Of a stretch of 50,622 nt of DNA, positions 1 through 50,622 are shown one piece after another. The notes beneath the pieces are model-generated. The model did not search any database. It was not told the origin of the DNA and saw only the letters and a list, made by a program, of their open reading frames with translations. The stretch spans positions 1-50,622 of the forward strand of contig CADBSF010000060.1 of the NCBI GenBank assembly GCA_902797265.1, written 5' to 3'. Numbering within the stretch: the stretch's first letter is position 1; each line of letters starts with the position of its first letter. The stretch comes from an uncultured Erysipelotrichaceae bacterium (GTDB taxonomy: Bacteria > Bacillota_I > Bacilli_A > RF39 > UBA660). A program made the position numbers and the translations under genes.

Positions 1-819
1 ATCAATTAATTTCTTTAAACGATTATTACGATTAATAACACGTCTATATAAATCATTTAAATCAGAAGTAGCAAATCTACCACCATCTAATTGAATCATA
101 GGACGTAATTCAGGAGGGATAACAGGAATACAATCCATAATCATCCATTCAGGTTTATTTCCTGATTGATAGAAAGCATCAAGTACATCTAATCTTTTTA
201 ATAAACGAGTTCTTTTTTGTCCTTGAGCATTCTCTAATTCTTTCTTAATTTCTGTAATCTCTTTTTCAAGATCAATCTTCTTTAATAATTCCTTTATGGC
301 TTCAGCACCCATACCTACTTTAAAACTAGTTCCATATTTTTCGTAGTAAGCACGGTATTCTTTTTCAGATAAAGTTTGTTTATTCTCTAAAGGAGAACTT
401 CCTTTATCAATAACAACATAACTAACAAAGTAAAGTACTTCTTCCAAATCTCTAGGACTCATATCAAGTACTAATCCCATACGAGAAGGAACACCCTTGA
501 AAAACCAGATATGAGATACTGGAGTTGCAAGTTCAATATGCCCCATACGTTCACGACGTACTTTTGAACGAGTAACTTCAACCCCACATCTATCACATAC
601 AATATTTTTATAACGAACTCTTTTGTATTTACCACAAGCACATTCAAAATCTTTAGTTGGTCCAAATATTTTTTCACAAAATAGTCCATCTCTTTCAGGT
701 CTTAAGGTACGATAATTAATAGTTTCAGGTTTTTTAACTTCTCCATATGACCATTCACGAATTTTATCAGGAGATGCAATTCCAATTTTTAAAGCTTCAA
801 ATTTATTAACATCTATCAT
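1..819 (-). CDS. rpoC: DNA-directed RNA polymerase subunit beta' (N-terminal ~273 codons; gene runs off the left edge)
   Basis: Absent from the ORF track because it is open at the window edge. My translation from the ATG at 817-819 gives [33 protein letters not shown]..., a canonical beta' N-terminus. The start overlaps the rpoB stop as TAATG, and rpoB-rpoC order is conserved. Confidence 0.92.
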
Positions 820-3800
820 TAAAAATCAGCTCCTTCCTCATCATAAAATTCATCATCACTATCATCTTCTTCTACATCATAATCCTCATCATCAAATTCA
901 TCGTCTTCCATATCTTCTTCAAAGGATTCATTATCAGATTCACTAATTACCAAATTTGGAGTTTCTATTTCATCGAAAGTACTATTTTCTTCTCTTTCTT
1001 CTGAAGCTTCAATTTCTTTTAATTGTAAAGTTTCTCCTTCATCATTAACAATAGAAACATCTAATCCTAATGCTTGGAATTCTTTCATCAATACTCGGAA
1101 TGATTCAGGAACTCCTGCTTGATTAATTTCTTGACCTTTAATAATTGATTCATAAACCTTAACACGTCCAAGTACATCATCTGACTTAACCGTTAAGATT
1201 TCTTGTAACGTATGAGCAGCACCATATGCATATAATGCCCAAACTTCCATCTCTCCAAATCTTTGTCCACCGAATTGAGCTTTACCACCAAGAGGTTGTT
1301 GAGTAACTAAAGAATATGGTCCAGTAGCACGAGCATGTAATTTATCATCAACCATGTGATGTAATTTAATCATATACATGACACCGACAGAGATTCGATG
1401 ATCAAATGGCTCACCAGTACGACCATCATAAAGAACTGTCTTACCATCTTCGTCCATACCAGCTTCCTTCATCATTTCTTGAATATCAGAAATATGAGCT
1501 CCATCAAATACTGGAGTAGCAACATGAACCCCTAACTTCTTACAAGCCATTCCCATATGAATTTCTAGAATTTGTCCAAAATTCATACGAGAAGGAACAC
1601 CTTGTGGATTTAACATGATATCAACTGGAGTACCATCTGGTAGATATGGCATATCTTCTTGTGGAAGAATCAAAGAAATAACACCTTTGTTACCATGACG
1701 TCCAGACATCTTATCTCCAACTTGAATTTTACGTTTTTGAATAATATAAACACGTATTACTTTTGAAACACCAGCAGGCAATTCATCATTATCTTTTCTA
1801 GAATAAATCTTAATATCATGAACAATACCATCTCCACCATGTGGAACACGTAGAGAAGTATCTCTTACTTCACGAGTCTTTTCTCCAAATATAGCATGTA
1901 ATAATTTCTCTTCAGATGTAAGTTCTGCCATTCCTTTTGGAGTAACCTTTCCTACTAAGATATCTCCTTCTTTAACTTCTGTTCCAATAGTAACAATACC
2001 ATTTTCATCTAAGTTACGACGAGCTTCTTCACTAACATTTGGAATATCTCTAGTAATTTCTTCAGGTCCTAATTTTGTTTCTCTACATTGCATCTCATAA
2101 TCTTCAAGATGTAGAGAAGTATATTTATCATCTTTAACAAGATTTTCATTTAATATAACAGCATCTTCATAGTTATAACCATTAAATGTCATGAAAGCAA
2201 CAGTCATATTCTTACCTAAAGCAAGTTCTCCTTTATCAGTAGAATTTCCATCAGCAAGAATTGTAGTATTTGCTTTAACTTTATCTCCAACATGAACAAT
2301 TGGTCTTTGATGAGAACAAATACTAGAGTTAGCTAATTCAAAGTTAGCTAAAGAATAAGTATCTTTTCCATCTTTTGTATTAACAATAATCTTCTTTGCA
2401 TCTACATAATCAACGATACCATCATTTTTAGCAATTACTTCTACTCCAGAATCTTTAGCTGCGATAAACTCAACACCAGTTCCAACTAAAGGAGCTTCTG
2501 TTTTAATAAGAGGCATTGCTTGACGTTGCATGTTTGCACCCATCAAAGCACGAGTAGCATCATCATGTTCTAGGAATGGAATACAACTAGTAGTAATAGA
2601 TACAACTTGTTGAGGACTAACATCAATATAATCAACTTGTTCTGGTTTTGCTAGGATATTTTCACCTTTAAAACGAGCATTAACTTGTTCAGCAATAATC
2701 TTATTACTTTCATCAGTCTCAACAGTAGATTGTGAAATAATATAATCTAATTCTTCATCAGCAGTTAAATAACAAATTTCATCTGTAATTTGTGAATCAA
2801 CTACTTTACGATATGGAGTCATAATAAATCCATATTCATCTATTTTTGCATAACTAGCAAGAGAAGTAATAAGTCCGATATTTGGTCCTTCAGGAGACTC
2901 AATAGGACAAATTCTACCATAATGAGAAGCATTAACGTCACGAACTTCAACACCTGCTCTATCTCTTGATAAACCACCAGGTCCTAAAGCAGATAAACGT
3001 CTTTTATTAGTAAGTTCAGCAATTGGATTCGTTTGATCCATGAATTGAGATAATTGAGAACTACCAAAAAATTCTTTCATAGCTGCCGTAACAGGTCTAA
3101 TATTAATTAATGTTTTAGGAGTAACTTCTTCCATCTCTTGTGTAGTCATTCTTTCACGAATTACTCTCTCCATACGAGAAACACCAATTCTAAATTGATT
3201 TTGTAATAATTCTCCTACTTGACGAATACGTCTATTTCCTAAATGATCAATCTCATCATAATTTCCAACACCATGTAATAAATTTAAATAATAGGAAACA
3301 CTAGCATAAACATCAGAAATAGTAAGTCTCTTAATATCTACAGATTGATCATTTCCAATAACAACCAATTTTTTCTTTTTATCACTTGGATCACAAATTT
3401 TAATCATTTGTACTTTATTGAAAGAATCTAATTCTTCATTAACTTTTGATTCTTTAATTCCAAATCCAGCTTTAAAAGCATCTGTTAATTCACTATAATT
3501 AGCCTTAGTAATTAAAGTACCTTTTTCTAATACAACTTTTCCATCTACAACAACATCTTCTGCTATAGTTTGATTTAAAAGTCTCTCAGATACATTTAAT
3601 TTTCTATTAAATTTATAACGTCCTACTTTAGATAAATCATATCTAAATTCATCAAAGAATCGAGTAATAATTTGGTTCTTAGAAGAATCTAAAGTAGCAG
3701 GTTCTCCTGGTCTTAATTTTTCATAGATTTCAATTAATGCTTCATCAGTATTTTTAGTTGAATCTTTAGAAATCGTATTCTTTAAATATTCATCATCACC

Positions 3801-4442
3801 GAACATTTTTAAGATTTCATCATCACTAGATAATCCAAATGCTCTAAGTAGAGTTGTAATAGGAACTTTTCTAGTCCTATCAATTCTAACATATAATACA
3901 TCACGAGCATCAACTTCAAATTCTAACCAAGTACCACGATTTGGTATAATTTGAGAAGTAATCAATTCTCTTCCATTTTTATCAATTTCATGATTAAAAT
4001 AAACACTAGGAGAACGAACTAATTGAGAAACAATAACACGTTCTGCACCATTAATAACAAAGGTACCACTATCAGTCATAATAGGCATATCACCCATAAA
4101 GATTTCTTGTTCCTTAACTTCTCCTGATTCACGATTAAATAATCGAACTTCTACTCTTAAAGGTGCTGAATAAGTAGATTCACGATCTTTACTTTCTTTA
4201 ATAGAATATTTAGGTTCATCAAAACGATAATCTCCAAATTCAAGAGATAAAGTTCCAGAGAAATTTTCTACTGGAAATAAATCTTCAAATACTTCTTTAA
4301 TACCTTTTTCAATAAACCAATTATAGGATTTCTTTTGAATTTCAAGTAAATCTTTTAGTTCATAAGATTCACGAATTCTAGAAAAGTTTCTTCTTTCCCT
4401 ATAATCTCCACTCTTTACAATCTTATAAGACACATTTTTCAC
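819..4442 (-). CDS. rpoB: DNA-directed RNA polymerase subunit beta
   Basis: 1207-aa ORF with beta-subunit blocks: [34 protein letters not shown] and [15 protein letters not shown]. Has an acidic C-terminal tail. Lies directly upstream of rpoC. Confidence 0.98.
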
Positions 4443-4515
4443 CCCACAATAATTTCAATACATACTTCGATAAGCTGCAGTTTTTATTAATACCACAAAG
4501 CGTATTAGAAGTCAA

Positions 4516-5100
4516 TTAAAAACTACATTTAAGAATATAAAAACCTTTTTTCTTCTCAAGTATATCAACAGTATAAACTTTTTTTAAGTCGACTATTAGC
4601 GATTTAGCACCCTGCTCTTTACGAATAACCAAAAAGAGATTTCCATTCTCATTAAGATAATTCTTAGCATTCATCACTATATCATAGACTATCTTTTTAC
4701 CAGCCCTAATTGGAGGATTGGTAATAATGGAAGAATATTTAGAATGAATATTCGAATACGTATTACTTTCAAAAATCTGAACATTAGAACAATGATTAAG
4801 AGAAGAATTCATCTCTGCTAAATGCAAAGCTCTAAGATTAACATCAACCATGTCAACAGAACAATTCGTAATAGTATTTAGAATGATTCCAAATACTCCA
4901 TAACCACATCCCATATCAAGAACATTGCCTCCAACTTCTTCTAGCGGGATTGATTCTAGAAGAAGTCTACTGCCAAAGTCCAAACCGTCTTTAGAAAATA
5001 CACCATTATCGGTATAAAAATAGTATTTTTTGCCAAAAATAAAAACTTCCCTTTTTATCATTATACTTGGCAAAAGATCGTTATCAAAATATTGCCCCAT
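4516..5100 (-). CDS. class I SAM-dependent (RsmC/RsmD-like) RNA methyltransferase, positional equivalent of B. subtilis ybxB
   Basis: ORF 4516..5145 trimmed to the ATG at 5098-5100 (MGQYFDNDLL...). Contains SAM-binding LDMGCGYGVFG and an NPPIRAGK motif. Sits between rplL and rpoB, as ybxB does. Confidence 0.75.
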   Translation of the reverse strand: MGQYFDNDLLPSIMIKREVFIFGKKYYFYTDNGVFSKDGLDFGSRLLLESIPLEEVGGNVLDMGCGYGVFGIILNTITNCSVDMVDVNLRALHLAEMNSSLNHCSNVQIFESNTYSNIHSKYSSIITNPPIRAGKKIVYDIVMNAKNYLNENGNLFLVIRKEQGAKSLIVDLKKVYTVDILEKKKGFYILKCSF

Positions 5101-5170
5101 CTTATCACCCAGAAAAAAAAGAAGAAGAAAAACAGCTAAAAACAACTTATTTTTCTTCCTTTCGAAACAT

Positions 5171-5199
5171 ATAATACAACAAAGGTATTAAAAAGTCAA
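5171..5199 (-). promoter_or_regulatory. sigma-A type promoter for the methyltransferase-rpoB-rpoC unit
   Basis: Minus strand reads TTGACT (5194-5199), a 17-nt spacer, then TATTAT (5171-5176), about 70 nt upstream of the ATG at 5100. Confidence 0.5.
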
Positions 5200-5220
5200 C
5201 AAAAATTTATAAAAAATTTA

Positions 5221-5481
5221 TTATTTTACTAAAGAATCTAAATATTCGACACATTTATTTAAATTATTTACTAAATTCTTATTATAATCAATTTGCTCTA
5301 AAGATTTAGATACACAAGAATAAGCATTAGTTCCATTCCAATAAGGATTCTTACCATCACCATTTTCAATCTTATGAACATCATCTTTAAATTTATCTAA
5401 ATTAGCTTTTAAACTATCAATCTCTTTTCTTAAACTCTTAGCTAGTTTCTTTATTTCATTATCATTTTCCATACTACTCAT
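5221..5481 (-). CDS. small helical protein with a central W-x-G turn (WXG100/ESAT-6-like candidate)
   Basis: 86 aa, predicted helix-turn-helix hairpin. PYWNGTNAY sits at the midpoint (W-N-G...A-Y, compare WxG...AF/AY of Esx proteins). No signal peptide. Motif-level call only. Confidence 0.4.
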   Translation of the reverse strand: MSSMENDNEIKKLAKSLRKEIDSLKANLDKFKDDVHKIENGDGKNPYWNGTNAYSCVSKSLEQIDYNKNLVNNLNKCVEYLDSLVK

Positions 5482-5491
5482 ATATTACTCC

Positions 5492-5869
5492 TTAATTATT
5501 AGATATCTTATTTAATCTATTTTCAATATCAGAAATACGCTCATCTAACATTTTCAATATATATTGTTGAAGATCATCAATATACTTTTCATGATAATTC
5601 TCTTTTAATTTTAAAGTAACATTAGCCTGAGATTTTGATACTTTAGCCCATCCTTTAAAAATTTCTTCTCTTTTCCCTTTAACTATTTCTAACTTACTAG
5701 CTTTATTAAGAATCGTATTAATATTAAATAAAGAAGAACGAATAGCTTCTAATTCTTTATTAATATTCTTTTCTACACTTTTAAATTTAGTGGTATCCAT
5801 ATATAATTTATTCTTTTCAATTTTAGAAACTTTAGAAGTACTAACACCTAAATCATATTTACTCATCAT
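5492..5869 (-). CDS. small coiled-coil protein of unknown function, partner of the WXG-like gene
   Basis: 125 aa, heptad-rich and K/E-rich. Strong RBS (AGGAGGGG) before the ATG at 5869 and a 10-nt gap to the next gene. No recognisable catalytic motif. Confidence 0.5.
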   Translation of the reverse strand: MMSKYDLGVSTSKVSKIEKNKLYMDTTKFKSVEKNINKELEAIRSSLFNINTILNKASKLEIVKGKREEIFKGWAKVSKSQANVTLKLKENYHEKYIDDLQQYILKMLDERISDIENRLNKISNN

Positions 5870-5891
5870 ACCCCTCCTATCTTATAACAAG

Positions 5892-5919
5892 ATTATATCA
5901 TAATAAGAGAAAAAAACAA
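5892..5919 (-). promoter_or_regulatory. candidate promoter of the two-gene small-protein unit
   Basis: Minus strand reads TTGTTT (5914-5919), a 16-nt spacer, then TATAAT (5892-5897), about 20 nt upstream of the RBS of ORF 5492..5869. Confidence 0.4.
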
Positions 5920-6265
5920 GAAAAAAAACATACGCAATGAATTCATATGTTTATAAAACTAAAAATAGATAGACTACAACCTATAAATAATTTTTGATTA
6001 TCAATCGTCTGATAAACAATCGATAACGGTTTGTTAGAAACTATTCCTCTACCCGCTAAGATAGAACTGCTTCATTTCAGTTTGAATAGCATCACTAATT
6101 TTACAAAGTTTTCCATCTTTAAAAAAATGTAATTACCAATAGCTATGATAAGATTTAAGTACATAAAAATTATAAAATAAAAATAAATAAATATTAATAC
6201 TAAATAATGATGTACTCTCTACTATTGATAAATCAATTATAAAAAAAAAAAGAGAGAAAGTCAAT

Positions 6266-6299
6266 AAAAAAAATATCTTTTTAAAAAAAAGATATTTTT
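6266..6299 (-). terminator. AT-rich hairpin with flanking T/A runs (weak, potentially bidirectional terminator)
   Basis: AAAAATATCTTTTT / AAAAAGATATTTTT inverted repeat with only one G:C pair. T-run follows on the minus strand. Confidence 0.3.
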
Positions 6300-6486
6300 C
6301 CGAGTTTAATTATACATAAATATATATATTATCAGTACATATAAAAATGTATAAACTTATCATATAGAGTTTTCTTTCTCTAAAAATTACATTTTGCATA
6401 GAGTCTAGTGACTTTTAATTCTAAGACACTGTCAAATGTCATTGCTGACTTCGACTGTAATAAAAATTACTTCCTATGCTACTTCC

Positions 6487-6515
6487 ATGATAGCAAAGAA
6501 TAAAATTCATGTCAA
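6487..6515 (-). promoter_or_regulatory. orphan near-consensus promoter downstream of the rplL terminator
   Basis: Minus strand reads TTGACA (6510-6515), an exact 17-nt spacer, then TATCAT (6487-6492). No ORF with an RBS occurs in the following ~600 nt. Confidence 0.35.
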
Positions 6516-6555
6516 GATTATATGATTTATTTTATTAAATATCATATTAATTGAC

Positions 6556-6581
6556 AAAAAAAGTTGACATCTATGCCAACT
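6556..6581 (-). terminator. rho-independent terminator of rplL
   Basis: 8-bp stem AGUUGGCA/UGUCAACU (one G:U) with a 4-nt loop, followed by a T-run on the minus strand, 17 nt after the rplL stop. Confidence 0.7.
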
Positions 6582-6597
6582 TTTCAATGTACTATAA

Positions 6598-6966
6598 TTA
6601 TTTAACTTCAACAGTAGCTCCAGCTTCTTCAAGCTTAGCTTTAATTTCATCAGCTTCAGCTGTAGGAATATTTTCTTTTACTACTCCATTAGCATCAACG
6701 ATATCTTTAGCTTCTTTTAATCCTAAACCAGTAATTTCTTTAACAACTTTAATAACTGCAACTTTAGCAGCACCAGCATCAGCTATTGAAACAGTAACTG
6801 TACTTGGTCCTTCATCAGCTTGAGCTCCAGCAACTGGTGCAGCAACTGCAACAGCACTTGGATCAACTCCAAATTCCTCCTTCATTGCATCTACTAATTC
6901 TTTAATTTCTAATAAATTCATTTCTTTTAAACTACTGATAAATTCTTCTTTTGTTAGTTTAGCCAT
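6598..6966 (-). CDS. rplL: 50S ribosomal protein L7/L12
   Basis: 122 aa. Has the [26 protein letters not shown]-domain, an Ala/Val hinge, and C-terminal [23 protein letters not shown]...[10 protein letters not shown]. Confidence 0.98.
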
Positions 6967-7006
6967 TTAATTTTCCTCCTTATATTATATTTAAATTTTT
7001 TTTATT

Positions 7007-7501
7007 TTAATTTTCTTGTTTTTGCTCACTATATAAGTCTAAGCAAATTGATAAGTCTCTTACAAGACCAATCATACCACCAGCAAGCATTGTAAGTAAT
7101 CCATCTCTTGATGGTAGTTTAGCATATTCAGCTAATTTAGCTTGATCAGCTTTCTCACCATCAACAATCCCTACTTTTAATACCAATGCAGAGTGGTCTT
7201 TGGCAAAGTCAGCCAAAACTTTAATTGGTGCAATTTGATCATCACTATAAGCAAATGCACTAGGTCCTGTTAATGCTTCATTTAAATCTATACCTAAATC
7301 ATTAAAGGCACGAGACATTAAAGTATTTTTATATACTTTATAATCAGCATTAGCTTCACGTAATTTAATACGTAACTCTTTTGCTTCACTGTCTGTAATA
7401 CCACGATAATCAAAAAGTACAATTGTCTTAGCATTTTCAGTACGATTCTTAATTTCATCAATTACAGTTTGCTTTTGTTCCAATATTGCTTTACTTGCCA
7501 T
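7007..7501 (-). CDS. rplJ: 50S ribosomal protein L10
   Basis: 164 aa, typical L10 N-terminus (KQTVIDEIKNR...VLFDYRGITDSEAKELR). Immediately upstream of rplL. Confidence 0.95.
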   Translation of the reverse strand: MASKAILEQKQTVIDEIKNRTENAKTIVLFDYRGITDSEAKELRIKLREANADYKVYKNTLMSRAFNDLGIDLNEALTGPSAFAYSDDQIAPIKVLADFAKDHSALVLKVGIVDGEKADQAKLAEYAKLPSRDGLLTMLAGGMIGLVRDLSICLDLYSEQKQEN

Positions 7502-7633
7502 AAAACACCTCCTTATCTATTTAGGGATGCCATAAAAAAAGTTCTTAAACTAGACAGCAAAAGAACTCTTTCTAAAGAATAAGTCCTCGGTAGGATTTAT
7601 TTTTATACCTACTGTCTATGGCACCAATAAATT
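7502..7633 (-). promoter_or_regulatory. L10 (rplJ) leader with intrinsic attenuator hairpin
   Basis: About 130-nt leader. Long-range pairing GCCAUAGACAG...CUGUCU...AUGGC and an inner hairpin UAGG...CCUA followed by CCGAGG. A GUUCUU/AAGAAC stem plus U7 (7534-7566) lies just before the rplJ RBS. This matches the Firmicute L10-leader attenuation layout. Confidence 0.6.
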
Positions 7634-7639
7634 GTAATT

Positions 7640-7668
7640 ATTATATACTAAATAATTTTATTTGTCAA
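7640..7668 (-). promoter_or_regulatory. consensus sigma-A promoter of rplJ-rplL
   Basis: Minus strand reads TTGACA (7663-7668), a 17-nt spacer, then TATAAT (7640-7645). Both hexamers are perfect. Overlaps the end of rplA. Confidence 0.7.
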
Positions 7669-8353
7669 AATTATTTTCAATTTTAATTCCTGGACCCATT
7701 GTAGATGAAATAGAAATATTCTTAACATATTCACCCTTAACAGTTGCAGGTTTAATTCTTAAAATTTGTGAAATGAAAGCATCTAAGTTAGCAAGTAAAT
7801 CTTCTTCACTAAATGAAGCTTTTCCAATAACACCATGTACATTACCGAAAGAATCAGTTCTATATTCAACACGTCCTGCTTTAACTTCTTCAACTGCTTT
7901 CTTAATATCCATTGTAACAGTACCAGTCTTAGGATTTGGCATTAAACCTTTAGGACCTAAAACTCTACCTAATTTACCAAGTAAAGGCATCATATCAGGA
8001 GTAGCAATCATGGTATCAAATTCAAACCAATTTTCCTTTTCGATTTTTTCTAACATATCTGTATCACCAACAAAATCTGCTCCTGCATCTTTTGCTTCTT
8101 GTGCTTTAGGTCCTCTTGCAATAACTAATACACGATTAGTCTTACCAGTTCCTTTTGGCAATACAATTGCTCCTCTTAATTGTTGATCAGCTTTCTTAGT
8201 ATCTAAGTTAAGTCTAATAGCAACTTCGATAGATCCATCAAAAGAACTAACAGAAGTTTCTTTTACTAACTTTACAGCTTCTTCTTTAGAATATAATTTA
8301 CTTTTTTCTACTTTAGAAACAGCTTCAATATATTTCTTACTTCTTTTTTTCAT
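7658..8353 (-). CDS. rplA: 50S ribosomal protein L1
   Basis: 231 aa. [10 protein letters not shown]...[14 protein letters not shown]...[13 protein letters not shown]...[24 protein letters not shown] are typical of L1. Confidence 0.97.
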
Positions 8354-8404
8354 TTTTATTCCTCCTTATGTGGTAAAAGCGGATGTTTTATTCAATTCCT
8401 TTAT

Positions 8405-8441
8405 GGTGTTGGAAACACCATGCTTAGGTGTTGGAAACACC
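8405..8441 (-). repeat. two tandem copies of a short hairpin (GGUGUU-UCC-AACACC on the mRNA strand) in the rplK-rplA spacer
   Basis: GGTGTTGGAAACACC occurs at 8405-8419 and again at 8427-8441 (22-nt period). No U-run follows, so it is not a terminator. Confidence 0.6.
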
Positions 8442-8483
8442 ATTATCCTTCCACTAGGTTTCACCTATATGTATATTTTCTAC

Positions 8484-8915
8484 TTATTCTTGCCCTTCAA
8501 TAGCAATACCCATATTCTTTGCAGTACCAGCAACAATCTTCATTGCTTCTTCTACTGTATATGCATTTAAGTCTGGTAACTTAATTTCTGCAATTTCCTT
8601 AAGAGTAGCTTGTGATATAGTAGCAACAACTTCCTTTGAACCTTTAACAGATCCTTTTTGTACCTTAGCATATTTCTTTAATAAGAATGCTGTTGGTGGA
8701 GTTTTAATTACAAAGTCAAAGCTTCTATCATCATAAATAGAAATTTCAACTGGTAAAACATCTCCCATTTTATCTCTAGTTGCATCATTATACTTAGTAC
8801 AAAAATCTTGTAGATTAATTCCAGCAGGTCCTAAAACAGTTCCAACTGGTGGAGCTGGTGTAGCTTTTCCTGCTGCAATTTGTAATTTTATTTTCTTAAT
8901 TGCTTCTTTTGCCAC
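8484..8915 (-). CDS. rplK: 50S ribosomal protein L11
   Basis: ORF trimmed to the GTG at 8913-8915, preceded by GGGAGGTG at 6-nt spacing. Product starts (M)AKEAIKKIKLQIAAGKATPAPPVGTVLGPAGIN, the conserved L11 N-terminus. Confidence 0.95.
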   Translation of the reverse strand: MAKEAIKKIKLQIAAGKATPAPPVGTVLGPAGINLQDFCTKYNDATRDKMGDVLPVEISIYDDRSFDFVIKTPPTAFLLKKYAKVQKGSVKGSKEVVATISQATLKEIAEIKLPDLNAYTVEEAMKIVAGTAKNMGIAIEGQE

Positions 8916-9072
8916 GAAAAACACCTCCCATAATTTAGTTTTCGCGAGTGGTACAAATAGCTTGATTCCCGCTTTTATAAATGCAAACCATGCTTCCCAC
9001 TAAATCTATATTAAAAAATATAGCCATTAAATAATAACACATTCTGTAAAAATAAGCAAGTCAATAGTAATA

Positions 9073-9606
9073 TTAAGCTTTCTCTATTTGACTAATTTCA
9101 ACTTCAACTGAAGTTTCTTGTCCAAATAAATCAACAAGCAACATAACTTTTTGAGTTGATAAATCAACAGAATCAATTGTACCAAACATACCATTGAAAG
9201 GTCCACCAATAATTTTAACCTTAGCACCTTCTGTAAGTTCTGTATCAACATCCATTCTACTGATACCCATATTGCCTAATATATTATCTACTTCATATGG
9301 TTGTAATGGAGTAGGCTTAGCACCTTTACCACTAGATCCAATAAATCCAGTAACACCAGGGGTATTACGAACAACATACCAAGCTTCATCAGTCATAATC
9401 ATTTCAACCAATATATAACCTGGAAACATCTTTTTTACTTTTTCTTTGGTAACACCATCTTTTACTTCAACAACTTTTTCTTCAGGAATAACAACACGAA
9501 AGATATAGTCTTGCATATCCATAGATTCTGCTCTCATTTCAAGTTTTTCTTTTACTTTGTTCTCATGTCCAGAATAAGTGTTAACAACATACCATTGTTT
9601 TTCCAT
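9073..9606 (-). CDS. nusG: transcription termination/antitermination factor NusG
   Basis: 177 aa. NGN domain (KQWYVVNTYSGHENKVKEKLE) and C-terminal KOW (GAKVKIIGGPFNGMFGTI). secE-nusG-rplK synteny. Confidence 0.95.
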   Translation of the reverse strand: MEKQWYVVNTYSGHENKVKEKLEMRAESMDMQDYIFRVVIPEEKVVEVKDGVTKEKVKKMFPGYILVEMIMTDEAWYVVRNTPGVTGFIGSSGKGAKPTPLQPYEVDNILGNMGISRMDVDTELTEGAKVKIIGGPFNGMFGTIDSVDLSTQKVMLLVDLFGQETSVEVEISQIEKA

Positions 9607-9620
9607 ATAATACTCCTTTA

Positions 9621-9935
9621 CTATTTAATAATAGAACGAACTAAAGCAAACAAAACATCAACTAAATAGAAATATGCAGAACAGAATAAAATAAAGAAAA
9701 TAGTTGCGATAGAATATTTAACCATGTTACTCTTACTAGTCCAATGAATCTTATGAAATTCACTTTTAACACCATTAATAAAAATACCTATCTTTGCAAA
9801 TAAACCCTTCTTATTAATTTCCTCTTTCTTTTCTTCAACTTTCTTAGTTGAAACATTCTTCTTAGTTGTTTTAGTCTTCTTAATACTATTAGTATTATAC
9901 TTGTCTTCTACTACTTTTTTACGTACTTCAGCCAT
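9621..9935 (-). CDS. secE: preprotein translocase subunit SecE (long basic N-terminal extension)
   Basis: Single C-terminal TM preceded by HKIHWTSKSNMVKYSIATI (SecE-like). Located directly upstream of nusG. The track start at 9959 is TTG, and I prefer the ATG at 9933-9935. Confidence 0.8.
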   Translation of the reverse strand: MAEVRKKVVEDKYNTNSIKKTKTTKKNVSTKKVEEKKEEINKKGLFAKIGIFINGVKSEFHKIHWTSKSNMVKYSIATIFFILFCSAYFYLVDVLFALVRSIIK

Positions 9936-10025
9936 ACTATTCACCAAATTCCTTTTCAAAATAAAAACACTTCAAAGTGCTTACAGTTATAAATTACCAC
10001 AACACAATTGAAATGTCAACAATTT

Positions 10026-10724
10026 TTAATGAAAACAAGATAAAACAAAGACAATTAGTGTAAGGAACAAAACAGAAAGTAATACAATAGTTGGAACCAC
10101 CATAATACGAATAAATGCAGAGTCTTTATAATCATTAATTTGCTTATATATTTGATCATTAATACGATTATTAGTAACAGGTTCAATATATATATTATGA
10201 CCATTACTTTTTACTAAAGAATTTCCACCTTTTTCAGAAGAAGACATCTCATCACCTAATTGTTCCACATCCCTTTTCTTCTTTTCAGCAAGATAATCAC
10301 ATAGATAAATAGAAGCTCCTCTTTGAACAACCCCTCTATAATAAGGAATCATATCAGTAGGAATAAATTGACTAAAAGAATCAAAATTTGATTTTAAAAA
10401 TTCTGGCTTCAAACTAGATAAAGAATTAGAATAAATACCTATTTGAATAAAAGAAGAATTAAAAATATCTTCTTGAACAAATTTTTTCTTTTGTATTAAA
10501 TCTTTTGGTAATTCCATTAACTTTTTAAATTGAATTTGTTTAGGAGATCCATTTAACACTTCAATCATAGAAGGATAAAATGTTTCAATACAATATCCAT
10601 GTTCATGAATATATTTTAAAGCAACATCAACATTTAAAAATAATTCTTTTAATTCGTCTTCTTTATTATGTTCAACAATCCAATCACTTAGACGGATAGA
10701 ACTATATTGCTTAGATTCATTCAT
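10026..10724 (-). CDS. tail-anchored membrane protein with a degenerate protein-kinase-like cytoplasmic domain (hypothetical)
   Basis: 232 aa with one TM at the extreme C-terminus (IMVVPTIVLLSVLFLTLIVFVLS). VALKYIHEHGYCIETFYPSMIEV resembles kinase subdomain VI (ALxYLHxxGiiHRDLKPxNI) with HRD lost. QEDIFNSSFIQIGIY resembles subdomain IX (DIWSLG). No Gly-loop or N-lobe. Confidence 0.35.
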   Translation of the reverse strand: MNESKQYSSIRLSDWIVEHNKEDELKELFLNVDVALKYIHEHGYCIETFYPSMIEVLNGSPKQIQFKKLMELPKDLIQKKKFVQEDIFNSSFIQIGIYSNSLSSLKPEFLKSNFDSFSQFIPTDMIPYYRGVVQRGASIYLCDYLAEKKKRDVEQLGDEMSSSEKGGNSLVKSNGHNIYIEPVTNNRINDQIYKQINDYKDSAFIRIMVVPTIVLLSVLFLTLIVFVLSCFH

Positions 10725-10794
10725 TTGATATCACCCTACTTTATTATTATTTTAAAACAATAAAACAAAAAAGGCAATTTGAAAATACAATTTT

Positions 10795-11397
10795 TCAACT
10801 AGTATACAGTTTATGATAATAATCACTTAGTAATGCTTTTATCCCTTTAACAGAAGAACGATTCTTAAATTCTAAAGAACTAATAGGCATATCTAATAAT
10901 TTGCTAATTTCTGAATAAGTAAAGCCATTAAACTTTAATTCAAAAATACATGCTTTTTCAAAAGATAAAGAATACAAGTAGTCTCGAATAATATTCTCAA
11001 TCTCTTTATCTAAAAAAACATGATTAAAATTAGAACGACTATCTTCTATATCGATATCATCAAGAGAAATACAATCTAAACTAGAAAAATTATTATTCTT
11101 ATTAGAGATTCTTTGACAAAAAGACATCATTTTCCTACGAATACATATAGTAATAAAAGTATAAAACAATGTATTTTCCTTTTCATTATAATTAATTAAA
11201 GCTCTAAAAAAAGCTAAAGTTGCTTCTTGTAAAAAGTCTTCAAACTCAAAACCATAATATTTATTTTTTTGATAATAGTCGTTTGCTATATGACAAATAA
11301 TTGGATAATACTTTTGATATAAAATATCTCTAGAATTATCATCATTTTCTCGAACCATATAGATTAGTTCATAATCATTATAATTATTATATTTCAT
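10795..11397 (-). CDS. sigH: sigma-70 family sigma factor in the sigH position (SigH-like)
   Basis: 200 aa. Region 2 (FEDFLQEATLAFFRALINYN) and region 4 HTH (FTYSEISKLLDMPISSLEFKN). Synteny mrnC-rlmB-sigma-secE-nusG matches B. subtilis sigH. Sequence is very divergent. Confidence 0.6.
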   Translation of the reverse strand: MKYNNYNDYELIYMVRENDDNSRDILYQKYYPIICHIANDYYQKNKYYGFEFEDFLQEATLAFFRALINYNEKENTLFYTFITICIRRKMMSFCQRISNKNNNFSSLDCISLDDIDIEDSRSNFNHVFLDKEIENIIRDYLYSLSFEKACIFELKFNGFTYSEISKLLDMPISSLEFKNRSSVKGIKALLSDYYHKLYTS

Positions 11398-11402
11398 TTT
11401 CC

Positions 11403-12104
11403 CTACTTTCTATTTCGGATTATTTCATAAATCATAATACCAGCAGCTACACTAGCATTTAAACTGTTAGTTTTACCATACATTGGAATTTTTGCAAGGT
11501 AATCACACTTTTTCGAAACTAAATTTGAGATACCATCACCCTCATTACCAATTACTAAAGCTATCTTACCACTATAATCTATTTCTCGATAATCAACACT
11601 ATTCTCTAATGCTGTTCCAACAACCCAATATTGATGTTGTTTTAATAATTCAATTGCTTGAGCTAAATTTGGAACTAAAACAATATGAACAGAGTCTAAG
11701 CATCCTACACTTGTTTTCATAACAGTTGCATTAATTAATACTTGTCTATCTTTCGGTAAAATAATAGTATCAATTCCTGCTGCTTCACAAGTACGAATAA
11801 TAGCACCTAAATTATGAGGATCTTCTAAGTGATCTAACAACACAACATAATCTCGAGAATTATTGTTTAAAAAAGTTGACATATCCCAATATTGATAATC
11901 CGGAATGTCTAAAATTATACCTTGATGTAGACCAGAACACAAATGGTCAATTTCGTTTTTTGAAACTCTTTTAAAAGGGATTTTCATTTTTTCTATAAGA
12001 GAAATTATATTTTTATCATTAAAATTATCCTGTAAAATTACTTTTTTAATATTTTTATTATTTTTTAATAAATCATTTGCGACATTCTTTCCATATACTA
12101 ACAT
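11403..12104 (-). CDS. rlmB: TrmH/SpoU-family 23S rRNA 2'-O-methyltransferase (RlmB/YacO-like)
   Basis: 233 aa. SpoU motifs DHLEDPHNLGAIIRT, LVIGNEGDGIS and SLNASVAAGIMIYE. Follows mrnC as in Bacillus. Confidence 0.85.
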   Translation of the reverse strand: MLVYGKNVANDLLKNNKNIKKVILQDNFNDKNIISLIEKMKIPFKRVSKNEIDHLCSGLHQGIILDIPDYQYWDMSTFLNNNSRDYVVLLDHLEDPHNLGAIIRTCEAAGIDTIILPKDRQVLINATVMKTSVGCLDSVHIVLVPNLAQAIELLKQHQYWVVGTALENSVDYREIDYSGKIALVIGNEGDGISNLVSKKCDYLAKIPMYGKTNSLNASVAAGIMIYEIIRNRK

Positions 12105-12107
12105 ACT

Positions 12108-12479
12108 CTACCTCAAGATAAAATTCATAATTTCATCTATTCTTTCTTTTTCTTGTTTTAAATCTAAATAACCAATAAGAGCCTCTAATCCAGTAGCATT
12201 CTTATAAGTAATAATATCACAACTCTTTGGATGAGAAGTAGTCTTATAATTTCTAGCTCGATGAACCACATCAATTTCTTCTTCTGTTAAAAATTTTTGA
12301 TTTATCATTTCATATAAATAATCAGATTGTTTTTTAGCACTAACATATGAAATAGCACTTTTTTGTAAATCATTAACATTCCCAATTCCTTTATGAATCA
12401 AATAACGTCTTACATAATTTTCATAAATAGTATCTCCCAAATAAGCAAGAACTAATACATTGATTTCTAAAACATTCAT
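12108..12479 (-). CDS. mrnC: mini-ribonuclease III
   Basis: Track ORF (to 12641) trimmed to the ATG at 12477-12479. Product begins MNVLEINVLVLAYLGDTIYENYVRRYL, the Mini-III signature. The upstream part of the ORF overlaps the preceding gene and its terminator. Confidence 0.85.
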   Translation of the reverse strand: MNVLEINVLVLAYLGDTIYENYVRRYLIHKGIGNVNDLQKSAISYVSAKKQSDYLYEMINQKFLTEEEIDVVHRARNYKTTSHPKSCDIITYKNATGLEALIGYLDLKQEKERIDEIMNFILR

Positions 12480-12526
12480 AATAAAAATCACTCCTAAACA
12501 CTTAATTCTATTATAAAGAAAAAAGC

Positions 12527-12555
12527 ACAAAAAGAAAAGAGGTCTAAAACCTCTT
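12527..12555 (-). terminator. rho-independent terminator of the transporter gene
   Basis: AAGAGGU / ACCUCUU stem with a 5-nt loop, followed by a U-rich tract on the minus strand, just after the stop at 12560. Confidence 0.6.
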
Positions 12556-12559
12556 ATCA

Positions 12560-14209
12560 TTACATTAATGCTAAAATTATGAAAACAATTAGTAATATAA
12601 CAAATAATTCTAAGATTAATTTCCAAGATTTCTTTAACCATTCTTTGTAAGATACTCCAAGATAAGATAATGTTGCCATTAAAACCAAACTTGTTGGAGC
12701 AAATAATGTCATAAATCCATACATAGATTGGAAAATCACTGCTATATTAGAATAATCTTTAACAGTATTAACAACACTCATATAATATGGAACAATTCCT
12801 TGGAAAGAATAAGCAATATCTACATTAAATAAGCCAGCTAATAGAGCTACAATTGTAGTTGTTGCGATATTAAATCCTTTTGTTAATCCTAAAACAAATT
12901 TATAGATTGTCATTTGGATTGGGTGATAAGTATTAATAACTAAAACAACATATAACAATATAACCATTGCACATGGACCTAAAGCTTTTTTACAACCTTC
13001 ACTAAATCCTTCAATAACATCATCAAATTTAACTTTATAGATAATTACCAATAATAGAAGAACGATAAACATTGGTAAGAATAAATCTGTAATAGACCAT
13101 TCTCCAAATGCTCCAAATGTTCCTAAAACCTTAGCAAATAATGGGAATCCAAATAATTTAAATTCAGAAGTACTATTAGTAAGATCACTAAAGAATTTAA
13201 TCTTAAATCCATTTTCTCCCCATGGAATAAATGCAAGTACAAATAATACAAACAATAATCCAAAAATAATTGCCATTGGTAATACATTAGCTTGTTTCTT
13301 AGAAACAGCTGGTACTAAAGAATCATTATCAGAATCTTTTACAATGATAACATCTTCTTCTTTTAATGCTGCTTTATTAACACTCTTACGAGATTTTGAT
13401 GATTTATTATTAGATGACTTTTTAGAAGAATTAGATTTGTTCTTAGAATTATTCTTACTATTAGTATTATTCTTAGAAGAATTATTATTTTTTGAAGAAT
13501 TTGTTTTAACAGATACTTTTACTTCTTCACGAACAACTTCTTCTTCCTCTTCTTCTTCCTCTACTTCAATTTTCTTTTTAGAAATAGAAGCCTTTTCAAC
13601 TTTTCCATTTTTTGTATACATAACAGTGTTAAAAATAACAAGTACAATTCCTATTAATAAAATTAGGAAACGAACTCCAATACTATAATCTAATTTAAGA
13701 TTTAATGATTGAATTAAAACACTTAAATTACTATAAGCATATGTTGTACCAATAAGTCCGCATGAAATAGACCCAACAGTTACAAATAAAGCTGTAATTT
13801 TATCATAACCCATCATCAAAATTAGAGAAACAATAAAAGGAATAAATAAAGCAAATGCTATATGAACACCACATACAGAAACTAATAAAGCGATTAATAT
13901 TATCATAACAGATAAGCAAATTGTTTCTTTTCCTTTCATTTTTTTAACTAATCCTTCTAATAAAGAACGATAAGCTGGAATTTTATATAAAACTCCATAA
14001 AAACCACCAACTAGAATTATAAAAAGTGCAATATATCCAAAATAAGCAACAGCAGTTAATGGATAATTAAACAAATCAAATAATCCCATTTGAACGCGCC
14101 CTTGATCTACATACTCACCTGAATAATAAGCAGCAGGTAATATCCAACTAAGTAATAGAAAAATTAATATGGTAACAAGAACGACTTTTACTACATTATG
14201 TTTTTTCAT
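12560..14209 (-). CDS. polytopic membrane transporter (YfcC/DcuC-like) with a low-complexity cytoplasmic insert
   Basis: 549 aa with more than 10 hydrophobic spans. The N-terminal pattern (TM, ~40-aa loop, FGYIALFIILVGGFYGVL) resembles YfcC-type carriers. The central insert is E8 followed by a K/S/N-rich ~60 aa stretch. Family assignment is tentative. Confidence 0.45.
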   Translation of the reverse strand: MKKHNVVKVVLVTILIFLLLSWILPAAYYSGEYVDQGRVQMGLFDLFNYPLTAVAYFGYIALFIILVGGFYGVLYKIPAYRSLLEGLVKKMKGKETICLSVMIILIALLVSVCGVHIAFALFIPFIVSLILMMGYDKITALFVTVGSISCGLIGTTYAYSNLSVLIQSLNLKLDYSIGVRFLILLIGIVLVIFNTVMYTKNGKVEKASISKKKIEVEEEEEEEEVVREEVKVSVKTNSSKNNNSSKNNTNSKNNSKNKSNSSKKSSNNKSSKSRKSVNKAALKEEDVIIVKDSDNDSLVPAVSKKQANVLPMAIIFGLLFVLFVLAFIPWGENGFKIKFFSDLTNSTSEFKLFGFPLFAKVLGTFGAFGEWSITDLFLPMFIVLLLLVIIYKVKFDDVIEGFSEGCKKALGPCAMVILLYVVLVINTYHPIQMTIYKFVLGLTKGFNIATTTIVALLAGLFNVDIAYSFQGIVPYYMSVVNTVKDYSNIAVIFQSMYGFMTLFAPTSLVLMATLSYLGVSYKEWLKKSWKLILELFVILLIVFIILALM

Positions 14210-14302
14210 AATTAACCTCCCAAACTAATTATAGCTATTTCATACTTATTTTACAAGTATTTAACGAAAAAAAGAATGAAAATTTGGTGAAAAAAAGAAA
14301 TA

Positions 14303-15799
14303 TTACTCTTTCGTAATACTTCTTTCTTTCATTGTCGGAAACAACAATACATCCCTTATAGACTCTTGTTCCGTAAATAACATAATTAATCGATCGATTC
14401 CATAACCTATTCCACCAGCAGGAGGCATACCATACTCTAAAGATTCAACAAAATCCATATCAATATCATTTGCTTCTTCATTTCCCATTTCTTTTTCAGC
14501 AAGTTGTGCCTCAAATCTTTCTAATTGATCAATAGGATTATTTAATTCTGTATAAGCATTAGCACATTCATGTCCTGAAATAAATAACTCAAAACGATCA
14601 ACAAATCTAGGATCATCTGGATTTTTCTTAGTCAATGGAGATATTTCAATTGGATGACCATATAAGAAAGTAGGTTGAATTAAAGTTTCTTCTACATATT
14701 TCTCAAAGAATTTATTAACAATATGTCCATATTGTCTTTCATGATTTTCCAAAAGAATATTATGTTCTTCAGCTAATTGAATACAAGTATCTAAATCAGT
14801 AATAGTTCTAAAATCAATTCCTATTTTTTCTTTAATTGCTTCTGTCATACTAATACGATTCCAAGTTCCATCTAAATCAATATCATGTCCTAAATAATGG
14901 AAAGTAGTCTTTCCACATACTTCTCTAGCAATTGTCTTATACATATTTTCAGTTAAATCCATCATTCCTTCTAAATCAGAATATGCTTGATATACTTCCA
15001 TCATAGTAAATTCTGGATTATGTTGAGGATCCATTCCTTCATTTCTGAAAGTTCTACCTATTTCATAAACAGATTCCATTCCACCAACTAATAATCTTTT
15101 TAAATTTAATTCTAGCGCTATACGAAGATACATATCTAAATCTTGTGCATTATGATGAGTAGTAAAAGGTCTTGCAGAAGCTCCAGTAAGTAATGTTGTA
15201 AGAATAGGAGTTTCCACCTCAACAAAACCTTGTTGATCTAAAAAGTTTTGAATACAACGAATAATTCTAGGTCTCATTAAAGCTACTTTCATAGACTCTT
15301 CATTCATAATTAAATCAACATATCTTCTTCGATATCTCTCTTCTTTATCTGTTAATCCATGAAATTTTTCTGGTAAAGGTTTTAATGCTTTTACAAGATG
15401 AGTATATTCTAAACATTTAATTGTAACTTCTCCTGTTTTAGTCTTCATTATCTTTCCATAAACACCAACAATATCTCCAATATCAGCAGTCTTAAATAGA
15501 TTATAAACATCTTCTCCTACATCATTAACAGAGATATATATTTGAATGGACCCAGTTTTATCTTTTATCGTAAAGAAAGAAGCTTTTCCCATCTTACGAA
15601 TAAACATAATTCTACCTGCAACTTTAGCATTATCTTCCATAGATTCAAATAAATCATGATCAACATCTTGATATTTTTCTTTTATATCTTTCGCAAAACT
15701 ATCTCTTTCATATCGATGTCCAAAAGCATCAATTCCTTCTTCAAATAGTTTATTAGCCTTTTCTCTTCTAACTAATTCCTGTTCTGTAAAATTTCTCAT
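14303..15799 (-). CDS. lysS: lysine--tRNA ligase (class II)
   Basis: 498 aa. N-terminal OB fold, then class II motifs (FRNEGMDPQHNPEFTMMEVYQAY, GGIGYGIDRLIMLFT). Confidence 0.97.
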   Translation of the reverse strand: MRNFTEQELVRREKANKLFEEGIDAFGHRYERDSFAKDIKEKYQDVDHDLFESMEDNAKVAGRIMFIRKMGKASFFTIKDKTGSIQIYISVNDVGEDVYNLFKTADIGDIVGVYGKIMKTKTGEVTIKCLEYTHLVKALKPLPEKFHGLTDKEERYRRRYVDLIMNEESMKVALMRPRIIRCIQNFLDQQGFVEVETPILTTLLTGASARPFTTHHNAQDLDMYLRIALELNLKRLLVGGMESVYEIGRTFRNEGMDPQHNPEFTMMEVYQAYSDLEGMMDLTENMYKTIAREVCGKTTFHYLGHDIDLDGTWNRISMTEAIKEKIGIDFRTITDLDTCIQLAEEHNILLENHERQYGHIVNKFFEKYVEETLIQPTFLYGHPIEISPLTKKNPDDPRFVDRFELFISGHECANAYTELNNPIDQLERFEAQLAEKEMGNEEANDIDMDFVESLEYGMPPAGGIGYGIDRLIMLFTEQESIRDVLLFPTMKERSITKE

Positions 15800-15810
15800 A
15801 ATAAACCTCC

Positions 15811-16416
15811 TTAAACATGAACAACTCTAGTATGTACTAATAAATCATGAATAGAGCGTCCATCCTTTCTAAATAAAATAAAGAATGCACATACAACAAC
15901 ATATAAGTATTGTAATGTTTCAATTCCTAAAACAGCATATAAATAATATTGTTTTGGTAAAAATAACATAAACATAAAAGTAATAATATCAGTTAAGATG
16001 AAATTAGCTAATAATCCTCTTAAAACCATCTGATTCATAAATAAATCACCTTTATCACTAACAACTTTTATTTTCATTAATTTTTTTCCAATTGTCTGTC
16101 CCATCATTTTAGTTTGTAAGACAACAAAATAACATACAGATAATAATAAACTAATAAGGGATAATAATCCATTCTCTCTAGCCATCTTATAAAAATAACT
16201 TGATGTTTCAGCAAAATACTGATTCATACTAATCTCTTTATCAACAAATTTTTCTTGTACTTCTATTATTTTTTTAGAATAATTACTAGTATCATTACCA
16301 TCAGTAAAAGGTATCATGAAAAGAGATGAAACAAAAGATATAATGAAAATATCAATAATAAAAGCACATAATCTCTCTACAAAATAAGCATTTTCCCTTT
16401 TTACTTTTTTAGCCAT
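15811..16416 (-). CDS. RDD-family membrane protein
   Basis: 201 aa. YFVERLCAFIIDIFII, then GQTIGKKLMKIKVV, then C-terminal GRSIHDLLVHTRVV. This layout is typical of RDD domains. Confidence 0.65.
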   Translation of the reverse strand: MAKKVKRENAYFVERLCAFIIDIFIISFVSSLFMIPFTDGNDTSNYSKKIIEVQEKFVDKEISMNQYFAETSSYFYKMARENGLLSLISLLLSVCYFVVLQTKMMGQTIGKKLMKIKVVSDKGDLFMNQMVLRGLLANFILTDIITFMFMLFLPKQYYLYAVLGIETLQYLYVVVCAFFILFRKDGRSIHDLLVHTRVVHV

Positions 16417-17390
16417 AATTTTTCCTCCTTAAATTCCTTTAATAGTAAAATTATATCACAGATATCTTTTGTTTTATAGATTTTTTCCTTAAAAGGAGAA
16501 AAACTACTAATTCCTTTCAAATACCATCCGATAGGATTTCTAATTTCTAAAGCAACAATCTTATCATCTTTAAATTTTCTTAAATAATCGATATGTTTTA
16601 AACACATATCAATTTTTTCTTCTGTACTAATATTTAATAATTCTTCGTTATGAAAATATCGAATAATATTTTGAATTAACCAGGGATTACCAAGAATTCC
16701 TCTTCCAATCATGATAGCATCACACCCTGTCTCATCAAGCATTCTCATAGCATCCATAGGACTCTTAATATCACCATTCCCTATAACAGGAATATTAACA
16801 TTATTTTTAACATCACGAATAATATTCCAATCAGCTTTTCCACTATATCCTTGACTTCTCGTTCTAGGATGTACAGTAATACAACTAGCTCCCGCTTTCT
16901 CAACTGCTTTAGCAATCTCTACCGCATTAATAGAATTAAAATCCCATCCACTTCTAATCTTCACAGTAACAGGAACATCTACACTATCTACAACATTTTT
17001 TACAATTTTATAAGCAAGTTTCTCATCCTTCATCAAACAACTTCCAGCACCAGCTCGAACACTAACCTTTGGTACAGGACATCCCATATTAATATCGATT
17101 ATATCTACGGAAAATTTATCAACAATTATTCTAGCAGCTTCCCCCATAACTTCAGGATTTGCTCCAAATAATTGAATCGCAACAGGTATATTTAAAGAAT
17201 CAATTCCATTTAACATTTCAAATGTTTTTTTATTACCACGAACAATCGCTTCACTACTAATTAACTCCGTAACAGCATATCCTAATCCCATTTCCTCACA
17301 AATCTTAATATAACTAGGATTAGATACCCCAGCCATAGGAGCTAAAACAATTTGATTTTTAATTAAAACATTCCCAATCTTCCATTCCAT
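16401..17390 (-). CDS. dusB: tRNA-dihydrouridine synthase B
   Basis: LAPMAGVSN, DINMGCPVPKV and TVHPRTRSQGYSG motifs. Start moved to the ATG at 17388-17390 (GAGGGatatt-ATG). The track start at 17402 would itself supply that RBS. Confidence 0.9.
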   Translation of the reverse strand: MEWKIGNVLIKNQIVLAPMAGVSNPSYIKICEEMGLGYAVTELISSEAIVRGNKKTFEMLNGIDSLNIPVAIQLFGANPEVMGEAARIIVDKFSVDIIDINMGCPVPKVSVRAGAGSCLMKDEKLAYKIVKNVVDSVDVPVTVKIRSGWDFNSINAVEIAKAVEKAGASCITVHPRTRSQGYSGKADWNIIRDVKNNVNIPVIGNGDIKSPMDAMRMLDETGCDAIMIGRGILGNPWLIQNIIRYFHNEELLNISTEEKIDMCLKHIDYLRKFKDDKIVALEIRNPIGWYLKGISSFSPFKEKIYKTKDICDIILLLKEFKEEKLWLKK

Positions 17391-17421
17391 AATATCCCTC
17401 ATTTGCTTGCCTTATTTTATC

Positions 17422-17448
17422 AAAAAAAAATTGAGAAATCAATCTCAA
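17422..17448 (-). terminator. terminator-like hairpin 32 nt upstream of the dusB start (possible attenuator)
   Basis: UUGAGA-uugauu-UCUCAA followed by U9 on the minus strand. Confidence 0.45.
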
Positions 17449-17591
17449 ATAAAAATCTTATAACCATATAAAATAAATATTAAATCTTACAACATTCCAT
17501 AATAAACCTATTCTCTTCAAGTCTTTTTATATGATTATCAATATAATACATATATACTTCAATTGTCTATTATCACTTATCTTTCAATTAT

Positions 17592-17620
17592 ATTACAAAG
17601 TGTACACACCCTCATGTCAA
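17592..17620 (-). promoter_or_regulatory. candidate promoter of the dusB leader
   Basis: Minus strand reads TTGACA (17615-17620), a 17-nt spacer, then TGTAAT (17592-17597). Lies between the mscL terminator and dusB. Confidence 0.4.
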
Positions 17621-17662
17621 GAGACCCAACGTTTAGTATCTATGATTATGTTGATATGATTC

Positions 17663-17686
17663 AAAAAAAAATTCCATAACGGAATT
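17663..17686 (-). terminator. rho-independent terminator of mscL
   Basis: AAAUUCC-guuau-GGAAUUU followed by U8, abutting the stop codon at 17687-17689. Confidence 0.65.
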
Positions 17687-18124
17687 TTATTTTGATTTCT
17701 TTAATAAATCTCTAATTTCTGTAAGTAATTCAGCTTCTTCACTTCTCTTAGCTTCTTCTTCTTTTGCTTCTTCTTTCTTTCTAACAGTCATCAATTTATT
17801 AACAACTTTTAAAAGAACGAATAAAACAAGTGCCATGATAATGAAATTAATAACTGCGGTGATAAAATCTCCATATTTAATGTATTGTCCACCATAGATT
17901 TTAATCTTACCACCAATAGAAGCTCCACCAATACCATTAATTAATGGATTAATAAAATCTTCTGTTAATGCAGAAACAATTCCTTGGAAAGCACCACCGA
18001 TAATAACACCGATAGCCATATCCATTACATTACCTCTCATAATGAATTCTTTGAATTCTGCAAAAAAACCTGTTCCTTTCTCTTTCATTTTGCTAAGATT
18101 TTCTTTATTAGCAATCTTTGCCAT
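17687..18124 (-). CDS. mscL: large-conductance mechanosensitive channel
   Basis: EFKEFIMRGNVMDMAIGVIIGGAF is the MscL TM1 signature. Start set at the ATG at 18122-18124, behind AGGAGTGG. Confidence 0.92.
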   Translation of the reverse strand: MAKIANKENLSKMKEKGTGFFAEFKEFIMRGNVMDMAIGVIIGGAFQGIVSALTEDFINPLINGIGGASIGGKIKIYGGQYIKYGDFITAVINFIIMALVLFVLLKVVNKLMTVRKKEEAKEEEAKRSEEAELLTEIRDLLKKSK

Positions 18125-18185
18125 ACACTCCACTCCTTCTACCAATATTATAATACGTATTTTTATTTTTTCAAGAAAAAAAGAA

Positions 18186-20168
18186 TTAGTCCATAGAATC
18201 TAATTCTTTTAATAATTCAGCTTTACTCATTTTAGAATAGTTTTTAACACCCTTTTCTTTAGCAAGTTCTTTCAATCTAGTAATTGATAAAGATTCTAAG
18301 TTTTCATCATTCTCTTCAGGCATCTTACCATTTTCTACTAAATAATCAATTTGTTCTTTTGTTAATGTTTCATATTCTAATAATGTCTCAGCAATTAATT
18401 TTAATAAATCTTTATTTTTCTTAATAATATCAGTTGCTTCTTTATGACAATTATTAATAATTTTTCTCATTTCCATATCAATTTCATTCGCAACTTCATT
18501 AGAAAAATGTTGAGGTTTATTATAATCTCTTCCTAAGAAAACACTTCCTGATTGTTGTTCAAATTGTAATGGTCCTAAATCACTCATACCATATTCACAA
18601 ACCATTGCTCTAGCAATCTTTGTAGCTTTTTCAAAGTCATTATGAGCACCTGTAGTTATCTCACCAAAAGTAATCTCTTCAGCTGTTCTTCCTCCAAGTA
18701 AACCTGTTATTTCTTCTAATAAATCAGTCTTAGTTGAACATAACTTTTCTTCACTAGGAACCATCATATTATATCCACCAGCAGAACCTCTTGGAATAAT
18801 CGTAACTTTTTGAACATCACTAGCACTTCTAAGTTTTAATCCAATAACAGCATGTCCAGCTTCATGATAAGCAACTAATTTTCTATCATTTTCTGTATAT
18901 TTATGACTAACTTTAGCAGGTCCCATTAATACTCTATCGGTTGCCTCATCAATTTCACTCATAGTAATTTCATTTTTATTTCTTCTAACAGCAAGTAATG
19001 CAGCTTCATTTAATAAATTCTCTAAGTCAGCTCCACTAAATCCTGGAGTACGTTTAGCTAAATTCTTTAAAGTAATTCCTTCTGCTAAAATCTTGTTTTT
19101 AGCATGAACAGCTAATATTTCTTCTCTTCCTTTAACATCTGGTAAATTAACTGTAACTTGTCTATCAAATCTTCCCGGACGAAGTAAAGCAGGATCAAGT
19201 ACATCTGGTCTATTTGTTGCGGCTATAATAATGATACCTTCATTTGCTCCAAATCCATCCATTTCTGTTAATAATTGGTTTAGAGTTTGCTCTCTTTCAT
19301 CATGTCCTCCACCTAAACCAGTTCCTCTTTGACGACCAACAGCATCAATCTCATCAATGAAAATTAAACAAGGAGCATTTCTTTTTGCTTGTTGAAACAT
19401 ATCACGTACACGACTAGCTCCAACACCAACAAATAACTCTACAAAGTCAGATCCACTAATAAAATAGAAAGGAACATGTGCTTCTCCAGCAACAGCTTTT
19501 GCTAATAAAGTTTTACCAGTTCCTGGAGGCCCAAATAATAAAACACCCTTTGGAATTCTAGCACCTAATTTTTGGAATTTTTTAGGAGCTTTTAAGAAAT
19601 CAATTAATTCCTTTACTTCTTCTTTTTCTTCTTTTAATCCAGCAACATCTTTAAAAGTAACTTGATTATCATCACTATTTAAACGAGCTCTACTTTTTCC
19701 AAAATCCATGGAACTTCTATTACCAGCCATTTGCTTATTAAAAAACCAAAAAGCAATTCCTACAAATATTAAGATTGGTAATACATTAACAATAATTAAG
19801 ATAAGTGATGAAGAATCAGGATCTGGATGAACTGTTAATTTAAATTCTTGTTCATCACTAGCAGTAACAATTTTCTTCATTACTTCTTCACTTAAAGGTA
19901 AAACAGATTCAAAACTCTCATTGTCTTTATATCCAGATAAAGATCCAGAAACATCATAAATATAACCACTACCCTTAGCAGTAATAACTAATTCAGTTAC
20001 TTTCCCTTTATCTAATTTTTCAATAAATTCATCATAACTTAATTCATGAACATCTTTATTCAAAACATTAAAAGCATAAAACAAACCTAAAATAATAATA
20101 AACAAAAATAAGTAAGGTAATAGTCCTTTTTTTAATATCTTTTTGTCAATTTGTTTTTCCACAAACAT
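18186..20168 (-). CDS. ftsH: ATP-dependent zinc metalloprotease FtsH (with an extra C-terminal Rho_N/HeH-like motif)
   Basis: 660 aa. Two N-terminal TMs, Walker [22 protein letters not shown], and zinc site HEAGHAV. Last ~35 aa read [30 protein letters not shown]. Confidence 0.97.
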
Positions 20169-20174
20169 TCCTCC

Positions 20175-21488
20175 CTAACTGTATTTCAATATTATATCAT
20201 AACTTTCATTTTTTTTCTTGTCAAATTTTGATTTTTTAATTCCAGGGATCCATACCACTCTTCCCATAGAATCTAAAACAATTGGCCATATATCTCTATC
20301 AGATAATGGTATCTTCTTATCGATAAAAATATCCTTAACCTTTTTCGTCCCATTCAAACCTTTCACTTCCATTCGATCCCCTATTTTTCTAGATCGAATA
20401 ATTAAAGGTAAATGAACTTCATTACTATTTAAACGACAGATATTATTACTATTATCACTAATATCAGAAATAACTTCAATAGAATGATGATTTGGTAATA
20501 TAGCTAACTGATCAAATTCAATCTCATAACTAGCAATTGCATCTACCTCTTTTACAAGTTCAAAAGTATTATAATTCTTCTTACCTATTACTTCATTTGG
20601 TAAATTAACAAAACAATTAGCTTTTTTATTATTTAAAATAGATAGAATTAAATCGATATGACGATCATTTAGTAATATTAAATCATCTTGATAATATTGA
20701 TTTAAATAATAATATAAGATTTCTTTTTGAATATAAGAATCTTCTTCTAAAAATTCCTTTATTAATATCTTATGATTGAATACCACTCTTTTGATAGCTT
20801 TATCTACAAATGATTGAATAAATTGATTGGCTTCTATTAATGATCTACTATATTTTAAAAATTTTAAATGAACATCATTATCTTCTTTTTTTAAATAAGG
20901 TAAAATATATTTACGATAACGATTTCTCGTATATTTATCACTAGTATTAGAAGAATCTATATAATAAGGAACATGATTCTCTATATCATATTGTTCTAAT
21001 TCTTTTTTTGTATAAGAAATTAAAGGTCTTACTAAAGTATATCCCTCTAAAGGAACAACTTCTTTAAATCCACTATATCCAATCAAATTAGAACCTCTTA
21101 CTAATCTCATCAAAATAGTCTCCATCAAATCATCACCATGATGAGCAGTCATTAAATAATTTGCTTGATATTTATGAACAACGGAATCAAAGAAATCATA
21201 ACGTATATTTCTTGCTTCATTATGAAAATTATCATCTCCATACTCATCAATAATCATAGTCTCATATAACAATTCATTTTCTTCACAATATTTTTTTAAA
21301 AATTCTTGTTCTATAAAACTCTCTCTACGTACATTATGATTCACATGTGCAATAATAATCATCAAATGATATTTATTTTTTATTTTTAACAAACAATCTA
21401 CTAATGCCATAGAATCAGGTCCCGTAGAACAACCAACTACTATTTTATCAGATTGATGAAAGCAAAATTTATCTTCTAAATTAATCAT
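20175..21488 (-). CDS. tilS: tRNA(Ile)-lysidine synthase
   Basis: 437 aa. PP-loop VGCSTGPDSMAL, HVNHNVR, and TAHHGDDLMETILMRL. Directly upstream of ftsH. Confidence 0.92.
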   Translation of the reverse strand: MINLEDKFCFHQSDKIVVGCSTGPDSMALVDCLLKIKNKYHLMIIIAHVNHNVRRESFIEQEFLKKYCEENELLYETMIIDEYGDDNFHNEARNIRYDFFDSVVHKYQANYLMTAHHGDDLMETILMRLVRGSNLIGYSGFKEVVPLEGYTLVRPLISYTKKELEQYDIENHVPYYIDSSNTSDKYTRNRYRKYILPYLKKEDNDVHLKFLKYSRSLIEANQFIQSFVDKAIKRVVFNHKILIKEFLEEDSYIQKEILYYYLNQYYQDDLILLNDRHIDLILSILNNKKANCFVNLPNEVIGKKNYNTFELVKEVDAIASYEIEFDQLAILPNHHSIEVISDISDNSNNICRLNSNEVHLPLIIRSRKIGDRMEVKGLNGTKKVKDIFIDKKIPLSDRDIWPIVLDSMGRVVWIPGIKKSKFDKKKNESYDIILKYS

Positions 21489-21549
21489 TATTTCCTCCGT
21501 TCAATCAAGTCTTATTATATCATAATAAAAAAAAAAGAAAAGTAGTTTT

Positions 21550-21843
21550 TTATTCTTCTGGTATTTGTAAAATAATTTCACCATCTTTAGAATATAAATA
21601 CTTTTCTCTTGCATATCTAGCTATATAATCTGGATTTTGTAATTTATTTGCATCTACTTTTAATTCTTCTTCTTTTTCTTGCAAAGAAACCAATTCATTT
21701 TCTAAGTCTTTCTTCTCTCGATATTTATCAAATATCTCAATCCAATATTTACCCATAGTGAATGTCATAATAACAATAACAGCAATAGAACCAAAGCCTA
21801 AAAGAAAAATTCTACGTTTTTTTACTTTACTTACTTTTCTCAT
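21550..21843 (-). CDS. divIC: septum formation initiator (DivIC/FtsB family)
   Basis: Trimmed to the ATG at 21841-21843, behind GGAGG. One TM then a coiled coil, ending NPDYIARYAREKYLYSKDGE. Follows yabP-yabQ as in Bacillus. Confidence 0.8.
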   Translation of the reverse strand: MRKVSKVKKRRIFLLGFGSIAVIVIMTFTMGKYWIEIFDKYREKKDLENELVSLQEKEEELKVDANKLQNPDYIARYAREKYLYSKDGEIILQIPEE

Positions 21844-21925
21844 AACATTCACCTCCATTACACTATATATTATACAATTAAATGACAATTATAAGACGTC
21901 AAGATAAATATAATTTACAAACAAT

Positions 21926-22195
21926 TTACAATTTTTCTTTAAAAACATGATAACAAATTAAAAAGCCGAAAATTATCAATAAAAAGAAATAATAATGTAA
22001 AATTCCTTGATTTATAATTAGCAATAGAAAAAAATAGAGAAAAGATAAAAAAATCATGGATAGAAAAGAAATGACACAACGAACTGCAAGAATTTTTTTT
22101 AATGGAATTCGATGAAATAAATAAAAAAATGCAAATAGAAAAACTCCATATAAAAAAGAGAAAAACATACTATATAATTGAACTTTTAAACTCAT
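21926..22195 (-). CDS. yabQ: spore cortex biosynthesis protein YabQ-like small membrane protein
   Basis: 89 aa with three hydrophobic spans. Its start overlaps the yabP stop. Called mainly from the position between yabP and divIC. Confidence 0.6.
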   Translation of the reverse strand: MSLKVQLYSMFFSFLYGVFLFAFFYLFHRIPLKKILAVRCVISFLSMIFLSFLYFFLLLIINQGILHYYFFLLIIFGFLICYHVFKEKL

Positions 22196-22488
22196 TATTT
22201 AAATAATCGATTAAAGATATTTTCTTCTTTATTCTTCTTATTACTTTCCATTAGATACTGAATAGATTGAATACTCCCTTTTATCGTAACATTTCCAGAT
22301 AGAGTATCTAGTTTAATTAACTCTAAATTTTCCCCTTTAACAACCATATAACCCATAGAAGTATCTAATAAAAAATGATTATTATCAAAATTATCAATTT
22401 TTTTAACACCAGTAATTACCAATGTTTTTCTCTCTAATAAATTAATACTATGATTATAACTATTAATAGAACTATTATCTTTATCCAT
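22195..22488 (-). CDS. yabP: sporulation protein YabP
   Basis: 97 aa. LLERKTLVITGVKKIDNFDNNHFLLDTSMGYMVVKGENLELIKLDTLSGNVTIKG matches the YabP repeat-beta pattern (RKxLxxTGVxxVxSFD...G.L.IKGENL). Confidence 0.8.
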   Translation of the reverse strand: MDKDNSSINSYNHSINLLERKTLVITGVKKIDNFDNNHFLLDTSMGYMVVKGENLELIKLDTLSGNVTIKGSIQSIQYLMESNKKNKEENIFNRLFK

Positions 22489-22535
22489 ACATATCCTCCT
22501 ATTAAAATAGATGCTTAAAAGAAAAAAATATGAAT

Positions 22536-22563
22536 AAAAAAAAGATATCTTCTTGATATCTTT
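22536..22563 (-). terminator. rho-independent terminator of spoVG
   Basis: 9-bp stem AAAGAUAUC/GAUAUCUUU with a 5-nt loop and a U-run, 8 nt after the spoVG stop. Confidence 0.65.
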
Positions 22564-22570
22564 ATATTAA

Positions 22571-22849
22571 CTATTCTTCTTCAGTAGATACATCTTCAGC
22601 TTTATCATAAGCTTCTAAAATTGCATCTTCAAACATAGAACGTACTTCTGGATTAATTGGATGAGCAATATCTCTATATCCTCCTGTTGTTGTCTTACGA
22701 CTTGGCATAGCAATAAATAGTCCGTTGTCTCCTTCAATAATTCTAATATCATGTACTGCAAAACTGTCATCTAATAATACAGATGCAATCCCCTTCATAC
22801 GAGAACCTTCCTTTTCAATTTTACGTACATTTACTGATGTAATCTTCAT
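22571..22849 (-). CDS. spoVG: septation/regulatory protein SpoVG
   Basis: 92 aa. [52 protein letters not shown] is highly conserved in SpoVG. Confidence 0.95.
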
Positions 22850-22916
22850 AAGATTTTCCTCCCTCTTAAAGTATAATAACTTTATAAGACTATTCTATAA
22901 TAATATTTTATAAAAA

Positions 22917-23129
22917 TCAATACAATATTTTGATATTCTTTACAATAAAGTCATTATAAGAAAAACACAGTATCTTACCATTCTCTAATTCAATAATAAA
23001 AACAGAAGGAAAGGTTTTTGTAATACATCCTTCAAACTTCTCATTTTGATTTCTAATTCCTCTATATAAAAATAAATGTTCTTCTCCTACAATTGATTGA
23101 ATATATTTCTTAATTTGTGATAAATTCAT
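22917..23129 (-). CDS. veg: Veg family protein
   Basis: 70 aa. TFPSVFIIEL and CFSYNDFI correspond to B. subtilis Veg TYPSVFVIQL and SYSYADIL. yabG-veg adjacency is conserved. Confidence 0.8.
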   Translation of the reverse strand: MNLSQIKKYIQSIVGEEHLFLYRGIRNQNEKFEGCITKTFPSVFIIELENGKILCFSYNDFIVKNIKILY

Positions 23130-23908
23130 CTAGGATAACCCACATACATCGTCCCATTAGTAATAATTCCACCCATCCCAGCACTACCATATTTCGTTTT
23201 TTCAATCAATTTAATAACATCGATACTTTTATTTTTAGAAGAAAAAGCAATCGAAGCAGCAATAATAGCTGGATCTAAAGCATGAATATTAATTCGTTTC
23301 GGACTAGAAGCAAAATTTGCTCCTGCTCGAATTAATTCTTCATAATTAGACTGACAAGCTCCTGCTATAATAATTAACTTATCTTGATTTTTTTCTATTT
23401 TTCTAGCTTCTTTAATAGCAGAAATAAAGTTAATAGTATTCTCATAATTAGCCAGATCATTTTTATCTTCTCTTTTAGATAAATAAGCATCATGTCCCGT
23501 TATTACAATAATATCCGGTCTATATTCATGAATTAAATCAACAATCTTAGAAGAAATAATTCCCTCTTTTAAAGAAATCCCATTAGCGTGAATTCCCATA
23601 TTTTCATAAAATTTCATACATCGATTCAAATAATCATCATCCCCATCGATATGTAATATCTTCCCAGGTATATAGAAATAATGATCTCTATCAATATCTA
23701 AATCCTTCATATTTCTCTCAATGACATCTTTATCATCTTCTAAAGAAATATCATTAACAATCATTAAATCATCTAAATTAGAGTCAGCACACAATCTAAC
23801 ATTAACTCCTTGTAAAAAAACATTATTATCATTAATACCTATAATTTTAAAAACAATATCATGTTTATGAGAAATCCTAGTAACATAATCACCTATCTTA
23901 AAATTCAA
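23126..23908 (-). CDS. yabG: sporulation-specific peptidase YabG
   Basis: 260 aa. N-terminal GDYVTR...F.I, central ILHIDGDDDYL, RPDIIVITGHDA, and GACQS are typical of YabG. Follows rsmA. Confidence 0.8.
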   Translation of the reverse strand: MNFKIGDYVTRISHKHDIVFKIIGINDNNVFLQGVNVRLCADSNLDDLMIVNDISLEDDKDVIERNMKDLDIDRDHYFYIPGKILHIDGDDDYLNRCMKFYENMGIHANGISLKEGIISSKIVDLIHEYRPDIIVITGHDAYLSKREDKNDLANYENTINFISAIKEARKIEKNQDKLIIIAGACQSNYEELIRAGANFASSPKRINIHALDPAIIAASIAFSSKNKSIDVIKLIEKTKYGSAGMGGIITNGTMYVGYPR

Positions 23909-23959
23909 ACAATCAACCTCCTGTTTAATAATATGACCAAAAAAAAGAAATAGAAGTAT

Positions 23960-24760
23960 CTATTTCCATAAAGCATTAGCAAGTTCTACGAATACATCAA
24001 CATCTAGCATTTCTGCTCTTACATTTAAATCAAATCCAAATTCGTTTAAAACGTTTTCTACTATTTTTAAATCATATTGTTTTAAATTATTACGAATTGT
24101 TTTTCTTTTAAATTGAAAACTATCTCTAACTAATTTTTCAAAAAAATCAATATTATGAACTTTCTTTCTATCTTCTCGATAAGAGAAAGAAACAACTACA
24201 CTATCAACATTAGGTTCAGGTACAAATTGTTTTCTGGAAACATAAAATTCTTTTTTAATATTGAAATAATAATTTAATAAAACTGTAATAGAACCATATT
24301 CTCTATTTCCTGGTTCAGAAGAAAAACGATTTCCAACTTCTCTTTGAACCATCAATACAATTTTTTGAAAAGGTAATTTAGAATGAATTAATTTCATAAT
24401 AATTGGTGTCGTTATATAATAAGGAACATTACTTATAAAGAATAATTTATCATAAGAATAATTACTAATATCTTGATTAATATCAGATAATAAGAAATCT
24501 TGAAATAATATATCAATATTAGAAAATCCATTTAATCGTTTATATAATTCATCTTCTAAATTAGAATCAATCTCATAAGCAAGAACATTCCCAGATAATA
24601 AAGCAAGTTCCCTAGTCATAATACCTCCACCAGGACCTACTTCAATAACTAAAGATTGACTCGTAATATCACAAGTATTCACAATTCTTTTTACGATAGA
24701 AAAATCTTTTAAAAAGTTTTGACCAAATTTTTTCTTAAATTGAACATCATATTTTTCCAT
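23960..24760 (-). CDS. rsmA: 16S rRNA (adenine1518/1519-N6)-dimethyltransferase
   Basis: KKKFGQNFL, VIEVGPGGGIMT, and SNVPYYITTPI motifs. Start set at the ATG at 24758-24760 (the track start is TTG). Confidence 0.95.
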   Translation of the reverse strand: MEKYDVQFKKKFGQNFLKDFSIVKRIVNTCDITSQSLVIEVGPGGGIMTRELALLSGNVLAYEIDSNLEDELYKRLNGFSNIDILFQDFLLSDINQDISNYSYDKLFFISNVPYYITTPIIMKLIHSKLPFQKIVLMVQREVGNRFSSEPGNREYGSITVLLNYYFNIKKEFYVSRKQFVPEPNVDSVVVSFSYREDRKKVHNIDFFEKLVRDSFQFKRKTIRNNLKQYDLKIVENVLNEFGFDLNVRAEMLDVDVFVELANALWK

Positions 24761-24828
24761 AAACTTCACCAATCGATATTATTATAAAACACAGAAAAAA
24801 AAAATAAAAGAAAAAATATTTCTTTTAT

Positions 24829-25413
24829 CTATAATTGCTTTTTCTGAAAAAAATGATAAGTAAAAAATCCAATGAGTAAAGTAATAGTAATAATTATAAT
24901 TCCAATGGAATTAGAAAAGAATGAAATCAAATATCCAATTTTAGGAATTTTAAATAATACTCTACCATAAATAGATTTTGTTGTAACTTTTGAAGAATCA
25001 ATTTGATTATTTCCATCTCCTTTAGTTGTATAGATGGATTCTTTTTCCGTAAAAGATTGTTTATCAACAATTCTATGAGTAATCATAAGTCCTTTATAAT
25101 TATCATCTATCGAAGAAAAGGTAATAATATCTCCTACTTTATAATTATCATGATCAATTCTTTTAACAACAATGGCGTCATTAACATTAATAGTTGGAAC
25201 CATACTAGGAGATACAATCATATAAGTACTATAAAGAGGTGGTGTATTAGAACTTCCCGAATGAATAAACATATCAAATAAATAATACATTAAAAACATA
25301 GTAATTATAATGACAAAGAAAAGAATAGAAATCAAGAAAGAACGAGTTATAAATAAAAGTATATAACGAAAAGGACGATTCATCGTAAATGATTTATCAA
25401 GTGCTTTATCCAT
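24829..25413 (-). CDS. sipW: SipW-type (S26B, ER/archaeal-type) signal peptidase I
   Basis: Trimmed to the ATG at 25411-25413, behind AGGAGG. N- and C-terminal TMs. SPSMVPT (catalytic Ser box), GDIITF, ITHRIV (His box), TKGDGNN and IPKIGY parallel B. subtilis SipW. Confidence 0.8.
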   Translation of the reverse strand: MDKALDKSFTMNRPFRYILLFITRSFLISILFFVIIITMFLMYYLFDMFIHSGSSNTPPLYSTYMIVSPSMVPTINVNDAIVVKRIDHDNYKVGDIITFSSIDDNYKGLMITHRIVDKQSFTEKESIYTTKGDGNNQIDSSKVTTKSIYGRVLFKIPKIGYLISFFSNSIGIIIITITLLIGFFTYHFFQKKQL

Positions 25414-25554
25414 TACTTTTCCTCCTATTCCATAAAATAAAAAGATACTGTTTATTATAAAAGATATGAATATAAAAAGCAAATAATATTATAATAAACA
25501 AAGAAGTCTTATAAATAATTATAATACGAAATAAGAAAAATAAAGCAAAAGTCG

Positions 25555-25590
25555 AAAAAAAAAGAATTGATTTTACATACATCAATTCTT
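25555..25590 (-). terminator. rho-independent terminator after the second TasA-like gene
   Basis: 10-bp stem AAGAAUUGAU/AUCAAUUCUU with a 9-nt loop and U7. The stem overlaps the stop codon at 25589-25591. Confidence 0.65.
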
Positions 25591-26188
25591 AAGATGCTAC
25601 AGCATTTACTTCTAAATTAACTTTATAATTACCAGAACTTTGTTTACTAGTATCTGATAACCATATTTTTAATCGATAATTATCTGTTGTTTTCTTAGTT
25701 TTTTTAACATGTAATAATACCATATCTCCAGCTTTAGACCCAAACTCAGTCTTTTCTTTTAAAGGAACAAATCCAGTAGGTCCAACTACTTGAACGTATT
25801 GATTATTTTTTTCCTGTTCCAAATAAATCTTAATATCTTCATCACTAACATTAAAATTACTGGAATCTTTTGCTAAAGAGATTTCATATTCAATAGAAGC
25901 AGCTTCTTCTAATAAAGAATCTACTGAAAAATCTAATGTATTACTATTAGAATCAATAGCGTAAGAATCATGAGTAGGAACTAAATTGGAAACTTCTAAT
26001 CCTGGAAAATAATTAAAGTAATTTAGAACAACTTTCCCACCAGTAACTTTCTTTTCTACTACTTTTCCTTTTCTATTTATAAAAGAAACGAAAGAAAATA
26101 ATACAAAAATTAATAAGGCAATACAAATACCAATAATAATAAATCCAAATTTTGTGTTTGATTCATTAACATCAACTTTATTTTCCAT
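25589..26188 (-). CDS. membrane-anchored/secreted beta-rich protein, paralog B (TasA/CalY-like candidate)
   Basis: 199 aa. N-terminal TM, then LEVSNLVPTHD...LDFSVDS...IEYEISL...NYRLKIWLSDT...YKVNLEVNA. Shares these blocks with the upstream paralog. Block order resembles TasA/camelysin (NLKPGD...F.F.N.G...YLWVQF...L.W.F.A.Q). Confidence 0.4.
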   Translation of the reverse strand: MENKVDVNESNTKFGFIIIGICIALLIFVLFSFVSFINRKGKVVEKKVTGGKVVLNYFNYFPGLEVSNLVPTHDSYAIDSNSNTLDFSVDSLLEEAASIEYEISLAKDSSNFNVSDEDIKIYLEQEKNNQYVQVVGPTGFVPLKEKTEFGSKAGDMVLLHVKKTKKTTDNYRLKIWLSDTSKQSSGNYKVNLEVNAVAS

Positions 26189-26789
26189 AAGAATTTCCCT
26201 TTTGATGAACTTCTACACTAACAGAAAAATCTTCTAATTGATTAGAAATCGTATAACTATCAGATAACCACATTCTTAAACGATAATTATTTTTTGACTT
26301 AGCATAGATATTTCCTGAATATAAAATTCTACTCTTTGGTCTTTTAACTAGAGTTTTTAAATCATGAAAAGTAGGAATTTCACTTCCAGCAAACTTTTTA
26401 AAAGGAACATCATCAAAATCAGTTAAATAAAATTTAATATAGTTCTCTTTAATTGATTCATTCATAGTAGTTTGAGGATTTAATAGTATTTCAAAAGAAA
26501 CATCTTTATTTAAAGTATTTTCAATTTCAAAATCTAATATTTGTTGAACTCCATTTTTTACTTCTTTCTCAGTCATTTCTTTTCCTAAAACATCTGATAA
26601 AGGTAAAACATTCGAAATAGTTAAAACATCACTAGAATGAAAGCTAACTTTTAAATCATTATTGTATGCTTTATTCATATTTTTATCATTTTTATTTAAA
26701 TAAAATAAACATAAACAAATAAAACAAATAAGTAGAAATAAACCAATATAAAATACAGCAAATAATTGCTTACGATAAGTCTTTAACAT
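26178..26789 (-). CDS. membrane-anchored/secreted beta-rich protein, paralog A (TasA/CalY-like candidate)
   Basis: Start set at the ATG at 26787-26789 (GGAGGtatct-ATG; the track start is TTG). TM, then LTISNVLPLSD...LDFEIENT...VSFEILL...NYRLRMWLSDS...FSVSVEVHQ. Overlaps paralog B by 11 nt. Confidence 0.4.
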   Translation of the reverse strand: MLKTYRKQLFAVFYIGLFLLICFICLCLFYLNKNDKNMNKAYNNDLKVSFHSSDVLTISNVLPLSDVLGKEMTEKEVKNGVQQILDFEIENTLNKDVSFEILLNPQTTMNESIKENYIKFYLTDFDDVPFKKFAGSEIPTFHDLKTLVKRPKSRILYSGNIYAKSKNNYRLRMWLSDSYTISNQLEDFSVSVEVHQKGNSYGK

Positions 26790-26825
26790 AGATACCTCCA
26801 ACCCACTTATTATATAAATAAGATA

Positions 26826-27590
26826 TCATAAAAACGAATGAAAGTCAAACAACTGATTCGTATTAAAAAGTGTTTTTTGAGATACCATTTCTTCTGAAAC
26901 ATTTAATATTTCAGCAATTTTCCTAGCAATAATTGGAATGTATTTGGAAGAATTGATTTGTCCTCGATACGGAGTAGGAGCTAAATAAGGAGCATCTGTT
27001 TCTAAAAGAATAGAATCTAATCCAATTTCTTCTATTACATGAACCAAATTAGTATTTTTAAAAGTAACAACTCCTCCAATACCTAGGTAGTAACCCATAG
27101 CAATATATTCTTTCGCAGTCTCAACACTTCCACTAAAACAATGAATATCTCCAATCACATTAGGAAATTGTTTTAAAATAGAAATCGTATCAAAAGTAGC
27201 ATCTCTACTATGAATAACAACAGGTAAATGATATTTTTCAGCTAACTTCATTTGATAGATAAATAAATTTTTCTGTTTATCGATATCTTCTTTTCCATAA
27301 TGATAATCTAATCCAATTTCTCCAATTCCAACAACTTTATCAAATTGAATTTGCTTTTCTAATAATTGTAAATCCTCATCACTAACAATATTAGCTTCAC
27401 TAGGATGATATCCAATTGTAACAAATATGTCATTATATTTTTTACTGAATTCTAAAGATTCAACAATAGTATCTTTAGTACAACCAGAAATAATAATTTT
27501 ATCTATCTGATTATTTCTATTTTCTTGAATAACTTTCTCTATATCATCATAATCTTCTATCGATAAATGACAATGAGTATCAATATACAT
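26826..27590 (-). CDS. tatD: TatD-family metal-dependent DNase/hydrolase
   Basis: 254 aa. MYIDTHCHL, GEIGLDYHY, VVIHSRDA, and ETDAPYLAP motifs. Follows metG as yabD does. Confidence 0.92.
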   Translation of the reverse strand: MYIDTHCHLSIEDYDDIEKVIQENRNNQIDKIIISGCTKDTIVESLEFSKKYNDIFVTIGYHPSEANIVSDEDLQLLEKQIQFDKVVGIGEIGLDYHYGKEDIDKQKNLFIYQMKLAEKYHLPVVIHSRDATFDTISILKQFPNVIGDIHCFSGSVETAKEYIAMGYYLGIGGVVTFKNTNLVHVIEEIGLDSILLETDAPYLAPTPYRGQINSSKYIPIIARKIAEILNVSEEMVSQKTLFNTNQLFDFHSFL

Positions 27591-27626
27591 AATATACCTC
27601 CAAAAAAAGTAGATACTTAGATCTAC

Positions 27627-29165
27627 TTATTTATTAACATCAATTCTCATAAATAAAGGAGTAGGATTTCCTAATTCATAGGAATTATCAGAACAAACTC
27701 CTAATTGCTTACAAGTTTGATTTAATTGTTGAAATATCTTTTCACTTGTATCAGGTAAGAAAGGTTCTAACAAAACACTAGATACACGAATAGATTCCAA
27801 CAAATGAAATAATACTGTTTCTAATCGATCCTTCAAATTCTCATCTTTGGCAAGTATCCAAGGAGTAGTCTCATCGATATATTTATTACTTGCTCGAAGT
27901 AAAGAGAAGATTTCACTTAAAGCATCACTAATTTGTAAATCATCCATTTTTTTCGTAACTCTTCCATCTAAAGAATTGATTTGTTGAAGAAAATCAGTAT
28001 CAATTTCTTCTATAATATTTTTATTTGTAATCTTTCCTTCAAAGTATTTATTTCCCATTGAAATCGTTCTTTGAACTAAATTACCTAATATATTAGCTAA
28101 ATCTCCATTAATTCTTTCAATTAATAATTCTTTCGTAAAAATACCATCAGAAGAAAAAGGTATTTCATGTAAAAAATAATATCTAACAGCATCAACACCA
28201 AATTCATTAACTAAGTCATCAGCATAAATTACATTTCCTCTAGATTTACTCATCTTTCCATCACTCATAATTAACCAAGGATGACCAAAGACTTTTTTAG
28301 GAAGAGGAATATCTAAACTCATTAAAAAACAAGGCCAATAGATCGTATGAAAACGAATAATATCTTTCCCTATTAAATGAAGATCACAAGGCCATTTATA
28401 AGAAAACTCTTCTGTTTCATTAGAAACATCATATCCTATATTAGTAATATAGTTCGTTAACGCGTCTAGCCAAACATAAACAACATGTTTAGGATCAAAA
28501 TCTACAGGAATCCCCCAAGAAAAAGAAGTTCTAGAAACACATAAATCTTGTAATCCAGGTTTAATAAAATTATTAATCATCTCATTCTTACGAGACACAG
28601 GTTGAATAAATTCTGGATGCTCTTCAATATATTTTTCTAATTGATCTTGATATTTACTTAGTTTAAAGAAGTAAGCTTCTTCAGATTTTTTTTCTACTTC
28701 TCTTCCACATTCTGGACATACAAGTTTACCCTCTTCATTTTTAACAACTTGAGTTTCTGTCCAAAAAGCTTCATCAGGAGTACAATACCATCCTTCATAT
28801 TTACCAAGATAAATATCTCCTTTATCATACATATATTTAAAAATATGTTGAACTACTTTTTCATGATGTTCATCAGTAGTACGTACAAATTTATCATAAC
28901 TGGTATTCATAATATCCCAAATACGTTTAATCTCTTGAGCTTTCTCATCAACAAACTCTTTAGGAGATACATTAGCTTCTTTTGCTTTTATTTCAATTTT
29001 CTCTCCATGTTCATCTGTACCTGTTTGAAAATAAACATCAAAACCTTTTAATCTTTTAAATCTAGCAATTGCATCTGCAAGTACAATCTCATAAGTATTT
29101 CCAATATGAGGTTTTCCAGATGTATAAGCAATAGCCGTAGAAATATAATATTTTTCTTTATTCAT
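27627..29165 (-). CDS. metG: methionine--tRNA ligase (short form, no C-terminal tRNA-binding domain)
   Basis: 512 aa. HIGH-type GKPHIGNTYE, zinc knuckle CPECGRE, and KMSKSRGN. Confidence 0.97.
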   Translation of the reverse strand: MNKEKYYISTAIAYTSGKPHIGNTYEIVLADAIARFKRLKGFDVYFQTGTDEHGEKIEIKAKEANVSPKEFVDEKAQEIKRIWDIMNTSYDKFVRTTDEHHEKVVQHIFKYMYDKGDIYLGKYEGWYCTPDEAFWTETQVVKNEEGKLVCPECGREVEKKSEEAYFFKLSKYQDQLEKYIEEHPEFIQPVSRKNEMINNFIKPGLQDLCVSRTSFSWGIPVDFDPKHVVYVWLDALTNYITNIGYDVSNETEEFSYKWPCDLHLIGKDIIRFHTIYWPCFLMSLDIPLPKKVFGHPWLIMSDGKMSKSRGNVIYADDLVNEFGVDAVRYYFLHEIPFSSDGIFTKELLIERINGDLANILGNLVQRTISMGNKYFEGKITNKNIIEEIDTDFLQQINSLDGRVTKKMDDLQISDALSEIFSLLRASNKYIDETTPWILAKDENLKDRLETVLFHLLESIRVSSVLLEPFLPDTSEKIFQQLNQTCKQLGVCSDNSYELGNPTPLFMRIDVNK

Positions 29166-29243
29166 GATAACACCTCCTATAAATCTAGATAAATAAAATA
29201 CAGAATAAATTATAAAACATCATAACATAGAAACTAAAAAGAA

Positions 29244-29894
29244 TCAATTTATATCATCATTTAATAATCTAGAATTATTCAAAGTAAATAAATATCGATC
29301 ATTTTGCTCCTTACAAGCATTTATTAATATCGTATCTTTAACCATTAACTTAATATCAATATTCTCAAGTAATTGTTTAAAATACTTTTTAAAATGATTT
29401 CTACAATCAACAATAATTTTATCACTTAATTCCTCGGAAATATCTTCCTTAAATAAAGAAGAAATTCCTTCTAAAATATTCTTTTCGAAAGACTCTTGAA
29501 TCACGTTTTTTATACTCTTTTTAATCTCTTTATTAATAGGAATAAAATCTTTCTTATTAATTTTTATCAATTCAGTAGAAGACTGATCAATAATATGATA
29601 AAAATGTTGAATACGATTTTTCTTTATATTTTCACATAAAGAAGAAAATGATTTTCGATAACAATCTAATTTTTTTTCTAACATTTCAGTATTAACAAGT
29701 AATTTATATCGTTTAGATATTTCTATAATCTTTACTTTCAATACATCCATTGAGTCTAATGGAGGTTTCTTAAATAAAGACATCATATCTTCATCAACTA
29801 AAATAGTCGTATTATTTAAAACAATATCTTTAACGGAATTTCTATAATTATTATAATGTTGTTTTTTTAATAGTTCTAAATCTTTACCATTCAT
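29244..29894 (-). CDS. hypothetical helical cytoplasmic protein
   Basis: 216-aa K/E/N-rich ORF with no TM and no motif I recognise. Codon usage matches its neighbours. Confidence 0.5.
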   Translation of the reverse strand: MNGKDLELLKKQHYNNYRNSVKDIVLNNTTILVDEDMMSLFKKPPLDSMDVLKVKIIEISKRYKLLVNTEMLEKKLDCYRKSFSSLCENIKKNRIQHFYHIIDQSSTELIKINKKDFIPINKEIKKSIKNVIQESFEKNILEGISSLFKEDISEELSDKIIVDCRNHFKKYFKQLLENIDIKLMVKDTILINACKEQNDRYLFTLNNSRLLNDDIN

Positions 29895-29938
29895 TATCTT
29901 ACACTCCTAGTATATTAACTTTAACAATAATCAAGTAT

Positions 29939-32900
29939 TTAGTCAATATCTTTTTGGTATTTAGATTGAATCATATCAAGTAAAGAAACAAGATAATAAA
30001 TAGGATGTTTATCTAGTTTAATAATATCTAAAATAATAACTAAATGATTCCCTTTACTACTAAAACGAAACATATTAGAAATAGAATAAGTTTCTACAAA
30101 TAAATCATCTACTTTAACATTCTTTATTATATCTTCAGGGAATACAAGTTCAATACTATTCTTAGTCTGATTAACATGAGATATTTTTAAAGCAGAAGCT
30201 AATTTTTCAAACCATTCTTCATACATATAAATTATTAAATCTTCAGATACTTTACCAAATCTATCTTCTAATTCAGTCTTAACCAATTGAAAAGAATCTT
30301 GATCTTTAACAGAATTAATCATTCGATGTATTTCAATCTTTAATTCATCTTCAAAAACATAAGAATCATCAATATGAGTAGTAACATCAATTAAATTTTG
30401 ATTAGTAGATTCTTCTTCAACATCATGAATTCCTTTTTGATGATTAATTTCATCTTGTAAGATTTTCAAGTATAAATCAATTCCAACACTATCAATAAAT
30501 CCAGCTTGTTCACTACCCAATATATTACCAGCTCCACGAATAGACAAATCTCTAGTAGCAATATTAAAACCACTTCCAAGTTCTGTAAATTCTTTTATAA
30601 CATTAAGTCTTTTTATAGCGGACTCAGTTAAACTCTTAAAAGGTTGATACATCAAATAAGCATAAGCAAATTTATCGCTTCTACCGACTCTTCCTCTAAT
30701 TTGATATAACTGACTTAATCCAAAATGATCAGCATCAAAAATAATTAATGTATTAACATTAGGAATATCAATACCTGTTTCAATAATAGTTGTACAAATC
30801 AAAATATCAAATCGATTATTAACAAAATCATAGATTGTATTCTCTAATTCAGCTTTATTCATTTTACCATGAGCAATTCCAATTCTAGCATCAGGAACAA
30901 GACTCTGAATATGAGTTGAAAAAGATAAAATAGATTGAACTTTATTATATAAAATAAACACTTGCCCATTTCTAGATAATTCTTTATAAATTGCGTCCTT
31001 CACAATCTGCTTACTTTCTTCAACAACATAAGTTTGTACAGGAAAACGATTGATTGGTGGTGTTTCTATTAAAGATAAGCTACGAATTCCTGATAAAGAC
31101 ATTTGTAAGGTTCTAGGGATAGGAGTTGCAGTTAAGGTAAGTACATCAACATTAGTTTTATATTGTTTAATTTTTTCTTTATGAGTAACTCCAAATCGTT
31201 GTTCCTCATCGATAATTAATAATCCCAAATCTTTAAGAACAATATCATTACTTAATAATCGATGAGTTCCAATTACAAAATCAATTGTTCCATCTTTTAA
31301 TCCTGAAAGAATTCGATTAGTTTCTTTAACAGTAGTAAATCGATTTAATAAAGCAATAGAAACAGGATAATTTTTAAAACGAATCAAAGCATTATCATAA
31401 TGTTGTTTCGATAAAATCGTAGTAGGACACAATAATAAGACTTGTTTTGAATCTAAAATTGCTTTAAAAGCCGCAACAAAAGCAACTTCAGTTTTTCCAA
31501 AACCAACATCTCCACATAATAATCGATCCATTGGTTTAGAAGATTCCATATCCTGTTTAATTTGAGAAATAGCTCTAACTTGATCAGCCGTTAATTCATA
31601 AGGAAAATCATTTTCAAAACTAACAGAAAGATCACAATCTGGAGAAAAAGCAAATCCTTTTTTGGAATCTCTTTCTGCATATAATTGAATCAACTGATTA
31701 GCCATATCAACAACTTTAGCTTTTACTCGAGATTTTGTTTTTTGCCATTCTGTACCACCTAATTTATGAATAACAGGAGTAAAACCATCACGAGAAGAAT
31801 ATTTTGATAAACTATCAATTTTATCAACAGGAACAAATATTTTATCATTATCTCGATATAATAATTCTAAATAATCTTTAGTTACAGAATGAAAAGTAAT
31901 AGATTTAATTCCATTATAAATACCAATACCATGAACATCATGAACAACATAATCTCCTATTTCCAAATTATTTAAATCTTTAATAGAAGAAGAATATTTA
32001 AATTTAGAAGAATATTTCTTTTTCTTATCTTGAGTATAAAATAATTCAGAAGAAGATAAAAATACAAAATTAGATATCATAAACCCTTGAGAAAGATCCA
32101 TATCTATAAAATTAATTTTATGAGATTGAAAATTAGAAAAAGTACTATCAACATATGAAATTTTCAAATGTTTCTTAAAAGTATCCTTTTTATAACTAGA
32201 TAAACAAATAAAAATAGTTTTATTTTGATTTAAGGAATCACTTAAAAATTTCTGAATAGCTTCCTCATTCTCATAAAAAGAAGAAATTGATTTTACTTGA
32301 AAATCTACAACGCTAGAATATTTAATATCAGATTCTAAATTATTAATAAAATTAGAATAGATTAAGAAAGAAGGAGATAATTCTTGAAAAGAATGCATAT
32401 AAGAAGAATGAAATTGATTATCTTTCTCTTTTTGAAATTCCAATGATTCATTAATGATATTTTGAAAAGTTACTAATAATTGCCCATAATCTACATAAAA
32501 AGTAAAACAATCTTCCATATAATCTAAAATAGAAGAAACGGAATTATAAATCGGTAAATATTTTTGTTTTCTAAAATGATCTGGAGATACTTCTACATCA
32601 TCAAAACATAAAAATTCTGAATAAGGACAAATTTCAATTGATTGAAAATTCGTTAAGGACTTTTGAGAGTTAGAATCAAAAGTACGAATAGATTCTATTT
32701 CATCATCGAAAAACTCAATACGAATCGGATTTGATTCTCGAACTGGAAATATATCTATAATATATCCTCTAACTGCAAATTCTCCAGTCTTAGTTACAAT
32801 AGTATCTCTATTATATCCACAAGAATACAACTGTTCAGATAGTTTTTTAGGAGATATTTTATCACCAATTTTCAAACGTATAATTGAACCAATATAACAT

Positions 32901-33262
32901 TTTTTAGAAGGTAAATATCTTAAATAACCCATCATATTGGTAATTACAATACATTTTTTATTTAAAACAGTATGAATAGTATCAAGTCGATTTAACATTA
33001 AATCAGGAGAAATAGCTAAAGCTTCACTCGTTAAAAAATCATCCATAGGAAATAAATAAACATCATCCATATAATTAATTAGAGAATTATAAAGTTTATT
33101 TGCTTCATATAAAGAAGAAACAACAATTAAAACATTTTTCCTTTTTTCTTGAAATAATTGAAATAAATAGAAACAAAAAAATTCATCGGTCATATTAACT
33201 AGACCCATGTCTTTTTTTAAATCAAATAGAAATAAATCATGAAATTCTTTCATATAAATCAC
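29939..33262 (-). CDS. mfd: transcription-repair coupling factor
   Basis: 1107 aa. UvrB-like N-terminus, RNAP-interaction domain (GDYVVHDVHGIGIY), and helicase motifs GDVGFGKTEVA, DEEQRFGV, GRVGRS. Confidence 0.97.
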   Translation of the reverse strand: MIYMKEFHDLFLFDLKKDMGLVNMTDEFFCFYLFQLFQEKRKNVLIVVSSLYEANKLYNSLINYMDDVYLFPMDDFLTSEALAISPDLMLNRLDTIHTVLNKKCIVITNMMGYLRYLPSKKCYIGSIIRLKIGDKISPKKLSEQLYSCGYNRDTIVTKTGEFAVRGYIIDIFPVRESNPIRIEFFDDEIESIRTFDSNSQKSLTNFQSIEICPYSEFLCFDDVEVSPDHFRKQKYLPIYNSVSSILDYMEDCFTFYVDYGQLLVTFQNIINESLEFQKEKDNQFHSSYMHSFQELSPSFLIYSNFINNLESDIKYSSVVDFQVKSISSFYENEEAIQKFLSDSLNQNKTIFICLSSYKKDTFKKHLKISYVDSTFSNFQSHKINFIDMDLSQGFMISNFVFLSSSELFYTQDKKKKYSSKFKYSSSIKDLNNLEIGDYVVHDVHGIGIYNGIKSITFHSVTKDYLELLYRDNDKIFVPVDKIDSLSKYSSRDGFTPVIHKLGGTEWQKTKSRVKAKVVDMANQLIQLYAERDSKKGFAFSPDCDLSVSFENDFPYELTADQVRAISQIKQDMESSKPMDRLLCGDVGFGKTEVAFVAAFKAILDSKQVLLLCPTTILSKQHYDNALIRFKNYPVSIALLNRFTTVKETNRILSGLKDGTIDFVIGTHRLLSNDIVLKDLGLLIIDEEQRFGVTHKEKIKQYKTNVDVLTLTATPIPRTLQMSLSGIRSLSLIETPPINRFPVQTYVVEESKQIVKDAIYKELSRNGQVFILYNKVQSILSFSTHIQSLVPDARIGIAHGKMNKAELENTIYDFVNNRFDILICTTIIETGIDIPNVNTLIIFDADHFGLSQLYQIRGRVGRSDKFAYAYLMYQPFKSLTESAIKRLNVIKEFTELGSGFNIATRDLSIRGAGNILGSEQAGFIDSVGIDLYLKILQDEINHQKGIHDVEEESTNQNLIDVTTHIDDSYVFEDELKIEIHRMINSVKDQDSFQLVKTELEDRFGKVSEDLIIYMYEEWFEKLASALKISHVNQTKNSIELVFPEDIIKNVKVDDLFVETYSISNMFRFSSKGNHLVIILDIIKLDKHPIYYLVSLLDMIQSKYQKDID

Positions 33263-33828
33263 CTATTCTTTTGATTATATTTACTCATTAAATCAGAAAA
33301 AGGTAATACAAAATAATCATCCATTACATTTACCAAATCATGAAATACATGATTTAAATTATCTAATTCATCCTTTTCAAATTTACTTAAGACGTAATTT
33401 TTCATGTTCATTGATTTATCTTTTGAAATACCAATTTTAAGTCTTTTATAAGAAGTAGTTGATAAACAACTCTCTATATTTTTTAAACCATTATGTCCAC
33501 CACTAGATCCACCAGATTTAAGTTTAAAATTTCCAATAAAGATATCCATATCATCAGAAATAATAAGTAAATCATCAATAGAAGCATTATAATAATTTAA
33601 AAATTGGGAAACACATATTCCAGATAAATTCATATAAGTTAATGGTTTAATAAAAAGAACTTTTTCTTTAAATAGTATTGTAGAATAATATTCTCCATCA
33701 AAAGATTTCTTCCAATTAACATCGAAACCTTTTTCTTTTAAGTAATAATCAACAAAAGAAAAACCAACATTATGTCTAGTTTTTTCATATTCTTTTCCAG
33801 GATTACCTAAACCAACAATAATTTTCAC
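33259..33828 (-). CDS. pth: peptidyl-tRNA hydrolase
   Basis: Conserved N-terminus (M)KIIVGLGNPGKEYEKTRHNVGF begins at the GTG at 33826-33828, 5 nt after the rsmI stop. The longer track ORF (to 33894) overlaps rsmI. Confidence 0.9.
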   Translation of the reverse strand: MKIIVGLGNPGKEYEKTRHNVGFSFVDYYLKEKGFDVNWKKSFDGEYYSTILFKEKVLFIKPLTYMNLSGICVSQFLNYYNASIDDLLIISDDMDIFIGNFKLKSGGSSGGHNGLKNIESCLSTTSYKRLKIGISKDKSMNMKNYVLSKFEKDELDNLNHVFHDLVNVMDDYFVLPFSDLMSKYNQKNR

Positions 33829-33832
33829 ATTA

Positions 33833-34672
33833 TCACTTCTTTCTATGATATTCACTATAAATAATAGATTTAGAAACTCCTCTTTCTTTCGCAACTCTCT
33901 TTAAAGCATCTTTTTCATCCATACCATCATCTAAATATAGTTTAACATGTTCTAGTACAGTTAATTCAGAAAAATCATAAAAAGTAGTATTTCCCTTTAC
34001 AACAATTACAAATTCCCCTTTTAAAGAAGAAACAAAAGGAAGAATATTAGAAATAGTATCTCTATGAATTTCTTCATATACCTTTGATATTTCTCGACAT
34101 AAAGCAATCTCTCTATCACCAAATACTTCTTTAATATTGAATAGAGTATTTTCCAAGCGATGAACAGATTCATAAAAAATAATTGTATATGGAAGAGATT
34201 TTAAAGAATCTAATTCCTTTAATTGCTTAGAATTCTTAGAATTCAAAAATCCATAAAATAGAAAAGGAGAAGGATCAATACCAGACATTATTAAAGCAGG
34301 AACAAATGCAGTAGGACCAGGAAGTCCAATAACATGAAAACCAGCTTGAATTACTCCCCTTGAAATAAGAAAACCAGGATCACTAATAATCGGTGTACCT
34401 TGATCTGTTACTAATCCAATATTATAACCTTCTTTTAATAAAGAAATTGCTTTATCCACAACTTCATTTTCGTTGTATTCATGGCAACTTATTAATTTTT
34501 TATTAATATCATAATTTTTTAATAATACTCCAGTATCTCTAGTATCTTCACAAAAAACAAAATCAACCATCTTTAAAATATTTAATGATCGAATTGTAAT
34601 ATCTTCCAAATTACCAATAGGTGTTGGTATTAAATATAAAGAAGGCGAATCATCATAACTTCTTTGAATCAT
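33833..34672 (-). CDS. rsmI: 16S rRNA (cytidine1402-2'-O)-methyltransferase
   Basis: 279 aa. LYLIPTPIGNLEDIT, FCEDTR, GTPIISDPG, and FYESVHRL motifs of the tetrapyrrole-methylase-like RsmI family. Confidence 0.92.
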   Translation of the reverse strand: MIQRSYDDSPSLYLIPTPIGNLEDITIRSLNILKMVDFVFCEDTRDTGVLLKNYDINKKLISCHEYNENEVVDKAISLLKEGYNIGLVTDQGTPIISDPGFLISRGVIQAGFHVIGLPGPTAFVPALIMSGIDPSPFLFYGFLNSKNSKQLKELDSLKSLPYTIIFYESVHRLENTLFNIKEVFGDREIALCREISKVYEEIHRDTISNILPFVSSLKGEFVIVVKGNTTFYDFSELTVLEHVKLYLDDGMDEKDALKRVAKERGVSKSIIYSEYHRKK

Positions 34673-35397
34673 AAAATAACCTCCTCTTGTAATTTTAAAT
34701 ATTCTTCAGTAATACTACCATCAAGATTATATAAAATCAATGGTTTATCTATTTTTAAACCAATATTTCCAGATTTCTGACCCTCAATTAAAACTAAATT
34801 AGACATAGTATGAATATTTTCATAAATAAATTTAATTCTTTTAGGCTCAATATTTGCTTTTCTAAATTCCTCTATAATTTCAATCAAACGATCACTTCTA
34901 TGGACAAGACAAAAAGTACCATGTTCTTTTAATACTTTTTTTGCACAGGTACATAATTCATTTAAATTTAAATAGATTTCATGTCTAGCCACTCTTTTTT
35001 CATAAGAATTATGAAAAAAATTAACATCTTCAACTTTAAAATAAGGAGGATTACATAAAACTAAATCAAATTCATCTAAATGATGAAGAGAATAGTCTTT
35101 TATATCCTTACATTCTATAGTTATTTGATTTTCTAAATGATTATATAAGATAGTCTCATTAGCTAAATCACATAATTTTGATTGAATTTCTACTCCAATT
35201 ATAGGTTTATTAGTACGTCTAGATAAGATTAAAGGAATAATTCCATTTCCCGTACAAAAATCAACAATCATTTTATCTCGATATCGAACTGTTGAATAAT
35301 TTCCTAAAATAATACTATCTAAAGAAAAAGAAAAAAATTGAGAATCTTGATAGATTTTCATATTTTTATATCCTAATACATCATCTAATCGTTTCAT
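34669..35397 (-). CDS. trmN6: tRNA (adenine-N6)-methyltransferase (YabB/TrmN6-like)
   Basis: 242 aa. SAM site DFCTGNGIIPL and catalytic NPPYF. Sits between ricT and rsmI as B. subtilis yabB does. Confidence 0.75.
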   Translation of the reverse strand: MKRLDDVLGYKNMKIYQDSQFFSFSLDSIILGNYSTVRYRDKMIVDFCTGNGIIPLILSRRTNKPIIGVEIQSKLCDLANETILYNHLENQITIECKDIKDYSLHHLDEFDLVLCNPPYFKVEDVNFFHNSYEKRVARHEIYLNLNELCTCAKKVLKEHGTFCLVHRSDRLIEIIEEFRKANIEPKRIKFIYENIHTMSNLVLIEGQKSGNIGLKIDKPLILYNLDGSITEEYLKLQEEVIL

Positions 35398-36182
35398 TTT
35401 TTATCATTAGAAACAATAACAGTTCCTTTATCTCCTAAATCAATCGTATATGTTTGATGAAAAATATCTAATGATATTACTTTTCCCATCCCTAAAGGAG
35501 ATTCAGCCATCATTCCTATTTTAGGAAGATCATTTTTTAATTCAGTATAATTATCATTCTCAAATCCTAAACAACATAATAATCTTCCACAAATACCATT
35601 AATTTTAGTAGGATTTAATACTAATAATTGATTTTTTGCCATATTAATAGATACACTATTAAAATCAGTTAAAAAAGAATTACAGCATAAAAATAATCCA
35701 CAAGGTCCTACGCCACCTATTCTCTTAGCCTTATCTCTAACACCAATTTGTCTTAATTCAATTCTTGTTTTATATTTTGAAGCTAACTTTTTAGCTAACT
35801 CTCTAAAATCAATACGATTATCAGAAAGAAAATAAAATAATAATTGACTTTTATCAAAGAAATAATAAGAATCAACAAAATTCATATCAAGATTCAAAGA
35901 AACACTTAATTCTCTCGCTTCACTTAAAGCTTTTTTCGCAACTTCACTATTCTTTTGAATCTGTTTTAAATCATTCTTAGTCGCAATTCTTAAAACATTA
36001 CCAAGAGGAAAATTTAAATTACTACTTTTTTCAGAATATAATTCCTTACATACTCTACCACATAATAAAACTCCATCGTTATCAAAAATAACAATATCAC
36101 CTTTATGTAATTCTAAATCATTAGGTAAAAGATAGTAAAAACTATCTAATTCTTGAACTTTAACACAAACAACCTCATTCAA
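35394..36182 (-). CDS. ricT: PSP1-domain regulatory iron-sulfur protein RicT (YaaT)
   Basis: 262 aa. PSP1 core with Cys cluster GGVGPCGLFLCC...GICGRLLCCL. Follows holB. Confidence 0.88.
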   Translation of the reverse strand: MNEVVCVKVQELDSFYYLLPNDLELHKGDIVIFDNDGVLLCGRVCKELYSEKSSNLNFPLGNVLRIATKNDLKQIQKNSEVAKKALSEARELSVSLNLDMNFVDSYYFFDKSQLLFYFLSDNRIDFRELAKKLASKYKTRIELRQIGVRDKAKRIGGVGPCGLFLCCNSFLTDFNSVSINMAKNQLLVLNPTKINGICGRLLCCLGFENDNYTELKNDLPKIGMMAESPLGMGKVISLDIFHQTYTIDLGDKGTVIVSNDKK

Positions 36183-37037
36183 TTAAATCACCTCCAAAAT
36201 TATTTTTGAATAAAAAGAATCCAAAAATAACTTAAAATTAACATTATATTCTAAAACTTCTTTCTCTTTTTCAATAATTGAAATAATTGATAATAACTTT
36301 TCTTTTTTAATACCATTAAGAATAGATAAGATATTATCAGGAATTACATCACTATTTAAGGAATAAAAAGAATAATAATAAGAAATAATTATTTTCTCAA
36401 CATTATCAATTTGAGCAAGAAAAGTATTTTTATCGATAAAAATATGATTAGAAATATAATTATAATGAACAAAAAAATCACTAGGATTTTTTAAATAAGA
36501 TAATAATGAAGTAACATCTTCATCTATATAATAATCATTTTTATATTCTATTAAAGATAATACTTGGCATCTTGATAAAATAGTATCAAGAACATGAAAT
36601 CGATTATCAGTAAGCAAAAAAGCAATAATATCTTCTTCAGGTTCTTCCAAAAATTTCAAAATAGAATTACTAGAAGCTTGATTAAACTTTTCAGCATTCT
36701 TTATTATATATACTCTTTTACCACCCAATAAAGATTTGTTTTTAAAATCTCTTTGTAAATCAATCAATTGATTCTTTTTAAAAGTATTACCATCAGGTTC
36801 CAAAATAAATAAATCAGGATAATTATTAGAATCAATTAAAGATACAATAGAATTACTAGAATCTATTTTATCATAAGTAACATTACATAAAATCATTTTA
36901 ATAAAAGAAAGAATATAAGAAAAATCATTATCATAATCTTCAATTTCTATCAAATAACTATGTGAAATTTTATTATGAATAACAATTTGATTAATACAAT
37001 CAATATAATTTTTCTTTATAATCGATAAATTCTCCAT
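36183..37037 (-). CDS. holB: DNA polymerase III subunit delta'
   Basis: 284 aa. ISHSYLIE (HAYLF-like), no intact Walker A, ILKFLEEPEEDIIAFLLT, and ILSRCQVL sensor region. Confidence 0.85.
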   Translation of the reverse strand: MENLSIIKKNYIDCINQIVIHNKISHSYLIEIEDYDNDFSYILSFIKMILCNVTYDKIDSSNSIVSLIDSNNYPDLFILEPDGNTFKKNQLIDLQRDFKNKSLLGGKRVYIIKNAEKFNQASSNSILKFLEEPEEDIIAFLLTDNRFHVLDTILSRCQVLSLIEYKNDYYIDEDVTSLLSYLKNPSDFFVHYNYISNHIFIDKNTFLAQIDNVEKIIISYYYSFYSLNSDVIPDNILSILNGIKKEKLLSIISIIEKEKEVLEYNVNFKLFLDSFYSKIILEVI

Positions 37038-37043
37038 AAAACC

Positions 37044-37229
37044 TCACAAAAAATATAATTTAAAAATAATTAATAAAATAATTCCAGCAAAATCAAAAAA
37101 ATAAACAAACAATATAGTAATTAGATTAATTGGAATCATAATAGAATTATTTAAAAAATAATAATTAAATAGAAATAAAAATAGAAAACTAAACATTAAC
37201 TTAAGAATCATTTTTTTCATATATTTCAC
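37044..37229 (-). CDS. bofA: BofA-like small membrane protein (pro-sigma-K processing inhibitor family)
   Basis: 61 aa with two TMs. NNSIMIPINLITILF matches the BofA G..G..VPINLVT motif. Downstream of recR, as in B. subtilis recR-yaaL-bofA. Confidence 0.5.
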   Translation of the reverse strand: MKYMKKMILKLMFSFLFLFLFNYYFLNNSIMIPINLITILFVYFFDFAGIILLIIFKLYFL

Positions 37230-37259
37230 CTAAAATAAATATACGAAAAAAAGAAAGAA

Positions 37260-37853
37260 TTATTCAATTAATTTTCTATCAGTTAAAGCCCTCTCTAAAG
37301 TTAAACTATCAAGATACTCCATATCTGCACCAATAGGAACACCACTAGCTAATCGAGTAATTTTAACATCTAATCCCTCTAATATTCTTTTTATATATAA
37401 GGCTGTTGTTTCTCCTTCTATACTTGGTTTAAGAGCAAAAATAATCTCATCAAACTTTTCTTTCTGAATACGATCTAATAATTTAGGTAAACCAATATCT
37501 TCTGGATTAACACCATCTAAAGGAGATATCAAACCATCCAATACATGATATTTACCATGAAACATACCATTTTTTTCAAATAAAAATACATTTTTAGAGT
37601 CTTCCACAACACACAATATATTAGTTCTAGTAGAATCAGAACATATATAACAACAATCTTTATCTGTTAAAAGATTACAATTATTACATTTATGAATCTT
37701 ATTATGAACATCAATTAAACTACTAGAAAACAATTCTAATTGTTCTTTTTCTAAAGAAAATGTTGAAAAAGCTAGTCTTTCAGCAGTTTTTTCCCCAATC
37801 CCTGGTAAAGTTTTAAAAGACTCTATTAAATATTTTAGACTATCAGGATACAT
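37260..37853 (-). CDS. recR: recombination protein RecR
   Basis: 197 aa. HhH (LPGIGEKTAERLAF), Cys4 finger CNNCNLLTDKDCCYIC, and a Toprim domain. Confidence 0.97.
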   Translation of the reverse strand: MYPDSLKYLIESFKTLPGIGEKTAERLAFSTFSLEKEQLELFSSSLIDVHNKIHKCNNCNLLTDKDCCYICSDSTRTNILCVVEDSKNVFLFEKNGMFHGKYHVLDGLISPLDGVNPEDIGLPKLLDRIQKEKFDEIIFALKPSIEGETTALYIKRILEGLDVKITRLASGVPIGADMEYLDSLTLERALTDRKLIE

Positions 37854-37858
37854 AAGAA

Positions 37859-38152
37859 TTAAAACAAACCTGGAATATTTCCATATTTACCTAATTTTTT
37901 TTCAGTCATATCATCAATTTTCTTATTTGCTTCATTTACCGCAACAACTATCATATCTTCTAAAGCTTCAACATCATCTTTATCTAAAGAATCCATATTT
38001 ATTTCTACCTTAGTTAATTCTTTAGATCCTTTCATTGTTACTTTAACAAAAGAACTTTCTCCAGTAAATTCAGTTGCATCAATTTCATTTTTAGCTTTTA
38101 ACATATCTTTTTGTAAAGCTTGAGCTTGCTTTAACATTGCTTGCATATTCAT
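37859..38152 (-). CDS. ybaB: nucleoid-associated protein YbaB/EbfC (YaaK)
   Basis: Start set at the ATG at 38150-38152, behind GGAGGTG. MNMQAMLKQAQALQKDM is the family N-terminus. Lies between dnaX and recR. Confidence 0.93.
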   Translation of the reverse strand: MNMQAMLKQAQALQKDMLKAKNEIDATEFTGESSFVKVTMKGSKELTKVEINMDSLDKDDVEALEDMIVVAVNEANKKIDDMTEKKLGKYGNIPGLF

Positions 38153-38166
38153 AGGTAACACCTCCA

Positions 38167-39840
38167 TTATTCAATTTCTACAATATCACCAAACAATTCA
38201 ATTGCTCCGTTATTTATTATATCATTATTTTCGTTTTCTTCAAATATTACTTTTGGTTCTTCTAGAATTTGATAAGCAATATGATTTTTCAAATTATAAA
38301 CATATTCACTTTTTAACTTTTCCCAATTAGAATCGGTAACAATTGCAAAATTTTTATTTGACTTCGTAATTTTATAATAAACCTCAGAGATTTTATCTAA
38401 TATATTAATATTTTGTTTAACATTAGAATCATAAGGAAAACTAATAAGAATATTATCTTTACTAACAACTCTAACAGTAGAATCTAACAAAGAACAAACA
38501 ATATATCCTATTTCTTGATCAAAAGTATAATCTTTTAATAACTCAAAATTTTGAATTTCAGTTTTCAATAACTCTTTATTAGCACCAGCAAACGTATTAT
38601 TAATACGAACTTTCATAATTTCATCGATATTAATAATATTAGAAGGATAAGACATATCAACAGGATTATCTATAATACTAGACTTTTCTGTTTCAATAGG
38701 CTCAGAAATCAAAGAAGAAACAGAAGGTTTATCTTTATTCTCATTAGACGAATTAAAAGACAAAGAAGACTTAATATCATAAGAAACATTATTAGAAGAT
38801 TTCATGATATTATCATGTAAAAATTTCAAAATATTTACCTCAAATAACAATCGAACATTTGTACTTTTTTTAAAATCAGAAAGCTTATTTATAAGCATAT
38901 TAAGTAAATTATAATAATAATCAAAAGAAAAATCCAAAGTATTAGAATCTTCATAATAAGAAATAATAATACCTCTTAAATAATCAATTAATTGAAATAT
39001 AATTTGAATAAAATTTTTTCCAGAATCATAAAAATGATTAATACAAGATAAAGTGTTTTCCACATCCCCTTGAAATAAAAATTTAAGAAAATCAGAAATA
39101 TCATTATCAGAAATAGAACCACTTAATAATAAATAATCCTGATAAGTAATTTTATTAGAAGAGAAAGAAGATATTTGATCTAAAGAACCTAAAGCATCAC
39201 GTAATCCTCCTTTAGAAGAAGATGCAATAGCTTTTAAAACTTTATCTTCAATTTCAATATTTTCTTTTCCACAAACATATTTTAACCGTTCTACAATAGA
39301 AGATTCAGATATTCTTTGAAAAGAGAAACACTGACATCTAGAAACAATCGTTTCAGGAACTTTTTGAAGATCAGTAGTCGCTAAAATAAAGATAACATGT
39401 TCAGGTGGTTCTTCTAAAGTTTTTAATAAAGCATTAAAAGCACCAGTAGAAAGCATATGAACTTCATCTATAATATATACTTTATATTTCAATTGAGAAG
39501 GCACAAGAGAAATCTTACTTCTTAAATCACGAATCTCATCAACACCATTATTAGAAGCTGCATCAATTTCAATAATATCTACACATTCTTTAGAAAAAGA
39601 AACAAGACAATTAGAACATTTTCCACAAGCATTTCCTTCCTTTGGAGATAAACAATTTACATTTCTTGCAAAAATTTTTGATAAAGTTGTTTTACCAGTA
39701 CCTCTAGATCCAAAAAAGATATAAGCATGAGAAACAGAATTAGAAATAATAGAATTCTTCAAAGTTTTAACAATAACATCTTGACCAACAACAGAATCAA
39801 AATCCACAGGTCTATATTTACGATATAATGCATGATACAT
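38167..39840 (-). CDS. dnaX: DNA polymerase III subunit gamma/tau
   Basis: 557 aa. HAYIFFGSRGTGKTT, zinc module CGKCSNC, DEVHMLS, and VSRCQCF. Confidence 0.96.
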   Translation of the reverse strand: MYHALYRKYRPVDFDSVVGQDVIVKTLKNSIISNSVSHAYIFFGSRGTGKTTLSKIFARNVNCLSPKEGNACGKCSNCLVSFSKECVDIIEIDAASNNGVDEIRDLRSKISLVPSQLKYKVYIIDEVHMLSTGAFNALLKTLEEPPEHVIFILATTDLQKVPETIVSRCQCFSFQRISESSIVERLKYVCGKENIEIEDKVLKAIASSSKGGLRDALGSLDQISSFSSNKITYQDYLLLSGSISDNDISDFLKFLFQGDVENTLSCINHFYDSGKNFIQIIFQLIDYLRGIIISYYEDSNTLDFSFDYYYNLLNMLINKLSDFKKSTNVRLLFEVNILKFLHDNIMKSSNNVSYDIKSSLSFNSSNENKDKPSVSSLISEPIETEKSSIIDNPVDMSYPSNIINIDEIMKVRINNTFAGANKELLKTEIQNFELLKDYTFDQEIGYIVCSLLDSTVRVVSKDNILISFPYDSNVKQNINILDKISEVYYKITKSNKNFAIVTDSNWEKLKSEYVYNLKNHIAYQILEEPKVIFEENENNDIINNGAIELFGDIVEIE

Positions 39841-39927
39841 AAAAACACCTCCATTACATATATTATTTTACCAAAACAAATAAATGAAGTCTATATAACA
39901 ACAAAGAAAAAAATTGATATAAATCAA

Positions 39928-40377
39928 TCAAATTTCTCTTTTATTATGAAAAAACTTTTTTAACAAATCTTGGGAAGCAGATACATCTAAATTAGATATA
40001 AAATTAACACTAGGATTAACATAATCAGCTTTAAAAATAGCTTGAATTAAAGAAGTATTATTAGAATCAGAATTCTCTAAAGCAGAATAAACATTTCGAA
40101 TTCTAGACTGTTTAATAGCACTAGCACACATAGGACAAGGATCTAAAGTTACATATAAATCACAATCAAGTAATCTCCAATTATTAAGTTTTGATTGTGC
40201 ATCCTTTATTGCAAGAATCTCAGCATGGTTAATAGAACAATTAGTAGATTCTTTTTGATTATAACCAAAAGAAATAACTTCATTATTCTTAACAATAACA
40301 CAACCTATAGGAACTTCATCTAATTCATATGCCATATTTGCATAATGAAAAGCCAAATTCATATATTTAGAATTCAT
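39928..40377 (-). CDS. tadA: tRNA-specific adenosine deaminase
   Basis: Start set at the ATG at 40375-40377, behind GGAGG. Zinc motifs HAEILAI and PCPMCASAI. The upstream part of the track ORF overlaps the SRP RNA. Confidence 0.92.
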   Translation of the reverse strand: MNSKYMNLAFHYANMAYELDEVPIGCVIVKNNEVISFGYNQKESTNCSINHAEILAIKDAQSKLNNWRLLDCDLYVTLDPCPMCASAIKQSRIRNVYSALENSDSNNTSLIQAIFKADYVNPSVNFISNLDVSASQDLLKKFFHNKREI

Positions 40378-40391
40378 ATAAACCTCCAAAT

Positions 40392-40472
40392 AAAAAGTGC
40401 ACATGAAAGGAGGACCTTAAGGCTGCTATTTTCCAATCCTGACCTGGTTCAATCACTTTCATTGCACAATAC
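40392..40472 (-). ncRNA. ffs: signal recognition particle RNA, minimal 4.5S-like form (~75-80 nt)
   Basis: Minus strand: GUGCAAUGAAAGUGAUUGAACCAGGUCAGGAUUGGAAAAUAGCAGCCUUAAGGUCCUCCUUUCAUGUGCAC-UUUUU. It contains the domain IV signature CCAGGUCAGG-stem-GGAA tetraloop-stem-AGCAGCC.UAAGG. A closing helix GUGCA.AUGAAAG/CUUUCAU.GUGCAC and a U-tail follow. A TATAAT lies at 40479-40484. Confidence 0.85.
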
Positions 40473-40535
40473 TATTCTATTATAATTATGAAAAAAAGTA
40501 AACAAAAAAAGTATAATTATTAAAAAAATAAACAA

Positions 40536-40551
40536 TGTTTCACGTGAAACA
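40536..40551. promoter_or_regulatory. parS-type 16-bp palindrome, perfect (TGTTTCACGTGAAACA)
   Basis: Exact match to the symmetric form of the B. subtilis parS consensus TGTTNCACGTGAAACA. Binding is not tested. Confidence 0.75.
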
Positions 40552-40583
40552 TTATCTTCTCCAAATTAAATATCTTACAGAAT

Positions 40584-40599
40584 TATTTCCCGGGAAATA
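40584..40599. promoter_or_regulatory. Noc-binding-site-type palindrome, perfect (TATTTCCCGGGAAATA)
   Basis: Contains the B. subtilis NBS consensus ATTTCCCGGGAAAT exactly. Centre lies 48 bp from the preceding parS centre. Confidence 0.7.
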
Positions 40600-40632
40600 T
40601 TTTCATTCAATTTACTCTACTTAAATATCTTA

Positions 40633-40648
40633 TGTTTCACATGAAACA
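40633..40648. promoter_or_regulatory. parS-type palindrome, 1 mismatch (TGTTTCACATGAAACA)
   Basis: G to A at 40641 relative to the perfect copies. Confidence 0.6.
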
Positions 40649-40680
40649 TCCTATTATTCAAACAAAATATCTTAAAAAAT

Positions 40681-40696
40681 TATTTTTCGGGAAATA
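40681..40696. promoter_or_regulatory. NBS-type palindrome, 2 mismatches (TATTTTTCGGGAAATA)
   Basis: CC to TT at 40686-40687 relative to the perfect copies. Confidence 0.45.
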
Positions 40697-40729
40697 TTTT
40701 CATCCAATTTACTCTACTTAAATATCTTA

Positions 40730-40745
40730 TATTTCACATAAAACA
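40730..40745. promoter_or_regulatory. decayed parS-type site, 3 mismatches (TATTTCACATAAAACA)
   Basis: Positional homolog of parS in unit 3. Three G to A changes, so probably non-functional. Confidence 0.3.
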
Positions 40746-40777
40746 TTCTCTTATCCAAACAAAATATCTTACAGAAT

Positions 40778-40793
40778 TATTTCCCGGGAAATA
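40778..40793. promoter_or_regulatory. NBS-type palindrome, perfect
   Basis: TATTTCCCGGGAAATA. Confidence 0.7.
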
Positions 40794-40826
40794 TTTTTAT
40801 TCAATTTACTCTACTAAAATAACTCA

Positions 40827-40842
40827 TGTTTCACGTGAAACA
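40827..40842. promoter_or_regulatory. parS-type palindrome, perfect
   Basis: TGTTTCACGTGAAACA. Confidence 0.75.
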
Positions 40843-40874
40843 TCCTATTATCCAAACAAAATATCTTACAGAAT

Positions 40875-40890
40875 TATTTCCCGGGAAATA
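40875..40890. promoter_or_regulatory. NBS-type palindrome, perfect
   Basis: TATTTCCCGGGAAATA. Confidence 0.7.
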
Positions 40891-40923
40891 TTTTCGTACA
40901 AATTACTCTACTTAAATATCTTA

Positions 40924-40939
40924 TGTTTCACGTGAAACA
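40924..40939. promoter_or_regulatory. parS-type palindrome, perfect
   Basis: TGTTTCACGTGAAACA. Confidence 0.75.
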
Positions 40940-40971
40940 TCCTCTTATCCAAACAAAATATCTTACAGAAT

Positions 40972-40987
40972 TATTTCCCGGGAAATA
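40972..40987. promoter_or_regulatory. NBS-type palindrome, perfect
   Basis: TATTTCCCGGGAAATA. Confidence 0.7.
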
Positions 40988-41020
40988 TTTTCATACAAAT
41001 TACTCTACTAAAATATCTTA

Positions 41021-41036
41021 TGTTTCACGTGAAACA
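41021..41036. promoter_or_regulatory. parS-type palindrome, perfect
   Basis: TGTTTCACGTGAAACA. Confidence 0.75.
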
Positions 41037-41068
41037 TTCTCTTATTCAAACAAAATACCTTATAAAAT

Positions 41069-41084
41069 TATTTCCCGGGAAATA
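41069..41084. promoter_or_regulatory. NBS-type palindrome, perfect (palindrome extends to AAAATTATTTCCCGGGAAATAATTTT)
   Basis: TATTTCCCGGGAAATA with extended symmetric flanks in this last unit. Confidence 0.7.
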
Positions 41085-41133
41085 ATTTTATAAATATAAA
41101 TATTTAAAACTCAGATTTTACATGAAACATCAT

Positions 41134-41160
41134 AAAAAAAAATCAAGGTAATAACCTTGA
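41134..41160 (-). terminator. rho-independent terminator of gyrA
   Basis: UCAAGGU-uauu-ACCUUGA followed by U9 on the minus strand, 20 nt after the gyrA stop. Confidence 0.7.
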
Positions 41161-41180
41161 TAATTTTATAATAGAACTAT

Positions 41181-43619
41181 TTATTTTGACTCTTCTGAAA
41201 TAGATTCTTCCTTTTCCACAAGAGCAACAGTAGATACTAACTGATTTTCTTTCAAATTAATTAAACGAACACCTTGAGTAGCTCTTTTTAAAGTAGAAAC
41301 TTGTTCTAAAGGTAATTTAATAGTAATTCCACTATCTGTAATAATAATTAAATCTAAAGAAGAATCAGGATGTAAACATTTCAATGATGCCATATTTCCA
41401 TTTTTCTCAGTAATATTTAAAGCTTTAACACCCTTACTACCTCTATGAGTTAATCGGTATTCATCAATAAATGTTTGTTTTCCATAACCCTTTTCAGTAA
41501 CAATTAAAACTAATTCACCAGGATCCACAACTTCAGAACCAACAACATGAGCACCATCCAAATCAATTCCTTTAACTCCTGAACTACTTCTACCTAAAGA
41601 ACGAACTTCATTTTCATTAAATCTAACAAGACGACCATTACTTGCTCCAATAACAATTTCATTTTTTCCACAAGTGCTTTTTACACTTATTAATTCATCA
41701 TCTTCCTTTAAAACAATAGCAATTTTACCACTTTTTCTGATATTATCAAACTCTTCAATTCGAGTTCTCTTAACAATACCACCCTTAGTAGCAAAGAATA
41801 AATATTTCGTAAAATCATCATTTTGTTTAATACTAACAATCGAACTTATGTTCTCTTCTTTTTCTAAAGGTAATAAATTAACAATTGGTAATCCCTTAGA
41901 TTGTCTAGAAAATTCAGGAACTTCATATCCTTTTAATCGATATACTCTACCCAAATTAGAGAAGAATAAAATATAATCATGAGTATTCATTGAAATTAAA
42001 TGTTCAACAAAATCTTCTTCATTAGTAGACATTCCTTTAATACCTACACCACCCCTATTTTGAGTTTTGTATGTATCAGTTCTAAGTCTCTTAATATATC
42101 CTTTCTTAGTTAAATTAATAATAATATCTTCTTCAGGAATAAGTGATTCATCTTCTATATATTCAATAGCAGTCATATCAATATTCGTTCTACGCTCATC
42201 ACCATATTTCTGCTTAATTTCTAATAATTCATTTTTAATAACCTCTAAAATCTTTTCATCACTAGCTAAAATAGATTTTAATTCCTTGATTAATTTTAAT
42301 AAATCATTTAATTCATTTTCTATTTTTTCACGTTCTAAACCAGTTAAACGACGTAATCTCATCTCTAAGATTGCATTTGCTTGAATCTCAGTTAAACCAA
42401 AGCCTTTCATCAAACCATTCTTAGCTTCTTCATCAGATTCAGAACCACGAATAACTTTAATAACAGCATCAATATTATCTAAAGCAATTTTTAATCCCTC
42501 TAAAATATGAACTCTCTTTTCAGCAACATCTAGATCAAATCTTGTTCTACGAATAATAACTTCTTTTTGATAATCAATATATTTAGAAATAATATCCTTT
42601 AATCCCAATGTCTTAGGAACGCCTTGATCTAGCATCAAAAAGATAATTCCATAAGTAGTTTGAAAAGCAGTATGCTTATATAACTTATTTAAAACAACTT
42701 GTGCATTAGCATCTCTTTTCAAAGTAATCGTAATCTTAATTCCATTTTTTAAATCAGAATGGTAATCAGCAATACCATCAATTACTTTATTATGAACAAG
42801 TTCAGCTACTTTATTCTTTAATTCTAAAGTATTTACCCCATAAGGAACTTCATCAATGATAATGTGTTGTTTACCATTTTCCTCTTCAATAGTAGCCTTA
42901 CTACGAATAGTAATAGATCCCCTACCAGTCTCATAAGCTTTTCGTATACCACTATTTCCCAAAATAATTGCTCCTGTAGGAAAATCAGGTCCCTTAATAT
43001 ATTTCATAAGACCATCTACATCAATATCAGGATTTTCAATATATGCAACACAACCATCAATAACTTCCCCTAAATTATGAGGAGGAATATTAGTTGCCAT
43101 ACCAACCGCAATACCAGTAGTTCCATTTACTAATATATTAGGGAATCTAGAAGGTAACACTTCAGGTTCTCTCTCACTTTCATCAAAATTAGGAACAAAA
43201 TTAACTGTATCTTTATTGATATTTCTTAATAATTCCAAAGAAATTTTAGATAATCTAGATTCTGTATAACGCATAGCTGCAGCACCATAACCCTCAATAT
43301 TACCAAAATTTCCATGACCATCAACTAACATATAACGATAAGAAAAATCCTGTGCCATACGAACCATAGCTTCATAAATAGAAGAATCTCCATGAGGATG
43401 ATATTTTCCCATAACATCTCCAACAATTCTTGCACTTTTCTTATGAGGTTTATCAGGAGTATAACCAGATTCAAACATAGAATATAAAATACGTCTATGA
43501 ACAGGCTTTAATCCATCTCTTAAATCAGGAAGCGCACGAGCAACAATAACACTCATTGAATATTCCAAAAAAGAATCTTGAACTTCCTTAACAATATTAT
43601 TTTTTTCTAATCTATCCAT
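41181..43619 (-). CDS. gyrA: DNA gyrase subunit A
   Basis: 812 aa. [20 protein letters not shown], active-site [11 protein letters not shown], and C-terminal beta-pinwheel repeats. Confidence 0.98.
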
Positions 43620-43630
43620 ACCAAAACCTC

Positions 43631-45559
43631 CTAAATATCTAAGTTTTCTACATAAGTAGCATTGGTTTCTATAAATTCACGACGAGGTTCTACCTCTTCA
43701 CCCATAAGTTTTGAGAATACTTCATCAGCAGCAATAGCATCTTCAACAGTAATTTGTCTAAGAATTCTCTTATGAATATCCATTGTTGTTTCATTTAATT
43801 CTTCGGCATCCATCTCTCCTAATCCTTTCATACGAGCAATATCGTATTTAGTATTAGGAGAAAGAGTTGCTAAATACTCATCTCTTTCCTTTTCATCCAA
43901 AACATATTTAATAGTTTTACCATGTTTTATACAAAATAAAGGAGGTTGAGCTGCATATACATGACCTGCTTCAACAATAGGTCGAAAGAAACGATAAAAT
44001 AAAGTAAGTAATAAAACACGAATATGACTTCCATCAACATCAGCATCTGTCATAATAATTATTTTATGATAACGTAACTTACTTAAATCAAATTCTTCCC
44101 CTATTCCGGTACCAAATGCAGTAATAATAGTACGTATCTCTTCATTTCCCAAAGCTCGATCAATTCTAGCTTTTTCTACATTTAATATTTTTCCTCTTAA
44201 AGGTAAAATTGCTTGAGTCATAGAATCTCTACCCTTAATAGCAGAACCTCCAGCAGAATCACCCTCAACTAAAAATATCTCAGATATAGAAGCATCTTTA
44301 CTCTTACAATCAGATAATTTTCCATAGAAGTTAGTAATATCTAAATCACCTTTTCTTCTAGTTAATTCACGAGCTTTTTTTGCCGCAACTCTTGCTCTAC
44401 TAGCAGTTAATGATTTATCCATGATTACTTTTGCTTGATCAGGATTTTCTAATAAAAATCTTTCAAAAGATTCAGAAAATATTTTATCAGCAATTGCTCT
44501 TACTTCACTATTTCCTAATTTAGTCTTAGTTTGTCCTTCAAATTGAGGATTTGGATGTTTAACAGAAATAATCATAGTAATTCCTTCACGAACATCATCA
44601 CCTGTTAGAGGATCATCTTTTTCTTTTAAATATCCATTATTATTAGCATATTTATTTAAAATTCTAGTAAGTGCTCTTCTAACACCATCCTCATGTGTTC
44701 CACCTTCAGGAGTAGTAATATTATTAACAAAAGAATAAACACTCGAATTATATGTTTCATTATATTGCAAAGCTACTTCTACACTAATATCCTGTTCTTT
44801 TCCTGATACATCAACAATTGTTTCATGGATTGGTCCTTTATTTTTATTAAGCATTTGAACATACTCTACTAAACCACCTTCATAACAGAAAGAATCTTTT
44901 TTATCAGCTTCTCTATCATCATATAAAGTAATTCTTAAACCTTTATTAAGAAAAGCTAATTCCTTTAAACGATTCTTTAAAATATCATAGTCATAAACAG
45001 TAGTTTCCGTAAAGATTTCATCATCTGGTAAAAAATGAACAGTAGTACCAGTACGATCTTGATCACATTTATCAACAATTTTTAGTTCATCATCAGGATG
45101 ACCACCTCGACTAAAACGTTGATAATAAACATTTCCATTCTTATAAACCTTTACTTCTAACCAGTCAGATAAAGCATTAACAACACTAGCTCCAACACCA
45201 TGTAATCCACCAGATACTTTATATCCTCCACCACCAAATTTACCACCTGCATGTAAGACAGTATAAACAGTCTCAACTGTACTCTTTCCAGTTTTAGGAT
45301 GAATATCTACTGGTATTCCTCTACCATCATCTTTTACAATAATACTATTATCTTTACAAATAGTAACTTCTATATGGGTACAATAACCAGCTAATGCTTC
45401 GTCAATAGCATTATCAACAATTTCCCAAACTAAATGATGAAGCCCTCTAGAACTAGTTGTACCAATATACATTCCAGGTCTTTTACGAACAGCTTCCAAT
45501 CCTTCTAGAACTTGTATAGAAGATGAATCATATTCTTTTTCTACTTTTTCATCATTCAT
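43631..45559 (-). CDS. gyrB: DNA gyrase subunit B
   Basis: Start set at the ATG at 45557-45559 ([33 protein letters not shown]), one nt after the recF stop. GHKL ATPase [16 protein letters not shown], and Toprim [29 protein letters not shown]. Confidence 0.98.
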
Positions 45560-45560
45560 T

Positions 45561-46682
45561 TTAATCCCTACCTTCTCTCTCAATAATTCCATTTTTTACA
45601 CGAAATACAGATGCATTTTCTAGATACTTTTTATTAATATTCTTCAAATCAGTAGTAGTAATAATACTCTGAATATCATTGGAATTAATTATTTTTAACA
45701 ATTTATTTCTCTTTTTTATATCTAATTCACTAAATATATCATCTAATAACAATACAGGATTGGTATTGCAGATTTGATTAAATATCGGAATTTCAGATAA
45801 TTTAAAAGAAAGAATAGCTAATCTCTGTTGCCCTTGTGATCCATAAAATTTTAAATCTTTATCATTTAATTCAAAATAAATATCATCACGATGAGGACCA
45901 TATATAGTCATACCATAATTTAATTCTTTTAAATAATTCTTTTTATAAGTATGTTTTAATGCTTTTCGAATTGTTTCATACTCATAATCCTTAAATAAAA
46001 TATTGGGTACATATTTAATAAATAATCCACTCTCAGAAGTAATTTCCTTATAATAATAATTTATCATATGATTAATAGAATCAATATACTCTTTTCTTTT
46101 TTGATAAATAATAATAGCTTTCTCAATCAATTTATCAGTAATAATATCTAAATAATTAATATCAGCAATACTATTATTGAACAAAACTCTTAAATATTCA
46201 TTACGAGTTTTTAATAATTTATTATACTCATTATAAGAATTCAAATAAACACTAGATAATTGAGATAATTGAATATTCATTAAATTTCTTCTAATATTAG
46301 GGGATCCTTTTATAATTTCTAAATCATCAGGAGTAAATACTATAATATTTAAATAGGAAATATAATCAGCAACTTTTTTTATATTAGAACCATTTATTTT
46401 CAACAATTTATTATCATTAGTAATAAAAACTTCTAATTTAGAAACTACTTTATCTTTTTTGATTACTCCTAAAATTTTACATTTATTCTTTTCAAACATA
46501 ATGATATTAGGATTAACACCAATTCGATGAGACTTAGTTAAAGCTAATATCGTTATTCCTTCTAATATATTGGTTTTTCCTTGTGCATTATCTCCAACAA
46601 AAATATTCATATTATCACCTAATAGAATATTCAAATTAGAATAATTTCTAAAACAAACCAAATTTAATTTACTAATTTTCAT
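45561..46682 (-). CDS. recF: DNA replication and repair protein RecF
   Basis: 373 aa. Walker [15 protein letters not shown], signature SQGQQRLA, and Walker [12 protein letters not shown]. Confidence 0.95.
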
Positions 46683-46750
46683 TTAAAACCGAATAAAAGA
46701 CTCATATAATCACCTATCCCCTAACATGGTATTCCTATACATACACCTAT

Positions 46751-46759
46751 ATTATAGCA
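46751..46759 (-). promoter_or_regulatory. extended -10 element (TGcTATAAT) upstream of recF
   Basis: Minus strand reads TGCTATAAT, about 70 nt upstream of the recF ATG. No good -35 hexamer. Confidence 0.35.
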
Positions 46760-46860
46760 CAAATAAGCCATAAAAAGAACCAAAAAGTAATATTTCATGA
46801 TTTTTTTTTCAAAAGAAAAGACTTTTAATAAGTCTATATTCTAAATAATAATTTTAATAA

Positions 46861-47307
46861 TTATTGTTTTTTATGAGATCTCAGTATAAAATCCAATCTA
46901 GAAGCCCTAGATAATTGATTTTCAATACTTCGATAAGAACATTGGACAAGTATCTCTTTATTGTTATCAAAAATAATTTTAGTATGATTATTATCAACTT
47001 TAACAAACTTTTTAATTCTTTTTAATGAAATCCATACACAATCAGGAGCCGATGGTGAAGTTGTTGGAAAAACAATTAAATTATCACTATCTTCTACAAC
47101 GATAGGTACTTTATATTCAGCACCAAGTATTTCCTTAGCTCCCTCTTTTCTTCCTTCGTAAGAACTTCCAAAATACTTACAACTATCTTCCATGATACTA
47201 AAAGGAGTTTGTGGTATAACATATCGACTCTCATCTTCGTATACTAAACTTCCATTCTTATCATTGGGAACAATAGCTAATGTTCCTCTACTAATTTCAT
47301 AATTCAT
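46861..47307 (-). CDS. comK: ComK-family transcription factor
   Basis: Start set at the ATG at 47305-47307 (the track start is TTG). SCKYFGSSYEGRKEGA parallels B. subtilis ComK SCRFFGSSYAGRKAGT. LIVFPTTSPSAPDCVWIS parallels IFLFPTLSSTRPQCGWIS. 148 aa, so it lacks the last ~40 aa of B. subtilis ComK. Confidence 0.75.
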   Translation of the reverse strand: MNYEISRGTLAIVPNDKNGSLVYEDESRYVIPQTPFSIMEDSCKYFGSSYEGRKEGAKEILGAEYKVPIVVEDSDNLIVFPTTSPSAPDCVWISLKRIKKFVKVDNNHTKIIFDNNKEILVQCSYRSIENQLSRASRLDFILRSHKKQ

Positions 47308-47594
47308 ATAATATCCCCCCAAATGAAAACAAAATTTGTTTTCAAATATGTTATATCATTTTCTTTTGTCTAATTATGACGAATTATGTCAAAAATAATA
47401 AAAAATGATATTTTCTATATATATAATACCGAAAAATATCATTTATCCGTAACAAAAATTTAAGGAAACTTAAATTGCTTTGGTCTTAACCTCCCAAAAT
47501 TCCTACTTCTAAGTAAAGGTAACCCTCTATTTCCACAGGCTTCAATTCCGATGATTGTCACCGTACTCATTTTAAACACACTTTCATTATAAAT

Positions 47595-47626
47595 AAAAAA
47601 AAGAATTATTTTTGCAAATAATTCTT
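47595..47626 (-). terminator. rho-independent terminator of dnaN
   Basis: Perfect 11-bp stem AAGAAUUAUUU/AAAUAAUUCUU with a 4-nt loop and a U-run. The stem overlaps the dnaN stop codon. Confidence 0.7.
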
Positions 47627-48752
47627 AATAAGTTCTAATTGGTAAAACTAATTGAGTAAGAGTTTCATCTTCTTGAGACTTAATTAAAATTGGTTTTATT
47701 TCTCCTACAAAATGCAAATCCACAGTTTCTGTTGAAAAACTTTTTAATGCTTCCATCATATATTTAGCACTAAAGGAAATTTTAATTTCTTCATCATTAT
47801 TTTTTACAATATTCATTTTTTCTTCTACTCTACCTATTTCAATAGAACTACTTTTTAATATCATATTATTACCATTCGTTTCTAACGTAACAATATTCTT
47901 TTCTTTATCACTAGTTAAAATACTAACACGATCAATCACATTATAAAAATCATTTAAATTAGTATGAATTACTAATATTGAATCATCAGGTAATAAATTA
48001 GAAGTATTAGGATAAGTACCATTAATCAATCTAGATTCAAATTTCAAATTTCCATTTTTAAATAATATTTTATTATTAAATATATGTAATTCTACAATAT
48101 CTTCATCATCTGATAATATCTTTGTAAATTCAACTAAATTTCTACTAGGAATAACAATATTATAGTTTTCTTCACTAGGTTTCTCTAAAGAAATTACTTT
48201 TCTAGCCAAACGATAAGAATCTGTTGAATTACATTCCAAGATATTTCCAACAACATTGAAATTAATTCCAGTTAAGACTGGTTTTGTTTCTTCATTAGAA
48301 GATGCAAAGGCTGTTTGATAAACAATATCCTTTAAAGTTCCAGCTAATATATCAATCTTTTTCTTACTTTCCTCTAATCCTATATTAGGATATTCACTTT
48401 CACTAATACCATTTAAATTAAATTCACTATTTTCTGTGTATATTAATATTTTTAATTCATCAATTACTTCTAGATTGATATACTCATCATTCAATTTTCT
48501 AACGATTTCAAGAATATACTTTCCTTGAATAATAATACTACCTTCATTTTCAATATGAAAATCTTTATCATCCGTTGATTCAATAGTAGTTTGAATTGTA
48601 ATATCATTATCACTAGCTGTTAAAATTAATTTTTTCTTTTTTAATTCAAACTTAATACCAGCTAAAACAGGAATTAAGTTCTTAGTAGAAATAGCTTTTG
48701 ATACTTTAGATAACGCCTCTAATAATAATTCTTTTTTAATTGTAAATTTCAT
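47625..48752 (-). CDS. dnaN: DNA polymerase III subunit beta (sliding clamp)
   Basis: 375 aa, three-domain clamp. MKFTIKKELLLEALSKVSKAIS...PVLAGIKF...LVLPIRTY. Follows dnaA. Confidence 0.96.
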   Translation of the reverse strand: MKFTIKKELLLEALSKVSKAISTKNLIPVLAGIKFELKKKKLILTASDNDITIQTTIESTDDKDFHIENEGSIIIQGKYILEIVRKLNDEYINLEVIDELKILIYTENSEFNLNGISESEYPNIGLEESKKKIDILAGTLKDIVYQTAFASSNEETKPVLTGINFNVVGNILECNSTDSYRLARKVISLEKPSEENYNIVIPSRNLVEFTKILSDDEDIVELHIFNNKILFKNGNLKFESRLINGTYPNTSNLLPDDSILVIHTNLNDFYNVIDRVSILTSDKEKNIVTLETNGNNMILKSSSIEIGRVEEKMNIVKNNDEEIKISFSAKYMMEALKSFSTETVDLHFVGEIKPILIKSQEDETLTQLVLPIRTY

Positions 48753-48790
48753 ATATTATTCCTTCTTTCTTATATTATTTTTATTATTAC

Positions 48791-48799
48791 TGTGGAAAA
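48791..48799. promoter_or_regulatory. DnaA box, 1 mismatch (TGTGGAAAA = TTTTCCACA)
   Basis: In the 131-bp dnaA-dnaN spacer, flanked by an A+T-only tract (TATTATTTTTATTATTAC) that could serve as the unwinding/DnaA-trio region. Confidence 0.55.
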
Positions 48800-48854
48800 A
48801 AGTTAAAAACATCTAATTTCCTTTTATTATAACAGTTTTTTTCAGAAAATAAAG

Positions 48855-48863
48855 TGTGAATAA
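48855..48863. promoter_or_regulatory. DnaA box, 1 mismatch (TGTGAATAA = TTATTCACA)
   Basis: Second box in the dnaA-dnaN spacer. Confidence 0.5.
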
Positions 48864-48883
48864 AATGGGAAAAACTCCTTTTT

Positions 48884-50257
48884 TTACACAACACCAATAT
48901 CTTTTTTTAATTTTTCAATAATATTAGCCAAATCTTTATTATTTTTTATTTCATTTTCTATCTTTTCAACAGAATACATAACAGTTGTATGATCCTTACC
49001 TCCAAATTCTATTGCAATTTTAGGAAAAGATTCATTAGTAAGATTTCTACAGAGGTACATGGCAATTTGTCTTGGAAAAGAAATATTTGCACTTCTTTTT
49101 TTACTTCGAATATCCTCAACTGATATTTGAAAGTATTCAGCTACAATTCTTTGTATTCTTTGAATATCATTCTTTTCTCCCATTCCTTTACTAACAAATT
49201 CTGTTAAAGCTTCAATGGCTAGATCTAAAGTAATATCCTTACCTCCCATCATAGCCGCATAAGCAATCAATCGATTAATAGAGCCCTCCAACTGCCTAAC
49301 ATCAGGTCCTATATTATTCGCAATATATTCAATTACCTCATCTGGAATATCATTTTCAAATTGACCAGCAACCAATTTCTTTCTTAATATTTCTTTCTTT
49401 AATGCTAAATCAGGAGGATAAATATTAACGGTTAATCCCCAAGAAAATCTAGTTTTAAGCCTATCAGCAAGTATTTTTAAATCATTTGGAGACCGATCAG
49501 AGGAAATGATAATTTGTTTGCTGTCATTAAATAGATTATTAAAAGTATTAAAAAATGACTCCTGAGATTTAGGACCTCTTAATAATTGAATATCATCAAT
49601 TAATAAAACATCGATACTTCTATATTTATTATTAAAGAAACTAATATAACTAAAATTCTCCTCATCTTCATTTTTATTATATACATTAATATAATCTTGC
49701 ATAAATTGTTCACTAGTAACATATAATACCTTTTTATTTGAATTTGTTACAATATAGTTTCCAATTGCATGCATTAAATGAGTTTTGCCTAATCCACTAT
49801 TTCCATATAAAAACAATGGATTATACATAGTACCAGGATTTTCCGCAACACTTAAAGCTGCCGCATGAGCAAATTTATTACTATTTCCAACAATAAAATT
49901 ATCAAACAAATATCTTTTATTTAAATTATTATTAACGTTATCATTAATAATAGAAGTATTAGTACTAGGATTCCCATTATTGATGGGGATAGTATCTTTT
50001 TTTAATTCTATTTCTTCTTTTAGAATAAATACTAAATCATAGTTTGAATTAGTAATATCATATAAAGTATTACTAATAAGATTTGAATAATTATCTTTTA
50101 AATGTTTTTTATGAATTGCCATAGGTACAATGATATAAGCTTTATCATTTTCAATTTTATTTAATTCCGTATCCTTAAACCAAGTTTCGTAAGAAAGAGA
50201 AGTCATTTCATCTTTTAAATGATTTAATAATTTTGACCAAAGTAATTCATAATTCAT
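48884..50257 (-). CDS. dnaA: chromosomal replication initiator protein DnaA
   Basis: 457 aa. Walker A GNSGLGKTHLMHAIGN, box VII/sensor motifs, and C-terminal DNA-binding helix GGKDHTTVMYSVEKI. Confidence 0.98.
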   Translation of the reverse strand: MNYELLWSKLLNHLKDEMTSLSYETWFKDTELNKIENDKAYIIVPMAIHKKHLKDNYSNLISNTLYDITNSNYDLVFILKEEIELKKDTIPINNGNPSTNTSIINDNVNNNLNKRYLFDNFIVGNSNKFAHAAALSVAENPGTMYNPLFLYGNSGLGKTHLMHAIGNYIVTNSNKKVLYVTSEQFMQDYINVYNKNEDEENFSYISFFNNKYRSIDVLLIDDIQLLRGPKSQESFFNTFNNLFNDSKQIIISSDRSPNDLKILADRLKTRFSWGLTVNIYPPDLALKKEILRKKLVAGQFENDIPDEVIEYIANNIGPDVRQLEGSINRLIAYAAMMGGKDITLDLAIEALTEFVSKGMGEKNDIQRIQRIVAEYFQISVEDIRSKKRSANISFPRQIAMYLCRNLTNESFPKIAIEFGGKDHTTVMYSVEKIENEIKNNKDLANIIEKLKKDIGVV

Positions 50258-50342
50258 AAGACCCTCTCCCCATAAGAATAACTAACATGATTTATTCTAA
50301 ACCAAATTATGGAAAAAAGGAACCATTTTTTTTGAAAAAATT

Positions 50343-50351
50343 TTATCAACA
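50343..50351. promoter_or_regulatory. DnaA box, 1 mismatch (TTATCAACA)
   Basis: In the dnaA-rpmH spacer. Confidence 0.45.
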
Positions 50352-50407
50352 AGAAATCCCCATTTTTTTCAACAAATAAAACTATTATAAATCAATAGAA
50401 AAAAACG

Positions 50408-50416
50408 TTTTCCACA
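50408..50416. promoter_or_regulatory. DnaA box, 1 mismatch (TTTTCCACA)
   Basis: First of two directly abutting boxes (TTTTCCACAcTTTTCCACA). Confidence 0.6.
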
Positions 50417-50417
50417 C

Positions 50418-50426
50418 TTTTCCACA
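50418..50426. promoter_or_regulatory. DnaA box, 1 mismatch (TTTTCCACA)
   Basis: Second of the tandem pair, with a 10-bp period. Confidence 0.6.
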
Positions 50427-50452
50427 ATTTTTTCTTAACATAAGAAAAAAAG

Positions 50453-50461
50453 AAATCCACA
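50453..50461. promoter_or_regulatory. DnaA box-like, 2 mismatches (AAATCCACA)
   Basis: Same orientation as the tandem pair, 27 bp further on. Confidence 0.4.
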
Positions 50462-50503
50462 TACTTGTGAAAATGTTTAAAACAAAAGAAAACAAAGTTT
50501 TAA

Positions 50504-50533
50504 TTGACAAAACGTAGAGATTATTATTATAAT
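50504..50533 (+). promoter_or_regulatory. sigma-A promoter of rpmH
   Basis: TTGACA (50504-50509), an 18-nt spacer, then TATAAT (50528-50533). The GGAGGTGG RBS lies at 50551-50558. Confidence 0.65.
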
Positions 50534-50562
50534 AGTGTAGATTTATGTCTGGAGGTGGAATA

Positions 50563-50622
50563 ATGAAAAGAACATATCAACCAAATAATCGTAAAAAATC
50601 AAAGAAATTAGGATTTTTTGCA
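50563..50622 (+). CDS. rpmH: 50S ribosomal protein L34 (first 20 codons; runs off the right edge)
   Basis: My translation gives MKRTYQPNNRKKSKKLGFFA, the conserved L34 N-terminus (compare MKRTFQPNNRKRSK.HGF). Divergent from dnaA, as in most bacteria. Confidence 0.9.
   Translation, partial: MKRTYQPNNRKKSKKLGFFA

Follow-up and report, generated by a model that had tools for sequence, protein, structure and literature searches.

The locus lies in the window (the whole 50,622-nucleotide stretch of DNA that was analysed, from an uncultured gut bacterium of the order RF39), in the slot between the gyrA terminator and the ffs-tadA-dnaX genes, flanks that an earlier note, made from the sequence alone, had named correctly. 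The features that frame this slot are:

38167 to 39840, minus strand: dnaX (profile search)
39928 to 40377, minus strand: tadA, conserved downstream flank, called as 149 aa (NF008113)
40381 to 40478, minus strand: ffs, the small SRP RNA, directly downstream of the array (RF00169, 58.7 bits, E=1.9e-10)
41142 to 41161, minus strand: intrinsic-terminator-like hairpin and T-run, end of the gyrBA transcript (terminator search)
41181 to 43619, minus strand: gyrA, upstream neighbour of the array, conserved there in all relatives (NF004043, 1152.8 bits; synteny)
48884 to 50257, minus strand: dnaA, marker of oriC (profile search)

The hairpin at 41142 to 41161 would insulate the array from gyrA read-through. 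What occupies the slot is a tandem array, the sole one found by TRF (40535 to 41092; period 97, 5.8 copies, 89% matches, 0 indels, score 871), each 97-bp unit of which holds one parS, TGTTTCACGTGAAACA, and one NBS, TATTTCCCGGGAAATA, with centres that alternate at 48/49 bp steps. The array is origin-proximal, as is characteristic of parS, at 7.6 kb from the dnaA-dnaN spacer and 9.1 kb from the 5' end of dnaA (50257), which bears out the proximity to oriC claimed earlier but not the distance of ~9.5 kb. No known RNA was found inside it by Rfam search, the matches in the window being the SRP RNA and an L10 leader only. The sites, which sit where the earlier note had placed them, none being assigned a strand, are:

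40535 to 41092: tandem array, 5.8 x 97-bp units (TRF and sequence read)
40536 to 40551: parS 1, perfect TGTTTCACGTGAAACA (motif search, as for all sites down to NBS 6)
40584 to 40599: NBS 1, perfect TATTTCCCGGGAAATA
40633 to 40648: parS 2, 1 mismatch (central G>A)
40681 to 40696: NBS 2, 2 mismatches (CC>TT)
40730 to 40745: parS 3, 3 mismatches (all G>A), probably inactive
40778 to 40793: NBS 3, perfect
40827 to 40842: parS 4, perfect
40875 to 40890: NBS 4, perfect
40924 to 40939: parS 5, perfect
40972 to 40987: NBS 5, perfect
41021 to 41036: parS 6, perfect
41069 to 41084: NBS 6, perfect
41114 to 41129: decayed parS remnant GATTTTACATGAAACA, 4 mismatches, 4 bp out of register (counted by eye)

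The palindromes can be named parS and NBS, as had been proposed, because both are identical to sites used experimentally: TGTTTCACGTGAAACA and TATTTCCCGGGAAATA are exactly the cores of the duplexes employed in vitro as parS and NBS (PMC8429893). The 16-bp palindrome that defines parS, TGTTNCACGTGAAACA, is represented by four perfect copies together with a 1-mismatch and a 3-mismatch copy, and the palindrome with ATTTCCCGGGAAAT that defines NBS by five perfect 16-mers and one 2-mismatch copy. With ≤3 mismatches, the window contains seven parS where 0.24 are expected, and it contains seven NBS matches where 0.21 are expected, numbers reached in 0/100 shuffles in either case. Outside the array, the 50.6-kb window has no further parS or NBS with ≤2 mismatches. 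Two other kinds of array were considered and rejected, (i) a promoter array, since promoter-like matches are not above shuffles (8 vs 9.5), and (ii) a DnaA-box cluster, since the window has only TTATCCAAA in three units and no window-wide enrichment; perfect DnaA boxes are enriched in only 15/175 related arrays and are therefore not a defining component.

Within the window, the palindromes are modestly better conserved than the linkers (mismatches at 6/192 vs 27/358 positions, Fisher p=0.039). The linkers thus come close to the sites in conservation, and units 2 and 3 have mutated palindromes. Both facts would suit a recent neutral amplification, or a single ParB-family protein with dual specificity, and the caveat that the window alone cannot show selection was thus fair. 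Comparison between species settles the matter. Both palindromes are kept in the same slot at ~300 related loci of RF39-type gut Bacilli (the arrangement is retained at the same spot in >200 related species), and of the 80 GyrA-anchored loci long enough to reach beyond gyrA, nearly all have both sites directly after it. When 185,579 species genomes were scanned for perfect parS-N(8-38)-NBS pairs, 119/120 such pairs were found beside gyrA/tadA/dnaX, in genomes whose GyrA identity is only 58-92%. The possibility of a generic dispersed or mobile repeat can accordingly be discarded, with all but one of these pairs at one syntenic slot and no match found in plasmid or viral collections. The linkers of the window match 0/~300 related loci, while gyrA, ffs and tadA match 101-173 loci; among relatives the linkers are unalignable, unit length ranges from 30 to 409 bp and information content drops to background just beyond the palindromes. 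Selection on the sites follows because ~300 loci keep both palindromes while linkers and periods turn over, and neutral amplification, one of three options considered in the earlier note, is refuted on the same grounds. Those parS mismatches that do occur in relatives sit at 5/12 and 1/16, both known degenerate positions of parS.

Over the related loci, the totals are 509 perfect parS and 471 perfect NBS. Copy numbers rest largely on assemblies of short reads, in which breaks at the array are common. Adjacent sites alternate in 300 cases and are of the same type in 87, and 40/70 distinct units combine a single parS with a single NBS; duplication of such a unit by itself accounts for part of the strict alternation. 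Many arrays end with either site type, on either side. In the related genomes, 0.88 Mb around gyrA contain almost no parS or NBS beyond the cluster, 0.63 Mb around noc/parB contain 0 of either, and no parS is found inside parB, unlike the scattered, mostly intragenic parS known elsewhere. The variable, non-conserved linker of dnaX carries an embedded perfect extended NBS in many relatives (none is present in dnaX of the window), and its position in such a linker is counted in favour of a presumed selection on NBS at the DNA level. Some relatives have arrays of parS alone or NBS alone.

The cognate proteins are encoded by the same species on contig L081, where the noc-like, parA and parB genes follow at ~7-10 kb from the end of the window, past dnaA and across oriC. 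This contig encodes rsmG, a 458-aa ParB-like protein (NocL), a 262-aa ParA and a 302-aa ParB, and the gene order on L081-L083 is GidB, ParB-like, ParA, ParB. The NocL gene occupies the Noc position in rsmG-noc-soj-spo0J, the order in B. subtilis. The search near rsmG for parB, soj and a noc paralog, recommended earlier, has therefore turned up the genes, so that neither a ParB nor a Noc homologue is missing, but not the N-terminal membrane helix expected of the latter (see below). Best structure matches are Noc for NocL (7NFU 3e-60, 7OL9 4e-54) and B. subtilis Spo0J for ParB (6SDK 2e-59), with KorB a distant match of both.

Four specificity positions distinguish ParB (RTAG) from Noc (QKKR) (PMC7383237). 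Extracted by alignment, these residues are R-M-S-A in ParB and Q-K-S-R in NocL of this species, NocL being Q-K-x-R in 81/81 genomes and the ParB copies recovered from the 81-genome loci all R-M-x-G or R-M-x-A. The genome therefore holds both a ParA with a ParB that has parS-type residues and a paralog with the residues of NBS binders (Q173, K/R at 179 and/or 184, R201). Position 184 of NocL is S/G/A/T/N, vs K in Noc; K/R at 179 or 184 was enough in ~91% of the NBS-specific variants of a deep mutational scan (PMC7383237). Variants with dual specificity typically have T or S at position 201 (PMC7383237), which is the case in neither paralog. One protein for both sites, another of the earlier options, is an unnecessary and disfavoured assumption when every genome checked has both paralogs and their specificity residues are of opposite type, and whether put as neutral amplification or as dual specificity, we find this alternative scarcely credible.

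NocL has the ParB fold of Noc (PF02195 and PF17762), and both proteins keep the GERR/ENLQR motifs of the CTP pocket (GERR, PNRFQPR and ENLQR are invariant in the NocL alignment). A disordered linker of ~210 residues, in which the short motifs YGKVTIAPP, KFINYGEI, LDSLLN, FITPAExIVK and DYF are conserved, separates its DNA-binding and C-terminal domains, and in the AF2 model (mean pLDDT 58.8) these two domains are confident, the linker is disordered and the N-domain is poor. The start, MYPDSRDEVV, consists of ~10 acidic residues followed by the ParB N-domain, with a strong SD before the ATG and closed upstream frames. An N-terminal amphipathic membrane helix is absent in 81/81 genomes and in 150/150 family representatives, whose N-termini are short and acidic. 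An upstream TTG start that might have added such a helix was rejected, since the extension is not conserved, the SD lies just before the ATG and there are stops in other species. Against the NCBIfam profile TIGR04285 (nucleoid_noc), NocL scores 285.6 bits, below the cut-off of 315, with positions 1-196 of 255 matched. Judged by its sequence, NocL is not a canonical Noc, and since it has no N-terminal amphipathic helix, membrane tethering is not transferable from B. subtilis.

Could NocL nevertheless be a functional Noc that reaches the membrane by another route and carries out canonical nucleoid occlusion, its NBS lying beside parS by chance because both are origin-favoured? Besides gene position and structure matches, the origin enrichment of Noc sites in B. 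subtilis and S. aureus (PMC5540599) speaks for it, and so do isolated NBS elsewhere in these genomes, from which it also follows that NocL is not confined to the array locus. However, the helix that all these proteins lack (aa 1-15 of Noc) is necessary for function and conserved in all Noc homologues examined (PMC4331003), and among the extended-NBS stretches in the sequences scanned, ~90/120 are at the one gyrA-tadA locus and ~30 are isolated elsewhere. Coincidence also does not account for nearly all pairs being at one slot, for alternation, or for the helical phasing described next, and we consider this reading quite improbable.

The two site types are set at preferred distances from each other. 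Centre-to-centre distances between parS and NBS peak at ~26, 36-37, 47-48, 57-58, 68 and 79 bp, the closest spacing being 18-26 bp. A Rayleigh test at 10.5 bp gives p=2.5e-16 when every distinct distance is used, p=1e-8 when each array contributes one distance (n=187) and p=7e-5 after collapse to 285 linker families, with a phase of 4.4-4.8 bp (~half a turn). Neighbouring parS and NBS centres are at half-integral helical turns and therefore on opposite DNA faces, a phasing that is statistical, with 65% of distances in the favoured half-cycle and species that are phylogenetically related.

Taken together, conservation, the two paralogs and helical phasing support the remaining option of the earlier note, that of an origin-proximal platform for two paralogous clamps. 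The array is, in our opinion, probably a selected, origin-proximal composite centromere, a loading platform at which two paralogous CTP clamps of the ParB family nucleate next to each other. The parS sites would receive ParB/Spo0J, and the NBS sites NocL (Noc-orthologous, without membrane helix); from there, both clamps would slide outwards along the adjoining DNA, building a single mixed nucleoprotein complex close to oriC with ParB dimers and NocL dimers on opposite helix faces. ParB, whose N-terminus carries a K/R-LGRGL motif, would contact ParA through this motif and, by analogy, SMC, and the short motifs in the linker of NocL might recruit a partner, instead of the membrane tethering of canonical Noc. 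Binding and clamp loading of ParB and NocL at the array are what we infer from the sites and the residues of the proteins.

The same two proteins could instead antagonise each other, NBS-bound NocL acting as a roadblock to ParB clamps (or the reverse) and limiting their spread into gyrBA and ffs-tadA-dnaX. Site-bound proteins are known to impede ParB spreading (reviewed in PMC7333895), the closest sites have centres only 18-26 bp apart, and essential genes flank the array. Insulation would need flanking sites only, though, and neither regular interleaving nor half-turn phasing to ~80 bp; many arrays end with either site type on either side, and NBS that extend into dnaX are the opposite of what protecting dnaX requires. 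This makes an insulating role unlikely. Regulation of ffs-tadA-dnaX or gyrBA transcription by ParB-family proteins on an operator array, as with KorB, is very improbable. The array does lie directly upstream of ffs, a weak -35/-10 match (40543-40516, minus strand) overlaps the first parS, and KorB resembles both paralogs at a distance, but promoter-like sites show no excess over shuffles, 6-11 copies per site and perfect canonical parS are not needed for regulation, and complete ParA-ParB partition genes are present.

How does this composite platform compare with known systems? It shares with ParABS (Spo0J-parS of B. subtilis) the identical 16-bp parS near the origin, ParA/ParB genes that adjoin rsmG, and a ParB (that of RF39) of the R...G specificity class with an N-terminal LGRGL motif. 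It differs in that parS are repeated in tandem at regular steps within a single intergenic spacer, whereas parS there are scattered, and in that the sites of a second paralog stand between them. Contrary to the earlier note, parS are not known as single sites only, clusters of up to 20-23 sites being known in Streptomyces and Listeria (PMC7333895), and what is unusual here is the interleaving with NBS, not parS clustering. With Noc-NBS (B. subtilis, S. aureus), it has in common the identical NBS core, a gene in noc position whose best structures are those of Noc, Q173/K179/R201 and the CTP-pocket motifs. NocL departs from Noc by the missing N-terminal helix and K184, the sub-threshold TIGR04285 score and the long disordered linker, and in the sequences scanned its NBS are concentrated in one array with parS, whereas canonical NBS (~40-70 sites) are dispersed by the dozen over the origin-proximal chromosome and absent near the terminus.

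The centromere of the F plasmid, sopC, consists of 12 x 43-bp repeats to which the ParB-family protein SopB binds. Like the array, it has head-to-tail repeats, each with a ParB-family palindrome, and a fast turnover of units in which the site is kept. The array is, however, chromosomal, in a fixed syntenic slot, and has two site types for two paralogs per unit, which sets it apart from sopC-type centromeres (one palindrome per repeat, a single protein, plasmid or phage). The labelling system mParSpot (PMC11109969) likewise brings together ParB-parS and Noc-NBS, as an engineered orthogonal pair that works in one cell without cross-reaction, but it is artificial and has the two kinds of site at separate loci, whereas interleaving here is natural, phased and at one locus. 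No description of parS and NBS interleaved on opposite helix faces was found in the literature.

ParB and Noc are a textbook case of a duplicated DNA-binding protein whose copies diverged to separate sites and jobs (segregation vs division control). Here, a clade of hundreds of gut species keeps both kinds of site interleaved, origin-proximal and rotationally fixed, with a Noc-type protein that is without the membrane anchor regarded as the defining feature of Noc. Nature thus provides a setting in which to study if, and in what way, one stretch of DNA is shared by two paralogous CTP clamps. It also identifies a large Noc-like family currently annotated only as "ParB/RepB/Spo0J". A bolder idea, which we put forward tentatively, is that RF39-type Bacilli might segregate or organise their origin by a hetero-paralog partition complex, ParB and the helix-less Noc relative loading on opposite faces of a single phased array and acting in concert, and that the large helix-less, Q-K-x-R, linker-bearing family might be a Noc lineage in which NBS specificity has a centromere-associated role rather than one in nucleoid occlusion. 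The findings bear on the order of events in the origin of Noc from ParB, that is, specificity switch vs helix grafting (PMC7333895). The helix-less lineage could represent the state before the amphipathic helix was grafted and, if so, the specificity switch preceded membrane function in the evolution of Noc.

The one other readable sample of the same species has the same 803-bp spacer. On the practical side, assemblies of these genomes from short reads are interrupted by the array, directly downstream of gyrA.

Downstream of gyrA the window contains a single tandem array (40535-41092), for which Tandem Repeats Finder gives a period of 97 bp, 5.8 copies, 89% matches and no indels. Each unit carries one parS and one Noc-binding site (NBS), which a mismatch search of the window placed as follows.

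Array sites and neighbouring features in the window
40536, 40827, 40924 and 41021: parS 16-mer TGTTTCACGTGAAACA, perfect
40633: parS, 1 mismatch
40730: parS, 3 mismatches
41114-41129: parS remnant, 4 mismatches
40584, 40778, 40875, 40972 and 41069: NBS 16-mer TATTTCCCGGGAAATA, perfect
40681: NBS, 2 mismatches
40381-40478, - strand: SRP RNA
41142-41161: terminator hairpin, between gyrA and the array
41181-43619, - strand: gyrA
48884-50257, - strand: dnaA

Each palindrome has seven matches in the window at up to three mismatches (about 0.2 expected; none of 100 shuffles reached seven), and the rest of the 50.6-kb window has neither site at up to two mismatches. Both 16-mers are identical to the core of the duplexes used in vitro with ParB and Noc, oligos GGATGTTTCACGTGAAACATCC (parS) and GGATATTTCCCGGGAAATATCC (NBS) (PMC8429893). 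The earlier note, which had described the repeat over 40535-41130 and taken its two palindromes for parS and NBS, is thus borne out by the repeat and mismatch searches for the former and by these duplexes for the latter.

All genes in the window are on the - strand, in the order dnaA, dnaN, a ComK homologue, recF, gyrB, gyrA, terminator hairpin and array, followed by SRP RNA, tadA, dnaX, ybaB and recR and, further on, by holB, a PSP1/yaaT-like gene, methyltransferases, pth, mfd, metG and tatD. Since dnaA is flanked on both sides by DnaA-box-like sequences, the array lies 7.6-9.1 kb from oriC, which upholds the origin proximity proposed earlier and places the array slightly nearer than the 9.5 kb then given. 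The ComK homologue (PF06338, 156.6 bits; 46861-47322, - strand) occupies the dnaN-recF slot, that of yaaA/remB in Bacillus, and a competence regulator there is unexpected in a reduced genome. The longest tadA ORF (39928-40404, 158 aa) runs 24 nt into the SRP RNA gene, an overlap that disappears with the start at 40377 (149 aa) chosen by gene callers. One-mismatch DnaA boxes (TTATCCAAA) occur in three of the six units (40751, 40848 and 40945), and a perfect TTATCCACA is enriched in the linkers of related arrays, as a minority feature (15 of 175, 0.4 expected).

Within the window, palindromes are only modestly better preserved than linkers (mismatches at 6/192 and 27/358 positions, respectively; p=0.039), which makes fair the earlier caveat that the window alone cannot demonstrate selection; units 2 and 3 carry six palindrome mutations, every one a transition (G>A or C>T). 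The cross-species data are decisive. Several parS and NBS lie directly behind gyrA in nearly all GyrA-anchored loci that extend beyond this gene. A composite scan of 185,579 species (one genome each) for a perfect parS followed 8-38 bp on by a perfect NBS gave at least 120 matches, those listed being all in MAGs of uncultured RF39-type gut Bacilli with GyrA only 58-92% identical to that of the window. As gyrA, tadA or dnaX adjoins 119 of the 120 matches listed, the unit is not the generic dispersed repeat that had been considered possible. The lone match elsewhere among those listed, L085:35-534, at a contig end by lipoate ligase, gcvT, gcvH, gcvPA and gcvPB, is a rearranged locus or else the product of a mis-join.

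Perfect sites in these loci total 509 parS and 471 NBS. Information content (one site per locus) equals background directly beyond each palindrome, the extra symmetric bases being one for parS and four for NBS, which defines an extended NBS (AAATTATTTCCCGGGAAATAATTT). Mismatches in parS cluster at positions 5/12 and 1/16, which are known to be degenerate. The proposed comparison of sites with linkers gave a clear answer: in about 300 related loci, the gyrA 3' end of the window matches 173, ffs 113 and tadA 101, and the whole 97-bp unit matches 290, via palindromes alone, with no match to either of its linkers at E<1e-3. Related arrays have periods between 30 and 409 bp; the commonest unit type (40 of 70 distinct units) combines a single parS with a single NBS, parS-only and NBS-only units are also found, and neighbouring sites form 300 alternating pairs versus 87 of the same type. 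Because both sites persist while the arrays themselves turn over, neutral recent amplification, one of the three options in the earlier note, is excluded: the parS/NBS array is genuine, is kept by selection and occurs widely across a major gut clade. Two related loci, L058 (four sites) and L060 (nine), have NBS-only arrays with a period of ~75 bp and no recognisable parS at up to two mismatches. Many MAG contigs (L003, L008, L011, L013, L014, L030 and others) stop inside the array or a few hundred bases after it; short-read assembly fails at the repeat behind gyrA, and copy numbers from such assemblies are therefore unreliable.

In the regions scanned, parS clusters were seen at the gyrA-tadA locus alone, which also holds the dominant cluster of NBS. 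Neither site occurs in 0.63 Mb around noc/parB (80 species), and B. subtilis has a parS inside parB, whereas these species have none there. The 0.88 Mb around gyrA hold almost no site beyond the cluster except a recurrent NBS in dnaX, and no parS was seen outside the intergenic cluster in either region. This perfect extended NBS, absent from the window's own dnaX, lies in the coding sequence of many relatives (L027-L064), sometimes twice (e.g. L041:11437, L029:11216, L031:11798 and 11828). It is read as I-I-S-R-E-I-I-S in a poorly conserved linker whose flanking codons vary between species, which argues for selection on the NBS at the DNA level. A scan for the 22-bp extended NBS listed 120 stretches, ~90 at the gyrA-tadA-dnaX-recR locus and ~30 elsewhere, the latter mostly intergenic single sites, a few in unrelated taxa; the Noc-like reader of these sites would thus also have scattered NBS beyond the array. 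One perfect extended NBS occurs in Ligilactobacillus acidipiscis (Lactobacillales; L343:7237), within the 73 bp that separate gyrB from gyrA, and NBS may have been linked with the gyrase operon before RF39 arose.

All GyrA relatives at 80-92% identity come from uncultured gut Bacilli ("Mollicutes"/"Tenericutes" MAGs), including Mycoplasma sp. CAG:877 and Candidatus Faecimonas, which is GTDB genus CAG-877, order RF39 (PMC8035907). L081, a contig assigned to the window's species by its identical DnaA, runs on beyond the window end and carries rpmH-rnpA-yidC-jag-mnmE-mnmG-rsmG, followed by a ParB-like gene (458 aa), parA and parB (302 aa). From rsmG on, this is the B. subtilis layout rsmG-noc-soj-spo0J. 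The parB and soj genes and the noc-position paralog expected by the earlier note are all present; the N-terminal membrane helix expected of the last is absent. The best PDB matches of the 458-aa protein are to Noc (7NFU, 3e-60; 7OL9, 4e-54) and that of ParB is to B. subtilis Spo0J (6SDK, 2e-59). At the four specificity positions (173/179/184/201, Caulobacter ParB numbering), ParB has RTAG and Noc QKKR, and ~91% of NBS-specific variants had K/R at 179 or 184 (PMC7383237). The 458-aa protein has Q-K-S-R (Q-K-x-R in 81 of 81 genomes), and the 302-aa ParB has R-M-S-A, relatives' recovered copies being all R-M-x-G or R-M-x-A. These residues suggest that parS and NBS are each read by a distinct paralog, so that the single dual-specificity protein entertained earlier is unneeded.

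The amphipathic N-terminal helix of Noc is "extremely" conserved in all homologues examined and required for function (PMC4331003), whereas the L081 protein starts with MYPDSRDEVV, just ~10 acidic residues ahead of the ParB N-domain; a strong Shine-Dalgarno lies immediately 5' of its ATG, and the upstream frame is closed in other species. It also scores 285.6 bits against the curated Noc model TIGR04285, below the cut-off of 315. As membrane helix and cut-off both define Noc, we call it Noc-like (NocL). GERR, ENLQR and PNRFQPR are invariant, which makes a CTP-clamp mechanism plausible. Between the DNA-binding and C-terminal dimerisation domains, ~210 residues are predicted to be disordered (AlphaFold2), with conserved islands (YGKVTIAPP, KFINYGEI, LDSLLN, FITPAExIVK and DYF). 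Searched exhaustively, 1.84 billion cluster representatives yielded relatives of which the best 150 (P0121-P0270) were analysed: they have 221-982 aa (almost all >330), a variable linker and short acidic N-termini (median 16 residues ahead of the PNxFQPR box), with Q173 in 150, R201 in 149, K179 in 147 and K184 in none. On average, family members share 49% identity with canonical Noc and 45% with ParB, and public records, where they name these proteins, say only "ParB/RepB/Spo0J family". By sequence, NocL-type proteins (Q-K-x-R) form a large unnamed Noc-like family.

Centre distances between neighbouring parS and NBS are not smoothly spread but peak at ~26, 36-37, 47-48, 57-58, 68 and 79 bp, i.e. 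2.5 to 7.5 helical turns.

Phasing of parS-NBS distances (Rayleigh test at 10.5 bp)
All distinct distances per locus: n=475, R 0.275, p 2.5e-16, phase 4.7 bp
Shortest distance per array: n=187, R 0.313, p 1e-8, phase 4.4 bp
One per linker family: n=285, R 0.183, p 7e-5, phase 4.8 bp

The favoured half-cycle holds 65% of distances (one per array, binomial p=5e-5), and only 1 of 5000 draws from a smoothed-envelope null matched the linker-family value. NBS-NBS neighbours lean to integral turns (phase 9.8 bp, p=0.007), and no phasing was detected for parS-parS neighbours. The two sites thus tend to lie on opposite sides of the helix, and the window's 48/49-bp spacing (4.6 turns) is consistent with this pattern. 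Its persistence at distances for which steric clash does not matter speaks for a higher-order architecture.

ParB with parS, Noc with NBS and tandem-repeat plasmid centromeres are all known already. Clustered chromosomal parS are also on record (PMC7333895), at odds with the earlier statement that known parS are single and kilobases apart. The literature searched, of incomplete coverage, gave no description of interleaved parS/NBS arrays, of parS in RF39 or of Noc relatives lacking the helix, and earlier descriptions are possible. For specialists, the interest would be twofold: the array would put two paralogous clamps on one phased platform, and it bears on the origin of Noc from ParB. Two canonical site types, two cognate paralogs and deep conservation in a single syntenic position while linkers turn over, together with site alternation and half-turn phasing, are established, and they favour the first option of the earlier note: we consider it likely that the array is a selected, origin-proximal loading platform for both clamps. 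The smaller share of the probability is divided among a roadblock or insulator variant, canonical nucleoid occlusion located here by coincidence, an operator array and the two options already weighed. On the favoured platform, ParB and NocL would (i) nucleate, each at its own sites, (ii) form closed CTP clamps that slide onto the flanking DNA and (iii) jointly form one mixed complex beside oriC, which would be coupled to ParA through the KRRALGRGL motif in the ParB N-terminus, NocL, which has no membrane helix, perhaps adding another function through its conserved linker motifs. As a minor observation, the window's species has two NocL alleles, of 458 aa (L081:2010-3386) and 482 aa (L082:1420-2868), which differ by a 24-residue tandem duplication directly ahead of the C-terminal domain.
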